From Mustelus asterias (lineage: Eukaryota): a stretch of DNA of 64,000 nt. The notes beneath the pieces were generated by a model that made no database searches, was not told the origin of the DNA, and saw only the letters and a list, made by a program, of their open reading frames with translations. Location: positions 50,282,001 to 50,346,000 of the forward strand of contig NC_135817.1 of the NCBI RefSeq assembly GCF_964213995.1. Direction: 5' to 3'. The translations under genes were made by a program, and so were the position numbers. This document shows, one piece after another, positions 1-64,000 of the stretch (positions within the stretch are counted from its first letter, which is position 1; every line of letters begins with the position of its first letter).

Positions 1-309
1 ACATTTGATTTCGAAGGAAGTAGATGTTTTTTGAGTGAAGATGGTATTTTTGTACCCGGGGATGGTGGGAATCTGGAACTCAAAAGAGGCCGAAACCCTA
101 ATCGCACTGAAAAAGTACACAGTGATACCACAAAATCCAGAACCACAGCCCGAGAGCTGTAAAGGGGCATCAGGTGGGATAACCCATTGCAGCCGGTACA
201 GACATAATGAGCTGAACGGCCTCCATCTCCACAATAAATCTTCTCATGTTTCACAGGTCATTACATCTACACTTCAACCCATTGTGTGGACAGGTTGGTG
301 AGGGGTTGA

Positions 310-1220
310 GTGCGAGCCGGCGCAGGGCTGTGTGTGGGCTGGCGCGGGGCTGTGCGCGGGCTGGCGCGGGGCTGTGCGCGGGCCTGTGCGCGGGGCTGTG
401 CGTGGGCCTGTGCGCGGGGCTGTGCGCGGGGCTGTGCGCGGGCTGGCGCGGGGCTGTGCGCGGGGCTGTGCGCGGGCTGGCGCGGGGCTCTGCGTGGGGC
501 TGTGCGCGGACTGTGCGCGGGGCTGTGCGCGGGCTGGCGCGGGGCTGTGTGCGGGCTGGCGCGGGGCTGTGCGCGGGCTGGCGGGGGCTGTGCACGGGCT
601 GGCGCGGGGCTGTGCGCGAGCTGGCGCGGGGCTCTGCGTGGGGCTGTGCGCGGGCTGTGCGCGGGCTGTGCGCGGGCTGGCGTGGGGCTGTGCGCGGGCT
701 GGCGCGGGGCTGTGCGCGGGCTGGCGCGGGGCTGTGCGCGGGCTGGCGCGGGGCTGTGTGCGGGCTGGCGCGGGGCTGTGCGCGGGCTGGCGCGGGGCTG
801 TGCGCGGGCTGGCGGGGGCTGTGCGCGGGGCTCTGCGCGGGGCTGTGCGCGGGCTGGCGCGGGGCTGTGCGCAGGGCAGTGTGCAGGCTGGCGCGGGGCT
901 GTGCGCGGGGCTGTGTGCGGGCTGGCGCGGGGCTGTGTGCGGGCTGGCGCGGGGCTATGCGCAGGCTGGCGCGGGGCTGTGCGCGGGCTGGCGCAGGGCT
1001 GTGCGTGGGCTGGCGCGGAGCTGTGCGCGGGGCTGGCGCGGGGCTGTGCGCGGGCCTGTACGCGGGCCGTGCGCGGGGCTGTGCGCGGGCTGGCGCGTAG
1101 CTGGGAGCGGGCTGGCACATGGCTGGGCATGGGCTGGCGCAGGGCTGGACGCGGGCTGGGCGCGGGGCTGGGCGCGGGGCTGGGCGCGGGGCTGGGCGCG
1201 GGGCTGTGTGCAGCTTGGCG
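310..1220 (+). repeat. GC/CpG-rich minisatellite, ~22-bp unit GGCTGGCGCGGGGCTGTGCGCG with 11-12-bp sub-unit variants
   Basis: Tandem array read directly; the stop-free ORFs in all frames are artefacts of the repeat. Confidence 0.95.
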
Positions 1221-1409
1221 TTGATCAGTGGCACAGTATCAAGCTTAAGGTATGCACAGGAAACTCTGGAACAATAATACTGCCACGTCTCAACAGCATC
1301 TGGGACTTTCCCCTGGCAGAAGACCCAGCATCATTCTGCAACCGGTTCCATTCCTTTACCGGTGGCTAGGTGGATGATGTTTCAACTTGCCTGCACTCTG
1401 GGCCAAACA

Positions 1410-4240
1410 AACAATCCCGCACCAGCCTGTACACAACGCTGCACCGGCCTGCACACAACGCCGCACCGGCCTGCACACAACGCCGCACCGGCCTGCACAC
1501 AACCCCGCACCGGCCTGCACACAACCTCGCACCGGCCTGCACAAAACCCCGCACCAGCCTGTACACAAACCCGCACCAATCTGGACACAACCCCGCACCA
1601 ATCTGGACACAACCCCGCACCAGCCTGTACACAACCCCGCACCAATCTGTACACAAACCCGCACCAGCCTGTACACAAACCCGCACCAATCTGGACACAA
1701 CCCCGCACCAATCTGTACACAACCCAGCACCAGCCTGTACACAACCCCGCACCAATCTGTACACAACGCCGCACCAACCTGTACACAACCCAGCACCAAC
1801 CTGTACACAACCCCGCACCAGCCTGTACACAACCCCGCACCAATCTGTACACAAACCCGCACCAGCCTGTACACAACGCCGCACCAATCTGGACACAACC
1901 CCGCACCAATCTGTACACAACCCCGCACCAATCTGTACACAACGCCGCACCAATCTGTACACAACCCCGCACCAGCCTGTACACAACCCCGCACCAGCCT
2001 GTACACAACCCCGCACCAGCCTGTACACAACCCCGCACCAGCCTGTACACAACCCCGCACCAGCCTGTACACAACCCCGCACCAGCCTGTACACAACCCC
2101 GCACCAGCCTGTACACAACCCCGCACCAGCCTGTACACAACCCCGCACCAGCCTGTACACAACCCCGCACCAGCCTGTACACAACCCCGCACCAGCCTGT
2201 ACACAACCCCGCACCAGCCTGTACACAACCCCGCACCAGCCTGTACACAACCCCGCACCAGCCTGTACACAACCCCGCACCAGCCTGTACACAACCCCGC
2301 ACCAGCCTGTACACAACCCCGCACCAGCCTGTACACAACCCCGCACCAGCCTGTACACAACCCCGCACCAGCCTGTACACAACCCCGCACCAGCCTGTAC
2401 ACAACCCCGCACCAGCCTGTACACAACCCCGCACCAGCCTGTACACAACCCCGCACCAGGCTGTACACAATCCCGCACCAGCCTGTGTACAATCCCGCAC
2501 CAGCCTGTACACAATCCCGCACCAGCCTGTACACAACCCCGCACCAGCCTGTACACAGCCCCGCACCAGCCTGTACACAACCCCGCACCAGCCTGTACAC
2601 AATCCTTCACCAGCCTGTACACAATCCTTCACCAGCCTGTGCACAATCCCTCACCAGCCTGTGCACAATCCCTCACCAGCCTGTGCACAATCCCTCACCA
2701 ACCTGTGCACAACTCCGCACCAATCTGTACACAACCCCGCACCAATCTGTACACAACCCCGCACCAATCTGTACACAGCCCCGCACCAGCCTGTACACAA
2801 CCCCGCACCAATCTGTACACAACCCCGCACCAGCCTGTACACAACCCCGCACCAATCTGTACACAACCCCGCACCAATCTGTACACAACCCCGCACCAAT
2901 CTGTACACAACCCCGCACCAATCTGTACACAACCCCGCACCAATCTGTACACAACCCCGCACCAATCTGTACACAACCCCGCACCAATCTGTACACAACC
3001 CCGCACCAATCTGTACACAACCCCGCACCAATCTGTACACAACCCCGCACCAGCCTGTACACAGCCCCGCACCAGCCTGTACCAGCCTGTACACAGCCCC
3101 GCACCAATCTGTACACAATCCCTCACCAATCTGCACACAATCCCGCACCAGCCTGTACACAACCCCGCACCAGCCTGTACACAACCCCGCACCAGCCTGT
3201 ACACAATCCCGCACCAGCCTGTACACAACCCCGCACCAGCCTGTACACAACCCCGCACCAGCCTGTACACAACCCCGCACCAGCCTGTACACAACCCCGC
3301 ACCAGCCTGTACACAACCCCGCACCAGCCTGTACACAACCCCGCACCAGCCTGTACACAACCCCGCACCAGCCTGTACACAACCCCGCACCAGCCTGTAC
3401 ACAACCCCGCACCAATCTGTACACAACCCCGTACCAGCCTGTACACAACCCCGCACCAATCTGTACACAACCCCACACCAGCCTGTCTACAATCCCACAC
3501 CAGCCTGTACACAATCCCTCACCAACCTGTGCACAACCCCGCACCAACCTGTGCACAACCCCGCACCAACCTGTGCACAAACCCGCACCAACCTGTGCAC
3601 AACCCCGCACCAACCTGTACACAATCCCTCACCAACCTGTACACAATCCCTCACCAGCCTGTACACAATCCCTCACCAACCTGTACACAATCCCTCACCA
3701 GCCTGTACACAACCCCTCACCAACCTGTGCACAACCCCGCACCAACCTGTACACAATCCCTCACCAAACTGTACACAATCCCTCACCAACCTGTACACAA
3801 TCCCGCACCAGCCTGTACACAATCCCTCACCAGCCTGTACACAATCCCTCACCAATCTGTACACAACCCCGCGCCAACCTGTACACAATCCCTCACCAAT
3901 CTGTACACAACCCCGCTCCAACCTGTACACAACCCCGCTCCAACCTGTACACAATCCCGCACCAACCTGTACACAATCCCTCACTAATCTGTACACAATC
4001 CCTCACTAATCTGTACACAATCCCTCACCAACCTGTGCACAACCCCGCACCAACCTGTGCACAACCCCGCACCAACCTGTACACAACCCCGCACCAGCCT
4101 GTACACAACCCCGCACCAACCTGTACACAACCCCGCACCAACCTGTACACAACCCCGCACCAACCTGTACACAATCCCTCACCAACCTGTACACAACCCC
4201 GCACCAATCTGTACACAATCCCTCACCAACCTGTACACCA
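1410..4240 (-). repeat. 22-bp minisatellite (CACCAGCCTGTACACAACCCCG)n, ~128 units, inverted relative to the 310-1220 array
   Basis: Tandem array with a homogeneous core at ~1965-2458 and variant units at both ends. The reverse complement of the unit matches the first array unit at 17/22 positions. Confidence 0.95.
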
Positions 4241-4339
4241 TCCCTGCACGGCTAACGACCACTTTATCAGTTCAACTGTTCGGTGGCAGGGCACGGTTCA
4301 CCTGAAAGTTCCTGGGCATCTGTGACTGTTGTTTCCAGG

Positions 4340-4790
4340 GAGGGCCGGTAGCCCAGTCAGTCCAGTCCAGTCCAGTCCGGCCCAGCCCGGCCCGGCCTGA
4401 CCGCTCCGTTCCCTGAGCACCGACACCAAGGAGACTCTCCCTCTCCCAAACAGGCCAGCTGCTGGGTCAGACACTGCGCGTGCGCGCTGTCCCTCAGTGA
4501 GGTCATCGCGCAGGGCACGCGCTGAGCTTCCCGGACAACGTCAGCTGTCACGCGCCGCGGGGGGGGGGGTGCGCATGCGTGAGTGCGGCTGCGGAACTTG
4601 TTGAGGAGGGAGCGGGGACAGGGAGCGGGAGCTGTTGCCGGCTGCACACCCACTGACGGCCGCATGCTCCAGGCCGAGCGGGGGCTGCCGACATGCAGAA
4701 CGTCATTAACACTGTCAAAGGGACGGCGCTGGGAGTGGCAGAGTTCCTGACGCCGGTGCTGAAGGTGAGTGCTGCTGTTTGCTCAGGCCT
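4340..4790 (+). promoter_or_regulatory. ATG3: CpG-island promoter / 5' UTR of ATG3 with NRF1-like motifs
   Basis: CpG-dense, TATA-less region just upstream of ATG 4693; TGCGCATGCG at 4570-4579 and TGCGCGTGCGC at 4475-4485. Confidence 0.7.
4693..4764 (+). CDS. ATG3: ATG3 (autophagy E2-like conjugating enzyme) coding exon 1, [24 protein letters not shown]
   Basis: Near-identical to the vertebrate ATG3 N-terminus; donor AAG|GTGAGT. Confidence 0.97.
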
Positions 4791-5702
4791 GTGCTTCCCA
4801 AAAACACCCCCAAGTGACGACATTGAGCCTTCCGAGCCAACACTCAGCAGAGGGGCATGGAGTGGCTGGCCCACCGAGCAACCATAAACTCCACCAGATA
4901 ACTGACTGTCTTTGGCAGGCGAGGTTTGACTGGCCTCACTGAGGCTCTCACTGGGTGACAGGAGCTGCTCATCCATTCTGTCACTCATCAGGTTATGGCC
5001 CCTCATTTTTGTCATGTAAACTGTCATTGCCCACACTCAAACTCTTCAGCAGTCCAAGTCTGGCTGATTGTTGGTGAATGCCACTGTTTGTTGGTGAATG
5101 CCACTATTTGTGCTTCCTTTCTAAGCCAGTGAACCAGTTTGTAACTTTATACGGCTTTAAAATTGAAAGCACTACATGAACAAACCAAATAAGACACAAA
5201 GGCTGATCATTGCACCCAGCTTGGTCATTTTGGGAGTGACATTTCTTTTGGGAGTTGGTTCAAGGTGAAATTCTACTTTTTATAATCCTGGGTTGAAATG
5301 GGGATCTCGGTATGTAGAACCCATACTGCATTAGGAAGGTTCTGAGCGGATGGTGCAGGATTTGAGCTGGAAATTGCAGACCCAGTTAAGATATTTACTT
5401 TCGATTTCACTTATTATTATAACAGTAGTAAAAGTTTACTGTTGATTTGTTTTTACTTGTGGTCTATGGAGCAGCTATTAAGAAGGGAATTATCCTCAGT
5501 GGCATTGAATCATAGGATAATGCAGCACAGAAGGAGGCCATTCATCCCTTTGTGCCTGTATTGACTGCCTGAAAGAGTTACAAGTTTGTCTCAATCCCGT
5601 TCTTTGCCCAAATCCTTGCAACCTTCTCCAGTTTCCATTTTTGTTTATTTCTCACAATTTTTAATCTTTTGAAAAAAGTTTTCTTTTACCAGAACTTGCA
5701 CC

Positions 5703-6030
5703 CGGGTGGCACAGTGGTTAGCACTGCTGCCTCACAGCACCAGGGACCTGTGTTCGATTCCTGGTTTGGGTCACTGTCTGTGTGGAGTTTGCACATTCTC
5801 CCTGTGTCTGCGTGGGTTTCCTCTGGATGCTCTGGTTTCCTCCCACAGTCCAAAGATGTGCGGGTTAGGTAGATTGGATATGCTAAATTGCCCCTTAATG
5901 TCGGGGGAGGGGGGACTAGCTAGGGTTAGTGCATGGGGTTATGGGGATGGGGACTGGGTGGGATTGTGGTCGGTGTAGACTCGATGGGCCAAATGGCCGC
6001 CTCCTGCACTGTAGGATTCTGTGATTCTAT
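5703..6030 (+). mobile_element. HE1/V-SINE-like tRNA-derived SINE with CR1-type tail
   Basis: A box GGCACAGTGG, B box GTTCGATTCC, core GTGGGTTTCCTC.GG.TGCTC.GGTTTCCTCCCACAGTCCAAAGA, tail GGATTCTATG. Confidence 0.88.
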
Positions 6031-6707
6031 GAACTTGAGGTGTAAAACTTTGTTATTTTTTGTAACGTTTACAGATTGTTGAAATGTAGGGAGGTGTCGC
6101 AGGTTAAATGTTTGATATGAAGTCCTTTTTTCAATTCTTGTCACTAATAGTGCGGGGTTGTAAAACATATCTTCTGCAAACATCAGAATGTCTGTCATAA
6201 AGATGTGGCCTCTAAAATGATTTGAATTGAAAATGATTAAAATTATTCTTTTTAGTGGCGTCCCATGAATAATGTGTTTCAAAATTCCAGCACTTTAACC
6301 AAAATATTTATTTGTTTGGTTGAAATGTTTTATCAGTTGGAAGGTTTGAGGAGTCATGAATATATTTGCGAAAACATTTGTGTCTATTGTCCAAAATGAC
6401 AAATGTTTTAAATCAACTACTTGTGGAAATATTTTCCATTGTGTGGCACAGGGTTACAGGGATAGGGCAGTGGAGTGGACCTGGGTAAGGTGCTCTTTTG
6501 GGGAGTCAGTGCAGACACAATGGGCTGAATGGCCTCCTTCTGCACTGTAAAGATTCTATGGTTATCAAGAGAAGTTGCACGAAAAAATCTACAAATTTTG
6601 GCAGGAGGATAGATGTGATCTTCAAGATAAGACTGGACTCTGGATATGTAATTTACTTCATAACAAAGTGTATCAAGAAAAATATAAGAAATAAAGCAAA
6701 GTTTTTT

Positions 6708-7000
6708 AAGTTTATTTATCAGTCACAAGTAGGCTTATATTCACACTGCAATGAAATTACTGTGAAAATCCCCTAGTCGCCACACTCCGGCACCTGTTCG
6801 AGTACACTGAGGGAGAATTTAGCATGGCCAATGCACCTAACCTGCACATCTTTGGACTGTGGGAGGAAACCGGAGCACCCGGAGGAAACCCACACAGACA
6901 TGGGGAGAATGTGCAAACTCCACAGAGCCAACGACCCAAGCTGGAAATCGAATCCGGGTCCCTGGCACTGTGAGGTAGCAATGCTGTGCCACCATGCTGC
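6708..7000 (-). mobile_element. HE1-like SINE with alternative (tail B) 3' end
   Basis: Same head and core; tail ...CCCGAACAGG.GCCGGAGTGTGGCGACTAGGGGATTTTCACAGT..TTCATTGCAGTG..TGTGAC..ATAAATAAAC. Confidence 0.85.
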
Positions 7001-7317
7001 CCAGAAATCTGCTGGGAAAGCCATCTCAAAATTAGCCTCTGTGACATGATCAGGCTTTTTTTGGCAGTGATACTTATCTTTAGTTCACTTGTTTGAACGA
7101 CATGTTCAAGTTACTGTTGCAAGGTGCAATTCCATGGACTTAGAATGACCATGTTACAGTTAAAAGCACACTAGAAAGAAATTCTATAGGAATTTCAGAA
7201 TTCTGTTATTTTGGTCTTTAAACATTTAACTCTTTTTATCATTCATTTCTATTTTGCACCATACAATAAATTGGCTGGTATTATTTAGTACATGCATTTA
7301 CAGTAGTAAGTAGTGAG

Positions 7318-7480
7318 GGTCGGTTTAGCTAAGTTGGCTGGATGGCTGGTTAGTGATGCAAGCGACGCCAACTGCGCGGGTTCAATTCTTGTACCAGCTG
7401 AGATTATCCATGAAGGTCCTGCCTTCTCAACCTTGCCCCTTGTCTGAGGTGTAGTGACCCTCAGGTTAAATCACCACCAT
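7318..7480 (+). mobile_element. Different tRNA-derived SINE (truncated)
   Basis: A box TAGCTAAGTTGG, B box GGTTCAATTC, followed by a non-tRNA body. Confidence 0.6.
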
Positions 7481-8458
7481 GGGGGTGATTCTCCCATCCT
7501 CCTGCGCTAATTTTCGAGCACAGTGAACCAGAAGAATTGCACAGGGTGCAATTCACGGGGCTCCCGTGAGCATTTGCACCCTGCTCGCATCTCCCAGCTC
7601 TGGATTTCTGGCATGGTCTGCTCCATGCCAGAAATTGGCGGGTAGGTGGGGCTAGCATTTAAATGATGATTTAAATATCATTTATATGCTATTAGAGGGC
7701 CGGCGACTAAATTCTCCAGGCCTGCTAGACTCTCCCACCCCGCCAGAGTGTTTCACTCCAGCATGATTTAGAGTTGCTCCCTACTTTCAGGGAGCTAGCG
7801 GCCTGACCACGCTGGAGTGAAGGGAGGGCATTCAGGGTCCCGCAGGGTGGTGGTGTCCCCTGGGCATGGCACCTTAGCAGTGCCAGCTTGTGCCCCCAGC
7901 ACTGTCTAAGGGGCAAAGTGCCCATGCTCAGGGGCACCTTGGCACTGTCTACCTTTGGCATTTTTCCACATTGTGAAGATCACGAATGTTGTCGTCTGGC
8001 CCACCATGACTTTTTGTAAAAGGATTGAAGTGAGGTCCTGAAATGATAGAGCCGTTTGTATAATCTACAAAAGCATGAACATGGAATTAATGCTTTCCAG
8101 GAGTCAATTCAGTAATGCTTCCTTTTATAGTCACATATATGCTCAAAATAGATAGTCCTGATCAATTCACTGGTCCCCTTCAACATGCAGATAATTTGTG
8201 TGATATTCTTCTTGAGATTATAAATATTATAATACAGTAAATCTAATGGACATCGTATCTTAGCCATGAAAAATAAACATCATGCACTTGATATGATTGG
8301 GAAGAATGCAGATGATTTTCAACCCATTTCATCTTAGTTTTTACAGAAGTTCAGTTTTCTCATTATGACATTTAGCCAGTTGAATTTCATGAATAGAAGA
8401 AATAGTCCCAAACTTTGCTGATGACAACAGTTTACATTAACGTAGTGCCTTGTAATAT

Positions 8459-9080
8459 AAACAAAGAACAATACAGCACAGGAACAGGCCCTTCGGCCCT
8501 CCAAGCCCGCGCCGCTCCCTGGTCCAAACTAGACCATTCTTTTGTATCCCTCCATTCCCACTCCATTCATGTGACTATCTAGATAAGTCTTAAACGTTCC
8601 CAGTGTGCCCGCCTCTACCACCTTGCCTGGCAAACCCGTTCACCCTATCTATGCCTTTCATAATTTTATACACCTCTATTAGGTCTCCCATCATCCTCCG
8701 TCTTTCCAGTGAGAACAACCCCAGTTTACCCAATCTCTCCTCATAACTAAGCCCTTCCATAGCAGGCAACATCCTGGTAAACCTTCTCTGCACTCTCTCT
8801 AAAGCCTCCACGTCCTTCTGGTAGTGTGGCGACCAGAACTGGACGCAGTATTCCAAATGCGGCCGAACCAACGTTCTATACATCTGCATCATCAGACCCC
8901 AACTTTTATACTCTATGCCCCGTCCTATAAAGGCAAGCATGCCATATGCCTTCTTCACCACCTTCTCCACCTGTGACGTCACCTTCAAGGATCTGTGGAC
9001 TTGCACACCCAGGTCCCTCTGCGTATCTACACCCTTTATGGTTCTGCCATTTATCGTATAGCTCCCCCCTACATTAGCTC
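8459..9080 (-). mobile_element. 5'-truncated CR1 3' fragment of the same young family, with an internal deletion
   Basis: ORF 8590-9006 is nearly identical to the C-terminus of ORF2 at 50244-53165; same 3' tail. Confidence 0.9.
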
Positions 9081-9666
9081 TACATTAGCTCTATAGAAAA
9101 ACATTCAGCAACATTTCAAAAGAAGAGCAGGCGGGGAAGTTTATGAAATCAAGGAGCAGTTGTGAGGAGAGGTAAAGGTGGTAATCAAAAGCAAGATGGA
9201 AGAAGTGGGTTTTCAATGAGGCTTTCTAAGACAGTGTTGGTGGGAAGGGTGGGGTGGGCAAAAGAGAAGGGAATGAATCAAAACAGGAGTTTTGAAGGAA
9301 AGTTCCAGAGAGAAGAGGAGGGAAGAAGGATGCTCAATTATAAAGCATGGGAAAATTGAGCAAGAATATGAGGAACTCCAGAAGGACATTGGCTAGGGCA
9401 ATTATGTGGAAAAAAAACAATGTCTTTATTTGTGAGGTACATTCGAGATAAAAAGAAAGGATGATAGAAATATATTGTAAACATGAAAAATTCAATGGAG
9501 TTATAAAAAGATTGGAGGTTCTGTTAAATATATTTTCAAAGTTAGGATTGCAGGTGAAAAAAAAGTCAAATAGGCATTAGGTGGCATTGAATATAAGAAG
9601 TAATTTATTTAAATATAAAATGTGTATATAAAAGGCATGGTTTGGGTACCTTACTCAGAGAGTGGC

Positions 9667-9896
9667 TTTTTAAAAAACATTACTCCATTCTTAAAGTTAC
9701 AAAGCCAATGCTTCGAGTGTACCAGGCAGATTCGAATCCAACTCCTTCCTTGCTCCAAAAATCAAATTTAAATTCAATCCAATTCATTGTCCCCTAAAGA
9801 GAGACAAACACGATCCCAAGCTGACAAGTTAAGGCATTGCACACAATCTTGGGCTTGAGCCGATGCTTGATCTTAGCCAAAAGACCGAGAGGCTAT
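9667..9896 (-). mobile_element. U2 snRNA-derived retrocopy / SINE-like element (divergent full-length U2 variant)
   Basis: 9896-9866 matches U2 nt 1-31 at 28/31. It then shows CTTGTCAG (U2 CTTATCAG), a stem IIb-like GTCTCTCTTTAGGGGAC, an exact Sm-site context GATTTTTGGAGCA (9763-9751) and stem III/IV-like hairpins. It sits inside a decayed CR1. Confidence 0.8.
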
Positions 9897-10444
9897 TGCC
9901 AAGGGAAAAATTTAATAGCTTAATTATGGCAGTACTAAAGATGAAAAGGTAAGCTAAGTATGGTCGTCCTTACTGGAATCTGTCCCAACACTCCTTTGCC
10001 TTGTTTCATTTCTCTCCACTATCCAAGCCTCCTAAATCTCCTCAATCTCACCAGGGCAAGAAAAAATAAGCTAGGACTGTGTTTGTTAGAATAGGCAAGG
10101 TAGAGAGGGAGTTTGATATTGTTCAAAATTCTGAAATGGTTGACAACATAAATCGTGAAAGAGAAATTATATTAGCAGGTGAATAGATTAAAAAGGCAGC
10201 ATAGGCATAAGAACAATAGTTGAAAGAAACAGGGAGAAATTAGAAGAATTTTGTTGATCCAATTTAACTTTTAAAATGGTGTCAGGGCAGCCTCATTAAG
10301 GTATGCAATGTAAAAGTGGAATGAATTAGTTAGTAATTGGCAATTAGACCAAATTCTTGCTGGTTTATTATTGGTGATTCAAGTGGTGAATCATTCGGAG
10401 CAGCATTGGTTGGCCCATCACAACTATCAGATTAGTCTTTCAGA

Positions 10445-11075
10445 TTAGTGCAGTAGGTGCACGCTAAAAGTTGCAAGGCCTCCAACATCCAATAGCATCA
10501 AACATGTTGGGGGTGAGTTTGAAGCTCTCTCTCTCTCTCTCTCCTCCTCCTCTCTCTCTTGGAACGGAAGGTGCCTCAACATAGCCGTGGTGCCATGGGG
10601 CAGGTTGGCACTGCCAAGCTGGGCATTGGGCAGAGCCAAAGATACTAGGCCAGAGGGAGGGCCTAATTTGAAGGGGGGGGGGGGTCCTGCTGCCAATTTG
10701 CACTCGTGCTTGGTGATAAAGGCGGAAGGTCAGTGATTGGGGCTGGACATTGGTGGGTGGGGGTTCAGGGCTGCGGGGGGGGGGGTTGGGGATGGGTGGG
10801 GGTGCTGAGGCTGGCCCAGCCGTGCAGGGCTACTGTGCATGCTCTGACCTGTCAGAGCGGAGATTGGAGCGGCCCGCTCAGCGCTATGCTGCTGGCCTGT
10901 ACAGCGGGAATAGGCCCCACACCCAGATTTTTAGAGAGATTTACACTAGTGCACTCTGCAGTGTACAGAGTGTGGGAGATTCATTTTGAAAATCCCACTG
11001 AAAAAAACAATGGGATTTACTCCAGTTTTTTAGACAATTTCGGCACGCAGAATTTTTTTGGGAGAATCCCACCCG
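10445..11075. mobile_element. GC-rich non-autonomous DNA-transposon-like repeat; relatives at 7481-7960, 19860-20210, 20770-21420, 26230-26560
   Basis: Shared GGCACTGCC/GGCAGTGCC motifs and GGGAGAATCCC-type termini; includes a (CT)n tract at ~10524-10558. Confidence 0.55.
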
Positions 11076-11284
11076 ATGTTATTACTTGTGCTCCAAAATC
11101 CAGCCCAATAGAACTGGACCTGCCACAAAACCGATGATTTAATTCTTTAATTGAACCTCAAGTTCACTGCGAATCGCCCAATTCAGTCTTTCTGACCTAT
11201 GATTGTCTCTCTGGTTTCAGACAGATGGGAACAGACACGGCTGCAAAATACTTTAAAGAAATTGATCAATACCATGGAAATATA

Positions 11285-11415
11285 GGCTGGAATTCTCTGA
11301 TGTAATTCGTCCCGCCACTGCTGCCAGTGAGAATGGTGAATTTGGCGCTCAGCCAAATCTCCATGCAGTGGGACTGGAGAATTCCAGCTGCGGGCGAGAT
11401 TAGAGAATTCCGGCC
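11285..11415. mobile_element. MITE, PIF/Harbinger-type: 16-bp TIRs and 3-bp TSD ATA
   Basis: GGCTGGAATTCTCTGA ... TTAGAGAATTCCGGCC (14/16 match), flanked by ATA on both sides. Confidence 0.7.
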
Positions 11416-11869
11416 ATAAGTTTAAATGTTAAACTCAATTAACCTTCCTTTCATTGGTCATAGCCTCCATTGACTGAAATGTACCTCCTCATTTTTAATT
11501 TGGAGAAGATCAGCTATGGTAGACTTTCATCCTGACTGCCTGCATCCTGATGGCATCTTATCGCTCCCTTTCTTTTTGCATATCATCTGTTCTCGATCTT
11601 ACCTTTGTATTCTACATCTTTGTGAAGTGGTTTTATTTTGCATGGAGCTACAACTATTGCATCAATTCAGAATTAGGACCGGCATTGGAACAATTCAAAG
11701 TGAGGTTATTTGGAGTGTGTATGTATATTTATTTATATATATATATATATATACCCTAAACAACACCCATGCATGCCCTTACCAACTTCCAGAAAATGAT
11801 CTTTTAATATCATCTCCCAAGTTACTTCAAAAGGTTCCTCATTGTCTCCCCAGTTTTGTAACACCATTC

Positions 11870-12132
11870 ATATCTAGAGGGCTTAGGTTTAAGGTGAGAG
11901 GGGAAAGATTTAAAAGGGACCTGAGGGGCAATTTCATCACGCAGAGCGTGGTGCGTATATGGAATGAGCTGCCAGAGAAAGTGATTGAGGCAGGTAAAAG
12001 CATTTCGATAAGTACATGGATGGGAACGGATTAGAGGGATATGGTGCAAACGTGGGCAATTGGGACTAGCTGGGAGGGCACCATGGTGGGCGTGGCCTGA
12101 AGGGCGTTTTCATGCTGTATTGCTCTATGACT
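11870..12132 (+). mobile_element. CR1 3' fragment
   Basis: RGLRFKVRGERFKRDLRGNF...WNELP plus CR1 tail. Confidence 0.8.
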
Positions 12133-15100
12133 ATCTCTGTTGCCAGCTACTTATAACTGTGAGCCTGAGTTTTTTGTAGTATTTTCAGTTTATGCACACA
12201 CACTTATGGTGCAAGATTAAGAACACTTTAGGATTGTGTGCTTCACAATGTTATAGTTCACATGTAATTTGATATTAATCTGAAGGAATGCACTTGAGTT
12301 TTCCAACAGTGATGGTAGCGTGTTCCTGCCCAAATTCTAAATGTCCATTCAAATTGACCAGCTGACTATAAAGGGGTCTTCAAAGCTGTCTGCCATTCTC
12401 TTTAAATTTTTGGAATGAGTTTAAGTTTAATTGTTATTTTGTGCTGTTCGTGATTTCCTTCCTCCTCGTGCCTGAACTAAACTTCCTATTTCCTGGCTTG
12501 CACTACATTCCTCATTTTTGATCTTGCTTAAGCACTTCTGAGAAGATTTACATTGGCTGTTCCCTAATCACTGCTGTCAGACTAGCAAATTATACCGTAC
12601 ATCCATGTCTTTCTGGGCTCTTGCAGTCTAGGTAATTGCTATTTACTATTAATGATTTATTTTAAACAGCCTGTTTGATTTGTGATTGCTGTTCATCACA
12701 CTTCCCACCAACTCTTTGGTCAGGGCACTTTTAATTTATAATTCCAGTTTTGCCTTTTTTAAACTTAGTACTTTTAGTTTGTGCTCACAGCACAGCAGCT
12801 TAAATCAACAGAATTGTGTCGCCAAACTTTCTCCCTTTTATTTGTCAGGAACGAGGAATACCTGACATGATGATACAGCTAACCTGTAATTCTAGTGAAT
12901 CACACTAGAAGTCAGAAAAATGGTCCTTATGGTTCACCCATTTAAATTACAAATTTATATGTAAACTTTCATAATTTTGAAACTTGCAGTTGAAATCATG
13001 AGCACGATCTTACCAGCTCACCGTGCCGGTCAACCACCCACTGTCAGAAAAACAATGACTGGAATGGAACACTCCCGTTTTCAGACTTTTATGACACTTA
13101 GAATTTTTTGGGAAGATTCTCCCTCATATCTTTGAAGGATGAACAAGGACTGCCATTTGAATATCAATTAACACAAGTCTGTCAAGGGATGACCAAATTG
13201 TTTCTGGAACCAAGCTGCTGCTTGGCTGCTTTACATATAAACAACTTGATCAGTGGTGTTTGTTTTTGAATTTAGGAAGGCAAGATAGCTTCCACTTTAT
13301 TTTGAAATGTAAAAAAATTAAATATATTTTGCATTTGCAAGATGCAAAGTTTTATGTCACATGATTTTTTTGCTGAAAGTTTTTTTTATGTTGATAATGT
13401 ATATGTTATGAGCATATATGCACAACTTAAAGTTAGATTTTGCCATCTAACATATAAGAAAATAACAGCACTCTGAGAAGACAGCACTACAGTGCTGCAT
13501 CTCTGGCAAACATTGGATTTTGTACTCTGGGGAAACCATAAACCATAGGCTTCAAAATTGCTTATTTGTAACCAGAGGATTTGTGCTTTTAATAAGAGTT
13601 CGTGTAGAGATTACATGTCAGGATTAATCCTTTAGTCAGTATAACTCGGTATATGACTAGATAATTACCATTATACCTCGGTCAACAGGCTTTGTGTGTT
13701 TTGTTTTCGGGAAAGCTATGTAGCATTAACAAGATTTGTTGAAACACAGGCAATAAATTGGTAAAGAGCTCTAGGCCACAGTGTCCTGTTGAATTATTTC
13801 ATTAGAGAATTCTTTTTCCTTCATCAGTTGGGATATCTAGATCGCCTTTGACTGTTCTGACAGCTTCAGACCTCAAGTCTTTGAAATGAGATCAAACTTT
13901 GGACTGAGAAGCCCAGTGTGATTGTAATAAATTACCTTATGAGGACTTTCACAACACTGTTATACAATAATGTGACAAAGAAGATCAAAATTTAAGTTCT
14001 TTTAAACAAACAAGAAAGAGCTTTATTTAATTATTCAACATCCTCATATTAACAGGAAACAGTAAAAATATATTTTTCAATGGAGTGTTCACAAAAACTG
14101 CAGTGCTACACACTTGTGTAACATTCATCTCTTGATGTCCTCCAGTGACCTTACAAACTTACAAGTGATCACATCTTATAAAAGCCCTCTATACAAATAG
14201 AATGCCCTTTGGAACCCAACATAACTTGTATAATCAATCTTTCCTTCATATAATCTGACCATGTTAGAAAAGGATACCATGACACACCTTACTCCAGTGA
14301 TCGTGACCTCTAGTATTTACCTATTTTGTAGTTATTAGTTAGGAATCATTGTGCTTCACCTTTTAGAAGCTGAAATAAAGAAAACTGCTTGAAAAGAGCA
14401 GCATCACTATCTCTTTAAATACCTCAAAATTCAAAAGTCAGCTGATACATGTCACCCTCGTCATAGAAACATTTGTGATATTTAGGACTCCATGCAAAAA
14501 ATATGAAATGAATGCATTAACCATGTCCCATTGTAATCATCTGAAGGGAAATACAATGGAAAGGATGACTTGGTACTTTGCTTTAAAAGGGAAATAAACA
14601 GGAGCAGTCAGGAATTCACTTTCACTGCTAGCCGATCCTGAGGATGATTGTTACACACTAGCACACCAGCCACAACAACTGTTACCATGGTTTTGCTCTT
14701 CTTTGATCTTGCCATTCCTTTGTGACACATTACTATATTTTGTCATTGTTATTGGCTACAGTCTAATCACGTTGTTTTCCTTTCAGATTTTGTTTCAACT
14801 GCTTTCTAATGAATTATCTGAATTGCACCAAAGTTCATTTTTTAAACCACATATGGGTGTCCACCAAAACTAAAGTGTAATTGAAGCAACACAAAGAGAA
14901 TATTTCTTTGATGTACACAGTGTTAGCTCAGAGAATATATGATAGAACTATCAATGGTAAAACCATTATATTGTCCTTTACTGCAACATTCACATCAGGT
15001 CAATTTTAAACTTCACTACTAAAATGTTTCCAGTCTTGGAAATATTCATATTTGTGTCCTTTTGGTCACAGTAGTTGCATTTCCACACTGTGTCAAACAG

Positions 15101-15565
15101 GGCTCTTGCTGATACAGATTGGAGCAGTGAAACGTTTTGGGAGGAATAAAGATTGATACAAGTGCAAAATTATCTGAATCCAGAGCTACTTTACCTTATT
15201 TTTTGGTACTTTATTGCAGTAACTTCACCAGCACATGCTTGGTTATTGTATTAGCTTAACCACAAAGTAATTCATTTCTGCTTAAGATTTTTTATGTTAT
15301 AGTAATGTCTATGGTTTATTATTCATGAGGTTAATGCACGCAATACATAGGTTGGAATACAGTTGGATGGATTGAAAAGCCATATAGCATTTTAGCATCC
15401 AGACTTCTAAGACCACGTTCTTCAAGTTCATTTTTAGCTACTCCGAGTTGTATAACTAACAATTAAATGCTAATATGATTTGCTTCTTCAGTCCTTTAGG
15501 CTTTAGATAATCCTGCTGCCCAGTAAATTGAGGCGATGAAACTTTTAGCCATGGTGCTAATTAAG

Positions 15566-16672
15566 GAATAGAATCCCTACAGTGCAGAAGGAGGCCGTTG
15601 GGCCCATCAAACCTGCACCGACAACATTCCCACCCAGGCCCTATCCCTTTAACCGATGTATTTACCCTGCTAGTTCCCCGACACAAAGGGGCAACTTAGC
15701 ATGGCTAATCAATCTAACCTCGCATCTTTGGACTGTGGGAGGAACAGTAAGAAGTCTCACAACACCAGGTTAAAGTCCAACAGGTTTATTTGGTAGCAAA
15801 TACCATAAGCTTTCGGAGCGCTGCCCCTTCGTCAGATGGAATGAAAATCTGTTCTCCAACAGTGCACAGAGACACAACATCAAGTTACAGAATACTAATT
15901 AGAATGCAAATCTCTACAGCCAGCCAGGTCTTAAAGGTACAGATAATGTGGGTGGAGGGAACATTAAATAATGACAATAATTATCAGTAACCCCCACAGC
16001 TTGCTTCCTGATCTTGCAGAATCTTACTAGCTGTTCTGTCTGGAGACAATACACATCTCTTTAACCTGTGTTTAATGTTCCCACAGTAAGAAGTTTAACA
16101 ACACTAGGTTAAAGTCCAACAGGTTTATTTGGTAGCAAAAGCCACACTAGCTTTCGGAGCTGCAAGCCCCTTCTTCAGGTGAGTGGGAATTTTGCTACCA
16201 AATAAACCTGTTGGACTTTAACCTGGTGTTGTTAAACTTCTTACTGTGTTTACCCCAGTCCAACGCCGGCATCTCCACTTTAATGTTCCCTCCACCCACA
16301 TTATCTGTACCTTTAAGACCTGGCTGGCTGTAGAGATTTGCATTCTAATTAGTATTCTGTAACTTGATGTTGTGTCTCTGTGCACTGTTGGAGAACAGAT
16401 TTTCACTCCATCTGACGAAGGGGCAGCGCTCCAAAAGCTTATGGTATTTGCTACCAAATAAACCTGTTGGACTTTAACCTGGTGTTGTGAGACTTCTTAC
16501 TGTGCTTACCCCAGTCCAACGCCGGCATCTCCACATCTGTGGGAGGAAACCAAAGCAACCAGGGAGAACCTACGCAGACACGGGGAGAATGTGCATACAG
16601 ACAGTGACCCAAGGCTGGAATTGAACCTGGGTCCCTGGCGCTGTGAGACAGCAGTTCAAACTACCGTGCCAG
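15566..16672 (-). mobile_element. HE1-like SINE split by the Penelope-like insert
   Basis: Tail half at 15566-15744, head half at 16537-16672. Confidence 0.8.
15745..16536. mobile_element. Penelope-like inverted insert with hammerhead cores, 12-bp TSD CTGTGGGAGGAA, inside a SINE
   Basis: 224-bp inverted arms at 15745-15968 and 16279-16502; CTGANGA-stem-GAAA cores; TSD at 15733-15744 and 16537-16548. Confidence 0.8.
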
Positions 16673-16744
16673 CATAACTTAAATAAGGTACAAAGACTGT
16701 TTTTCCCATTATTGATGCATATTTTCTTCTGTTTTTCAATGCAG

Positions 16745-16786
16745 GAGTCAAAGTTTAAAGAGACTGGAGTAATTACCCCAGAGGAG
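16745..16786 (+). CDS. ATG3: ATG3 coding exon 2, ESKFKETGVITPEE
   Basis: Polypyrimidine-CAG acceptor, GTGAGT donor, phase 0/0. Confidence 0.97.
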
Positions 16787-17105
16787 GTGAGTATGAGGAT
16801 TTTGTTTAAATAAGTTGTTCAGATGTTAAAGGAGAAAGTGGTCTGCCCATTCGGTTCAAGTAGATTATCCTATCTATAATAGCAATACCAATCCAAGAAC
16901 ACAGAATCTTGGGTTTCTCTGTTTCCCAGCAGAAGCTCATCAAAATTTTATTGTGCTCAAAATTCAATGCTGTGATATTAGATTAGGATATCAAGTTTAT
17001 TGCTAGGAATTGACATCAGGAAGATGGGTGCTTTTTTTCAACTGTACCTAAAATTAGTTGATGAAACCTTGGATTAAACAAATTAATCTTTTGGTATAGA
17101 TTTAA

Positions 17106-18564
17106 TTGTGAAAATACATCGGAAAGTTTGTTGTAATGAACTACTGCATATGTATAAAAATGTATTAGAAAAGCAAATTGTGCAGAAGACAGGAGGATAG
17201 CTAAAATTATTCCTATACTTAAAGAGGGAGATAGAAAAAAATCCAGGGAACTATAGACCAGTTATCTTAATGCTGGTGGTAGGAAAGATAATGGAATTTT
17301 TACTCAGAGATGTAGTAGGAAAACACATAAGCCCAGAGCGTCCAATCTCTGGGACAGTATCCTGGAGGTACAACAGGGGTTCCCCCGCCACGCACAATGG
17401 AGCAGAGGGAGCACAGGCTGGCTCTCCCCTCTGACTGAGAGCTGCTTGGCTTCAGCAGGTGAATGGTTTGGGTTGAGGACTGTCCAATGAGTGTCTTGAG
17501 GGTGGGGTCCAACTGGCGGCAGCAGACTTTTCATAGGTCATGTGGCTGCAGAGACAGCCTCATGCATGAATCCAGACCCAAGTTTCCCCCACCTGCTTCC
17601 ACAGTCTGAAGGTCTTGCTAGCACTACCTCTCCACCCTCACTGCCAAGGCGTTGCCAGTACACCTACACACTCTCTGTCCCTATTCCCTTCAACACATGT
17701 TATTAGTGGAATACTTCTATGCTGAAGCTAGCTTTGGTTAAACTCAATCTTTCTTTGATAAATTAAGTAATGGCTTGCTAAATTCCCATTTCATTGTTGC
17801 AAACCTTAATACATTCAGAAAATGAACACAAAGGAGGGGGTATTTTCCTGTCTTGCCTACCACGGGAATTGTAGCGGTGGGGAGTGGGGCGGATCACGCA
17901 AAGGACCATTGACCTCTGGCAGGATTGTACGGTTTTGGGATGAGTGCGGCCAGAAAATCTCGTCCAATAAGTTAATAGCCTCTCTTGGTTGTTAGAGCTA
18001 CACAAAAAAAAACTTATTTTCTATTTCAATAAAATGATTAAATCACCTCTGATATTTGGATTGAAGCTTGAATGTTTTGTGAAATAATGTTTTTTATTCA
18101 CTGAATATTTGTTTCAGACTCATTCTAAAAAGCAAATTTATCTTGTTCTCAAAATAGAATATGTTTGCAACAATTTTCCTACATACTAATCTAAGTTGTG
18201 AAAATACATCGGGAAAGTTTGTTGTAATGAACTACTGCATATGTATAAAAATGTGTTAGAAAAGCAAATGGTGCAGAAGACAGGAGGATAGCTAAAATTA
18301 TTCCTATACTTAAAGAGGGAGATAGAAAGAAATCCAGGGAACTATAGACCAGTTATCTTAATGCTGGTGGTAGGAAAGATAATGGAATTTTTACTCCGAG
18401 ATGTAGTAGGAAAACACATAAGCCCAGAGCATCCAATCTGTGGGATTGTATCCTGGAGGTACAACAGGGGTTCCCCCGCCACGCACAATGGAGCAGAGGG
18501 AGCACAGGCTGGCTCTCCCCTTTGACTGAGAGCTGCTTGACTTCAGCAGGTGAATGGTTTGGGT
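17106..18564 (+). repeat. ~368-bp near-identical direct repeat (17106-17473 and 18196-18564) in ATG3 intron 2
   Basis: Direct comparison shows only a handful of substitutions. Confidence 0.93.
17836..17965. mobile_element. MITE-like element, same family as ~62800-62958
   Basis: Both copies share GCAAAGG.CC.TTGACCT.TGGCAGGATT...GGCCAGAA.ATC; imperfect GG..GATTTTC termini. Confidence 0.55.
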
Positions 18565-18767
18565 ACTATCCCTCTTTAACCAATGGTTCTAGTGTTTTAA
18601 ACAATTTTAAATGACTATTTTCAATTGGACATCTTGCTCCATATTTAACCACGAAACTGCTTACAGAATGAAAAATAGGGGCATTCTTAGAATGTGGTCA
18701 TACAAAACATGATGATTCCAATTTAATATACTTTAATTTTTCATCAAAATATTTTTTATTTTTGCAG

Positions 18768-18817
18768 TTTGTGGTAGCTGGAGATCACCTGGTCCATCAC
18801 TGTCCCACATGGCAATG
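18768..18817 (+). CDS. ATG3: ATG3 coding exon 3, [16 protein letters not shown](W)
   Basis: TTTGCAG acceptor, GTAAGG donor, 50 nt, in frame. Confidence 0.97.
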
Positions 18818-18934
18818 GTAAGGGAATAATGGATTGTGAAAAGTTAGATTGATAATTGAAAACAGAAATTTAGATCCAATATAAATGGAATTTGTTTAGG
18901 CCAGAGTATTTTTACACAATATTATAAACTGTCT

Positions 18935-19855
18935 ACTGCACAGAAGTACCCAACAGATCCATACATAAGTTAGTGCTCCACATAAACCTCTTCCCACCCT
19001 TCATCTAACCCCATAAATACATTCCATTCTTCCACATGCTTATCTAACTTTTCCTTAAATGCACCTAGTCACCTCAGCTATTCAATGTGGAATAACTCCA
19101 CATTCTAAGTATCCTTGGGCAAAGAAGTTTCTCCTGAGTTCACAATTGGATTGATTGGTGACTGTCTTGTATCTATGGCCCCTAGTTCTTGTCTCCCTGC
19201 AAGTGGAAATGTCCCTCCCTTCATCTACCCCAGCAAACCTTTTGATAATTTTTAAAAGACATTTGTCATCCCTCAGTCTTCTCTTTTCGAGAGAAAAGAG
19301 CCTAGCCTGTTTAAAATATTTTTGTTTTACTTCTCAGTTCTGATTTTCTTTAGAATATCTTCTTTGCCTGAGTCTAATATCTTGACATTTTTTGTAATAT
19401 GGAGACCAGGCGTGTTTGTAGTACTCTAAGCGTGGCCTAACTATGGTTCTCGACAAGTTTAACATAGTTTTGCCTTATTACATAAAGCTTTATTGGCTTA
19501 CGTTACTATGTGCAATGATTGTAACTCTGTACCTCCAGATCTTTCTTTTATCTCACTTAGACACATATTTTGCCAAGGGGTATGTCACCTCTTTATACCA
19601 TGATGCATTACCTCACCCTTGTCAATACCAAAATTCATCTGCCAATTACATTCCAATTCTGCACGTTTATTGGTCTTCCTGTCTTTTGTTGAGGCTTTCT
19701 CTGTATTAACTGCAATTCCCAATTTGGTGTTGTCTGCTGATGTTGAAATTGTACTTTTGATTCCTGAATCCAAATTGTTTCTGTAAATACTGAACAGCAA
19801 TGATCCTGGTACTGATCCTTGTGAAACACACTTTCCACCTTTAGCCAATCTGTGT
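18935..19855 (-). mobile_element. Old CR1 RT fragment
   Basis: SQGSVPGSLLF...SADNTKL on the - strand. Confidence 0.7.
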
Positions 19856-21454
19856 AACTGGCTGGATTCTTCCAAAACAAAACAAAGTGCCCAATGGGCA
19901 GAAAAACGGGAGAATATCCCACCCATTTTTTGGGTGTACTTACCTGAACGAATCTCCGATGCTGTGCAATGCAGAGTACCCCAGAGAGATTCATGTCAGT
20001 AAGGGGTAGGGGGGGGGGGGGGCTTATCCCACTCGAGAGGCTGGCAACATAGTGCTGAGTGGGCCACTGCACATGCGCCGATCTGTCAGTGCGGAGATCG
20101 ACGCATGCACATTGATTTCCACTGATTTCTGGCATGGAGGTGATTACGCTTAAAAAAAAAAGGGCCTCGGTGACTAGCGACTGGCTGGACACCGATTGCG
20201 AATCTCACGAATGGCGAGATGTCTCCCAACAGGCTGTCTTTAACCCCCTAATCTGTTTTCTATTTTGTAATCGGTTAGCTAGTCATTCTGCAACTTGTTC
20301 CCTGACTCCACATGTTCTGACCTTTCTTGAGTTTTCTGTGCAGTACCTTTTAAAAATCCAAATATATTACATCCTTGCCTATTATCCTTATCTAATCTTC
20401 TTTAAAGTGTCAATAAAGTTGGTCAAGGATCACCTTCCATTTTGGAATCCATGCTGACTGCTCTTTTAAATTATATTTTCAGTTTCTAGATGTCTTTCTA
20501 TTACATCTTCAAGTAAAGATTCTATTATCTTTCCCTTATTTTATTTTTAAAATAATCAGAGTAGCTGTCCACCAATCCTCTGGCACTATTCCCTTTTTAA
20601 TGAATGTGTGCATGTATACACACATGCTAGTGCCTTTGCTATCCCTTTCCTCACTTGTTCAAATATATGGATACATTCCCACTGGACCAGGGCTTTGATC
20701 CTCTCAAAGTTTGATTAGTTTATCAATTATCATTCCCGCAGCTCCACCCTATTTCACCCCCACTATATTGTTAAGAGTGTCCATTTTAACCAGCCGCCTT
20801 TTGGCAGCAACTTGTTTTTGGGAGAGCCTGCTTTCTGCAGCTGCATGTGACTATGATTGTCGCTGGCCTCCTGGTCATCTCCAGGCCAGCCTAGGCGCCC
20901 AGCCCCCCCGCCCGTCCTGATCGCTATCCTCCCTCCCTCTGCCTACGATCTCAAATGCAGAGTGGCAGTGGAACCCCCATCCTCACCGATCGCCCCAGAG
21001 GCCCTGCCCGCTTGGCACTGCCCACTGCCTGTTGGGCAGTGCCAAGGTGCCCCTTGGGCAGTGTCAGGGGGCCAAGCTGGCAATGCCGAGGGGACACCCC
21101 CCCTTACCCCTGACCTCTTGGGGGGCTTCCATAGCTCCCCTTCAATCCAGTGGGGCTGGGCTGCCATCTCCCCACTAGTGGGGAGCTGTTGTAAATCCCA
21201 CTGGAGTGAAACACTCTTGGCAGGGGGGTGGGGGAGGTTAGCAGGCCCAGAGACCCCAATCCCAGGCCCATTAATAAAATGTAAATGAAGATTTAAATAA
21301 TGTATTCAGCTCAGTGCCTATTTCTGGTGCTGAGCTGACAACGCCAGAAATCCAGCAGCCAGAGACACACGGAGGCCGTGGTGCCCAGTGGGAAGCCCAC
21401 TACAGAGCCTCTGCTGATGTCGGGCTGGGAGTATTGCCCCCATCATTTTTCCTT

Positions 21455-21600
21455 TTGATGTTACCAACCTCATACAGGTTAAGTCCAGCAAAGTTATAAC
21501 AAGTACAGAAGGCAATTGACTTCCCAAAGTAACATTATTGAATTGAGTTCTCGTGATTGGAGTTCACCCATTGTAATCGTGCCAAAACCTGATGGAACAC
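21455..21600 (+). mobile_element. Gypsy LTR-retrotransposon RT N-terminal fragment
   Basis: YRLSPAK...IIELSSRDWSSPIVIVPKPDG. Confidence 0.7.
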
Positions 21601-21849
21601 ACAGGTGAAGTCACCTCCTTTATACATCATTGTTTTCCCCTAGTCACCGAGGTAGATACTTGTTTTCTTACTGCTGCACTAATTCATATCTCAAAACCAT
21701 CCCTTCAGACAGCTGTACTTATCAGTTTCTCTTTTCTACCGTTATTTTGTTTTACCGTAATTTCATTATTCAATCTTGATTTTCCTCAATTCTAACACCT
21801 TCCTCTTTTTTTCAAATGAAGCATCATAATGTGAAAGGCAATTTCATTT

Positions 21850-22935
21850 CTCAACTGTTTCTTAACAGTTTTATCTTATCTAACATTACAAAGATTTAAA
21901 GGCATGCATTAACATAAAATATCCCCAAAGTATTTACAAATAAGGTTCCCACACTCGTGACAGTGCACCAGCAATTATGTTCTCTCAGCCACATGAATGA
22001 TTTTCAAATTTAACAGTTGCAATTAAAATCTCCATCTGAATACCGGGTCTTCCGAATTCGAAACGTCTCCAGAAATATTAGGGGATTATGGTCTATGAAA
22101 CTGATTGTTTCTGCTGAATTCCTCAAAACATAATTCCCACAAATGTTGTAATGCCAATACCAAACTTTGTCACTTTTTCAATGGTAGAATACTTCTGTTG
22201 ATGGGGATTTAACTTCCTTGAGAAATGCCCCACAGGATCCTCAATTCAAAATTCATTTTCCTGTAACAGCACAGCTCCCACGCCAATGTCGCTAGCATCC
22301 ACAGCTAGTCTTTGTTAGCTGCACCAAATTATGACACTGGCACTGTTGTCAACACAGTTTTTAAATGTTGGAATGCAGTTTGGCAGTCCTCCGTCCAGTT
22401 AAATTTCTTATTCTTCTTCAAGTGTTCTGTTAGTGCTACTACACTGCTAAAGTTTGGCACAAACTTACTATAAAATCCACTCCAAAAGAGAAAATGCTGG
22501 AAAATCTCAGCAGGTCTGGCAACATCTGTAAGGAGAGAAAAGAGCTGACGTTTCGAGTGCCGATGACCCTTTGTCAAAGATCCAAAGGTCATCTGGACTC
22601 GAAACATCAGCTCCTTTCTCTCCTTACACATGCTGTCAGGCCTGCTGAGATTTTCCAACATTTCCTCCTTTGGTTTCAGATTCCAGCATCCGCGGTAATT
22701 TGTTTTTATAAAATCCACTTGTTCTCAGAAATCTTAAAATCTCTCTTCTTGTTGTAGGCTCTGGAAAATCCCAAAAAGGCCTGAATTTTCACATCTCGGG
22801 AAGCCATTTGACCATGTCCCACAATATGTCTTAAAAATGAAATTTGAGCTTTAACAAATTCACTTTTTGCCAAATTCATGACTAGATTAGTCTCTCTCAA
22901 ACTTTTAGGTGTTGCAGATGTTCTTCCCAACTTTG
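21850..22935 (-). mobile_element. Gypsy pol (RT-RNase H) fragment interrupted by a Penelope-like insert
   Basis: NLAKSEFVKAQISFL.H..G; GFYSKFVPNFS; FNWTEDCQTAFQHLK; VDASDIGVGAVLLQ. Confidence 0.8.
22482..22706. mobile_element. Penelope-like inverted insert (second family), 13-bp TSD TATAAAATCCACT
   Basis: Head-to-head copies of AAAATGCTGGAAAATCTCAGCAGGTCTGGC...; TSD at 22469-22481 and 22707-22719. Confidence 0.75.
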
Positions 22936-24467
22936 ACTAAGCATATAGAATCCCTACAGTGCAGGAGGAGGCCAGTTGGCCCATCGAACCTGCACCAACG
23001 ACAATCCCACCCAGGTCCTATCCCTGTAATCCCACGTTTTTACCCTGCTAATTCCCCTGACACTAAGTGGCAATTTTGCATGGCCAATCAAACCTAACCC
23101 ACACATCCAAAAGATGTGCGGGTTAGGTTAAATTGCTAAATTGCCCCTTAGAATCAGGGGGAGTTATGGCATTAGGGCCTGGTGGGTGGGATTTTTTTTC
23201 TTTGCAGGCTCAATATTCTGAATGGCTTCCTTCTGCACTGTAGGGATTCGATGATTCTATCTATGGTGTGTGGGCGGAAAACGGGGCATCATAAACACCC
23301 CTTCAGACAGCTGTACTCACCAGTTCCACTTTTATCCCATTTCTTTATTTTGTCTCAATTTAATTTTTTTAAATCTTGATTTTCCTCACTTCTTAATATT
23401 TTAAATGTCTATCTTTTAAAATTTCTTCTAATGTCAAAGATCCTAAGTTAATCTCCTTGGTAAATAGCAAGGCAATGTACTTATTTAATATTGCCGCCAT
23501 TTTGCTATGATTACCTGAGTTTATCATGTGTACCCTTACTGATTCTGCCCGCCCTAATTTTTTTTGTTTGTGATAGAGGAGTATAACTTTTTTTATATTG
23601 TTTATCAATTTTAATTTAGTAGTTTTTCTTTGCCTTCCAGTTGTGTCTTTGATTTCTATCCCAACCTTTCTGTATTCTCTTTTGTCAGCCTGCCATTTGT
23701 TGTCTCTGTACAATCTACATTAATAACTTATGTGAAGGGACCAAGTGGCATATATCCAAGCCTGCTGATGATACAAATCTAGGTGCAACAATAAACTGTG
23801 AGGAAAACATAAGAGTTTGTAAAGTGGGCTAAGTGAGTGAGACCGCTTTTCCCTTTCCTTCCCTATGTCATTGGTTCTGTATCTTTCCATTTGCTTCAAG
23901 ACCTTGCTTACCTTTAATTTCTCTAACATGTAGGCTTTCCCAGCTCTTGGCTGCTGCTGTATACTGTACAAAGTACTATCTTTGTCTTAATTATTGAATT
24001 TTCTGCACATACACTGGGTCAAAAACCCATTGAGCCAACATCTCATCTTTAAGTTTGTGACCCTGCTGGAATATTTAGGATGGGGAGGTTCCCTGATCTA
24101 AAACATCTAGTGGATGAATCTAAGGAATTGGCAATGACTTGTTACAATGGTGACCCCAGGTCTAACTCTGCAAGTTATTTAATTCTCGTGGGAGGTAATC
24201 AGCAGTGAGGCCATTAGCCACACTCAAGTAATTTGGGGCCAGACCAGGCCCCAACCATGATTCTCTGGACCCCATTTCTATCAACTAGAAAGCAATTTTT
24301 TTTAGAAGTAGAGCAGGAAAATGTATTTATAATTTTGATTTTTTTAAATAATGAAACCCTAAGACGATGCTAATGCAAGCTGGCATTTTAATTGACAAAT
24401 ACAAGATGATAAATATAATCTATTTATAATGAATTGATTGTAATCTGTATGCTACTGTTTGCTTCAG

Positions 24468-24538
24468 GGGTACAGGAGAGGATGTCAAAGTCAAACCATA
24501 CTTGCCCAAGGAAAAGCAGTTTCTGGTGACGAGGAATG
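24468..24538 (+). CDS. ATG3: ATG3 coding exon 4, (W)GTGEDVKVKPYLPKEKQFLVTRN(V)
   Basis: TTCAG acceptor, GTATGA donor, 71 nt, in frame. Confidence 0.96.
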
Positions 24539-24797
24539 GTATGAACTTGTTCATAATGAATCAATACTTTTTAAGATAGTCGTAATACATTATTATGACC
24601 TGGTGTCTCCTTGCTATTTAAAATAATGCTTAGCATCAGATTGTTTCACTGTTTACTTTTTCACTGATCAAATATTCTTACCTCTTTAATACTGTTAAAC
24701 ACCTACTTAATGAACTTTGGTTTAGTTTTGAGAAGTGGAAGAAACTAATAATGCCACTTGTACTGTTTCACCAAGAGTCTTTCTCCCCCTCATACAG

Positions 24798-24905
24798 TTC
24801 CTTGCTATAAGCGCTGCAAACAGATGGAGTATTCTGATGAATTTGAAGCAGTCATTGAAGAGGATGATGGCGATGGTGGATGGGTGGATACTTATCACAA
24901 TTCAG
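24798..24905 (+). CDS. ATG3: ATG3 coding exon 5, (V)[35 protein letters not shown](G)
   Basis: TACAG acceptor, GTATCA donor, 108 nt. Confidence 0.97.
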
Positions 24906-25628
24906 GTATCATGATCGTAACTCAAGAAGGGATAGTTTACATTTTGAGCATGTTAACTGCACAATTTTAAAACTGTCAAGAACTGTTGTACTTATAATTT
25001 GATAAACTGTTTTGAAAGCTGAACTATTGACTGGAGGCAGCCAAAGTAAAATCCAGCCTTTTCTTTTTACCTGTGCTGGGTTTTATTTATTTATATTCCA
25101 TTTATTTATAATTTATAAATTGTGCAAAATGTTACTCAGTTTTGCAGAAAATGCTAAAAGGTTGGTGAGCTGCACCTTTTTGAGAAATTACTCTATAGTT
25201 ACTATTGTCCACGCCATTAAACTGTGAACTATAAATTTGCCTTAGAATATTAAGATATTTGTGCATTTTTTTGCACATGTGCTTGGGTTTCCTTTGCTGG
25301 TAATGTTTACAAGACTGCAAATATGTACCAGGATTTCAATTAATTAGTTAAATATGAGGATTTGCTGTGCTTTAAAGATGAACAGATATAGGCTAAAATG
25401 GTTGAGTAAGAATTAGAAGATCTAACTGAAAGAATCAAAGGGCATCACAATCTCCTTTCTGAATCCCAGATGAGATTATTGTAATTGCTCTCGGCTGTCC
25501 ATTTTTCTTAATGTATAAGCCTAACTGTTGAACGTTGCGAGAATTTTTTTTTTTGCTGACATGAATTGCCATCTTTGCCATTACGTGACACCATCAGTTT
25601 CTTTACTGAATCTTCCTCTCGTTGGCAG

Positions 25629-25766
25629 GTGTTGCTGGATTGACAGAATCTGTCACAGAGATTACTTTAGAAAGCAAAGACAACTCAAAGTGTATAGGCA
25701 GCACCACAACGTGTATGGATGATAATGAGGAAGATGATGATGAAGGAGAAGCAGCTGATATGGAAG
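25629..25766 (+). CDS. ATG3: ATG3 coding exon 6, acidic flexible region (G)[21 protein letters not shown]...[10 protein letters not shown]
   Basis: GGCAG acceptor, GTGAGA donor, 138 nt open frame. Confidence 0.95.
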
Positions 25767-26696
25767 GTGAGAGCACAGTTGCACTCTCAGTAGCTGTCTG
25801 TTTGGAATACTCAATTCTTTGTGTTCTTGACTCTTGTTGATTCCCTTAGTATCAATCAGTCAATCTCTGACTTGAATATGCTCACCTACTGAGCATCCAT
25901 GGCTCTGTGGGCAGAGACCCAAAGATTCACAACATTTTAAATGAAGGAACTCCTTTCCATTTCAGTCCTAATTCTGAGACTGAAACCCTGTGTTCTGGAC
26001 TCACTACCCATGGAAATTGCTGCCATAGGTAGTGATTGAAGTTTATAGTACAGGTGCATTTAAGGGGAAACTTGGCAAGCATATGAGAGAGAAAGGAATA
26101 AATGGTTGTGACGTTAGATTTAGATGAGAAAAGATGAAGAAGACATGAGTGGAGCTTAAGTATCAACAAGGACCAGTTGGACCAAATAGCCTGGTTCTGT
26201 GTCATATATCCAACATAATCTTATGTAGCTTGATTTCCAAAATGAATTTTCAATATTGTGTGCATCACAGAGCACCCTAGCATGATTCATTCTGGGAATC
26301 GGGACAGGGCCTATTCCTGTGTGAGAGGCCGGCAGCATAATGCTGAGCAGGCCGCTGCACACATGCGCAGTGGCCAGCCTCCCGATCACTGGCCAGCTCG
26401 ATTGCTGGCCAGCCCTGCCATCCCCTATCACTGGCCTTCCGACCCCCCTGACCGACTGATCGCTGGCCTCCCAAACCTCCCCGGGTTAGCCCCCCACCTG
26501 GCCAGCGCTGGTTCCCCTCACCCCCCCGCCCCCCCCACCCCCCCAAAACCTCTTTGGCCAAACATTTTGTTACCTATCCTAATGAATCCTTGTTTGGCTT
26601 GGTCTGGTTACACGTCTCCAAACACCTTGGGACATTTTCCGATGTTAAAAGTTCTATATAACTGGAAGTTAAAGCCCGAATGGCAAGTTGATGTCA

Positions 26697-26928
26697 TGAT
26701 AGAAATCATAGAAACCCTACAGTACAGAAAGAGGCCATTCGGCCCATCGAGTCTGCACCGACCACAATCCCACCCAGGCCCTACCCCCATATCCCTACAT
26801 ATTTACCCACTGATCCCTCCAACCTACGCATCTCAGGACACCTAAGGGCAATTTTTAGCATGGCCAATCAACCTAACCTGCACATCTTTGGACTGTGGGA
26901 GGAAACTGGAGCACCCAGAGGAAACCCA
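26697..26928 (-). mobile_element. 5'-truncated HE1-like SINE
   Basis: Tail and core present, head missing. Confidence 0.8.
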
Positions 26929-27291
26929 AAAGAGAAAAAAACGGAATCATCGGAAGGTATCCACAATTAGCCAATTTCAATGTAAATTATTGCCATGTAG
27001 TATAATAGTATTTGGCCTGACTACTTATCATTGAACTGCTGAGTTCTATTTGTGGTCCTTGTGTTGCTATTTTAGTTTTGGCAACTGGTTGCCCCAATCT
27101 TGATGATTGAATTGTATTCAGAGTTGTAGTAGGTAGGTGAAGATAAAATAATGCATTCTGTTCAGCGATCTGTACTGCTACGCATGTACAAATAATAATC
27201 TGGCAATCTATTAATATGGTTATATGGTCAAATTGATATATAGTTTGTGTTCTTGTTTGAACATCTTGGTGAATGTTTTGTTTTCTTGCAG

Positions 27292-27329
27292 CCTATGAAG
27301 AGAGTGGCTTGTTAGAAGATGCAGATGAT
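27292..27329 (+). CDS. ATG3: ATG3 coding exon 7, (A)YEESGLLEDADD
   Basis: TTGCAG acceptor, GTAAGT donor, 38 nt. Confidence 0.95.
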
Positions 27330-27699
27330 GTAAGTTACAAAATGCTGCAATATGAGAGAAAAAAAAATGTTTTAACTGTCCTCGTCATCTTGGTCAAGTA
27401 TAGTGCAATAAATAAACTCAGCTTGTCATGAGGCCACTTTGGTCAATGTGTCTTGAGTGGCACTGGCAGAGGAAAAATATTAGGCCAATTCTGGAAGAAA
27501 CAAGGAAATTCCTTTCTGATCCCCAAAGGCAAGAGAATACAGATGTTGAAATCACCAGTCCCAGTTTACCTGCCTACATATTGTAACTCGGGAAGTCGTC
27601 CACTTATGGAAGCTTATCCAGCTCATTTGAAAGCCTTCTGTAAATCACATTTGCAACACGTGAAACCTATTCCAGAGAATAACAACTCTGCAAAAAAGT

Positions 27700-28940
27700 C
27701 ACATGGACAATTGCAGTTTAATTAAGGAAAGCCAGTATAGATTTCTTCAGGGAAAATCATGTTTAATTAATTTGCTGAAGTATCTTTTAAGAAGCAACAA
27801 AGAGAGTTGATGAGGACAATGCTGTTGATGTGTACATGGACTTCCAAAAGGCATTTGATACAGTGTCACATACCGGGACTTGTGAGCACAGTTATAGCTC
27901 ATGGAATAAAAGGGACATTAGCAAGATGGATATGAAATTGGCTGAGTGATAGGAAACAAAGTAATGGATGTTTTTCAGGCTGGAAGAAGGTCTGCAGTGG
28001 AGTTGCCTGGAACCCTTGCTCTTCCTGATTATGCATTAATGATCTAGACCTTGGTGTACAGGGCACAACTTAAGAATTTGGGAATGATACAAAACCTGGA
28101 AGCATTGTGAACTGTGAGGAGGATAGCGTAGAACACCAAAGAGACATCGGCAAGTTGGTAGAATGGGCAGACAGGTTGAAGATGGAGTTCAGTGCAGAGA
28201 AATGTGAGATGATTAATTTTGGTAGGAAGAACATAGAGAGACAATATAAAATAAAAAGTACAATTCTAAAGTGGGCGCAGGAGCAGACGGACTTGGTGTA
28301 CATATGCGTAAACCATTGCAGGTAGCTGGTTTGAAGTGGTAAGTAAAGCATATAGTATCATAGGCTTTATTAATAGAGGCATAGATTATAAAGGCAAGGA
28401 GGTTATGTTGAACTTGGATAAGACACTGGTCCTGCCTCAGCTGGAATATTGTATCCAGTTCTGGGTGTCATGCTTTAGGAAGGAAGTGAAGACATTGGAG
28501 AGAATGCAGAAAAGATTTATGAGAATTGTTCCAAGGATGAGAAACTTCAGTTATGAAGATAGATTGGAGAAGTTAGGACTGTTTTCCTTCGAGAGGCTAA
28601 TAGAGGTATTCAAAATCATGAGTCTGGACAGAATAGTTAGAGAGAAACTGTTCCCATTCATGAAAGAATCGAGAATGAGAGGCCTCCAATTTAAAGTAAT
28701 TGGCAAAAGAAGCAAAAGCAATATGAGAAAGAGAATTTTTATACAGTGGTGGCCAGGGTGTGTGGTGGAATCAGGTTCAGTTGTGACATTCTAAAGGGAA
28801 TTTGACTGTTATTTGAAAAAGAACAAAATGTGCAGAGTTACAGGGAAAAGGCAGAAGAATAGCATGATGTGAATTACTCATTTGGAGAGTTGGTGCAGGC
28901 ACAGTGGGCTGAATGGCTGCCTCCTGCACTGTTACAATAC
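27700..28940 (+). mobile_element. Degraded CR1 LINE RT/3' fragment
   Basis: DFQKAFD-like segment, LEYCIQFW and a CR1-type 3' end. Confidence 0.85.
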
Positions 28941-29461
28941 TATAATTCTGAATACTTTTATCCCCGTATGTGCATGTTTAAGTGGCTTGTATCAAAGATT
29001 TTTAAAGACTGCACAGTTCAACCATTATCCTTGCAAATAATTCCTTTATAGTTACCTCAAGTGAGTTTCCAACACCGGACCAATTAGAAGGCAGGAGATT
29101 GCCCACACTTCATAAATGAACCTGAATCCAGAAATAAACAAGCAGGGTCAGGTACTAAAAACTGCTAATAACTCTTGACTAGCACGCAAACAGATAACCT
29201 GACTTCTGCTCTGTATGATTCCCAGGTAATACCTTCTAGTATTCGGGTATTTTTTCTCTTACAAAAAGAAAGTCAGAGAATGGATTGACCTAGTTTATCC
29301 CTTGCTTTCTCCACTAGGGACTGACTCATGGCTGTATAGGTTTGGATAATGTAATTCAAATGGAGGGAGATTTCATTTAAATGCTTCCGCAAAAGTGATA
29401 CATTTTGAATTAGAGTAGGCTATAACTGAAACCTGATATTGTTTGCATTGCTTTGCTCTAG

Positions 29462-29614
29462 GCAACCCTTGATACCAGTAAGATAGAAGCGAACAAGCCC
29501 AAGGCAGATGCTGCTGGAGAAGATGGAATTCTTCAGACGAGAACTTATGATCTATACATTACTTATGACAAGTATTATCAGACACCAAGACTTTGGTTGT
29601 TTGGTTATGATGAG
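29462..29614 (+). CDS. ATG3: ATG3 coding exon 8, ATLDTSKIE...[29 protein letters not shown]
   Basis: CTAG acceptor, GTAAAT donor, 153 nt; contains the conserved TPRLWL motif. Confidence 0.97.
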
Positions 29615-29848
29615 GTAAATTGTTCTTTTTAAAGCATTGTTATGCAAGAAGCACAATATTTCACAAATCTTTTTGTGGGCTTCATTTCCTTGAATATTAT
29701 TGATTATTTTTTATGGGTATGACTGAAGTGTGGTGTGCACCAAATTCTATTCTTTTAATGTGATGCAAATTTTCTATATATGACGATTGAGGTATGCAAA
29801 ACTATATTAAACCTTAGATATAGTTTTTTTTTATTCTGACGTTTTTAG

Positions 29849-29976
29849 CAACGACACCCACTGACTGTTGAAGAGATGTATGAAGACATTAGCCAGGACC
29901 ATGTCAAGAAAACAGTGACAATTGAAAATCACCCTCATTTGCCTCCACCTTCAATGTGTTCTGTTCATCCATGCAG
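29849..29976 (+). CDS. ATG3: ATG3 coding exon 9 with catalytic HPC motif, [42 protein letters not shown](R)
   Basis: TTTTAG acceptor, GTATTT donor, 128 nt; active-site Cys present. Confidence 0.97.
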
Positions 29977-30229
29977 GTATTTTTTTTTAAATGTCAATAG
30001 ACAAACCTATTTCTAAATGTTCACTAAAATTAAACAGTACAGTGTTCCCTGGTAACATTTAAAACATCTGATTTCAATAATATATTTAATCTGGATTATT
30101 AAAACAAATATTTATATTGGAATTAAAGGTAATTTATGTAGCTATAGAAATTTGAATATTTGTTTATCTAAATCTAATGTGCAATTGATAAGTAAAACAT
30201 TTGGCTGCCCCAAAAATTCAACAAGGATA

Positions 30230-30695
30230 AAGTTGAGGCTATGTTTTCTGATCGTTATGGTTCTCAATATCTTTAGATCGGTTAGGATTGTATTCACTGG
30301 AGTTCAGAAGAATAATGGAGGGTCTCATAGAAACCTATGAAATTCTAACAGGCCTAGACAGTGTAGATGCAAGAAGGATGTTCCCGATGGTGGCAGTGTT
30401 CAGACCAGGGGCCACAGTCGGGATAAACTGTTTAGGACAAAAATGAGAAGACATTTCTTCACCCAGAGACTGGTCAGCCTGTGGAATTTTGGTACCACAG
30501 AAAGTAGTTGAAGTCAAAACATTGCATGTTTTCAAGAGGCAGTTAGATATAGCACTTGGGGCGAAGGGGATCAGAGGATATTGGGGGAAGGCAGAATCAG
30601 GCTGTTGAGTTGGATGATCAGCCATGATCATAATGAATGGCAGAGCAAGCTTGAAGGGCCGAATGGCCTCACCCTGCACCTAGTTTCTATGTTTC
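30230..30695 (+). mobile_element. Older CR1 3' fragment
   Basis: CR1 C-terminal homology and tail GGGCCGAATGGCCT...TTCTATG. Confidence 0.75.
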
Positions 30696-30725
30696 TCAGT
30701 CTAGATGCATCAACTAGCAACTACT

Positions 30726-31407
30726 AGGTGTGCAAGTCCACAGATCCTTGAAGGTGACGTCACAGGTGGAGAAGGTAGTGAATAAGGCATATGGCATGCT
30801 TGCCTTTATAGGACGGGGCATAGAGTATAAAAGTTGGGGTCTGATGTTGCAGTTGTATAGAACGTTGGTTCGGCCACATTTGGAATACTGCGTCCAGTTC
30901 TGGTCGCCACACTACCGGAAGGACGTGGAGGCTTTAGAGAGAGTGCAGAGGAGGTTTACCAGGATGTTGCCTGGTATGGAAGGGCTTGGTTATGAGGAGA
31001 GATTGGGTAAACTGGAGTTGTTCTCACTGGAAAGACGGAGGATGAGGGGGGACCTAATAGAGGTGTATAAAATTATGAAAGGCATAGATAGGGTGAACGC
31101 TGGGAAGCTTTTTCCCAGGTCGGTGGTGACGTTCACGAGGGGTCATAGGTTCAAGGTGAGGGGGGGGGAGGTTTAACACGGATATCAGAAGGACGTATTT
31201 TACGCAGAGGGTGGTGGGGACCTGGAATGTGCTGCTGGGCAAGGTGGTGGAGGCGGACACACTGGGAATGTTTAAGACTTATCTAGATAGCCACATGAAC
31301 GGAGTGGGAATGGAGGGATACAAAAGAATGGTCTAGTTTGGACCAGGAAGCGGCGCGGGCTTGGAGGGCCGAAGGGCCTGTTCCTGTGCTGTATTGTTCT
31401 TTGTTCT
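30726..31407 (+). mobile_element. 5'-truncated young CR1 copy with 7-bp TSD AACTACT
   Basis: Near-identical to 52556-53238; AACTACT at 30719-30725 and 31408-31414. Confidence 0.9.
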
Positions 31408-32280
31408 AACTACTGAAAGCGGTCTACTTCTATCAGTGCTGTCCTTCCTTTAATGATTTTAAACATTGTTACCATAATGCCCCCTTATCTGCTTTTTAAC
31501 AATTAAGACTACATTGTGCCAGACTATCTGCCTTAGTTATATTTTCTTATACCAAACTGGTGGATCCGTGCTACAAACTCTCTCATCCCTCAATGAACTT
31601 GTCATTTTATGGAACTCTACACTGTGCACATTGTTGTAACTAAGGCCTTATTAGTATGATGTTTGACAGTGACACTCGTATATCATTCTCCATTTGCAGG
31701 TGGGATCTGTACTTTTGTCTGCATGTTGTCATAGAAAAAAAGAGAATTTCACAAATGTATTTTATTTGGAAAGATAGCACATTTCTTTTTCTTCTTTAAC
31801 CAATTCTGGATTCTCTGCAGCAACATGTAGCCAGAATAGAGATTGAGCATCGAGTCTACGTTCATTCGGAGTATAGTTACTCTGAATTGATGATTTTTTT
31901 TTAATACAACAGATCACCTCAATTATTTTTATGACTTCCACGTTTTAGTTCATTGCATACCTTACCAATATCTCTTTTGCAGCTCACAAAGAATTCAAAG
32001 GAATTAACTGCATATTGAATTTGGGTATTGTCTGCAGATTCGGACAGCCCTCTCGGCTTGTATCCAAATCATCAATATACAAATGAACAGAAATGCACTC
32101 ATTCTTGTCCAGATTATGTAAATACTTCTAAGTCTCTACATTTTCTTTCCTGTTTAAGTGACAATGCAATACTGTAACCTAATCGTTCCCGAGAGATCAC
32201 TTGTATTTGCTCTCTTCTGTCAGTGCTCTTTGTGTATTTGTAAACAGTAGTTTAAAAGTATCTAACTTCTTGTATTATAG

Positions 32281-32349
32281 ACATGCAGAAGTAATGAAAA
32301 AAATCATTGAAACAGTTGCAGAAGGCGGAGGTGAACTTGGTGTACACAT
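32281..32349 (+). CDS. ATG3: ATG3 coding exon 10, (R)[22 protein letters not shown](M)
   Basis: TATAG acceptor; followed by the U12-type donor GTATCCTTT; 69 nt. Confidence 0.96.
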
Positions 32350-33078
32350 GTATCCTTTGAAGTTAACAAATGCCCAAAATATTAATGAAAGCTTAGATTT
32401 TGATAGTTTCTCTTTTTTTAGTAACAAATTATATTTATCTAGTGCCTTTAACGCAATTTCTAGCCACTGCTTTTCTCACTCGTATCAACTTCTCCATCTA
32501 TCCTTGACAAGAAGCTGCTAAAACAATTGATTTCAGTCTTGCTGATGTTTCCTATTCCATCTTAATGTCTCAATGCATCTGTAGAAGAAGTGGAGAAAGG
32601 GATTATAGAGTAATCTTAGCCAGTCAGAAATCATCTGAAACACAGTGAATATACAGAGTTTGATCCCACAGCAGCAGTTCATCTAAATATTTATTATTTT
32701 CTGAAAAGAAGTAACCTTAGCTGAGAATATAATGGTCTAATTTCTAAATTCCCTTGACTGGCATCCTGCTCCGTTGTGGAGGCATGGTCATTGAATATTT
32801 TTAAGGCTGAGTTGGATAGCTTTTTGATTGACCAGGTTTGTAGGGGGTAGACAGAAAAGTAGAGTTGCGGCTACAATCAGATTAACCATGATCTTATCAA
32901 ATGGCAGAGCAGGGTCAAGGAGCTGAATGGCCTACTCCTCTTGATTTGTATGTACAAAGTGAACAGCAGCCTTGAATATTATAGAAATGATTACCTGGCC
33001 CATGGTTGACTACATAGTCTGGTTGTCAAGGCTCCACACAATTTGGAGTTGGACTGCTCCCTGCCCCTGGGTGAATGA

Positions 33079-33372
33079 GGCAACATGGTGGTTAGCACTG
33101 CTGCCTCACAGTGCCAGGGACCCGGGTTTGATTCCTGGCTTGGGGTCACTGTTTGTGTGGAGTTTGCATGTTCTCCCTGTGTCTGCATGGGTTTCCTCTG
33201 GGTGCTCCAGTTTCCCCCGTCAGTCTGAAAGACATGCTGGTTAGGTGAATTAGTCATGCTAAATTCTCCTTCAGTGTACCCGAACAGGAGCCGGAGTATG
33301 GCGACTAGGGGATTTTCACAATAACTTCATTGCAGTGTGAATGTAAGTCTACTTGTGACTAATAAATAAACT
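33079..33372 (+). mobile_element. HE1-like SINE, tail B
   Basis: Same structure as 6708-7000. Confidence 0.85.
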
Positions 33373-34079
33373 TGAAGTTCGCAGCCAGCTTGTCCAGTAC
33401 ACTTAGTATAGCTAATTGTCCTCTGTGGAAGGCGGAATCTCCATCAGCAGCAGGACTAGAATGTGAAGTTGCTCTCCAGACACATGCTTTCTGAATCATT
33501 ATTATTAACTTGCTCTTGCTTGTCCACTTCTCTTCTGTGAAACTTCTGCACCCTGTCCCAACAATGCAGGGTGCCAATTCTTGAGCTGACCTTTGCTTGT
33601 GTAAAGTTGCGTTATGCTATATCCTTTGCAAGGATACTGTCCAGAAGCCGTGCTCCTGATACCCGTTTCTCCACCCCTTCCCAGCACCACCTACCCTGCC
33701 AAACATTATGCCCTAATGACAGCCTCTTGCAGAGAGGACACTGTGTATGTCTCCTGGTATGTCCCCTTGTGGTTGGCTACTCCTTAATACTGTGTGTCAG
33801 CTTCTCCTATAGGAAGGAAGTTCTTAGTGTCAACCTCATGAAGATATTTGGAGGATGTGCATGTCGGGGTAAAATAGTGTTATGAGGTTGTCAAAAATGG
33901 CACAGTTGTGAGGAGGTGAGGGAATGGATAATGAGAATAGTGGGTGCAGAAAACTCCAGTAGCACCAGAAAAAAACAGATACTTCTGAGCCTCTGTTTTC
34001 CTAACTGATGGGGCAGCTGTACCATAAGGAACTAAAATCAGTCCATACTATGTTCAACATGGCATTGGCTATGTAGTCT

Positions 34080-36008
34080 CAATTCCTGTGAAAAGGAAGG
34101 ACAGGAAAGGCAGGATTCGGGAACCATGGATGACCAGGGAAATTGCGAGTGTGGTCAGAAAGAAAAAGGATGCATACATAAGGTCTAGGCAACTAAAGAT
34201 AGATGAAGCACTTGAAGAATACAGGGAAAGTAGAAAAGAACTCAAACAGGGAGTTAGGAAGGCAAAAAGGGGTCACGAAATGACAGGCAGGATTAAAAAG
34301 AATTCCAAGGCATTTTATACATATATTAGGGTAGCTAGAGAAAGATTGGTCCACTCAAGGACAAAGGAGGGAAATTATGCATAGAACCAAAGGAAGTGGG
34401 TGAGATCCTTAATGAGTACTTTGCATTGGTATTCACAAAAGAGAGGGACACATTGATGGTGTTTCAGAGGGGTATGTAAACCCTCTAGAGCAAGTCACCA
34501 TTAAGAGGTAGGAAGTGTTAGTTGTATTAAAAAGCATTACGGTAGACAAATCCCCAGGGCCAGATGGCATCTATCCCAGATTACTGAGGGAGACGAGAGG
34601 AAATTGCTAGGCCTTTAACAGAAATCTATCTTTCTTTCTTCATTGGCCATAGGTGAGGACCCAGAGGATTGGAGGATATCCAATGGTGTTCCGTTATTTA
34701 AGAAAGGTAGCAAGGATAACCCGGATAATTATAGGCCCAGTAGCTTGACATCAGTGATAGTGAAATTATTGAAGATTCTTGGGGATAGGATCTATACACA
34801 TTTGGAACTGAATGGTCTGATTAGCGAGAGACAGCATGGTTTTGTATGAGGGAGATCATGTATCTCTCTTTTTGAGCTTTTGAGGAGATAGCAAAAATGA
34901 TTGACAAGGGAAGGGCCGTAGATGTTGTCTCATAGCTGGCTTGTGCAAAATGTTAAATTACACGGGATCAAGGGTGAATTAGCTAAATGGATTCAGAATT
35001 GGCTTGGCCGTAGAAGACAGAGGGTAGTGGTGGAAGGGTGTTTTTCTGAGTGGAGGTCTGTAACTAGTGGTGTTCTGCAGGGATGAGTATTGGGACCTCT
35101 GTTGTTTATAATATATATATAAATGACTTGGAAGAAAAAGTGGCTGGTCTGATTAGCAAGTTTGCAGATGATACTAAGATTCCTGGAGTTGCAGATAGTG
35201 ATGAATGTTGTCAGAGAATACAGCAGGATACAGATAGGCTGGAAAATGTGGTGGAGAAATATCAGATGGAATTTAATCCAGACAAATGCGAGGTGATGCA
35301 TTTTGGTAGATTCAATTCAGGTGATGGCAGAACCATCAGGAGCATAGACACAGGTCTGGGATTACAGGTCCACAGATCCTTAAAAGTGGCAGCATAGGTG
35401 GAAAAGCTGGTGAAGAAAGAACATGGCATGCTTGCCTTCATTGGCTGGGGCATTGAGTATGCAAGTTGGCAAATTATGTTAGCTGTATAAAATGTTGGCT
35501 GACCACGTTTGAAATACTGTGACCAATTCTGTCACCACACTACCAGAAGATCATGGCGGCTTTGGAGGGAATACAGAAAAGGTTTACCAAGATGTCACCT
35601 GGTATGGAGGGTATTAGCTATGAGGAGAGATTGAATAAACTAGGATTGCTCTCCCTGGAAAGACGAAGGATGGGGGCTGATCTGAAGGAAGTTTATAAAA
35701 TTGAGAGGCATAGATTAAGTGAACAGTTGGAAGCTTTTTCCCAGGGCAGAAATGACAATTACAAGAGGGGAAAGGTTCAGTAGAGATATGCGGGGGAGGA
35801 TTATTTTACACAGAGGGTGGTGGGAGCCTGGAATGCCAAGTGAGGTGGTTGAGGCAAACACATTAGCGACATTTAAGACTTAAATGATAGACACATGAAG
35901 AGGTGGGGAACAGAGGGATACAGGCTGTTGGTCTAGATAGAACAATGTGATCAGTGCAGGCTTGGTGGGCCGAAGGGCCTGTTCCTGTGCTGAACTGCTC
36001 TTTGCTCT
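34080..36008 (+). mobile_element. Degraded CR1 ORF2 fragment inside the U12 intron
   Basis: Broken ORFs collinear with ORF2 at 51200-53230 (REPW, PEDW, KFADD, FNPDKC). Confidence 0.9.
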
Positions 36009-36737
36009 AATCTCCTCGTAACACCACTCATGTGGAATTCCTCACACCTGCTATTTTCTAGTGAAGATTCAGTGTCAGTTATCTAATGACCAACCTAGAA
36101 ATGTACTGCTTGAGAGCTGGAAACTGAGAGATGGGCAGTGTGTATGTAGGATTCCAGATGGTGCAACTGACTATGTAAGTTCTAAACTAAAACAACTATC
36201 TTTGGCAGACACTGTAAACCAATATCAGAATCAGGTAAGTTTTTAAAACTCGGGCATTGATGATGGTTGGTGCGTCAGCCTAGTCCACTAATGAAATCTG
36301 TTATGTAAACATGTGACTGCGAGCTGGACATTTTCCCCATTTAGCTTGAGATAACCCTGCAAGCAAGTGTTCCATATGAAGGTAGTCTCAACTGGACATG
36401 CAATGGAAAAGGTAAGTGTTTCATATACCAGGTTGTATTATTTTAGCAGATTAACCTCCAGCAGTACAGTCATACAATTGATTTTCCTAAAACCTCAGAT
36501 CTGCCAATGTGCTTAAGCTCTCTGGATTTGAGGGAGATCTGCCAGTATAGGGAGCAAATGGAGGACAAGAAGAAATGCTAATGTGTAGATATCTCAATGG
36601 CTTGACTTAAGATACTTTTAAAAAATATAGCAATGAGTTTCACACTTATTAGATATCCAGTTATCGAAAAGTGTCATCTGTATGAGTATTGCCACAATGG
36701 CAATAGCTTAATAGAATTGAAAATTGAAAGCTGCACT

Positions 36738-37545
36738 TGTGACGATACTGTGCTTTGAAGAAATGTATTTATGTCATGTTTCTTATGCAGGGATTATCGG
36801 TGCTGCTTTGTCTGTACCTAGCAGCCCATGTTGGTACTGCTAATTGCTAAAATGTTTGTTTTAATCTGGACTAATACAGGGTAGTTATTTTCATGTTTTC
36901 CCCTGGGACTTTTCAGAGTGGAGCTTGATTCGGGTTTTGACAGGAAAAGTCATGAAATTAGGTGGGGCTAGGTTCACAGAGAGAAACGCAGCTCAATTGC
37001 TGTTTGGGATCTGCAGAGAGAAGAAATAGCTCTCTATCTGTCTCTTTCCCTTTCTGGATTTGGAGACTGGAATCTGCCAGAAAATAGGTCTCTTTCTCTG
37101 AAGTTCTGCTGCTTGAAGGTAGATCTTACTCTGGAAGCTGCTGGGAGTCAGAAGACAGGTGTCTTTCTGTATCTGTCCAGAAAGGTTTAAAGGCTGGAAA
37201 TCCAGCATCCATGTGAACATATCTGTTTTTGGTGTTAATTAGTTCCTAAATAGGGTTTATGTCTATGGGGATATTGCTTAAATTGGGACTATAGAGATTG
37301 ATAGCTGTTAAGAATTATATTTTCATGTTGAAGTACTTTAATTGGTAAGAGTTATGCTAATTTTTTTAAATTTTCTAACTGCGTTCTTAAATAAAGTTTG
37401 TTTTAATAAAAACTATTTAGTGGCTCAATAGAATCACGTCTGGAAGCGAAATACCTTCTGTTCGCACTGATGCCAAAATCAAATAAACTTGGGGTCTAGG
37501 CTAACTTCATAATATACCTTGGAGTTTCTGATCTGGTCCCTAACA
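36738..37545 (+). mobile_element. Probable solo LTR
   Basis: TGT...TAACA ends, internal AATAAA, flanks GCACT/GTACT (imperfect TSD). Confidence 0.45.
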
Positions 37546-38255
37546 GTACTGCACATAATCACACTGCCATTGGAAGGCAATAAAATCATGATGAAATCTT
37601 TTGGTAAAACAAGAGTTTCAGATTGGTCCCAGTTCAGATTTGCCATGTCTGATTAAATACTTAGCCAAGTCAAACTTGGTACTTTGGGAATCCAAGATCA
37701 TACATAAAGAAACTGAGAAATGTATCTAATGGTCTAAAAACCAGGAAAGGAAGTGGACATAAAGGTGAATGTAAGATCATTTCAATGAGATTTGGGATTG
37801 ATCTTCACAATCCTCTGAACCCAACTGTGATGCTACTAGTGTAATGGCTCTGCAAAGTGTTTTCTAGGTTGCATATCAATATTTTATTATTTAAATCTCG
37901 CAATAAAAGATGGGGTAGTCACCAAGTATGCTTATCAGAATCTTTCCTTCATTATATTTAGGCTAATGTGGCAAAGCGTGGTTCCCCTTTTAATCAGATT
38001 TCTATTTTATTTCTATCTTCCGTTCCCTCTACCCCTCTGCCTGTAAGATAGTGTGAAGCCGCCACAATGAGAATACGTAATAATAATGTTTGTCAATGTT
38101 AACCTCTTCGGTCATTAAGGACTTCCAGAGGACCCTCACTGGGCACACAAGTAGTTAGATTTGTAATGTTTAAATATTAATTTGTATCTTAAAAAAAAGC
38201 ATTGCAATAATTACATTGACTTTTAGTGATGTTTCCTTAACCTATTGGTTTTCAG

Positions 38256-38337
38256 GTACCTTCTAATATTTTTGAAATTTGTTCAAGCAGTCATTCCAAC
38301 AATTGAATATGATTACACAAGACACTTTACCATGTAG
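38256..38337 (+). CDS. ATG3: ATG3 last coding exon, (M)[26 protein letters not shown]
   Basis: Matches the vertebrate ATG3 C-terminus; TAG stop. The spliced CDS totals 951 nt. Confidence 0.97.
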
Positions 38338-38706
38338 CTTCAAAGTTTACACAATCAGAATATTCTCAGAATATGTTCTGGGTTGACAACATGCTGCTGC
38401 CTTTCAACTGTGGCTAATAATTCGCTCAACATAATTTTGACCATTGCTTGTTCAGGTTCAGTTCCTTTTTATAGAAGTTCTGTAATGAGATTGACAGGAG
38501 CTTGTCTGTTTATCCAAATGAAGAAGCTGAATTCAACTATGAAACTTATTTTCTTTTTTTTTCATGGATTTCTCATTTTGTGCTCCCCTGTTCTACTTTT
38601 GAGTAAACAACTGAAGCAAATACATACTCTCTAATTCATGTTTCATTGCATTTTGAAAGTAAGATGTATTGACTTCTATTAAACCGATTTATATTTGCAG
38701 TATACA

Positions 38707-38712
38707 AATAAA
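38707..38712 (+). terminator. ATG3: Candidate polyadenylation signal of ATG3
   Basis: AATAAA ~370 nt after the stop, followed by GT/T-rich sequence. Confidence 0.5.
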
Positions 38713-38896
38713 TGAAAAAGTCTGACAAAGGTTTTCTTAAAATGTTCTGTTTTTCTTGCAAATGGGATTGCAGCATGTGTCAGGTCATGTGTATGCTTGG
38801 GTAAATTATGTATTTAGCATTTAACTGGAAAATAGTGAACATAATTAGCATTACACAAGAAAGAAGGAAAACTAAATTTAAAGCAAGATCACCAAG

Positions 38897-39220
38897 GGAG
38901 GCAATGATCGCTAGACTATTAATCCAGAAATGGACCCGGGTTCGAATCCAGCCATGGTAGATTGTGGAATTTGAATTCAATATAAAAAATATCTGGAATT
39001 AAGAACCTACTGATTGATCTTGAAACCATTGTTGGAAAAACCCATGTGGTTCACTAATGTCCTTTAAGGAAGGAAATCTGCCTTCCTTACCCAGTCTAGC
39101 CTACATGTGACACCAGAGCCAAAACAATGTGGCTGATTCTCAACTGCTTTCTCAACAAGGGCAACTAGAGATGGGCAATAAATGCTGGCCAGACACTCTA
39201 ATCCTACGAATGAATAGAAG
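38897..39220 (+). mobile_element. tRNA-derived SINE downstream of the ATG3 stop
   Basis: B box GGTTCGAATCC; LINE-like tail GGGCAACTAGAGATGGGCAATAAATGCTGGCC, related to the LINE remnant at ~58600-59235. Confidence 0.65.
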
Positions 39221-40399
39221 AAAAACTGAGGGGGAACATAATTCTATTCCTCTATCATTGAGCTGGTGCCTATCCTTAGTATTAGTTGTTCCATTGATTG
39301 TCAATATGTCATCATGCTTGACAATACTGCGTCAGCAAAACATTAATTGCTTGATTTTTAAAAAGATTTTGAATGAACAATATTGTGGACTGTTTGAGAT
39401 GGATTGAAAATTGTAAATTAGATACAAGACCAACGAACTCTGCAAGATGCCTTATTTTTTACTGCCATTAAAAATGTATTATTGAGTACCTTCTGCAATT
39501 CTGAACTATACAATTTCACAACATATTCAAGAACGACCTGTCATTACATGAACTATTATTTTTCCATGGTGTTTATTTCAATTTTCATCTTGCATTTATA
39601 TAGCACCTTTAATATAGTAAAATATCCCATGGAGCAATACCAAACAAAATTTGGCCCCAAGCCTCTCAGATGTTAGGACAAATGGAGACAGAACTAACTT
39701 ACAACAATTCATTGCTCAGTAGAATAATCTTTGTAAGCTTCAATTTGTTGCTTTGGTGAGCTTGTATGTTTACGAATGTAAGCACAAAATACTTTAATTT
39801 TCCAGTGTTATTGGTTATTCCTTGATCAAACCAAATACTGATTAAAGTTTTATTTGCTGCCTTAAAAATGTATTTAGTATATGGATCTCTGGAGAAAACT
39901 CCACTGCACCAATGTGGTATTTCTATTTCCTATATCAAACATTCTGCAGTCCTTCTGCCTGAGCTTTCCAATTTAGTACCAACCTGTGTCAAAACACACA
40001 ATTGTGAAATAAAACATAGATTAATAAATTTCCAAAAACGTGCTCAAAACCTACAACAGCATGATCGGTATTGAATTATATAGCAATAAAATGGAGTGTG
40101 TTAATATAACGAAAAATAAGTAAATCATAAAGAAGGTGATAGATGTGAATGTTGGGCATAAATCAAAACAGTGAGAAGAGCAATGAAATAGTAAGAACTT
40201 AGCCATTTGAAATCTGTTTTAATATTAATACAAGTATTGCAGATGAATATTTGAATGAAAAATGTGCACCTTTGTGTAATTTCTCTGCAATCTCCCCTCA
40301 TACCCTTTCCAAGCTTATCTTTTCTATGAAGCCCATCTCTTGCTCCATTGACTGAATTCCCACTAAAATATTGACCACCCAACTTTCCTTCCTGGCCCA

Positions 40400-41580
40400 C
40401 ATGTGGTTAACAGAACACTCTCCTCAGATACTTTTCCCCCTCCCTTTCAAATTTGTCATCATTCTTCCCTGTCAAGAATAATCCTTGGATGTCTCTGTCT
40501 GTTACCAAGCCACCCCATCAGTACCTTCAAAGTCCTTGAACGCACGATCACTTCCCAAATCCTTGCCCATTTTCCCCTGGTCTCCATGTTTGAAGCCCGC
40601 CAATCAAGTTTCTGTCACCATCACAGTCTTGAAATAGCCCTTCTCAAAGTCCATGATATTCTGTGTCACCATGTATACCTCATCCTCCTTGACCTATCTG
40701 CAATGTTTGACATGATTGACCACACTAACCATCTCCATCGTCTCCCCATTGTCCAGCTGCGTGGGACTACACTTGCCTGGGTCCATTTGTATCTATCTAG
40801 TCATAGCCAAGTTTCCCTTCCCACTCTCACTCCATTTGGTCTCCCAAGGATCTGTCTTTGACCCCCCTCCTATGTTTCATTCACATGTTGGTCTCAGCAG
40901 TAGCATTTGAAAACATAGCATTGGTATCCTGTACGCTGAAAACAGTCAGCTCCATCACCATTACCTCTCTCCACTCAAACATTTCCAACTAAATATCGGT
41001 ATGATTAAAGCCATTGTTTCAGTTGCTGCCAGAAACAACGTTCTGTAGCCCGCAAGTCTGTCTCCATATCTACCTCTTGTTGAACCAGACTGTTCACAAA
41101 CTTGATCCAAAGTGAGATTTCAACCAAATATCTGTAAAATACTAGAACACACCATAACATTGCTCAACACCACTCTATCTTAGTTCATCTGCTGCTGAAA
41201 AAACTCATACATGCATTTGTCACCTCTAGACTACCTACTTCAATTGGACTCCTGGCCTATCTTCCACCCTCCATAAACTTGGCTCATCCACAACTCTGCC
41301 CAAATCCTAACCATTGCCAAGCCCTGTTCACACATTATCCCATTCTCACTGACCTACGTGACTCTAGAAATAACAATTTCTTGATTTTAAAGTTCTCATT
41401 CTTGTTTTCAAGTCCATCCATAGCCTTACCCTATATCTCACCTCCAGCCCTATAACCCTCTGAAATATATGAACTCCTCTTGTGCATCCCAGATTTGAGC
41501 AGTTCCACCTCTGACAATTCTGCCTGAGCCCAACCTCTGGAATTGCCTCCCTAAACCTCCCTGGCTCTTTACCCCTCTGT
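40400..41580 (+). mobile_element. Degraded L2-type LINE RT fragment
   Basis: LILLDLSAMFDMIDH..LHRL and SQGSVFDP motifs. Confidence 0.7.
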
Positions 41581-42599
41581 CCTCCAATTGAAGCCCAAAG
41601 ACAAATTTACTCCTGTGCTAAATATGAACATGCCATCTGCCTTCCCAATTGCTTGCTGCACCTGCATGCTAGCTTTTAGTGACTCATGAACAAGGACACA
41701 GGTCCTTTTGGACACCAACATTTCCTAACCCCTCTCCATTTAAAAATAAACCGTTTTTTTATTGATAACTTCACACTTATTCACGCTATAATTCCATCTG
41801 CCATATTCTTGCCCATTCATTTAGTCTGCCAAAATCCCCTCAAAGCCTCCTTGCATCCTCCTGCAACTTATATTCCCACCTAGTTTTGTGCCATCAGCAA
41901 ATTTGAAAATGTTGCAGTTGGTCCCCAATTCCAAATCATTTATATGGATTGTGAACAGCTGTGGCCCCAGTAGTGATGCTTGTGGTACCCTACTAGTAAT
42001 AGCTTACCATCCTGAATGACCCATTTATTCCTACTGTTTTCTGCCTGTTAGCCAATTCTCAATCCATATCTGTATATTACTCCCAATCCCATATGCTGTA
42101 ATTTTGTTTACTGGCCTCTTGTGTGGGCCTTCTGAAAATTTAAATACACCACATCCATTAGTTTTCCTAATCTATGCTCAAAAGAAAAACTCCAGTAGGT
42201 TTGTTGAATGTGATTTCCCTTCCATAAATCCATGTTGACTGCCCAACCCTGTCATTATTGAGAAAGTAGAATATAAATAAAGGGCTAACTCAGAAAATAT
42301 GGGTTAGCATAGCTTAATAAGGGTTAGAGAGGATAGCATGACTTGAATAAAATGAAGGCATACAAATAATGGAATGTTCTTGGGGGGAGGGGGGGGAAAC
42401 AACAGATTCATAAGTAATTTAATTATGGGAGTAATTGTATTCTGGTAAAGACCTATTGGGTAAACAAGGTAGGAAATCCATTGTATTGAGGAATGTGATT
42501 AGATCTGTACAAAATTGAATATATTCATCTAATTAGATCTGTGTAAAAGACAGCTGATGTGATTACATCTGCACAGACTTGAATATACTCGTATGATCT

Positions 42600-44040
42600 T
42601 TGATTTGATTTATTATTGTCACATGTATTAACATACAGTGAAAAGTATTGTTTCTTGCGCGCTATACAAACAAAACATACCATTCATAGAGAAAGAAACG
42701 AGAGAGTGCAGAATGTAGTGTTACGGTCATAGCAAGGGTGTAGAGAAAGATCAACTTAATGCAAGGTAAGTCCATTCAAAAGTCTGACAGTTCTTGAGTC
42801 GGTTGGTACATGACTTCAGACTTTTGTATTTTTTTCCCGACAGAAGAAGGTGAAAGGAAGAATGTCCGGGGTGCGTGGGGTCCTTAATTATTTTGGCTGC
42901 TTTGCTGAGTCAATGGATAGGAGGCTGGTTTGCGTGATGGATTGGGCTACATTCACGAGCTTTTGTAGTTCCTTGCGATCTTGGGCAGAGCAGGGGCCAT
43001 ACCAAGCTGTGATACAACCAGAAATAATGCATTCTATGGTGCATCTGTAAAGGTTGGTGAGAGTCGTAGCTGACATGCCAAATTTCCTTGGTCTTCTGAG
43101 AAAGTAGAGGTGTTCGTGGGCTTTCATAACTATAGTGTCGGCATGGGGGGACCAGGACAGGTTGTTGGTGATCTGGACACCTACAAACTTGAAGCTCTCG
43201 ACCCTTCCTACTTCGTCCCCATTGATGTAGACAGGGGCATGTTCTCCTTTACGTTTCCTGAAGTCGATGACAATCTCCTTTGATTTGTTGACATTGAGGG
43301 AGAGATTATTGTTGCTGCACCAGTTCACCAGATTCTCTATCTCATTCCTGTACTCTGTCTCATCATTGTTTGAGATCCGATCCACAACGGTGGTGTCGTC
43401 AGCAAACTTGAAAATCGAATTGGAGGGGAATTTGGCTGCACAGTCATAGGTGTATAAGGGGTATAGTAGGGGGCTGAGAACACAGCCTTGTGGGGCACCA
43501 GTGTTGAGGATGATCGTGGAGGAAGTGTTGTTGCCTATCCTTACCGATTGTGGTCTGTGAGTTAGGAAGTTCAGGATCCAGTCGCAGAGGGAGATGCTGA
43601 GGCCCAGGCCGTGGAGTTTGGAGATGAGTTTTGTGGGAATAATGGTGTTGAAGGCTGAGCTGTAGTCAATAAATAGGAGTCTGACATAGGTGTCCTTGTC
43701 ATCTAGGTGTTCCAGGGTTGAGTGCAGGGCCAGGGAAATGGCGTATGCTGTGGACTGTTGCGGCGGTAGGCAAACTGTAGTGGATCCAGGTAATCCGTTG
43801 GGCTGGAATTGATTCGTGCCATGACTAACCTTTCAAAGCACTTCATAATGATGGATGTCAAAGCCACTGGCCAATAGTCATTAAGGCACGCTGCTTGGTT
43901 TTTCTTGGGTACCGGGATGATGGTCGTCTTCTTGAAGCAGTAATGGACCTCAGATTGTTGTAAAGAGAGGTTGAAGATGTCAATGAATACCCAGCCAGCT
44001 GATCCACGCAGGATCTGAGTGCACGTCCGGGTACTGTATC
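42600..44040 (-). mobile_element. Rex1/Babar-type LINE, 5'-truncated
   Basis: [25 protein letters not shown]; [19 protein letters not shown]; LYFLRR; tail AATAAATCAAATCA. Confidence 0.85.
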
Positions 44041-44780
44041 GTCCAATCTGTATAAAAGACAGCTGTAATAGAACAAGTTGTGGCAGATCCTTCTGAGCAC
44101 TCCCAATAGCCATTGTAAGCGCAAAATAAAGTAATATTATGTGGATTTGCTGCGATGTAGGTTCTTTAAAATTTTTCTTGAACATATTTTCCAAGTCTCT
44201 AATTATCATATCTTTTATAATATTATGAACCCAGCTAATATTACTGGACAAGTCCGATTCCAGAGGGGAACCTGGCTTGATAGATCCTAACTTTTTTGAA
44301 ACCATGAAGGAAAGTTACTGAATAAATTCACAGGAGCCTCCTGATCAACTTCTAACACAAAGAATAAAACTTTTATTAAACAAGAAAAATTGAATTATGC
44401 TACACCAGACAAATAGTTTGGAAAGATCTCAAAAACGCAAGAAAATGATTCAAATATTCACTATTCCTTCATCCCCACAATATCTTTACAGACACCTACA
44501 AATTGGGAAAGATAAAACAATTTTACCATATCTATCTTATACTCTAATATTCAGGGTAAGTACGCAGTACATGTGAATTAAGAGGCAAACTGTAAATTAT
44601 GGATGCAACCAAAGCAGATTTTATGGATCTCTCAACAGCCCACCCAGGCACTTGTTATACTGTGAGTCAACTGGCCTCACTGAAACACACTTTCTCACAA
44701 GAGTTTTCAATCTCCACATTTGAGGAGCTCACCTTGGAATTCTCTCCAAACGTTGTTCCTCCTCAGATGGCTTAAACAAG

Positions 44781-45280
44781 AAGCAAAAGAGAAAATGCGA
44801 GAAAATCTCAGCAGGTCTGGCAGCTTCTGTAAGGTGAGAAGAGCTGATGTTTCGAGTCCAGATGACCCTTTGTCAAAGCTAAAAGGCATAGAAAATGGGA
44901 GATATTTATACTGCAGGGTGAGAGAATGAAAGATGAGTTATTGCCACAGAAACCAGGGGAAAAGACTGCTAATGTCTGTCCACAGAGAGAATAGAGTGTG
45001 TGAATGGCCAAATGGCAGAGAAGCTAAAATGAAGATGTTGCGTTTTTATTGAGATCTTTCCCCTCCCCTCCCCTGCTTTCCGTGGCTATGACATCTTTCA
45101 TTCCTTCACCCCGCAGTATAAATATCTCCCATTTTCTATGCCTTTTAGCTTTGACAAAGAGTTGGCTGGACTGGAAACATCAGTTCTTTTCTCTCCTTAC
45201 AGATGCTGCCAGACCTGCTGAGATTTTCCAGCATTTTCTCTTTTGGTTTCAGATTCCAGCATCCACAGTAATTTGCTTTT
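44781..45280. mobile_element. Penelope-like inverted insert (second family), 14-bp TSD ATGGCTTAAACAAG
   Basis: Inverted arms at ~44785-44970 and ~45070-45245; TSD at 44767-44780 and 45281-45294. Confidence 0.75.
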
Positions 45281-45774
45281 ATGGCTTAAACAAGGATCCG
45301 CCTCCATGGTTTCAATCTCACCTTCTGAGATTCTTTTCCCCTGGATCTCTGAGTATTTGCAAACTTTACCTTCCAAGCACACTTTCAGATCTTCAGCCAT
45401 GCCAAACAGAACACCACTGCTCTAAAAGGGTAACCATTCAGAGTGAGAAAAGCACTTTCATTTTGCTCCTGAGTGACCAACATCTCAATTAGATCACCCT
45501 TCAAGTTCCTACATTCAAGAGAATACAAGTCAGGTTTGTACAACTTGTCCTTGTAATTTAAATCTCCAAGGCCTGCTAGCACCCTGATGAATATGCTCCA
45601 AGGCCAGTATAACCTTTATGAATTAGTGTCCAAACCCAAACACGACTCCATTGGGCTTGGTTGAGTTTGATGTATGACTTCCTCCCCTTCGTATTTCAGT
45701 CTCTTTGAGGTAGAAGCTAACTTTGCAGAAGCTTTTTTTAATGGAGATTTATCTAAAGTCCTATTATATTTTCA

Positions 45775-46060
45775 TAGGTTTCATAGAATCCCTACAGTTC
45801 AGAAGGAGGTCATTCAGCCCATTGAGTCTGTACTGACCACAATCCCACCCAGGCCCTATTCCCATAACTCTCATTTACCCTGCTAATCCCCCTGATACTA
45901 GGGTCAATTTAGCTTGGTCAATCAACCTAACCTGTGCATCTTTGGAAACCCACGCAGACATGGGGAGAAAGCGCAAACTCCACAAGACCGTGACCCGAGG
46001 CTGGAATTGAACCTGGGTCCCTGGCGCTGAGAGGCAGCAGTGCTAACTACTGTGCTGCCC
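45775..46060 (-). mobile_element. HE1-like SINE, CR1-type tail
   Basis: Reverse complement of the 5703-6030 type. Confidence 0.8.
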
Positions 46061-46164
46061 AATATCATTATTTGCTTTTATTATACATAATACGTTAATC
46101 TCCTTTATGTATTTTTAGTTTCCTTGAACCACTGGCAAGTTATCCTTTTCCTTTACTTTGAAGA

Positions 46165-48810
46165 CTGCGTGGGTTTCCTCCGGGTGCTCTGGTTTCCTCC
46201 CACAGTCTGAAAGATGTGCTGGTTAGGTGCATTGGCCATGCACAATTCTCCCTCAGTGTACCCGAACAGGCGTCGGGGGATTTTCACAGTAACTTCATTG
46301 CAGTGTTAATGTAAGCTAATTGTGACACTATAAAATAAATTTTAAACTCCAGCACTGGTGATGTTGGGGAGGGGGTGGATTATGGGTAGGTTTTCAACTA
46401 AATAACTTTTTAAGCATGCCAAGTGGAGAGAGCCAGACAACCTCAATTGAATTTACATTTACAATTCAAAAGAATTTACGGCTAAAAATGTAACTTCCAA
46501 ACTCCTCATGAGGCACATAGGTGAACCTGTGCTCTGCCACTTTGTGATATCCCAGCCAATCACATCAATAGATGGCTGATTATGGACTGAGCTCCCACAT
46601 TTGGATTTTATGCTTCCGATGTGCGTTGGCAACAAAAATGTTGACCCTTATTTGTACAGCTGCAGTGGGTGAGTTAAACATTAATTGTTGTTCTTGAATG
46701 GAAAAAAAACTCAAGCATGTGATGTAACAATTTTATAATCTAATAGCGTATGCAATTTTCCTTAATCCAAAAAGATATGCTTTCCTCTGTTTTCTGCTTG
46801 GCTAATCCATTTTTCCCAAAAGCAGGAGAAAGGAGTTGTCCCACAATACATGCCAGGCGTTGGCACACTCCACATTGCTTTGGATGTCTTCCTGAGGTGG
46901 CACTCGAGCCTGCAGCATGCTAATCCTGTGGAGGAATGAGTAGGTCTGCTCTCCACTACATTTTCCTAAGATGTTTATTTGCTTGGGTTGAGCACTTTGA
47001 AATGTACAATATTCCAACAGGAAACGCTGGAAAACACTCAGCATTTGTGGAGAGAGATGCAGAGCCAACGTTTGAGGTCCATAATCTTCAATCAAATCTG
47101 GGGGAAAAAGATAGCTAATTTGAAATTGTAATTGAACTTATATTTTTATCCAATACCACAACCGCAGAAAATGCTGGAAAAAAATCAGTCGGTCTGACAG
47201 CTTCTGTGGAGAGAGAATAGAGTCAACATTTGAGTCAGTGTTTTTATATTTTTATCCAACATGTTTCTTCAGCCGCAACCTGAAATGTGCCATTATGTTT
47301 TTATGATTCCGGGTTCCTTTCTCCTGGGCTTGTGCAGATGTTGCACCCGAAGTTCCGACGGAGCATCAGGAGATGGGCGGCACGGTGGCACTGCTGCCTC
47401 ACAGTGCCAGGGACCCAGGTTCGATTCCTGGCTTGGATCACTGTCTGTGCAGAGTGTGCACGTCCCCGTGTCTGCATGGGTTTCTTCCGGGTGCTCTGGT
47501 TTCTTCCCATAGTGCGAAAGACGTGCTGGTTAGGTGCATTGGCCATGCACAATTCTTCCTCAGTGTACCCGAACAGGTGCCGGAGTGTGGTGACTATGGG
47601 ATTTTCACAGTAACTTCATTGCAGTGTTAATGTAAGCCAATTGTGACACTAATAAATAAACTTTAAACTTAAACTCCAGCACTGGTGATGTTGGGGAGGG
47701 GCGATTATGGGTAGGTTTTCAGCTAAATAACTTTTTAAGCATGCCAAGTGGAGAGAGGCAGACAGACAAACTCGATTGAGTTTACATTTACAATTCGGAA
47801 GAATTTATGGCTAAAAATGTAACTTCCAAACTCCTCATGAGGCACATAGGTGAATCTGTGCTCTGCCACTTTGTGATATCCCAGCCAATCACATCAATAG
47901 ATGGCTGATTATGGACTGAGCTCCCACACTTGGATATTATGCTTCCGATGTGCATTGGCAACAAAAATGTTGACCGTTATTTGCACAGCTGCAGTGGGTG
48001 AGTTAAACATTAATTGTTGTTAAAGAAAAAACTCACGCATGTAATGTAACTTTATTTTATAATCTAATAGCATAAGCAACTTTGCTCAATCCAAAAAGAT
48101 ATACTTTCCTGTTTTCTGCTTGGCTAGTCCATTTTGCCCAAAGGCAGGAGAAAGAAGGTGTCCCACAATACATGCCAGGTGTTGGCACACTTCACATTGC
48201 TTTGGGTATCTCCAAGGCATGCCCTTCCTGAGGTGGCACTCGAGCCTGCAGCATGCTAATCCTGTGGAGGAATGAGTAGGTCTGCTCTCCACTACATTTT
48301 CCTAAGATGTTTATTTGCTTGCGTTGAGCACTTTGAAATGCACAATATTCCAACAGGAAACCCTGGGAAACACTCAGCATTTGTGAAGAGAGAGACGCAG
48401 AGCCAACGTTTCAGGTCCATAATCTTCTCTCAAATCTGGGGGGGAAAGGATAGTTAGCTAATTCGAAATTGCAATTGAACTTGTATTTTTATCCAACACA
48501 ACAACAGCAGAAAAAGCTAGAAAAAAATCAGGTCTGACAGCATCCGTGGAGAGAGAATAGAGTCAACGTTCGAGTCAGTGTTTTTATATTTTTATCCAAC
48601 ATGTTTCTTCAGCTGCAATCTGAAATGTGCCATTATGTTTTTATGATTCCTGGTCCTTTCTCCTGGGCTTGTACAGATGTTGCACCCGAAGTTCCGGCAG
48701 AGCATCAGGAGATGGGCAGCACGGTGGCACTGCTGCCTCACAGTGCCAGGAACCCAGGTTCAATTCCTGGCTTGGGTCACTGTGTGTGTGGAATCTGTAC
48801 GTTCTCCCCA
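46165..48810 (+). repeat. ~1.3-kb tandem duplication (46165-47471 and 47472-48810) with breakpoints inside SINEs
   Basis: Collinear copies, e.g. 46345-47375 versus 47673-48712. Confidence 0.92.
47376..47672 (+). mobile_element. HE1-like SINE, tail B, at the tandem-duplication junction
   Basis: Full head, core and tail B; a partial copy lies at 46165-46345. Confidence 0.85.
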
Positions 48811-49217
48811 GTGGTTCCCTCCCACTGTCCAAAGGTGTTGTTCCATTGTTCCACTGGAACAAGCTGAGAGGGAGTGATTAGAGGCAGCAGTGCTGGTGAG
48901 AGATTAATTGAATTGTTTATTTATTTAATTAGTCAGCTAAGTGGGTGTTTTTTTTGGCCTTTACTTTTGCAGTAGAATTTTAAGTTTAAAGTGAAAACTG
49001 GAAGTGGGCTGCTAAGGAATCTGGGAAGGGTTTTTTAAGCGCGTGAAGTATAAAAGGTAGGCTGCAGTATACAGCGGGCAGTGTCGGGAGCGGGCAGTGC
49101 AGAGTGTGAGCTATAAGGGCTTTGGCTCACAGGGCTTCGGCGAAGGCGAGGAAGGTTGTTTGGTTTTCTTCTGTTACACCCCCTTTTTTGTTTTATCTCC
49201 CAAAAACTAAAAAGGAC

Positions 49218-50242
49218 ATGGCTGGTATGAGTGGGAGGACAGTATACTGCATTTGGTGTGGGATGTGGGGGTTCCTGGAGACGACTTGCCTCCCGGAAGT
49301 CCATATCTGTGCCAGATGTGTGGAACTGCAACTCCTGAAGAATCGTGTAAGGGAGCTGGAGCTGAGGCTCGATGAACTCAGTTTAGTTAGGGAAAATGAG
49401 AGATTAATAGAAGTTATAGTCAGGTAGTGACACCAGCGTCTCGGAAGGAAGATACGTGGGTCACAGTTAGGAGGGGTAATAGTCAGAAGGGTGATGTGCC
49501 AGAAAGTACCCCAGTGGCAGTCTCCCATAAAAGAAAGGGATGGGCAACAGATGGGAGAAGGGAAGGGAGTGAGCAGTCTGTGGAGGGATCCCCTGTGGTT
49601 GTCCCCCTCCAAAATAGGTATATTGTTTTGGATTCTGTGGAGGGGAATGACCCTCCAGGGGTAAGCCACGAGGACCAGATCGCCTCCACGGAGACAGGCT
49701 CAGGGGTCCGGAAGGGAAAGAAGGGGTTTAGGAGAGCGATAGTTGTGGGGGACGCAATGGTTAGAGGCACGGACAGGCGGTTCTGTGGGAGTGAACGAGA
49801 ATCCAGGATGGTAGTCTGCCTCCCTGGTGCCGGGGTACTGGATGTCTCCGAGAGGGTAGGAAGCATATTTAAAAAGGAAGGTAGTCAAACGGATGTGATT
49901 GTACACATTGGTGAAAATGATGTAGGTAGGAAGAGCAGGGGGGTCATACGAGAGAAATTCAGGGAGTTGGGTGCTAGGCTAAAAAGTAAGGCCTCCAGGG
50001 TAGCAATCTCTGGACTGCTCCCGGTGTCTAGTGCAAGTGAGGCTCAGAACAGGGAGATTCTACAGTTGAACGCGTGGCTAAAGGACTGGTGCAAGAGGGA
50101 GGGTTTTAAATTCATAGATAACTGGGAAATCTTCAAGTCAGGATGGCAACTGTTCAGAAAGGATGGGTTACACCTCAACTGGAAGGGAGCAAATATCCTG
50201 GCTGAGAGTTTTGCTAGAGTGTTTCGGCAGGATTTAAACTAG
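49218..50242 (+). pseudogene. CR1 ORF1 (zinc-finger CxxC..CxxC, coiled coil, SGNH esterase), frameshifted near 49410-49427
   Basis: MAGMSGRTVYCIWCGMW...CARC...LELRLDEL, then a stop at 49427; continues in another frame to IVVGDAMVRG...DGLHLN. Confidence 0.85.
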
Positions 50243-50243
50243 T

Positions 50244-53165
50244 GTGGCAGGGGGGGGTGGGGAACAAAACAGGAGGTCAGTAAATACTGAGGCTGGGGTT
50301 GAGCTGGGGGCCAGGGCAAGGCTAGCTAAGAAGAGGAGCACTCTGGAGCAGGATGACCTGAGTGGGCCTGGAGGTCTGGAGTGCATCTGCTTCAATGCGA
50401 GGAGCGTAACGGGTAAAACAGACCAACTTAGGGCATTAATGCTTATGCGGAATTTGGATGTGGTTGCGGTGACGGAAACTTGGTTAAAAGGACAGGACTG
50501 GCAGCTGAATATTCCGGGGTATAAGTGTTTTAGGCGAGACAGAGGAGGGGCTAAAAAAGGTGGGGGAGTAGCGATATTAGTTAAGGAGCATATTACCGCG
50601 GTGCAGAGGGTAGACAACTTAGAGGGGTCATGTACTGAGTCGCTGTGGGTGGAACTCAGAAACAGGAAGGGTGCAGTCACTATGCTGGGGGTGTACTACA
50701 GACCACCCAACAGCCCACGGGAAGTGGAGGAAAGGATATGTCAGGAGATTCTGCATAGGTGCAGAAAAAATAGGGTTGTTGTAGTGGGGGACTTTAATTT
50801 CCCTGGCACAGACTGGAAAGTGCTTAGAGCTGGGGGTCCGGACGGGGAGGAATTTGTAAAATGCGTACTGGAAGGTTCTTTGGAACAGTATGTAGATAGC
50901 CCGACTAGAGAGGGGGCTATACTGGACCTAGTTCTGGGAAATGAGCCCGGTCAGGTCGTCAAAGTTTCGGTAGGGGAACATGTGGCAAATAGTGACCACA
51001 ACTCTGTTAACTTTAGGATAGTAATGGACAAGGATGAGTGCTGTCCTACGGGCAGGGTGCTAAATTGGGGGAAGGCTAACTATAGCCGGATTAGGCAGGA
51101 ATTGGTGGATGTTGATTGGGAGAGGATGTTCGAGGGTAAGTCCGCGTCTGGCATGTGGGAGTCTTTTAAGGAACTATTGATAAGGCTGCAGGATAGGCAT
51201 GTGCCTGTAAAAAGGAAAGATAGGAAAGATAGGATTCGAGAACCGTGGATAACCAGGGAAATTGAGGATCTGATTAAAATGAAAAGGGAGGCGTACGTTA
51301 AGTCCAGGCAACTGAAAACAGATGGAGCTCTGGAGGAATACAGAGAGAGTAGGAAAGAACTCAGATGGGGAGTTAGAAGGGCAAAAAGAGGTCACGAGAT
51401 GTTCTTGGCAGGCAGGATTAAGGAGAATCCTAAGGCATTCTATTCATACGTTAGGAACAAAAGAGTTGTCAGGGAGAGAATTGGACCTCTCAGGGACAAA
51501 GGAGGGGAATTATGCTTAGAACCCAAGGGAATAGGGGCGATCCTAAATGAATACTTTGCATCGGTATTCACGAAGGAGAGGGGCGTGTTAACCGGGAGTG
51601 TCTCGGAGGGAGGTGTTGACCCGTTAGAGAAAATCTCCATTACAAGAGAGGAAGTGTTAGGTTTTTTAGGGAACATTAAAACTGACAAAGCCCCAGGGCC
51701 TGATGGCATCTATCCTCGACTGCTCAGGGAGACGAGAGATGAAATTGCTGGGACTCTGACGGAAATCTTTGTCGCTTCTTTGGACACGGGTGAGGTCCCT
51801 GAGGATTGGAGGATAGCGAATGTGGTCCCGTTGTTTAAGAAGGGTAGCAGGGATAACCCAGGAAATTATAGGCCGGTGAGCTTGACGTCCGTGGTAGGGA
51901 AGTTGTTGGAGAGGATTCTTAGAGACAGGATGTATGTGCATTTAGAACGGAACAATCTCATTAGTGACAGACAGCATGGTTTTGTAAGAGGGAGGTCGTG
52001 CCTTACAAATTTGGTGGAGTTTTTTGAGGAAGTGACAAAAACGGTCGATGAAGGAAGGACCGTGGATGTCGTCTATATGGATTTCAGTAAGGCATTTGAC
52101 AAAGTCCCACATGGCAGGTTGGTTAAGAAGGTTAAGGCTCATGGGATACAAGGAGAGGTGGCTAGATGGGTGGAGAACTGGCTTGGCCATAGGAGACAGA
52201 GGGTAGTGGTCGAAGGGTCTTTTTCCGGCTGGAGGTCTGTGACCAGTGGTGTTCCGCAGGGCTCTGTACTGGGACCTCTGCTATTTGTGATATATATAAA
52301 TGATTTGGAAGAAGGTGTAACTGGTGTAATCAGCAAGTTTGCGGATGACACGAAGATGGCTGGACTTGCGGATAGCGAAGAGCATTGTCGGGCAATACAG
52401 CAGGATATAGATAGGCTGGAAAATTGGGCGGAGAGGTGGCAGATGGAGTTTAATCCGGATAAATGCGAAGTGATGCATTTTGGAAGAAATAATGTAGGGA
52501 GGAGTTATACAATAAATGGCAGAGTCATCAGGAGTATAGAAACACAGAGGGACCTAGGTGTGCAAGTCCACAAATCCTTGAAGGTGGCAACACAGGTGGA
52601 GAAGGTGGTGAAGAAGGCATATGGTATGCTTGCCTTTATAGGACGGGGTATAGAGTATAAAAGCTGGAGTCTGATGATGCAGCTGTATAGAACGCTGGTT
52701 AGACCACATTTGGAGTACTGCGTCCAGTTCTGGTCGCCACACTACCAGAAGGACGTGGAGGCGTTAGAGAGAGTGCAGAGAAGGTTTACCAGGATGTTGC
52801 CTGGTATAGAGGGTCTTAGCTATGAGGAGAGATTGGGTAGACTGGGGTTGTTCTCCTTGGAAAGACGGAGAATGAGGGGAGATCTAATAGAGGTGTACAA
52901 GATTATGAAGGGTACAGATAGGGTGAACAGTGGGAAGCTTTTTCCCAGGTCGGAGGTGACGATCACGAGAGGTCACGGCCTCAAGGTGAGAGGGGCGAAG
53001 TATAACTCAGATATCAGAGGGACGTTTTTTACACAGAGGGTGGTGGCGGCCTGGAATGCGCTGCCAAGTAGGGTGGTGGAGGCAGGCACGCTGACATCGT
53101 TTAAGACTTACCTGGATAGTCACATGAGCAGCCTGGGAATGGAGGGATACAAACGATTGGTCTAG
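50244..53165 (+). CDS. CR1 ORF2: APE endonuclease plus reverse transcriptase, 973 aa uninterrupted
   Basis: FNARS, VTETW, GDFN and SDHN endonuclease motifs; YRPVSL, DFSKAFD, PQGSVLGP and FADD RT motifs. Confidence 0.95.
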   Translation: MAGGGGEQNRRSVNTEAGVELGARARLAKKRSTLEQDDLSGPGGLECICFNARSVTGKTDQLRALMLMRNLDVVAVTETWLKGQDWQLNIPGYKCFRRDRGGAKKGGGVAILVKEHITAVQRVDNLEGSCTESLWVELRNRKGAVTMLGVYYRPPNSPREVEERICQEILHRCRKNRVVVVGDFNFPGTDWKVLRAGGPDGEEFVKCVLEGSLEQYVDSPTREGAILDLVLGNEPGQVVKVSVGEHVANSDHNSVNFRIVMDKDECCPTGRVLNWGKANYSRIRQELVDVDWERMFEGKSASGMWESFKELLIRLQDRHVPVKRKDRKDRIREPWITREIEDLIKMKREAYVKSRQLKTDGALEEYRESRKELRWGVRRAKRGHEMFLAGRIKENPKAFYSYVRNKRVVRERIGPLRDKGGELCLEPKGIGAILNEYFASVFTKERGVLTGSVSEGGVDPLEKISITREEVLGFLGNIKTDKAPGPDGIYPRLLRETRDEIAGTLTEIFVASLDTGEVPEDWRIANVVPLFKKGSRDNPGNYRPVSLTSVVGKLLERILRDRMYVHLERNNLISDRQHGFVRGRSCLTNLVEFFEEVTKTVDEGRTVDVVYMDFSKAFDKVPHGRLVKKVKAHGIQGEVARWVENWLGHRRQRVVVEGSFSGWRSVTSGVPQGSVLGPLLFVIYINDLEEGVTGVISKFADDTKMAGLADSEEHCRAIQQDIDRLENWAERWQMEFNPDKCEVMHFGRNNVGRSYTINGRVIRSIETQRDLGVQVHKSLKVATQVEKVVKKAYGMLAFIGRGIEYKSWSLMMQLYRTLVRPHLEYCVQFWSPHYQKDVEALERVQRRFTRMLPGIEGLSYEERLGRLGLFSLERRRMRGDLIEVYKIMKGTDRVNSGKLFPRSEVTITRGHGLKVRGAKYNSDIRGTFFTQRVVAAWNALPSRVVEAGTLTSFKTYLDSHMSSLGMEGYKRLV

Positions 53166-53677
53166 TTGGACCAAGGAGCGGCACAGGCTTGGAGGGCCGA
53201 AGGGCCTGTTTCCTGTGCTGTACTGTTCTTTGTTCTTTGTGTGCGGGTTAGAATGATTAGCAATACTAAATTGACCCTTAGTGTCAGGGGGACTAGCAAG
53301 GTAAATATATGGGGATAGGGCCTGGGTGGGATTGTGGTAGGTGCAGGCTCGATGGGCCAAATGGCCTCCTACTGCTCTGTAGGATTCTATGATGTGAAGC
53401 CTTGCAGAAATTTGAGTCCTCAATGTTGCACGCAGTAGGTGAGTCACCGAGCCAGTGTTGACCCAGAGACTTGTGACGGGTCTGGGCAGGTTAATGGCAC
53501 GGTGTATTCTTTCATGTTCTGTTGCGGATATGCTGTGGGATGGGCAGATAGGAATCAACCCCCCCCCCCTCCCCCCCACCCTCCAGGTCACCGGGGCCGG
53601 ACAGCGCACGTCAGAATCCAAATAAAACGGAGCAAGTTCGCGGACTTTGCAGAAAGACATTTTTTACAGGACACTGG

Positions 53678-53814
53678 ATGGGAAGCATGGGGCGCTGCTG
53701 CACAGTCCTACTGTTCATATCATCTGTAATTGGGGGCGGATTGGCGGCAGTCCGGCTGCACCATCTAGCTGCTGTTGAAATTGAATGGGTTTATTCCCAA
53801 CATGGAGCAGTAAG
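53678..53814 (+). CDS. F5: Coagulation factor V-like exon 1: signal peptide plus A1 start, MGSMGRCCTVLLFISSVIGGGLAAVRLHHLAAVEIEWVYSQHGAV
   Basis: Hydrophobic leader followed by an R-x-x-x-AA-x-x-I-x-W-x-Y cupredoxin A1 start motif; phase-2 donor AAG|GTACAA. A second in-frame ATG at 53687 has the better Kozak context. Confidence 0.75.
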
Positions 53815-54018
53815 GTACAAGTCCACTTTTTAAACAGCATTCAACTACCGTTGTTTCTTTGATAATGTGTCTTTACAGTTCCCATTGAAATGGTTATGAC
53901 TATTTTTTAAATAATTAACTAGCAGTTTGAATCTCTTCCCCACAAAACACCATTAAATTTGTACTTGTGGTGTTAATTAATTCACACTAATATTTTTGAA
54001 ATGGTGTCTTCTTCCCAG

Positions 54019-54113
54019 TTCCTCTGCTGCAGCGGATTCCTATTATAAAATCGTTTACAAAGAGTATCATGACTCTAACTTTGCCATAGAGAAGGTTGGC
54101 CCGGCTTGGAGAG
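54019..54113 (+). CDS. F5: Factor V-like exon 2, (S)SSAAADSYYKIVYKEYHDSNFAIEKVGPAWR(G)
   Basis: CCCAG acceptor, GTAACT donor; KIVYxEY motif as in FV (FKKIVYREY). Confidence 0.8.
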
Positions 54114-54258
54114 GTAACTCATTTTAATTTTTAAATCAAAAACAATGCGGAACTTTCAAGCGATGCTCGACTCAAAGCCTCTGTGCTCGTACCGTTTTCT
54201 CTGGTTAGGATTGGCTCCTTTACAATCTTTCACTTTACCTACTGGGGAACTGTTACAG

Positions 54259-54381
54259 GTCTACTGGGTCCCACTCTGCGAGCAGAAGTCGGAGATACCT
54301 TAAAGATCCATTTCAAGAATAAGGCTACTTATCCCGTCAACATTCGCCCGCAGGGAATCATGCAGGGACAATCAGCTGAGG
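54259..54381 (+). CDS. F5: Factor V-like exon 3, GLLGPTLRAEVGDTLKIHFKNKATYPVNIRPQGIMQGQSAE(G)
   Basis: TACAG acceptor, GTAAGG donor, 123 nt. GLLGPTL.AEVGD..K.HFKNKA....I.PQGI fits FV better than FVIII, ceruloplasmin or hephaestin. Confidence 0.85.
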
Positions 54382-54428
54382 GTAAGGTTGGATTGAATTA
54401 TTTGTCCAAGTGTATGCCCCGCGCCGAG

Positions 54429-54577
54429 TTTATTTTTTTAAATACTTTTCCAATTCAATCAAATCAAATTCAGAGTCTCAACAAGTTGAGACATTTCCGA
54501 TCCAGGCTGACAAGACAGGGCGAGCGACCAAACCACCCTGTCCTGATCCACATGAGCCAAGCTGATTGGAGAAGGGG
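54429..54577 (-). mobile_element. Second, more divergent U2-like element in F5-like intron 3
   Basis: Shares the CTTGTCAG.{2,3}GGATCG, GTCTC...GAGAC hairpin and GAATTxGATT core with 9667-9896; degenerate U2 head CTTCTC..TTGGCT..GATCAGG; A-rich 3' end. Confidence 0.6.
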
Positions 54578-54726
54578 GAGGTTCCTCCTCCAAGACTAAA
54601 GCATTGGTTTACTGCTCAAGAGTTTGAATTCAGTGGGGTTGATTTGCAAGTTTCATTGTGAGGAGGGCAAATATGCGTTGTTTCAAGGTAGTGCCAGATT
54701 CTCCTGAACTATGAAATCACTGAAGT

Positions 54727-54850
54727 TAAAAGCAAATAACTGCGGATGCTGGAATCTGAAACAAAAACTGAAAATGCTGGAAAATCTCCCCAGGTCTGAC
54801 AGCACCTCTGGAGAGAGAACAGAGTTAACGTTTCGAGTCTGGATGACCCT
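54727..54850 (-). mobile_element. Short copy of the second Penelope-like family terminus
   Basis: AAAAGCAAATAACTGCGGATGCTGGAATCTGAAAC...ACGTTTCGAGTCTGGATGACCC. Confidence 0.7.
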
Positions 54851-55371
54851 GACGCTATTGTGTGAGGATCATTGATACTATATATTTTTATGGGTGCATC
54901 CAGCTCTTTTGGGACATGAAGTTGGTAGTGGTGAGGTTATCTCTCCAAACGTTTTATGCCCTCAAATTCCTCCCTCCCACACTTCCTGTCAACATCTCCC
55001 GCCCCCGGAGTTCCTGATCTTCTATGTCGTATTATTAACTGGAGATAGTGAACTGAGACCAGCCTTAGGTACAGAGATATTTACACAATAGTCACGTAGT
55101 CAATCGTATTATTTACCAGCTTTACTATTTGGAAATGTGTGAACACATTCCAAAGGTCACTGGATTCATCCCATACTAGGAAAATGTTATCTGCCCTTTC
55201 AGGGAAGATTGCTGGAGCGGCTGCACTGGAATTGCATATTCTAGTCAGGTTCCTGTCCTCTACTCCACAGATGTCTAGGAATTCACAAAGGCTGCCACTT
55301 ATCTCACAATACTTTCCATTTCATCTGGTTTCTACTGGACACTTACTAGAAGACACCTATGTTGGGAAGGC

Positions 55372-55662
55372 ACTGTGGCACAATGGTTAGCACTGCCTCA
55401 CAGTGCCATGGACTCTGGTTCAATTCCCGTCTTGGGTGACTGCAGTTTAAACATTCTCCCTGTGTCTGTGTGGTTTTCTCCGGTTGCTTTGATTTCCTCC
55501 CACAGTCCAAAGATGTGTGGGTTAGATGGATTGGCCATGCTAAATTGCCCCTCAATGTCAGAGGGCCTAGCTAGGGTAAACGCAGAGAGATGGGGCCTGG
55601 GTGGGATTATTGTTGGTGAGCCTCGATGGGCCGAATGGCCTCCTTCCGCACTGTAGGATTCT
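55372..55662 (+). mobile_element. HE1-like SINE, CR1-type tail
   Basis: Same structure as 5703-6030. Confidence 0.85.
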
Positions 55663-56749
55663 CACAACTATAGGACACAGCTAAATGTAACTTTGATTTT
55701 AGTCAGATGCATGGGTATCTGATATCCTGTGCTTGGAAAGACTGAGCATCAAGGTCTCCTTTTTGTGATCTAAATGATACATCTTTATAACCCTTTCACA
55801 GGTAACAGAAAACAGGCAAGATAAAATAAATTTGTACGTCTATGATTGAATAGCCAGAACTTCTGTCACTTCTTGTTTGGGTTGTGATGTGAAAAATGGC
55901 TTCTTGGATGAGGAGTCAAAGGCCATGTGACATCTTGTTATGAATCTTCAAGGGAAAGGAACGGCAATTATGGTAGAGAAAAAAATTAAAAACAGGATTT
56001 TAAAATTTCTCAGGCGTATTCAGATATAAATTCATTCCCTTTCCTGTTCCACTATCACCTTGGGTGGCCTGTCACAACTTGTGCTTAATTAAAACATTAA
56101 TGTTTTTGGAATTTTTCAATTCAACATGATGTAAGTGCATTGACAAATCATTTATAAAGCTAAGAATAAAAAAATTCAAACAGGGGGTAATGTGTTATGT
56201 TGAACCTGTAAACATTGCTTGCAGAATTGTGCAATTTGTGTATAACCGCCTTTATTCTACATAAATATACATTTTAAATCAGACTATAAGATGTAGGAAC
56301 AGATGTAGGTCATTTGACCCATCAAGTCTGTACCATCATTCAATGAGATCATGGCTGATCTGATATGATCCTAAATTGCAATTTCCCGCCTGATCCCCAT
56401 AACCCTTGATTCCCTTACTGATTAAAAATCTGTCTACCTCAGCCTTGAAATTAAATGCAATTAAAACTGTCTTAAAAATTCCCGATATAAATCATTACAG
56501 ACACAAAAACAAAGATGGCAGAGAACTCTGTCACACAGGAAAGCTTTCAAATATACTATCTGTTATATGCTGCATTTGTTGGATAAAAGAATGTAAAGTG
56601 ATAGCACTTGGAGCTGGGTGGAAGAAAAACACAAGTTTATTGATTAGCTGTTGACTCTACAGGGGCCTGATCTAGACTAGGCAAAAGCCTCTGAAGCAGC
56701 CAATGACATCACAAACTATGCACGTGAGTATTCTCCACTTTAATTTTAG

Positions 56750-57066
56750 GCCGGCACGGTGGGCACAGTGGTTAGCACCATTGCCTCACAGCGCCATGGA
56801 CCCAGGTTCAATTCCAGCCTCGGGTGACTGTGGAATTTACACATTCTCCCCATGTCTGCGTTGGTTTCCTCCGGGTGCTCCGGTTTCCTCCCACAGTCAA
56901 AATATGTGCAGATTAGGATGATTGGCCATGACAAATTGTCTCTTAGTGTTAGGGAGGTTAGCAGGGTAAATACGTGGGGTTACGGGGATAGGGCCTGGGT
57001 GGGATTGTTGTCGGTGCAGGCTTGATGGGCCGAATGACCTCCTTCTGCACTGTACGGATTCTATGA
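56750..57066 (+). mobile_element. HE1-like SINE, CR1-type tail
   Basis: Same structure as 5703-6030. Confidence 0.87.
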
Positions 57067-57614
57067 TTAAGCTCTTAAAGTGACAGTGCAACAATACAAC
57101 AGCCCCAAAAATTTACACTATCACCTTTCTGCAGAATTGTATTTAATTTGCTTTGAATTGTATTGAGTTTCATAAATGACAATGAAAGTGAACTTACTTT
57201 TTTCTTTGCAAAGTCTAGCCCATCATTGAGGGGTGAACATCAGCAAAATTCTGGCGCACAAGAAAATGATTTGTGCTAACGAGTGCTCTGTTTGACCCTC
57301 TGTGCTTTGGTGCAATTTCATTGGTGGCTTTGATAGGTAAATCAGCACAGCTTTTAACATTTTGGTCAGGAGTCTGTGGCAACATAGCGTATCACTATTG
57401 GGGGAAGAAATTCCAGCAGGAATTGGGCTACTGCCAGGAATTCTAGCCCAGGAAGTCTCACCGATTTCCTTGTGTAACCTTCTCTTCCCAATCCTCCCCA
57501 TTATCAATGGTATCAACTTTTTGTTGAACTGCTTTTGTGTTTCATTTGAGAAACAAAATGGCTCCAATACAGCTGACCATAGCAGGCTGTTACTTGAAAT
57601 ATGCACAAGCAACT

Positions 57615-57890
57615 CTTCCACCTTCTTCTGTCGGGAAAAGATACAAAGGTCTGAGGTCACATACCAACCGACTCAAGAACAGTTCCTTCCCTGCTGCCAT
57701 CAGACTTTTGAATGGACCTACCTCACACTAAGTTGATCTTTCTCTACACCCTAGCTATGACTGTAAAACTACATTCTGCACTCCCTCCTTTCCTTCTCTA
57801 TGAATGGTATGCTTTGTCTGTATAGCGCACAAGAAACAATACTTTTCACTGTATGTTAATACATGTGACAATTATAAATCAAATCAAATC
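57615..57890 (+). mobile_element. Rex1/Babar-type LINE 3' fragment
   Basis: TNRLKNSSFP(A)AIRLLN and the same 3' UTR/tail as 42600-42850. Confidence 0.8.
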
Positions 57891-59235
57891 ACTAGTAATT
57901 TCACTGGCAGTTGTCCTGACCTCCCATCGTAAGTTTGGTGAAAATCCACAAGAAGCAGTTTAACTGGATATTTCCCCATATTTTTCACTGACCGAATCCA
58001 GAAAACACTGCTGAAAGTCTACCCAATACATGTTTGCAAGTGTTCAGATCAATCACAAGGCACCAGTTGTGTAGAATTTGCCTTGACTCCCGTTTCATTA
58101 ATAATACTTTGATTCGGAGCATAATATTCTCTTAACATCTCTAATTTCAACAACATTACTTAATGTAATTATTATGGGCTTTGACTGATGAGATTTTCAT
58201 ATCTGTTGCAGCAGTGAGATTGCAACTCTGCATGAAATGCAATCATGGATTAATACTGGATTTAAAAATTTGGTTCAGTCATGTCTGGTCAAGTTAGTTA
58301 ATCTGATTGTGTTAATCCAAGTTTAGAAGCAAATTGGTCAATGATGAAGTCTGAGCTTCAGTATTGCTGACTTCTAAAGATTATTTATAGGAAAGGCGTG
58401 AATAAACAAATTCCATTCAAATAAACAAAGCCCTCCCTCCTCCCCCATTGTGATTTTAACTGGGACTTTTAGGCCTGGGTTTTAATCCATTGCACAGTGG
58501 GAAATACTGACCAATTTAATATTATACGAATGTTACTCATTTATTTGTATACATTCAATCATAAGGTCTGTTGAATATTTCCATGTACTAAATACAACAT
58601 AGGTGGTAGCAGCCTATCCAATGTTAAAATTACAATAGGTACATCAACCCATCATCCAAGCAATCTTCAACTGCTTCATCAGTGGCCTTTCCTTTACCAT
58701 ATAGTCATAAATGACAATGTTTTGCTGATGACTGCATATCGTCCAGTTCTTTGGTCAACTTACAATAACAGGCATCAGGTGACTGGTGGTGGCCATCTTT
58801 GGCCAGTGTCTTTTCTTGTATCTTTTAACAAAAACCGGTTCTCTTTAAACATTTCAGTATGTTTTTTGGTTATCTGGTGAAGTCATAGATAGATAGATCT
58901 CACTCGCTCACAATTTTCCATCGTTGTGACAACTCTAAAAAAAGATGCACTGCAGCAAATCACCAAGGCTCTTTCTAAACCCACAACCTCTACTGCGTAG
59001 AAGGACAAAGGTAGTAGATGCAAGGAAAGACCATTACCCACCAGTTCCCCTCCAAGCCGTACCCTGTCCTGACTTGGAATTATATCACCATTTCTTCAAT
59101 GTTACAGGATCAAAATCCTAGAACTCCATTCCTAACAACACTGTGGGTGTACCTGCACCAGAGGGACTGCAGTGGTTCAGTAAAGTGACTCACCATCACC
59201 TTAGAATTTAGGGATTGGTAACAAATACTGACCAT

Positions 59236-59505
59236 TGAAACCCTGCAGTGCAGAAGAATGCCATTCAGCCCATCCAGTCTGCACCGACTATCCGAATGAG
59301 CACTCTACCTAGGCCCACTCCCCCCATCCTATCCCCGTAAACCCACACGTTGATAATGGCCAGTCAACCTAACCTGCACATCTTTGGACTGTGGGAGGAA
59401 ACCAGAGCTCATGGGAGAATGTGCAAACTCCGCACAGACAGTGACCCAAGGCTGGAATCGAACCGGGTTTCTGGTGCTGTGAGGCAGTGGTGTTAATCAC
59501 TGTGC
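59236..59505 (-). mobile_element. HE1-like SINE
   Basis: Reverse complement of the SINE head and core plus a CR1-type tail. Confidence 0.8.
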
Positions 59506-60139
59506 CATCTACTTCCCATGAAAGAGTAAAAACATACAACTCGACATGAGCTGACCAATCCAATTATAATGCTGAAAACTCTGCGCTGACACACAAATAT
59601 AGAATAAGTTAGTTATCTGCTGTGGTGCTTTGTTAATTTCCTAACAGTATATTTATGCTAAACAGGTCCACTAGTATCTGAAATCATATGGCTACTGGTA
59701 TCATGTTGTTGCCTGGTAAATGTACAGATTTTCAGTGCAGACATTGACTCTATGCATTACTATAATGAATCTTTTGCTGGCTCTGTGTTTGCAGATATTC
59801 TGTAAATAAGTTGGAAGGGTAAATCATTTCTGTATTGACAGCCTGCTTAATGTTTAACACAACTGTGGGCATTCTAAAGGGGGCATGTCAGCAACAATCA
59901 ATACATTTACCAAATTGTTAATTATTCATTACAAGCTTGTTTTGAACTTCTGTGGCATGTTGTCCACATAGATCTTCTACATAACTTTTGTTTAAAGTAT
60001 AAAGTTGCAGATATTATGTGCAAATAATAGGTTTTGTTACGGGAAATCTGGTAATTCTGGCAAATCTGATGGCCCACTCTCTGATCAAATTGTATAAATG
60101 CAGCTGCCTTGGTTAACAGACCACAGATGATGTCAGTCT

Positions 60140-60830
60140 GGGAATGCAGAGGAGTAAGTCGGCCTATCAAACTAAAATGCTTGGCCTACTCTGCCCTATG
60201 CTTGTGAGACTTAGACTGTATATCATCATCAGAGGTTCTACCACTTTCCCTTGAAATACTTTTGGAAGCTTCTGAAGATGTCAAGACACTGAGACACTCA
60301 CCTGAGCTGATATACCAAACATCAACACCATACTGGGAGTGTCACAACTAAGTTGGGTTGGTCATGTAGCCAGAATGCATGCGCGAATCCCGCGAATCAG
60401 CGCACGTGCGATTCTCCTGGCCAGACGAGCTAAAAAAGTAGCGCCTCGGGATGGGAGAATCGCCTCCTCTTGAGTCCATGGTGCTCTCTCATGGTGGTCA
60501 AAGGAAGCGCTATTAGGATACGCTGAAGGCTTCACTTTGGAATTTTGATATTGACTTTGAGTCCTGGGAGAAGCTCATCCAGGATCATTGCATCTGGCGC
60601 AACGAAACAAACAATGCAGCGGCCTCCTTCGAAAGCAGGCGCAGAGGCAGAGAAGAAAAAACACAAGGAGAGAAAATCTCAAGTCATCTTCTGAGGTATC
60701 CAATCCTGTTTGCAGCAGAACGTTCCAGGTGGAGATCGGCCTCGGCAGCCACCTGCATGCCTTCCGGAACCCAAACAAACACCCAAGACGATGATCACGG
60801 TCATCTTCGCTTTGAAGGATGCACAAGAAA
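60140..60830 (+). mobile_element. RTE-clade LINE 3' fragment
   Basis: WVGHV.RM, GGQRKRY.D.LK and a terminal C..RTF...IGL.SH motif. Confidence 0.7.
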
Positions 60831-63800
60831 CCAAGGCTTCATAGAGAAATGTACTGTGAGTTGATTGATCTGGTAAAAAGGCCACTGTAGTTTGCTGGAA
60901 TCAGCCAATGGGTTAAAACTTTTGAGCTGTGATTGCTTTCTCTGCAGCAGTGAGAGCTGCCCGTATTATGGACCTTGGTTTAAAATGTGGCTACAACAAC
61001 AGAGCTTCTCCTAGCTTCATGTCTGAAGTGTAAGCCTCTGGTTTACAGGCCTCAATATTATCCCCATCACCAACCAACACCACCCTTAACTGGACAGGAG
61101 AAGTGAGGGAGAGTTCAATTAACGATGAGCAAGATGTTGGATATCAATGAGTCACTGACTTAACAATTTAAATCAGGTTCTCACACTGCAGTGCTCCCTG
61201 GTAAATATCAGGGTCACAGCTTCTGTGAACAGCCCTGAAAGTGCACGTTATGTAGAGATCCTCTCCTGGATCCTGGATGGGTACTATCTTGATTCTTCAG
61301 CTCCCCTCTGAAGGTACCTGATCAATCTGGCTTCCCTTGTTCATCTTTCTCTACGGTATATGATGTCTCTGACTCATACAGTATTATGTACATCTGGAAT
61401 ATAACCATACAACACATGTATCCTGTTTCATTTCCAATATTGTTTAATTCAATCTTTTTCATCTGCTTACCACAAGAATAAAATCATAAGAAAGGAATCT
61501 TTCTAACATTATTGTAAAATTTCAATTATTATAGGCTGCTGACTTTACAGGCCACTGTGATACCTCCTTTGGAAATTGTTTGCAAACTAAACTAACCTTT
61601 GGCATGGTTGAGGAATGCCCTCCCACTAACAATTTTTAATTTGAAATGTCTACAGAGCTTAATCCTCTCAGTTTCTGCCCTGTTTGATTAACGCTGTGTG
61701 TAGTTTTAGTTTGACTTCATGAGTACTGTATTCAGCAATTCTAATTTGGGCTTTGGCCAACCAGGTACAATCTAAAATGTACTGTCTTGAATGTGCAACC
61801 AAGAAGAGCAGGAGTGGCCTCTCCTACCTCCACAAAAGCTCCCACTACTTCCTGACATGATGGACATCACAGCCTAATCTTGAATCTTTCTTCGCCAGAG
61901 AGCTGCCTGCTATTGTGTGCAGCTTGCTATCTTGATGGAATTGAGCCCCTCGGTCCAATATCTGATGTGTCTTGGGGCTTGTCCTTCAGGTGCTGGGGTG
62001 GATCCCTGCACCCTCCATGGGCTTAAAAGCGGGGGTGTCCAAATTTCCAGACGATGATGTCTTTTGCTAGACTGACTTACCAACCACCAGAACTAACATA
62101 GCTTGCATTGCTGTCATAATATTTCCAAGAAAATAACATGTTACTGGTAGCACCCTTGATAACATAGTGAGTGATTTCAGTTGGTGATTGATCCATGCAA
62201 ACCAGATCAGTGCTTGGTTTGCACTGAGTTATCCAGGTAGCAAGTAAACCTCAGTGTACTTGAGTTAATGAGAGGAAAGTCAATCAGGGTTCTGATTGCT
62301 GATTACTATCCCACCCACCTGCTGGAAGTACTTGTGGGTGAGCGATATTGGACAGTTACCGGTCTGCTGACAGTCACTAGCAAGGAACTGAATGGACACT
62401 GAGGGGGGGAAGCAGGATGGGGGAAGATATTGAAGGGCACTGTTCTAATTATTGCCCATCCCCAATTTTCACTCCCACCAATGGTGGTCATACCTTCATC
62501 TTCATGGCTCTAAGCTCTGGATTTTATTCCTAAACCTCTCCGCCTCTTCTCCTTTAAGACATCCCTTAAAGTCTACCTCTTTGTCCAAGTTTTTGGTCAC
62601 CATTCCTATGTGGTTTATATTGAATTTTTTTAAATCATGTTCCTGTGAAGTGCACTTGAAAGTGTGAATATATTAAAGGCACCATCTATTGTTGTGGCAT
62701 CATGTCCTAGGAGAGTCAATATTTTCGGGACGCAAAGGCTGAGGAAAAACGTAGGTTAGATATTCATGAAATTAATATCTTAATAAAATCATCATAAGCT
62801 AACGATGCTTCCATCATCCACTGCGGACTTAGTCAGCCATTAGAGACCGTCCCACCCACCACTGGAATCGTAAGTGAGGGGTGGACCATGCAAAGGTCCG
62901 TTGACCTTTGGCAGGATTTTCCGGCTTTGGGGCAAGCGTGGCCAGAAGATCCTGCCCTTGATCACTGTTTAAAAAATGTTCAAATAGATAGAATTAATAC
63001 ATCTTAACTTTTAAAAAATAAAGATATGAGATACCAGCCTACATTTTCAAAGCAGGTGTAAGCTCAATTGGCACCCGAAATGGGAACAAAATCAGGTTCT
63101 GCTGCTGGATGCACAATCTGGTCTGTTTTCTATCTTTCTGTTGTTCACTCTTCCTCAAAAATAACATTACAAGGAGATTCCCATGGAAAACTCCCGGTGG
63201 TACTTTGTTGTGTGGACAGTATAGTTACCTTCAGGGACAAACAAGAAGAAACGCAGTTGAAAAAGGTGTGACATCTCCTTTCAGTCTTCAGTCAGGGTTC
63301 ACTAAAAGTACATCTTTCAATAACTCAATCCTTGTTAATCTGGAATGTCCAATTACATAGCTGGGTGGATTATTCAGCAATAACCCAGCAGGGACACAGG
63401 AAGAATGAATAGCAAATGTCACGTGCAGTTTATTTACATATTGAAGCTGCCCACTGGTGACTGCTACAGACAGCTGAAGTAAATGCCACCGGAAAATTGG
63501 ATGTAACACACAACAAAGCAGAAAGCTGTTATAACAGATGCTGGATTTAGTTTGCAGTCAGTCTTCTCCAATTTACTCTTTCAGTGAACCTGAGTGCAAA
63601 AGCTAAATTAAGTTTAAGCATGTAACTGAATTAGTTTGCAAATTACAGTGCAATACAAGCCAGGATGGTTGTGTATGTATACAATATACATGCACGTGCA
63701 TTTTGATTAGGAAAAGCTGTGCATGGACCCGTGAGCAGAGACTCTGTAGTCAAATATTTATGACCACCCCTTCAACCTTGTTATCGCACATGGTCTTGCC

Positions 63801-64000
63801 AGTCCCACTGTATCGATCACAGAGAAGGCCGTCTCTGATCGCTTCCTTGTATCACTCTACATCCACATCCTTCTTCCATACCCCAACCTTCCTTCTGTTT
63901 CTGTCCTAGATTCACTTGCAGCATCATTTTCAAAATCCTAACTGTCTAGCCGTTGGCCCTCTTTACCTTAACATTTCTGTAGTTACTGATTTGCTCAACA

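Follow-up and report, generated by a model that had tools for sequence, protein, structure and literature searches.

The element at positions 9667 to 9896 on the minus strand of the window (the whole stretch of 64,000 nucleotides of Mustelus asterias DNA that was analyzed) is a dead copy of an old family of short retroposons derived from U2 snRNA. In the reading that we prefer, with a probability of about 0.7, this family is SINEU-like, was mobilized by a LINE of the Keno type, and had master copies that were transcribed from U2 promoters after landing at U2 nt 37/38. The presence of a U2-like element on this strand, as claimed in an earlier note made from the sequence alone, is confirmed by the Rfam U2 model (RF00004), of which positions 1–192 align with the element from end to end with a score of 33.3 bits and an E-value of 1.5e-4. 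This score is below the gathering score of 46 bits, and at the gathering threshold Rfam gave no match in the window. The copy carries the sole U2 head within the 64 kb.

The individual features, all on the minus strand, were compared with the genome's own U2 genes, which are found in tandem arrays on contig C24. The head, including stem I (9866 to 9896, U2 nt 1–31), agrees with own U2 at 28 of 31 positions, which is the count originally given, and the family majority is the same as U2 over nt 1–30. It is followed by an added segment (9848 to 9865) and by a diverged homologue of U2 nt 23–52 (9821 to 9850), which together with family nt 46 folds into a hairpin whose register is that of U2's branchpoint-interacting stem-loop (BSL); at the tip of this hairpin the branch-point recognition hexamer (9835 to 9840) is GCAATG instead of GTAGTA. 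The earlier note regarded U2 nt 32–44 as replaced by a 37-nt stem-loop, but family nt 47–76 align to U2 nt 23–52 without gaps (25, 23, and 20 of 30 positions in subfamilies C, A, and B, respectively), and the hexamer has diverged in register. Of 30 aligned copies, 3 have the GGCT arm of the supposed stem-loop, GGAT being the majority sequence, and the predicted folds pair otherwise. The net gain after the head is 24 nt in the window copy, and homology with U2 continues to the U2 3′ end. The stem IIb homologue (9789 to 9805) has 6 of 6 pairs in the majority, but the compensation once seen in it is not real, since own U2 already has GTCCCT/GGGGAC and the change in the family is one-sided. The position of the Sm site (9755 to 9763) is canonical in the window copy, in keeping with the exact site reported, but is non-canonical in 51 of 61 copies, with A(T)4-6G in only 10; in the family majority the A of the site is replaced by G. 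The stem III homologue (9714 to 9745) has four broken pairs in the window copy, and a shortened stem IV homologue (9681 to 9711), with an 8-nt deletion, reaches the U2 3′ end. The family tail (9667 to 9680) consists of a short A run, a T run, and an A run, resembling the 3′ end of Keno; the T6 and A5 noted there are present, but the proposed terminal stem requires a G at tail position 3 that occurs in just 6 of 61 copies.

The window copy belongs to subfamily B and is much decayed. Its identity to the majority built from 34 copies of this subfamily is 89%, compared with a mean of 93%, and it is the most diverged of the 34; 9 of 46 majority pairs are broken in it, and of the 12 pairs of the BSL-register hairpin, all of which are present in the subfamily B majority, it has lost 3. 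The whole copy folds no better than shuffled sequences (z of +0.47 and +0.84 in two runs), and its first 100 nt fold better than shuffles (z of −2.6). A search for repeats or a target-site duplication (TSD) around it found none, any recognizable duplication no longer being present. U2-like upstream sequence is absent at this copy, and two U2 upstream queries did not have the locus among their listed matches (for the main type, the best 40 of 66).

A search of the same genome with the window copy gave 2,736 first-look candidates. The best 39 non-self matches are 81–88% identical and near full length, and lie on many contigs in unrelated flanks; other family members as queries gave 2,510–3,625 candidates. 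It should be noted that these counts are lower bounds biased to full-length copies, that 40 matches were scored per search, and that best-scoring matches over-represent full-length copies and starts at +1. Tails and TSDs were examined in 61 copies from 56 loci. A T run and then an A run follow the U2 3′ end in 47 of the 61, and TSD scores of at least 11 were obtained for 10 of these 61 old copies as compared with 2 of 301 shuffled pairings, most of the duplications starting in an A run; TSDs are missing from most old copies, the one in the window included. At 5 of 56 loci there are two or more U2 heads, the elements being stacked at each other's tails. The candidates number in the thousands and are dispersed, a derived structure is common to them, and there are tails, TSDs, and subfamilies; the suggestion of a U2-derived SINE family, as opposed to a lone decayed pseudogene, is borne out by these observations.

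The copies sort into subfamilies C, A, and B, which are 76, 75, and 71% identical to own U2 over nt 23–187, respectively, while nt 1–30 are identical to present U2. In subfamily C the hexamer is GTAATG, in A and B it is GCAATG, and the junction of head and body is common to the members of each family and not variable. No family copy is above about 96% identity to the majority. DNA runs of seven studies on six coded organisms, one of them possibly the source sample, hold half or more of the sampled family words, and the family is therefore not limited to one sample; no RNA run is listed at this level, and six possible RNA runs have small shares. The majority has T4 and T5 runs, and words resembling boxes A and B, as judged by eye, are 19 nt apart. 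The T5 run at the Sm-site position is an expected stop for Pol III, and transcription of the family by this polymerase is unlikely because of the internal T4 and T5 runs. Older composite U2-headed variants were also encountered (L140, L142, L146, L151, L154, L155, L018, and L022), often in tandem stacks, with shorter bodies that stop before the Sm site and with internal duplications. A cluster of four copies (L294, L299, L306, and L313, G000:C11:103.38-103.40 Mb) is a passive duplication, element and flanks having diverged alike; the repeat that holds this cluster appears to contain a tRNA gene.

The behavior of the predicted structure differs within and between subfamilies. Among 30 aligned copies there is no covariation (0.125 compared with 0.130 for shuffled alignments, 447 of 500 shuffles being as high), and the difference from the majority is 6.8% at paired sites, 5.4% at unpaired sites, and 19.9% at CpG-like sites, the pair set in this comparison including five mis-registered pairs. 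The lack of covariation and the similar mutation of paired and unpaired sites indicate that individual copies decay neutrally. Comparison of the subfamily majorities shows that stems I, IIb, and III persist; the pair at the tip of stem III, G-C in U2, is A-T in A and C and is C-G, or T-G from CpG decay, in B. Stem IIa is degraded, with 4 of 6 pairs in B, two of them wobble. Pairing of U2 nt 22–33 with nt 37–48 is possible at 10 of 12 positions in U2, 11 in C, 10 in A, and all 12 in both B and a young relative described below; pair types change in this hairpin, at several positions on both sides, and nine more pairs are added to it from the added segment. Compared with shuffles, the majority folds have z values of −3.4 (B), −1.2 (A), and −7.0 (young family). 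Preservation of structure despite sequence change, as claimed in the earlier note, thus holds between subfamily majorities, where paired changes are found, but not among copies, and the pairs then cited are mostly not the conserved ones. In yeast U2, U44A (human nt 43) is a BSL-stabilizing change, according to the available part of PMC13019295, and subfamily B carries the equivalent change. These sequence comparisons suggest that the RNA of the master copies was under selection for its fold, and the hairpin might, hypothetically, have kept the SINE RNA from disturbing splicing.

The probable partner is found in the U2 genes themselves. One U2 array holds a 5.6-kb LINE with ZCCHC3-type ORF1 RNA-binding and zinc-knuckle domains and with APE endonuclease, reverse transcriptase, and zf-RVT pieces, the tail of which abuts U2 nt 38. 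Judged from its sequence, it fits Keno as described in the accessible parts of PMC4640811 and PMC4494074, and its insertion site adjoins the published site of Keno and Utopia, for which the downstream U2 begins at nt 39 in the numbering of the former paper (PMC4640811, in the part available). This LINE has a U2 head of its own, and the next 14 bases match family nt 36–49, which lie in the added segment, at 11 of 14 positions in a fixed register (p of about 4e-5 under equal base frequencies), as compared with 5 of 14 for U2 itself. Its 3′ end has a T run before the A tail, resembling the tails of the SINEs. The likeness to Keno consists of these 14 nt at the 5′ end and the short tail motif; no convincing alignment was found between the interior of Keno and the body of the SINE, which is U2 and does not fit an internally deleted, non-autonomous Keno. 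Identity with Keno, which the earlier note had named as grounds for abandoning its proposal, therefore extends to a resemblance of the ends but not to the interior.

A search for an A tail joined to U2 nt 38 gave 35 matches as compared with 1 for the reversed control. From these, 30 loci were taken, 11 repeats of a uniform array were left out, and the 19 that were classified comprise 8 Keno, 7 young SINEs, 2 older dimer-type elements, 1 window-type element, and 1 unrelated. Thus, one member of the family and nine sister copies are joined to U2 nt 38. The single window-type junction (L202, G000:C8:131.97 Mb) is a 5′-truncated B copy followed by U2 nt 38–125, the U2 5′ flank being gone. Several other arrangements of Keno were observed. 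At L051-L052 (G000:C24:44.81-44.94 Mb), an 8,035-bp tandem unit is present in about 16 near-identical repeats, each comprising an intact U2, a Keno whose ORF2 is fragmented, and an interrupted U2. The 5′ end of Keno at L052:1510-1630 is predicted to fold onto its own U2 head (z of −2.1). Older Keno-like copies with a U2 head are found at L054:3640-3900, L190:1000-1250, and L192, and are preceded by sequence that we take to be a U1 5′ fragment, as in crocodilian Tx1-Mar and SINEU-2.

A sister family provides information on transcription. This SINE, which is young, dimeric, and about 330 nt long with a U2 head, was seen upstream of dispersed Keno copies; it is 98% identical to its majority, gave 2,786 candidates, has TSDs in 13 of 24 copies as compared with 3 of 226 in the control, and is possibly still active (examples are L105-L134, e.g. 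G000:C204:388421-388751). Homology to the window family is found in its second half, and the hairpin and the type of tail are shared with that family; its branch-pairing sequence is intact, and a 12-bp hairpin is predicted to bury it. Of 24 young copies, 14 start exactly at U2 +1, and in U2 arrays there are young copies in situ that follow an upstream spacer of full length. Among 47 copies of the main type of U2 upstream sequence (66 candidates genome-wide), one leads into U2 nt 1–40 and then a young SINE, and for the second type 25 matches were obtained, 21 of which reach U2 +1; what follows is U2 in 4 of these, the young SINE in 8, Keno in 7, and other sequence in 2. The young SINE is therefore behind U2 upstream sequence at nine loci in total, and promoter-fused loci include G000:C14:62.23 Mb, C21:28.064 Mb, and C24:43.060 Mb; one of the copies fused to the second type is identical to the young majority at 328 of 333 positions. 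The upstream sequences are inferred to be working promoters because of their position before intact U2 genes. In several of the fused young copies the upstream sequence is only 36–92 nt long, and these copies may have arisen from read-through transduction and not local initiation.

For the window family itself, the search for a source locus proposed in the earlier note found no copy behind either type of U2 upstream sequence: none among 47 of the main type, 21 of the second type, 21 CpG-intact copies, and 30 near-majority copies. The 30 copies nearest to a near-majority copy reach 95% at best and include no source gene; 400 kb around the U2 arrays contain one B copy, with no upstream match, and 80 kb around the second-type U2 loci contain no window-type copy. 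Capture of a promoter by the window family is therefore presumed, being carried over from the sister family. The absence fits an extinct family with masters that were purged from the arrays.

The U2 loci have additional features. In one array unit (L168:6390-10000 and L169:1-700, G000:C24:43.060-43.065 Mb), serial insertions at nt 37/38 are found in the order of a young SINE behind intact upstream sequence, a 5′-truncated Keno, a second SINE, and U2 nt 38–191, with 15-bp duplications of U2 nt 38–52. About nine array units (L164-L167, G000:C24:43.02-43.05 Mb) have stacked repeats of U2 nt 18–36 and intact upstream sequence and are missing about nt 37–49; these are possibly scars of repair where Keno cuts, and transcription of them could yield aberrant U2. 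A second type of U2 gene (L208-L212 and L251-L255, G000:C21:28.05-28.08 Mb), identical to the main type at 166 of 187 positions, has its own 250-bp spacer and has undergone heavy invasion by both Keno and the young SINE.

A sequence of events can be proposed for the window family. Its founder would have formed when the 5′ end of Keno, consisting of the U2 head and about 15 nt, was joined to U2 nt 23–187 by a template switch at a short homology. Keno proteins would then reverse-transcribe the SINE RNA into T/A-rich sites, the tails of earlier SINEs, and U2 genes. An insertion of the last kind would fuse host U2 nt 1–39 to the element and allow transcription by Pol II from +1; the head would thereby remain that of current U2 even as the body drifted. 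Masters would be selected for a folded RNA with the branch-pairing region locked in the hairpin, so that it could not act as U2.

Heads identical to current U2 would also be predicted if an SINE mobilized by Keno or another A-tail LINE were transcribed by read-through starting in host genes or adjacent elements and received a U2 head at each insertion by template switching onto U2 snRNA, which is the route proposed for SINEU in the available part of PMC4494074. The stacking of elements at tails, with two or more heads at 5 of 56 loci, and the truncated array spacer carried by some dispersed young copies are compatible with such a route, but it is improbable in view of the head-body junctions, which are fixed within each family, and of the young copies in place behind a complete U2 array spacer. 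Retrocopying of a variant U2 gene that was once expressed, a rearranged array unit having drifted as an snRNA gene and been retrotransposed passively without homing, is on the whole unlikely. The T-run tail of Keno type in 47 of 61 copies is foreign to a mature snRNA, neither the Sm site nor stem IIa survives in the majority, and there is a succession of subfamilies and a young dimeric relative that has this hairpin and tail too; no source gene was found in the copies and U2 loci examined. These points have to be set against a body with the same 3′ end as U2, the retention, with compensated pairs, of stems I, IIb, and III, family words in the DNA runs of seven studies and six coded organisms, and the roughly nine present array units with stacked nt 18–36, which are a modern look-alike of the founder that this account needs. 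The retrocopy of an expressed variant snRNA offered in the earlier note is disfavored by the same losses, by the lack of any copy behind U2 upstream sequence, and by the ceiling of about 96% identity to the majority.

It is highly improbable that the window copy is the gene, or a recent copy, of a functional variant snRNA with a new branch-site specificity. Its canonical Sm site and full U2 length would suit such a role, but no other copy among the 34 of subfamily B is as diverged, 9 of the 46 pairs of the majority are disrupted in it, upstream sequence like that of U2 is absent, and it belongs to a set of copies with no covariation in which paired sites mutate as fast as unpaired ones. A functional U2 identity was rejected from the score of 33.3 bits in relation to 46, the GCAATG hexamer, the degraded stem IIa, the presence of an Sm site in 10 of 61 copies, and the lack of an snRNA upstream promoter sequence.

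The closest known elements are SINEU-1, -2, and -3. In the accessible text of Kojima (2015, PMC4494074), SINEU is reported in crocodilians only, with Tx1-Mar partners and Mariner targets, and its transcription is left open; the account is repeated in the available parts of PMC5786205 and PMC5381603, the former of which still calls the transcription route undemonstrated. Like SINEU as described in PMC4494074 (in part), the window family is a short, non-coding, U2-derived retroposon with an A tail and tandem insertions, and its T4 and T5 runs may correspond to the internal oligo-T of SINEU. It has a U2-derived head, is less than 500 bp and dispersed at high copy, has TSDs, shares its target with a Tx1 LINE, here of the Keno branch, and shows recurrent U2 heads and copies that are about 89–93% identical to the consensus. 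SINEU-3 differs in that 50 bp are deleted internally and the 3′ end is not from U2, whereas the window family has the whole U2 body, the additional 24 nt, and a 5′ segment and tail resembling those of Keno; the target of SINEU is Mariner-N4, whereas the window family and its sisters share the U2 nt 37/38 site of Keno; and the transcription of SINEU is open, whereas here sister copies sit behind U2 upstream sequences.

Keno and Utopia (PMC4640811 and PMC4494074, each in the part available) have in common with the family the U2 insertion site, a U2-derived head, similar next 14 nt, and a 3′ end with T and A runs, but the family is non-coding, 230 nt long, and devoid of the Keno interior, and most of its copies are outside U2 genes. 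Processed pseudogenes of U2 and variant snRNA genes, for example in humans (PMC12667742, in part), likewise show full U2 length, A tails, and TSDs. The window family, in contrast, has thousands of copies with one set of derived changes, an insertion, a special tail, and successive subfamilies. R2 retrotransposons are autonomous and are transcribed by Pol I. They are promoter-less and are co-transcribed with 28S rRNA, as cited in the available text of PMC4494074, and transcription from the target gene is the inference common to both cases; the window family differs in being a non-autonomous SINE for which a Pol II snRNA promoter is proposed. No paper describing a shark or Keno-linked U2 SINE was found in the openly accessible literature, although Repbase or Dfam may list the family. 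By the published text it is set apart as a new variant of the crocodilian SINEU, which entries in those databases may already cover.

The window contains other features. At 50238-53165 on the plus strand there is an apparently intact open frame of 975 amino acids for the endonuclease and reverse transcriptase of a LINE, presumably CR1-like, and at 54135-54599, also on the plus strand, a probable exon with a multicopper-oxidase domain (Pfam Cu-oxidase_3), which we take to be of the coagulation factor V/VIII or ceruloplasmin kind. Positions 250-4300 are occupied by GC-rich, strand-skewed tandem repeat arrays with long open frames in several frames, which are probably minisatellite and not coding.

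snRNA genes have no internal promoter, and the transcription of SINEs with U1 or U2 heads has for this reason been left an open question. The sister SINE behind U2 upstream sequence offers a possible answer for elements of the SINEU type, and the named loci at which it occupies the Keno site make the question directly testable. More tentatively, at somewhat less than even odds in our estimate, these elements may be long-running parasites that mimic an snRNA, homing by the Keno enzyme, taking over U2 promoters, refreshing their heads, and repeatedly acquiring hairpins that lock the branch-site and U6-pairing regions and leave splicing unharmed, the window family being a stepwise fossil record of this change from intact U2. 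The family represents a graded series from U2 to SINE in which the branchpoint-interacting stem-loop becomes tighter through natural compensatory changes. With it, elements of the SINEU type would be known from outside the crocodilians, and the thousands of apparent U2 matches in such genomes are retroposons.

Follow-up and report, generated by a model that had tools for sequence, protein, structure and literature searches.

The element at positions 54429 to 54578 of the window (the whole 64,000-nucleotide stretch of shark DNA that was analysed) probably goes back to a short, non-autonomous retroposon derived from U2 snRNA, of which it is an old copy that is no longer active; this retroposon would have worked like the SINEU elements of crocodilians. 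Sequence comparisons establish that this element (E2) and a second one in the window (E1) share a common ancestor that had already diverged from U2, and that their lineage descends from U2. The two were inserted separately, into unrelated introns, and the E2 copy itself is most likely inert and does nothing.

Position and plan of the two elements

54429..54578, reverse strand: E2, decayed and U2-derived, with an A-rich end behind a part that corresponds to U2 from nt 1 to about nt 107
54546..54578, reverse strand: head of E2, degenerate U2 from about nt 1 to 21, then a 10-nt insertion
54511..54545, reverse strand: E2 hairpin at the position of the U2 branch-point stem-loop (BSL), 12 stacked pairs, 11-nt insertion, no branch-point motif
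54493..54514, reverse strand: core of E2 common to E1, U2 nt 45-67 with derived changes
54475..54492, reverse strand: stem IIb equivalent of E2, 6/6 scored pairs retained
54449..54471, reverse strand: short tandem repeats of E2, former Sm-site region
54429..54449, reverse strand: A-rich end of E2, 15 A in 21 nt
54259..54381, forward strand: coagulation factor V-like exon of 123 nt with AG/GT ends
9667..9896, reverse strand: E1, U2-derived, antisense in ATG3 intron 1
9866..9896, reverse strand: fresh head of E1, near-intact U2 nt 1-31 (28/31), ahead of an older head
9829..9865, reverse strand: stretch of E1 earlier taken for an insert, consisting of an old-head remnant (9852-9865) and ungapped decayed U2 22-44 (9829-9851)
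near 4690-4764, near 16750 and near 38260, forward strand: exon 1, exon 2 and last coding exon of ATG3

E2 lies antisense in the intron that follows the factor V-like exon, 47 nt from that exon. The letters quoted for it in an earlier, sequence-only reading are present, including the 7-bp Watson-Crick stem at 54514-54542, the stem IIb equivalent and the A-rich end. The stem IIb equivalent lies where that reading placed it, but instead of the perfect 8-bp stem with a TT loop described there, folding gives 7 bp and a loop of 4 nt. The U2 3' domain is absent from E2, and its repeat region contains two minimal (three-U) matches to an Sm site, the five-U tract being absent. The 10-nt insertion behind its head starts like a 7-nt insertion of E1.

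The plan of E1 differs in that a near-intact U2 1-31 precedes a decayed U2 15-44, a head addition that was not seen in E2. The 24-nt surplus of E1 sits 5' of the branch-point slot and represents this duplicated U2 head. Because the first head agrees with U2 at 28 of 31 positions and the slot behind it at 12 of 22, two ages are present within one element, and the newer U2 head was placed before the older one. In E1 a canonical Sm site is furthermore retained, as is the U2 3' domain in decayed form.

Kinship of the two elements

The local alignment of E1 and E2 scores 49, which none of 5000 dinucleotide shuffles attained (maximum 44), and for either element no non-self tile of the window scores better than the other one, with runners-up at 35.5 and 33. 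A shuffled control of this kind had been named in the sequence-only reading as capable of refuting it, and its proposal of one U2-derived lineage with shared derived changes is supported. With a transition-aware matrix 1/5000 shuffles reached the score, and the reciprocal E-values in nhmmer are 0.02 and 0.031. The significance is located in a 53-nt core (0/5000), in which E1 and E2 are about 70% alike, while their overall plans differ. The two heads do not align significantly in local comparison (1323/5000 shuffles), and the relationship of the tails is marginal (115/5000 shuffles; 30/3046 window tiles, with E1's own tile counted). The flanks display no relationship (upstream 398/1000 and downstream 132/1000 shuffles reach the score), so that the two are no segmental duplicate, and none of the four flanks matches anything else within the window at E<=1.

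Kinship was also compared with independent decay. Pairs of copies decayed in simulation to the same distances from U2, with fish-like and invertebrate-like U2 as stand-ins for the U2 of the host, attained the E1-E2 score in 0-14 of 5000 cases in all 16 settings. E1 and E2 are closer to each other than these simulated pairs, which points to one ancestor already changed from U2. In particular, A48G, A56G, A57G and T62G are common to both elements and occur in 0/12 true U2 genes, as had been claimed for the shared changes in general; C at position 53 is found in 7/12 true U2 genes and is therefore not derived. A column count of shared changes (13/52 columns, P 0.005 to 0.11) suffers from an alignment in which E2 lies one base out of register, and the kinship consequently rests on the simulation instead.

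Relationship to U2 snRNA

The U2 reference was drawn from 42 loci of a U2-head scan, which are eukaryotic U2 genes in bacterial genome records. Three of them were left out since their host is unclear, 20 were scanned with Rfam and confirmed, and 12 full-length genes, two of them fish-like, were used. The 42 matches (L001-L042) stem from GTDB records and document eukaryotic contamination there. One of them, L033:391-580 (+), is a full-length U2 gene (150.8 bits) with a non-standard branch-point recognition stretch, likewise a eukaryotic contaminant in a bacterial record. Heads of this type (also in L003, L022 and L025) were found joined to non-U2 sequence, in some cases in tandem. In L005 and L015, U2 nt 1-41 and 1-33 are joined to non-U2 sequence near the Keno/Utopia site, and both fusions sit among arrays of intact U2 genes.

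E1 resembles both fish-like U2 genes more than any of 5000 shuffles does, and its match to the Rfam U2 model has 33.3 bits (E 0.0058), under the gathering score of 46. E2 alone appears only weakly U2-like by sequence. Rfam yields no U2 match for it at E<=10 in 54300-54700 (401 nt), where matches to SNORD94, mir-26 and ceN23-1 are at chance level, and 0 matches in the window at gathering score; a profile of the 12 U2 genes misses it as well, and among 1682 window tiles compared with U2 it lies outside the top 12. Whole E2 against the two whole fish-like genes is equalled by 64 and 739/5000 shuffles, and against the other ten U2 genes by 12 to 330/1000. Its core is closer to U2 39-110 of the fish-like genes (3 and 41/5000). 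The degenerate U2 head proposed earlier has a modest likeness to U2 when both ends are anchored (152 and 72/5000), but not in the local head test given above. With U2 1-44 anchored along the first 64 nt of E2, the score is reached by 78 and 17/5000 shuffles and by 72 and 32/9838 window tiles. The tie of E2 to U2 is modest in such anchored comparisons and is further provided through E1.

The base of the BSL and stem IIb are retained in both elements; the branch-point recognition motif and stem IIa are lost. Of stem IIa 4/6 pairs are left in E2 and 3/6 in E1, while all six scored pairs of stem IIb remain in each, two of them in E2 by two-sided change. Covariation over the whole alignment does not exceed that of shuffles (74/500). 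The lineage has lost parts that U2 needs for splicing, and E2 is not a functional U2: it fails in gathering score, branch-point motif and stem IIa as well as in the Sm site and the 3' stem-loops, for which it has the minimal three-U matches and no 3' domain, whereas E1 keeps both in part.

The branch-point slot

The available text of PMC13019295 places the BSL at U2 nt 23-47. In E1 the 22 nt just before the core correspond to U2 23-44 without a gap (12 identities, 6 transitions, 4 transversions), a score that is attained by 51/20000 shuffles and 117/127956 window positions, with offset 0 the best of 25. The slot of E1 therefore has the same length as that of U2 and contains no insert. An exchangeable hairpin in this slot, as suggested by the sequence-only reading, thus finds no support; the stem of E2 does lie at the BSL position, but the insert of E1 with which it was equated is not there. 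Unprompted, nhmmer likewise aligns the supposed insert of E1 to the head and hairpin of E2.

The slot of E2 does not align to U2 without gaps (4937/20000 shuffles are as good). A gapped alignment needs two single-base gaps in the left arm and loop, a further single-base gap in the right arm and, in addition, an insertion of 11 nt; it is equalled by 322 and 103/5000 shuffles against U2 and by 67 and 187/5000 against E1, weak values for which the ends were picked after inspection. In this gapped register the pair U22-A48 at the foot of the U2 BSL has become C-G in both E1 and E2; the five-letter left arm arises by chance in 276/3198 40-nt tiles. The hairpin of E2 is predicted with 12 stacked pairs at a probability of at least 0.95 around the 7-bp Watson-Crick core, and its fold energy is -23.7 kcal/mol, where the corresponding stretch of U2 has -2.9 kcal/mol. 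By itself a 7-bp stem is nothing unusual, since 83/394 150-nt tiles have one, and the z-scores of folding obtained for the stems are inflated because these were picked. From its sequence we interpret the hairpin as most likely U2's own BSL, lengthened and strengthened and with an 11-nt insertion (p 0.02-0.06, weak). Complementarity of its loop to other sequences had been proposed as a subject of search, and on neither strand does the rest of the window contain a match to the loop at up to 3 mismatches.

Ends, promoter signals and copy number

Old retroposon copies lose their target-site duplications. None above chance was detected here: the best candidate has 9 nt with at most one mismatch, and 59% of 150 random places are equal to it; a 6-nt direct repeat in the flanks is, by rough estimate, within chance. 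E1 ends in T6A5 and has no clean poly(A). The A-rich end of E2 may be either a decayed poly(A) or a motif similar to the snRNA 3' box (2 mismatches, starting at 54445); the ends of both elements match the 3'-box consensus with 2 mismatches against a background of 2.5-2.7% of 15-nt ranges. In E1 this motif lies 14 nt past the Rfam end, in E2 at the end of the element. The power of this test is low, with 0/12 true U2 loci at 2 mismatches or fewer. The consensus is that of PMC2582628, and PMC2811027 gives the same one.

Genes of snRNA type transcribed by pol II are marked by a PSE near -55, an octamer near -220 and a 3' box about 10 nt downstream. The regions from -75 to -41 of the two fish-like U2 genes resemble each other (0.06% of tiles), and those of E1 and E2 are unlike each other and unlike those of these two genes, a comparison that is a weak test for a shark PSE. 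A PSE-like stretch at -64 of E2 was dropped, as 18% of window tiles score equally. Within 400 nt upstream, E1 has no octamer and E2 has two sites with 1 mismatch (-71 and -159), at a background of 1.7 per kb. An arrangement of pol III A and B boxes above background was not found in E2.

The 64-kb window contains no third copy. A model built from E1 and E2 gave 16 matches, of which the 14 beyond these two had E-values of at least 0.79; its matches to E1 and E2 are no evidence since it was built from them. In a typical window, two copies in 64 kb would correspond to 31 per Mb (95% range 3.8-113), and neither the high copy number anticipated from them nor the putative division into two subfamilies is confirmed by two copies. 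A pattern of the family core has 0 matches in bacterial and archaeal genome contigs, blastn against plasmids gave 6 short matches, none over more than 16% of the query, and the translated frames of E2, used as probes for further copies, gave one candidate and nothing significant. Four other matches to these frames, of low identity or in multiple stretches, were judged unrelated.

Surroundings in the window

A perfect 9-bp inverted repeat pairs 54452-54460, in the tandem repeats of E2, with 54391-54399 in the intron just past the donor site of the factor V-like exon, and may be due to chance. Beside E1 lies a possible 30-nt exon. A 162-aa ORF without Pfam match (4548-5036, reverse strand) corresponds to ATG3 exon 1 read in antisense and is probably spurious, and GC-rich tandem arrays of 11 bp and 22 bp (320-1208 and 1411-4238) are situated just upstream of this exon.

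An intact LINE ORF of 975 aa (50238-53165, forward strand) combines endonuclease and reverse transcriptase and is CR1-like by its relatives. Its best match (73%) is labelled a bacterial protein, which is probably host contamination. Among the 120 matches listed, the top named animal is a catshark (62% identity, with 72% of the query covered); a ray has 49%, birds, turtles and a frog lie at 38-53%, and no crocodilian is included. These relatives indicate, though they do not prove, a cartilaginous fish as host. A frequent repeat about 300 bp long, one end of which is tRNA-like (5700-6030, 45771-46055, 55369-55662, 56753-57068 and others; copies about 72-85% alike) is probably the main tRNA-derived SINE of the genome. 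Repeat copies also form long inverted repeats (22482-22673, 15728-16519, 44781-45248), and the Rfam microRNA matches at 22482-22673 are spurious because of the inverted repeat there. Neither a Tx1-type partner nor a shared target repeat was identified in the window.

Origin of the elements

For a retroposon speak the kinship of the two elements, their unrelated flanks, the two head ages in E1, the A-rich end, the missing pol III boxes, the lost branch-point motif, the reduced stem IIa and the parallels with SINEU-3. Against it stand the number of only two copies, the limited similarity of their cores and their differing plans, as well as the lack of a duplication above chance, of a clean poly(A) and of a Tx1 partner in the window, and the weak match of E2 to U2. 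A retrocopy of a mature RNA should moreover carry no 3' box, a motif that the ends of E1 and E2 match with the mismatches given above. Under this reading a master RNA would have been transcribed from outside its own sequence, namely from flanking DNA, as the analogy with SINEU suggests, and copied by the reverse transcriptase of a LINE, by the same analogy of Tx1/Keno type. Template switching onto U2 snRNA may have added the fresh head of E1, and the branch of E2 would have dropped the U2 3' domain. The master RNA could have been under some pressure to keep the hairpins of the BSL base and stem IIb, or palindrome-repair mutation perfected both.

The shared changes would also be explained if both elements were low-copy pseudogenes that go back to a single diverged U2 variant gene, or to one U2 pseudogene of early date, and had been dispersed by occasional retroposition or by duplication of DNA, with no self-propagating family involved. 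The window with neither a third copy nor a target-site duplication is in line with this, but two copies in 64 kb are unlikely for a rare sequence (the lower bound is 3.8 per Mb in a typical window), and the fresh head on the old body of E1 and the unrelated flanks likewise count against such pseudogenes, which we consider rather unlikely. That the elements are functional genes of snRNA type, with a promoter and a 3' box of their own and encoding variant RNAs derived from U2 whose BSL is locked shut, is improbable. The box-like motifs, the Sm site of E1 and the retention of stem IIb and of the BSL base by changes on both sides would suit such genes, as would the folding of E2, which is better than that of shuffles (2/200 reach it, z -2.8); however, E1 folds no better than shuffles (137/200), E2 is devoid of the U2 3' stem-loops, the region from -75 to -41 has no promoter likeness, octamer-like sites are restricted to the imperfect ones of E2, and the box test is weak. 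It is very unlikely, too, that the lineage consists of U2-derived RNAs expressed throughout sharks, with the BSL locked by compensatory pairs, a varied apical loop and an end at an snRNA 3' box, although the 11-nt insertion and the retained hairpins of E2 are compatible with such RNAs; their role would be that of decoys or guides, directed at introns, U2 snRNP proteins or a partner retrotransposon.

Very little probability is likewise left for a constant U2-derived scaffold with an exchangeable hairpin. The two slots indeed fail to align in the register of the sequence-only reading (1309 and 1532/5000), and E2's slot is unlike U2 without gaps and its loop is partly new sequence, but the slot of E1 is plain decayed U2, both stem arms of E2 are derivable from U2 22-48, nhmmer places the E1 stretch against the E2 head and hairpin, and the loop has no target within the window. 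Even less probable is an origin from a Keno or Utopia element that had inserted into a U2 gene and left a remnant there. Both target the site U2 38/39 according to the available text of PMC4640811, and the 11-nt insertion of E2 aligns within about 1 nt of it, but its junction has neither a reverse-transcriptase ORF nor an A-tail, E1 has no insertion at U2 38/39, and the downstream U2 part is derived and common to both elements rather than intact. We likewise give hardly any credence to a chimera or chance resemblance in which only the core is shared and the head and hairpin of E2 stem from an unrelated repeat: the insignificant local tests of the head and the weak slot alignment would be expected from it, but the anchored alignment of U2 1-44 and the C-G pair common to both elements at the BSL base speak against it.

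Comparison with known systems

E2 is collinear with U2 1-107 and E1 with the whole of U2 snRNA (RF00004), and stem IIb and the pairing of the BSL base are kept; unlike U2 and its pseudogenes, E1 remains under the gathering score, E2 is undetected, and branch-point motif and stem IIa are gone. Independent U2 pseudogenes differ in addition by the changes that E1 and E2 have in common. The U2-targeting retrotransposons Keno (Tx1 clade) and Utopia have their target site inside the slot, according to the text available from PMC4640811, and relatives of Keno are the proposed drivers of SINEU. In contrast to them, E2 has no coding sequence and is not inserted in an intact U2 gene, and a junction between the 3' end of a retrotransposon and an intact U2 at nt 39 was not found.

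The closest parallel is SINEU, which the available portions of Kojima 2015 (PMC4494074) describe only from crocodilians, with repeated 5' addition of U2 pieces, no internal promoter, a target-site duplication that is not always present and a mode of transcription left open; SINEU-3 has a 32-bp U2 5' part and an internal deletion. As far as this text goes, E1 and E2 resemble SINEU-3 and SINEU-1 as short, interspersed, U2-derived elements with a U2 5' unit of about 31-32 nt, in which heads of U2 were added repeatedly, U2 parts were lost internally and an internal pol III promoter is missing. The U2-derived 5' part, the shared derived structure and, in E1, the recurrent head addition that characterise SINEU are present. 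Unlike in SINEU-3, the branch-point region is decayed but kept instead of deleted, and the BSL of E2 is strengthened; the host is a shark rather than a crocodilian, and the poly(A), target-site duplication, Mariner target and Tx1-Mar partner of SINEU have at most putative counterparts here. We refrain from filing the elements as SINEU-1, -2 or -3, given their other host and with a partner, a high copy number, a poly(A) and a duplicated target that are putative at best.

E1 and E2 are best read, by this analogy, as a SINEU-like lineage of U2-derived retroposons in a shark. It is a real lineage, and for sharks it may be undescribed: no title or abstract among the papers searched reports a U2-derived lineage there, the portion of PMC5786205 that mentions SINEU does so without sharks, and the lineage may already be catalogued in Repbase, Dfam or subscription journals, which lay outside the scope of this search. 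An independent U2-derived lineage in cartilaginous fish would provide a second system for the question of SINEU transcription, and, with head addition at U2 nt 31-32 as in SINEU, it would reveal the U2 hairpins that an RNA of this kind retains.
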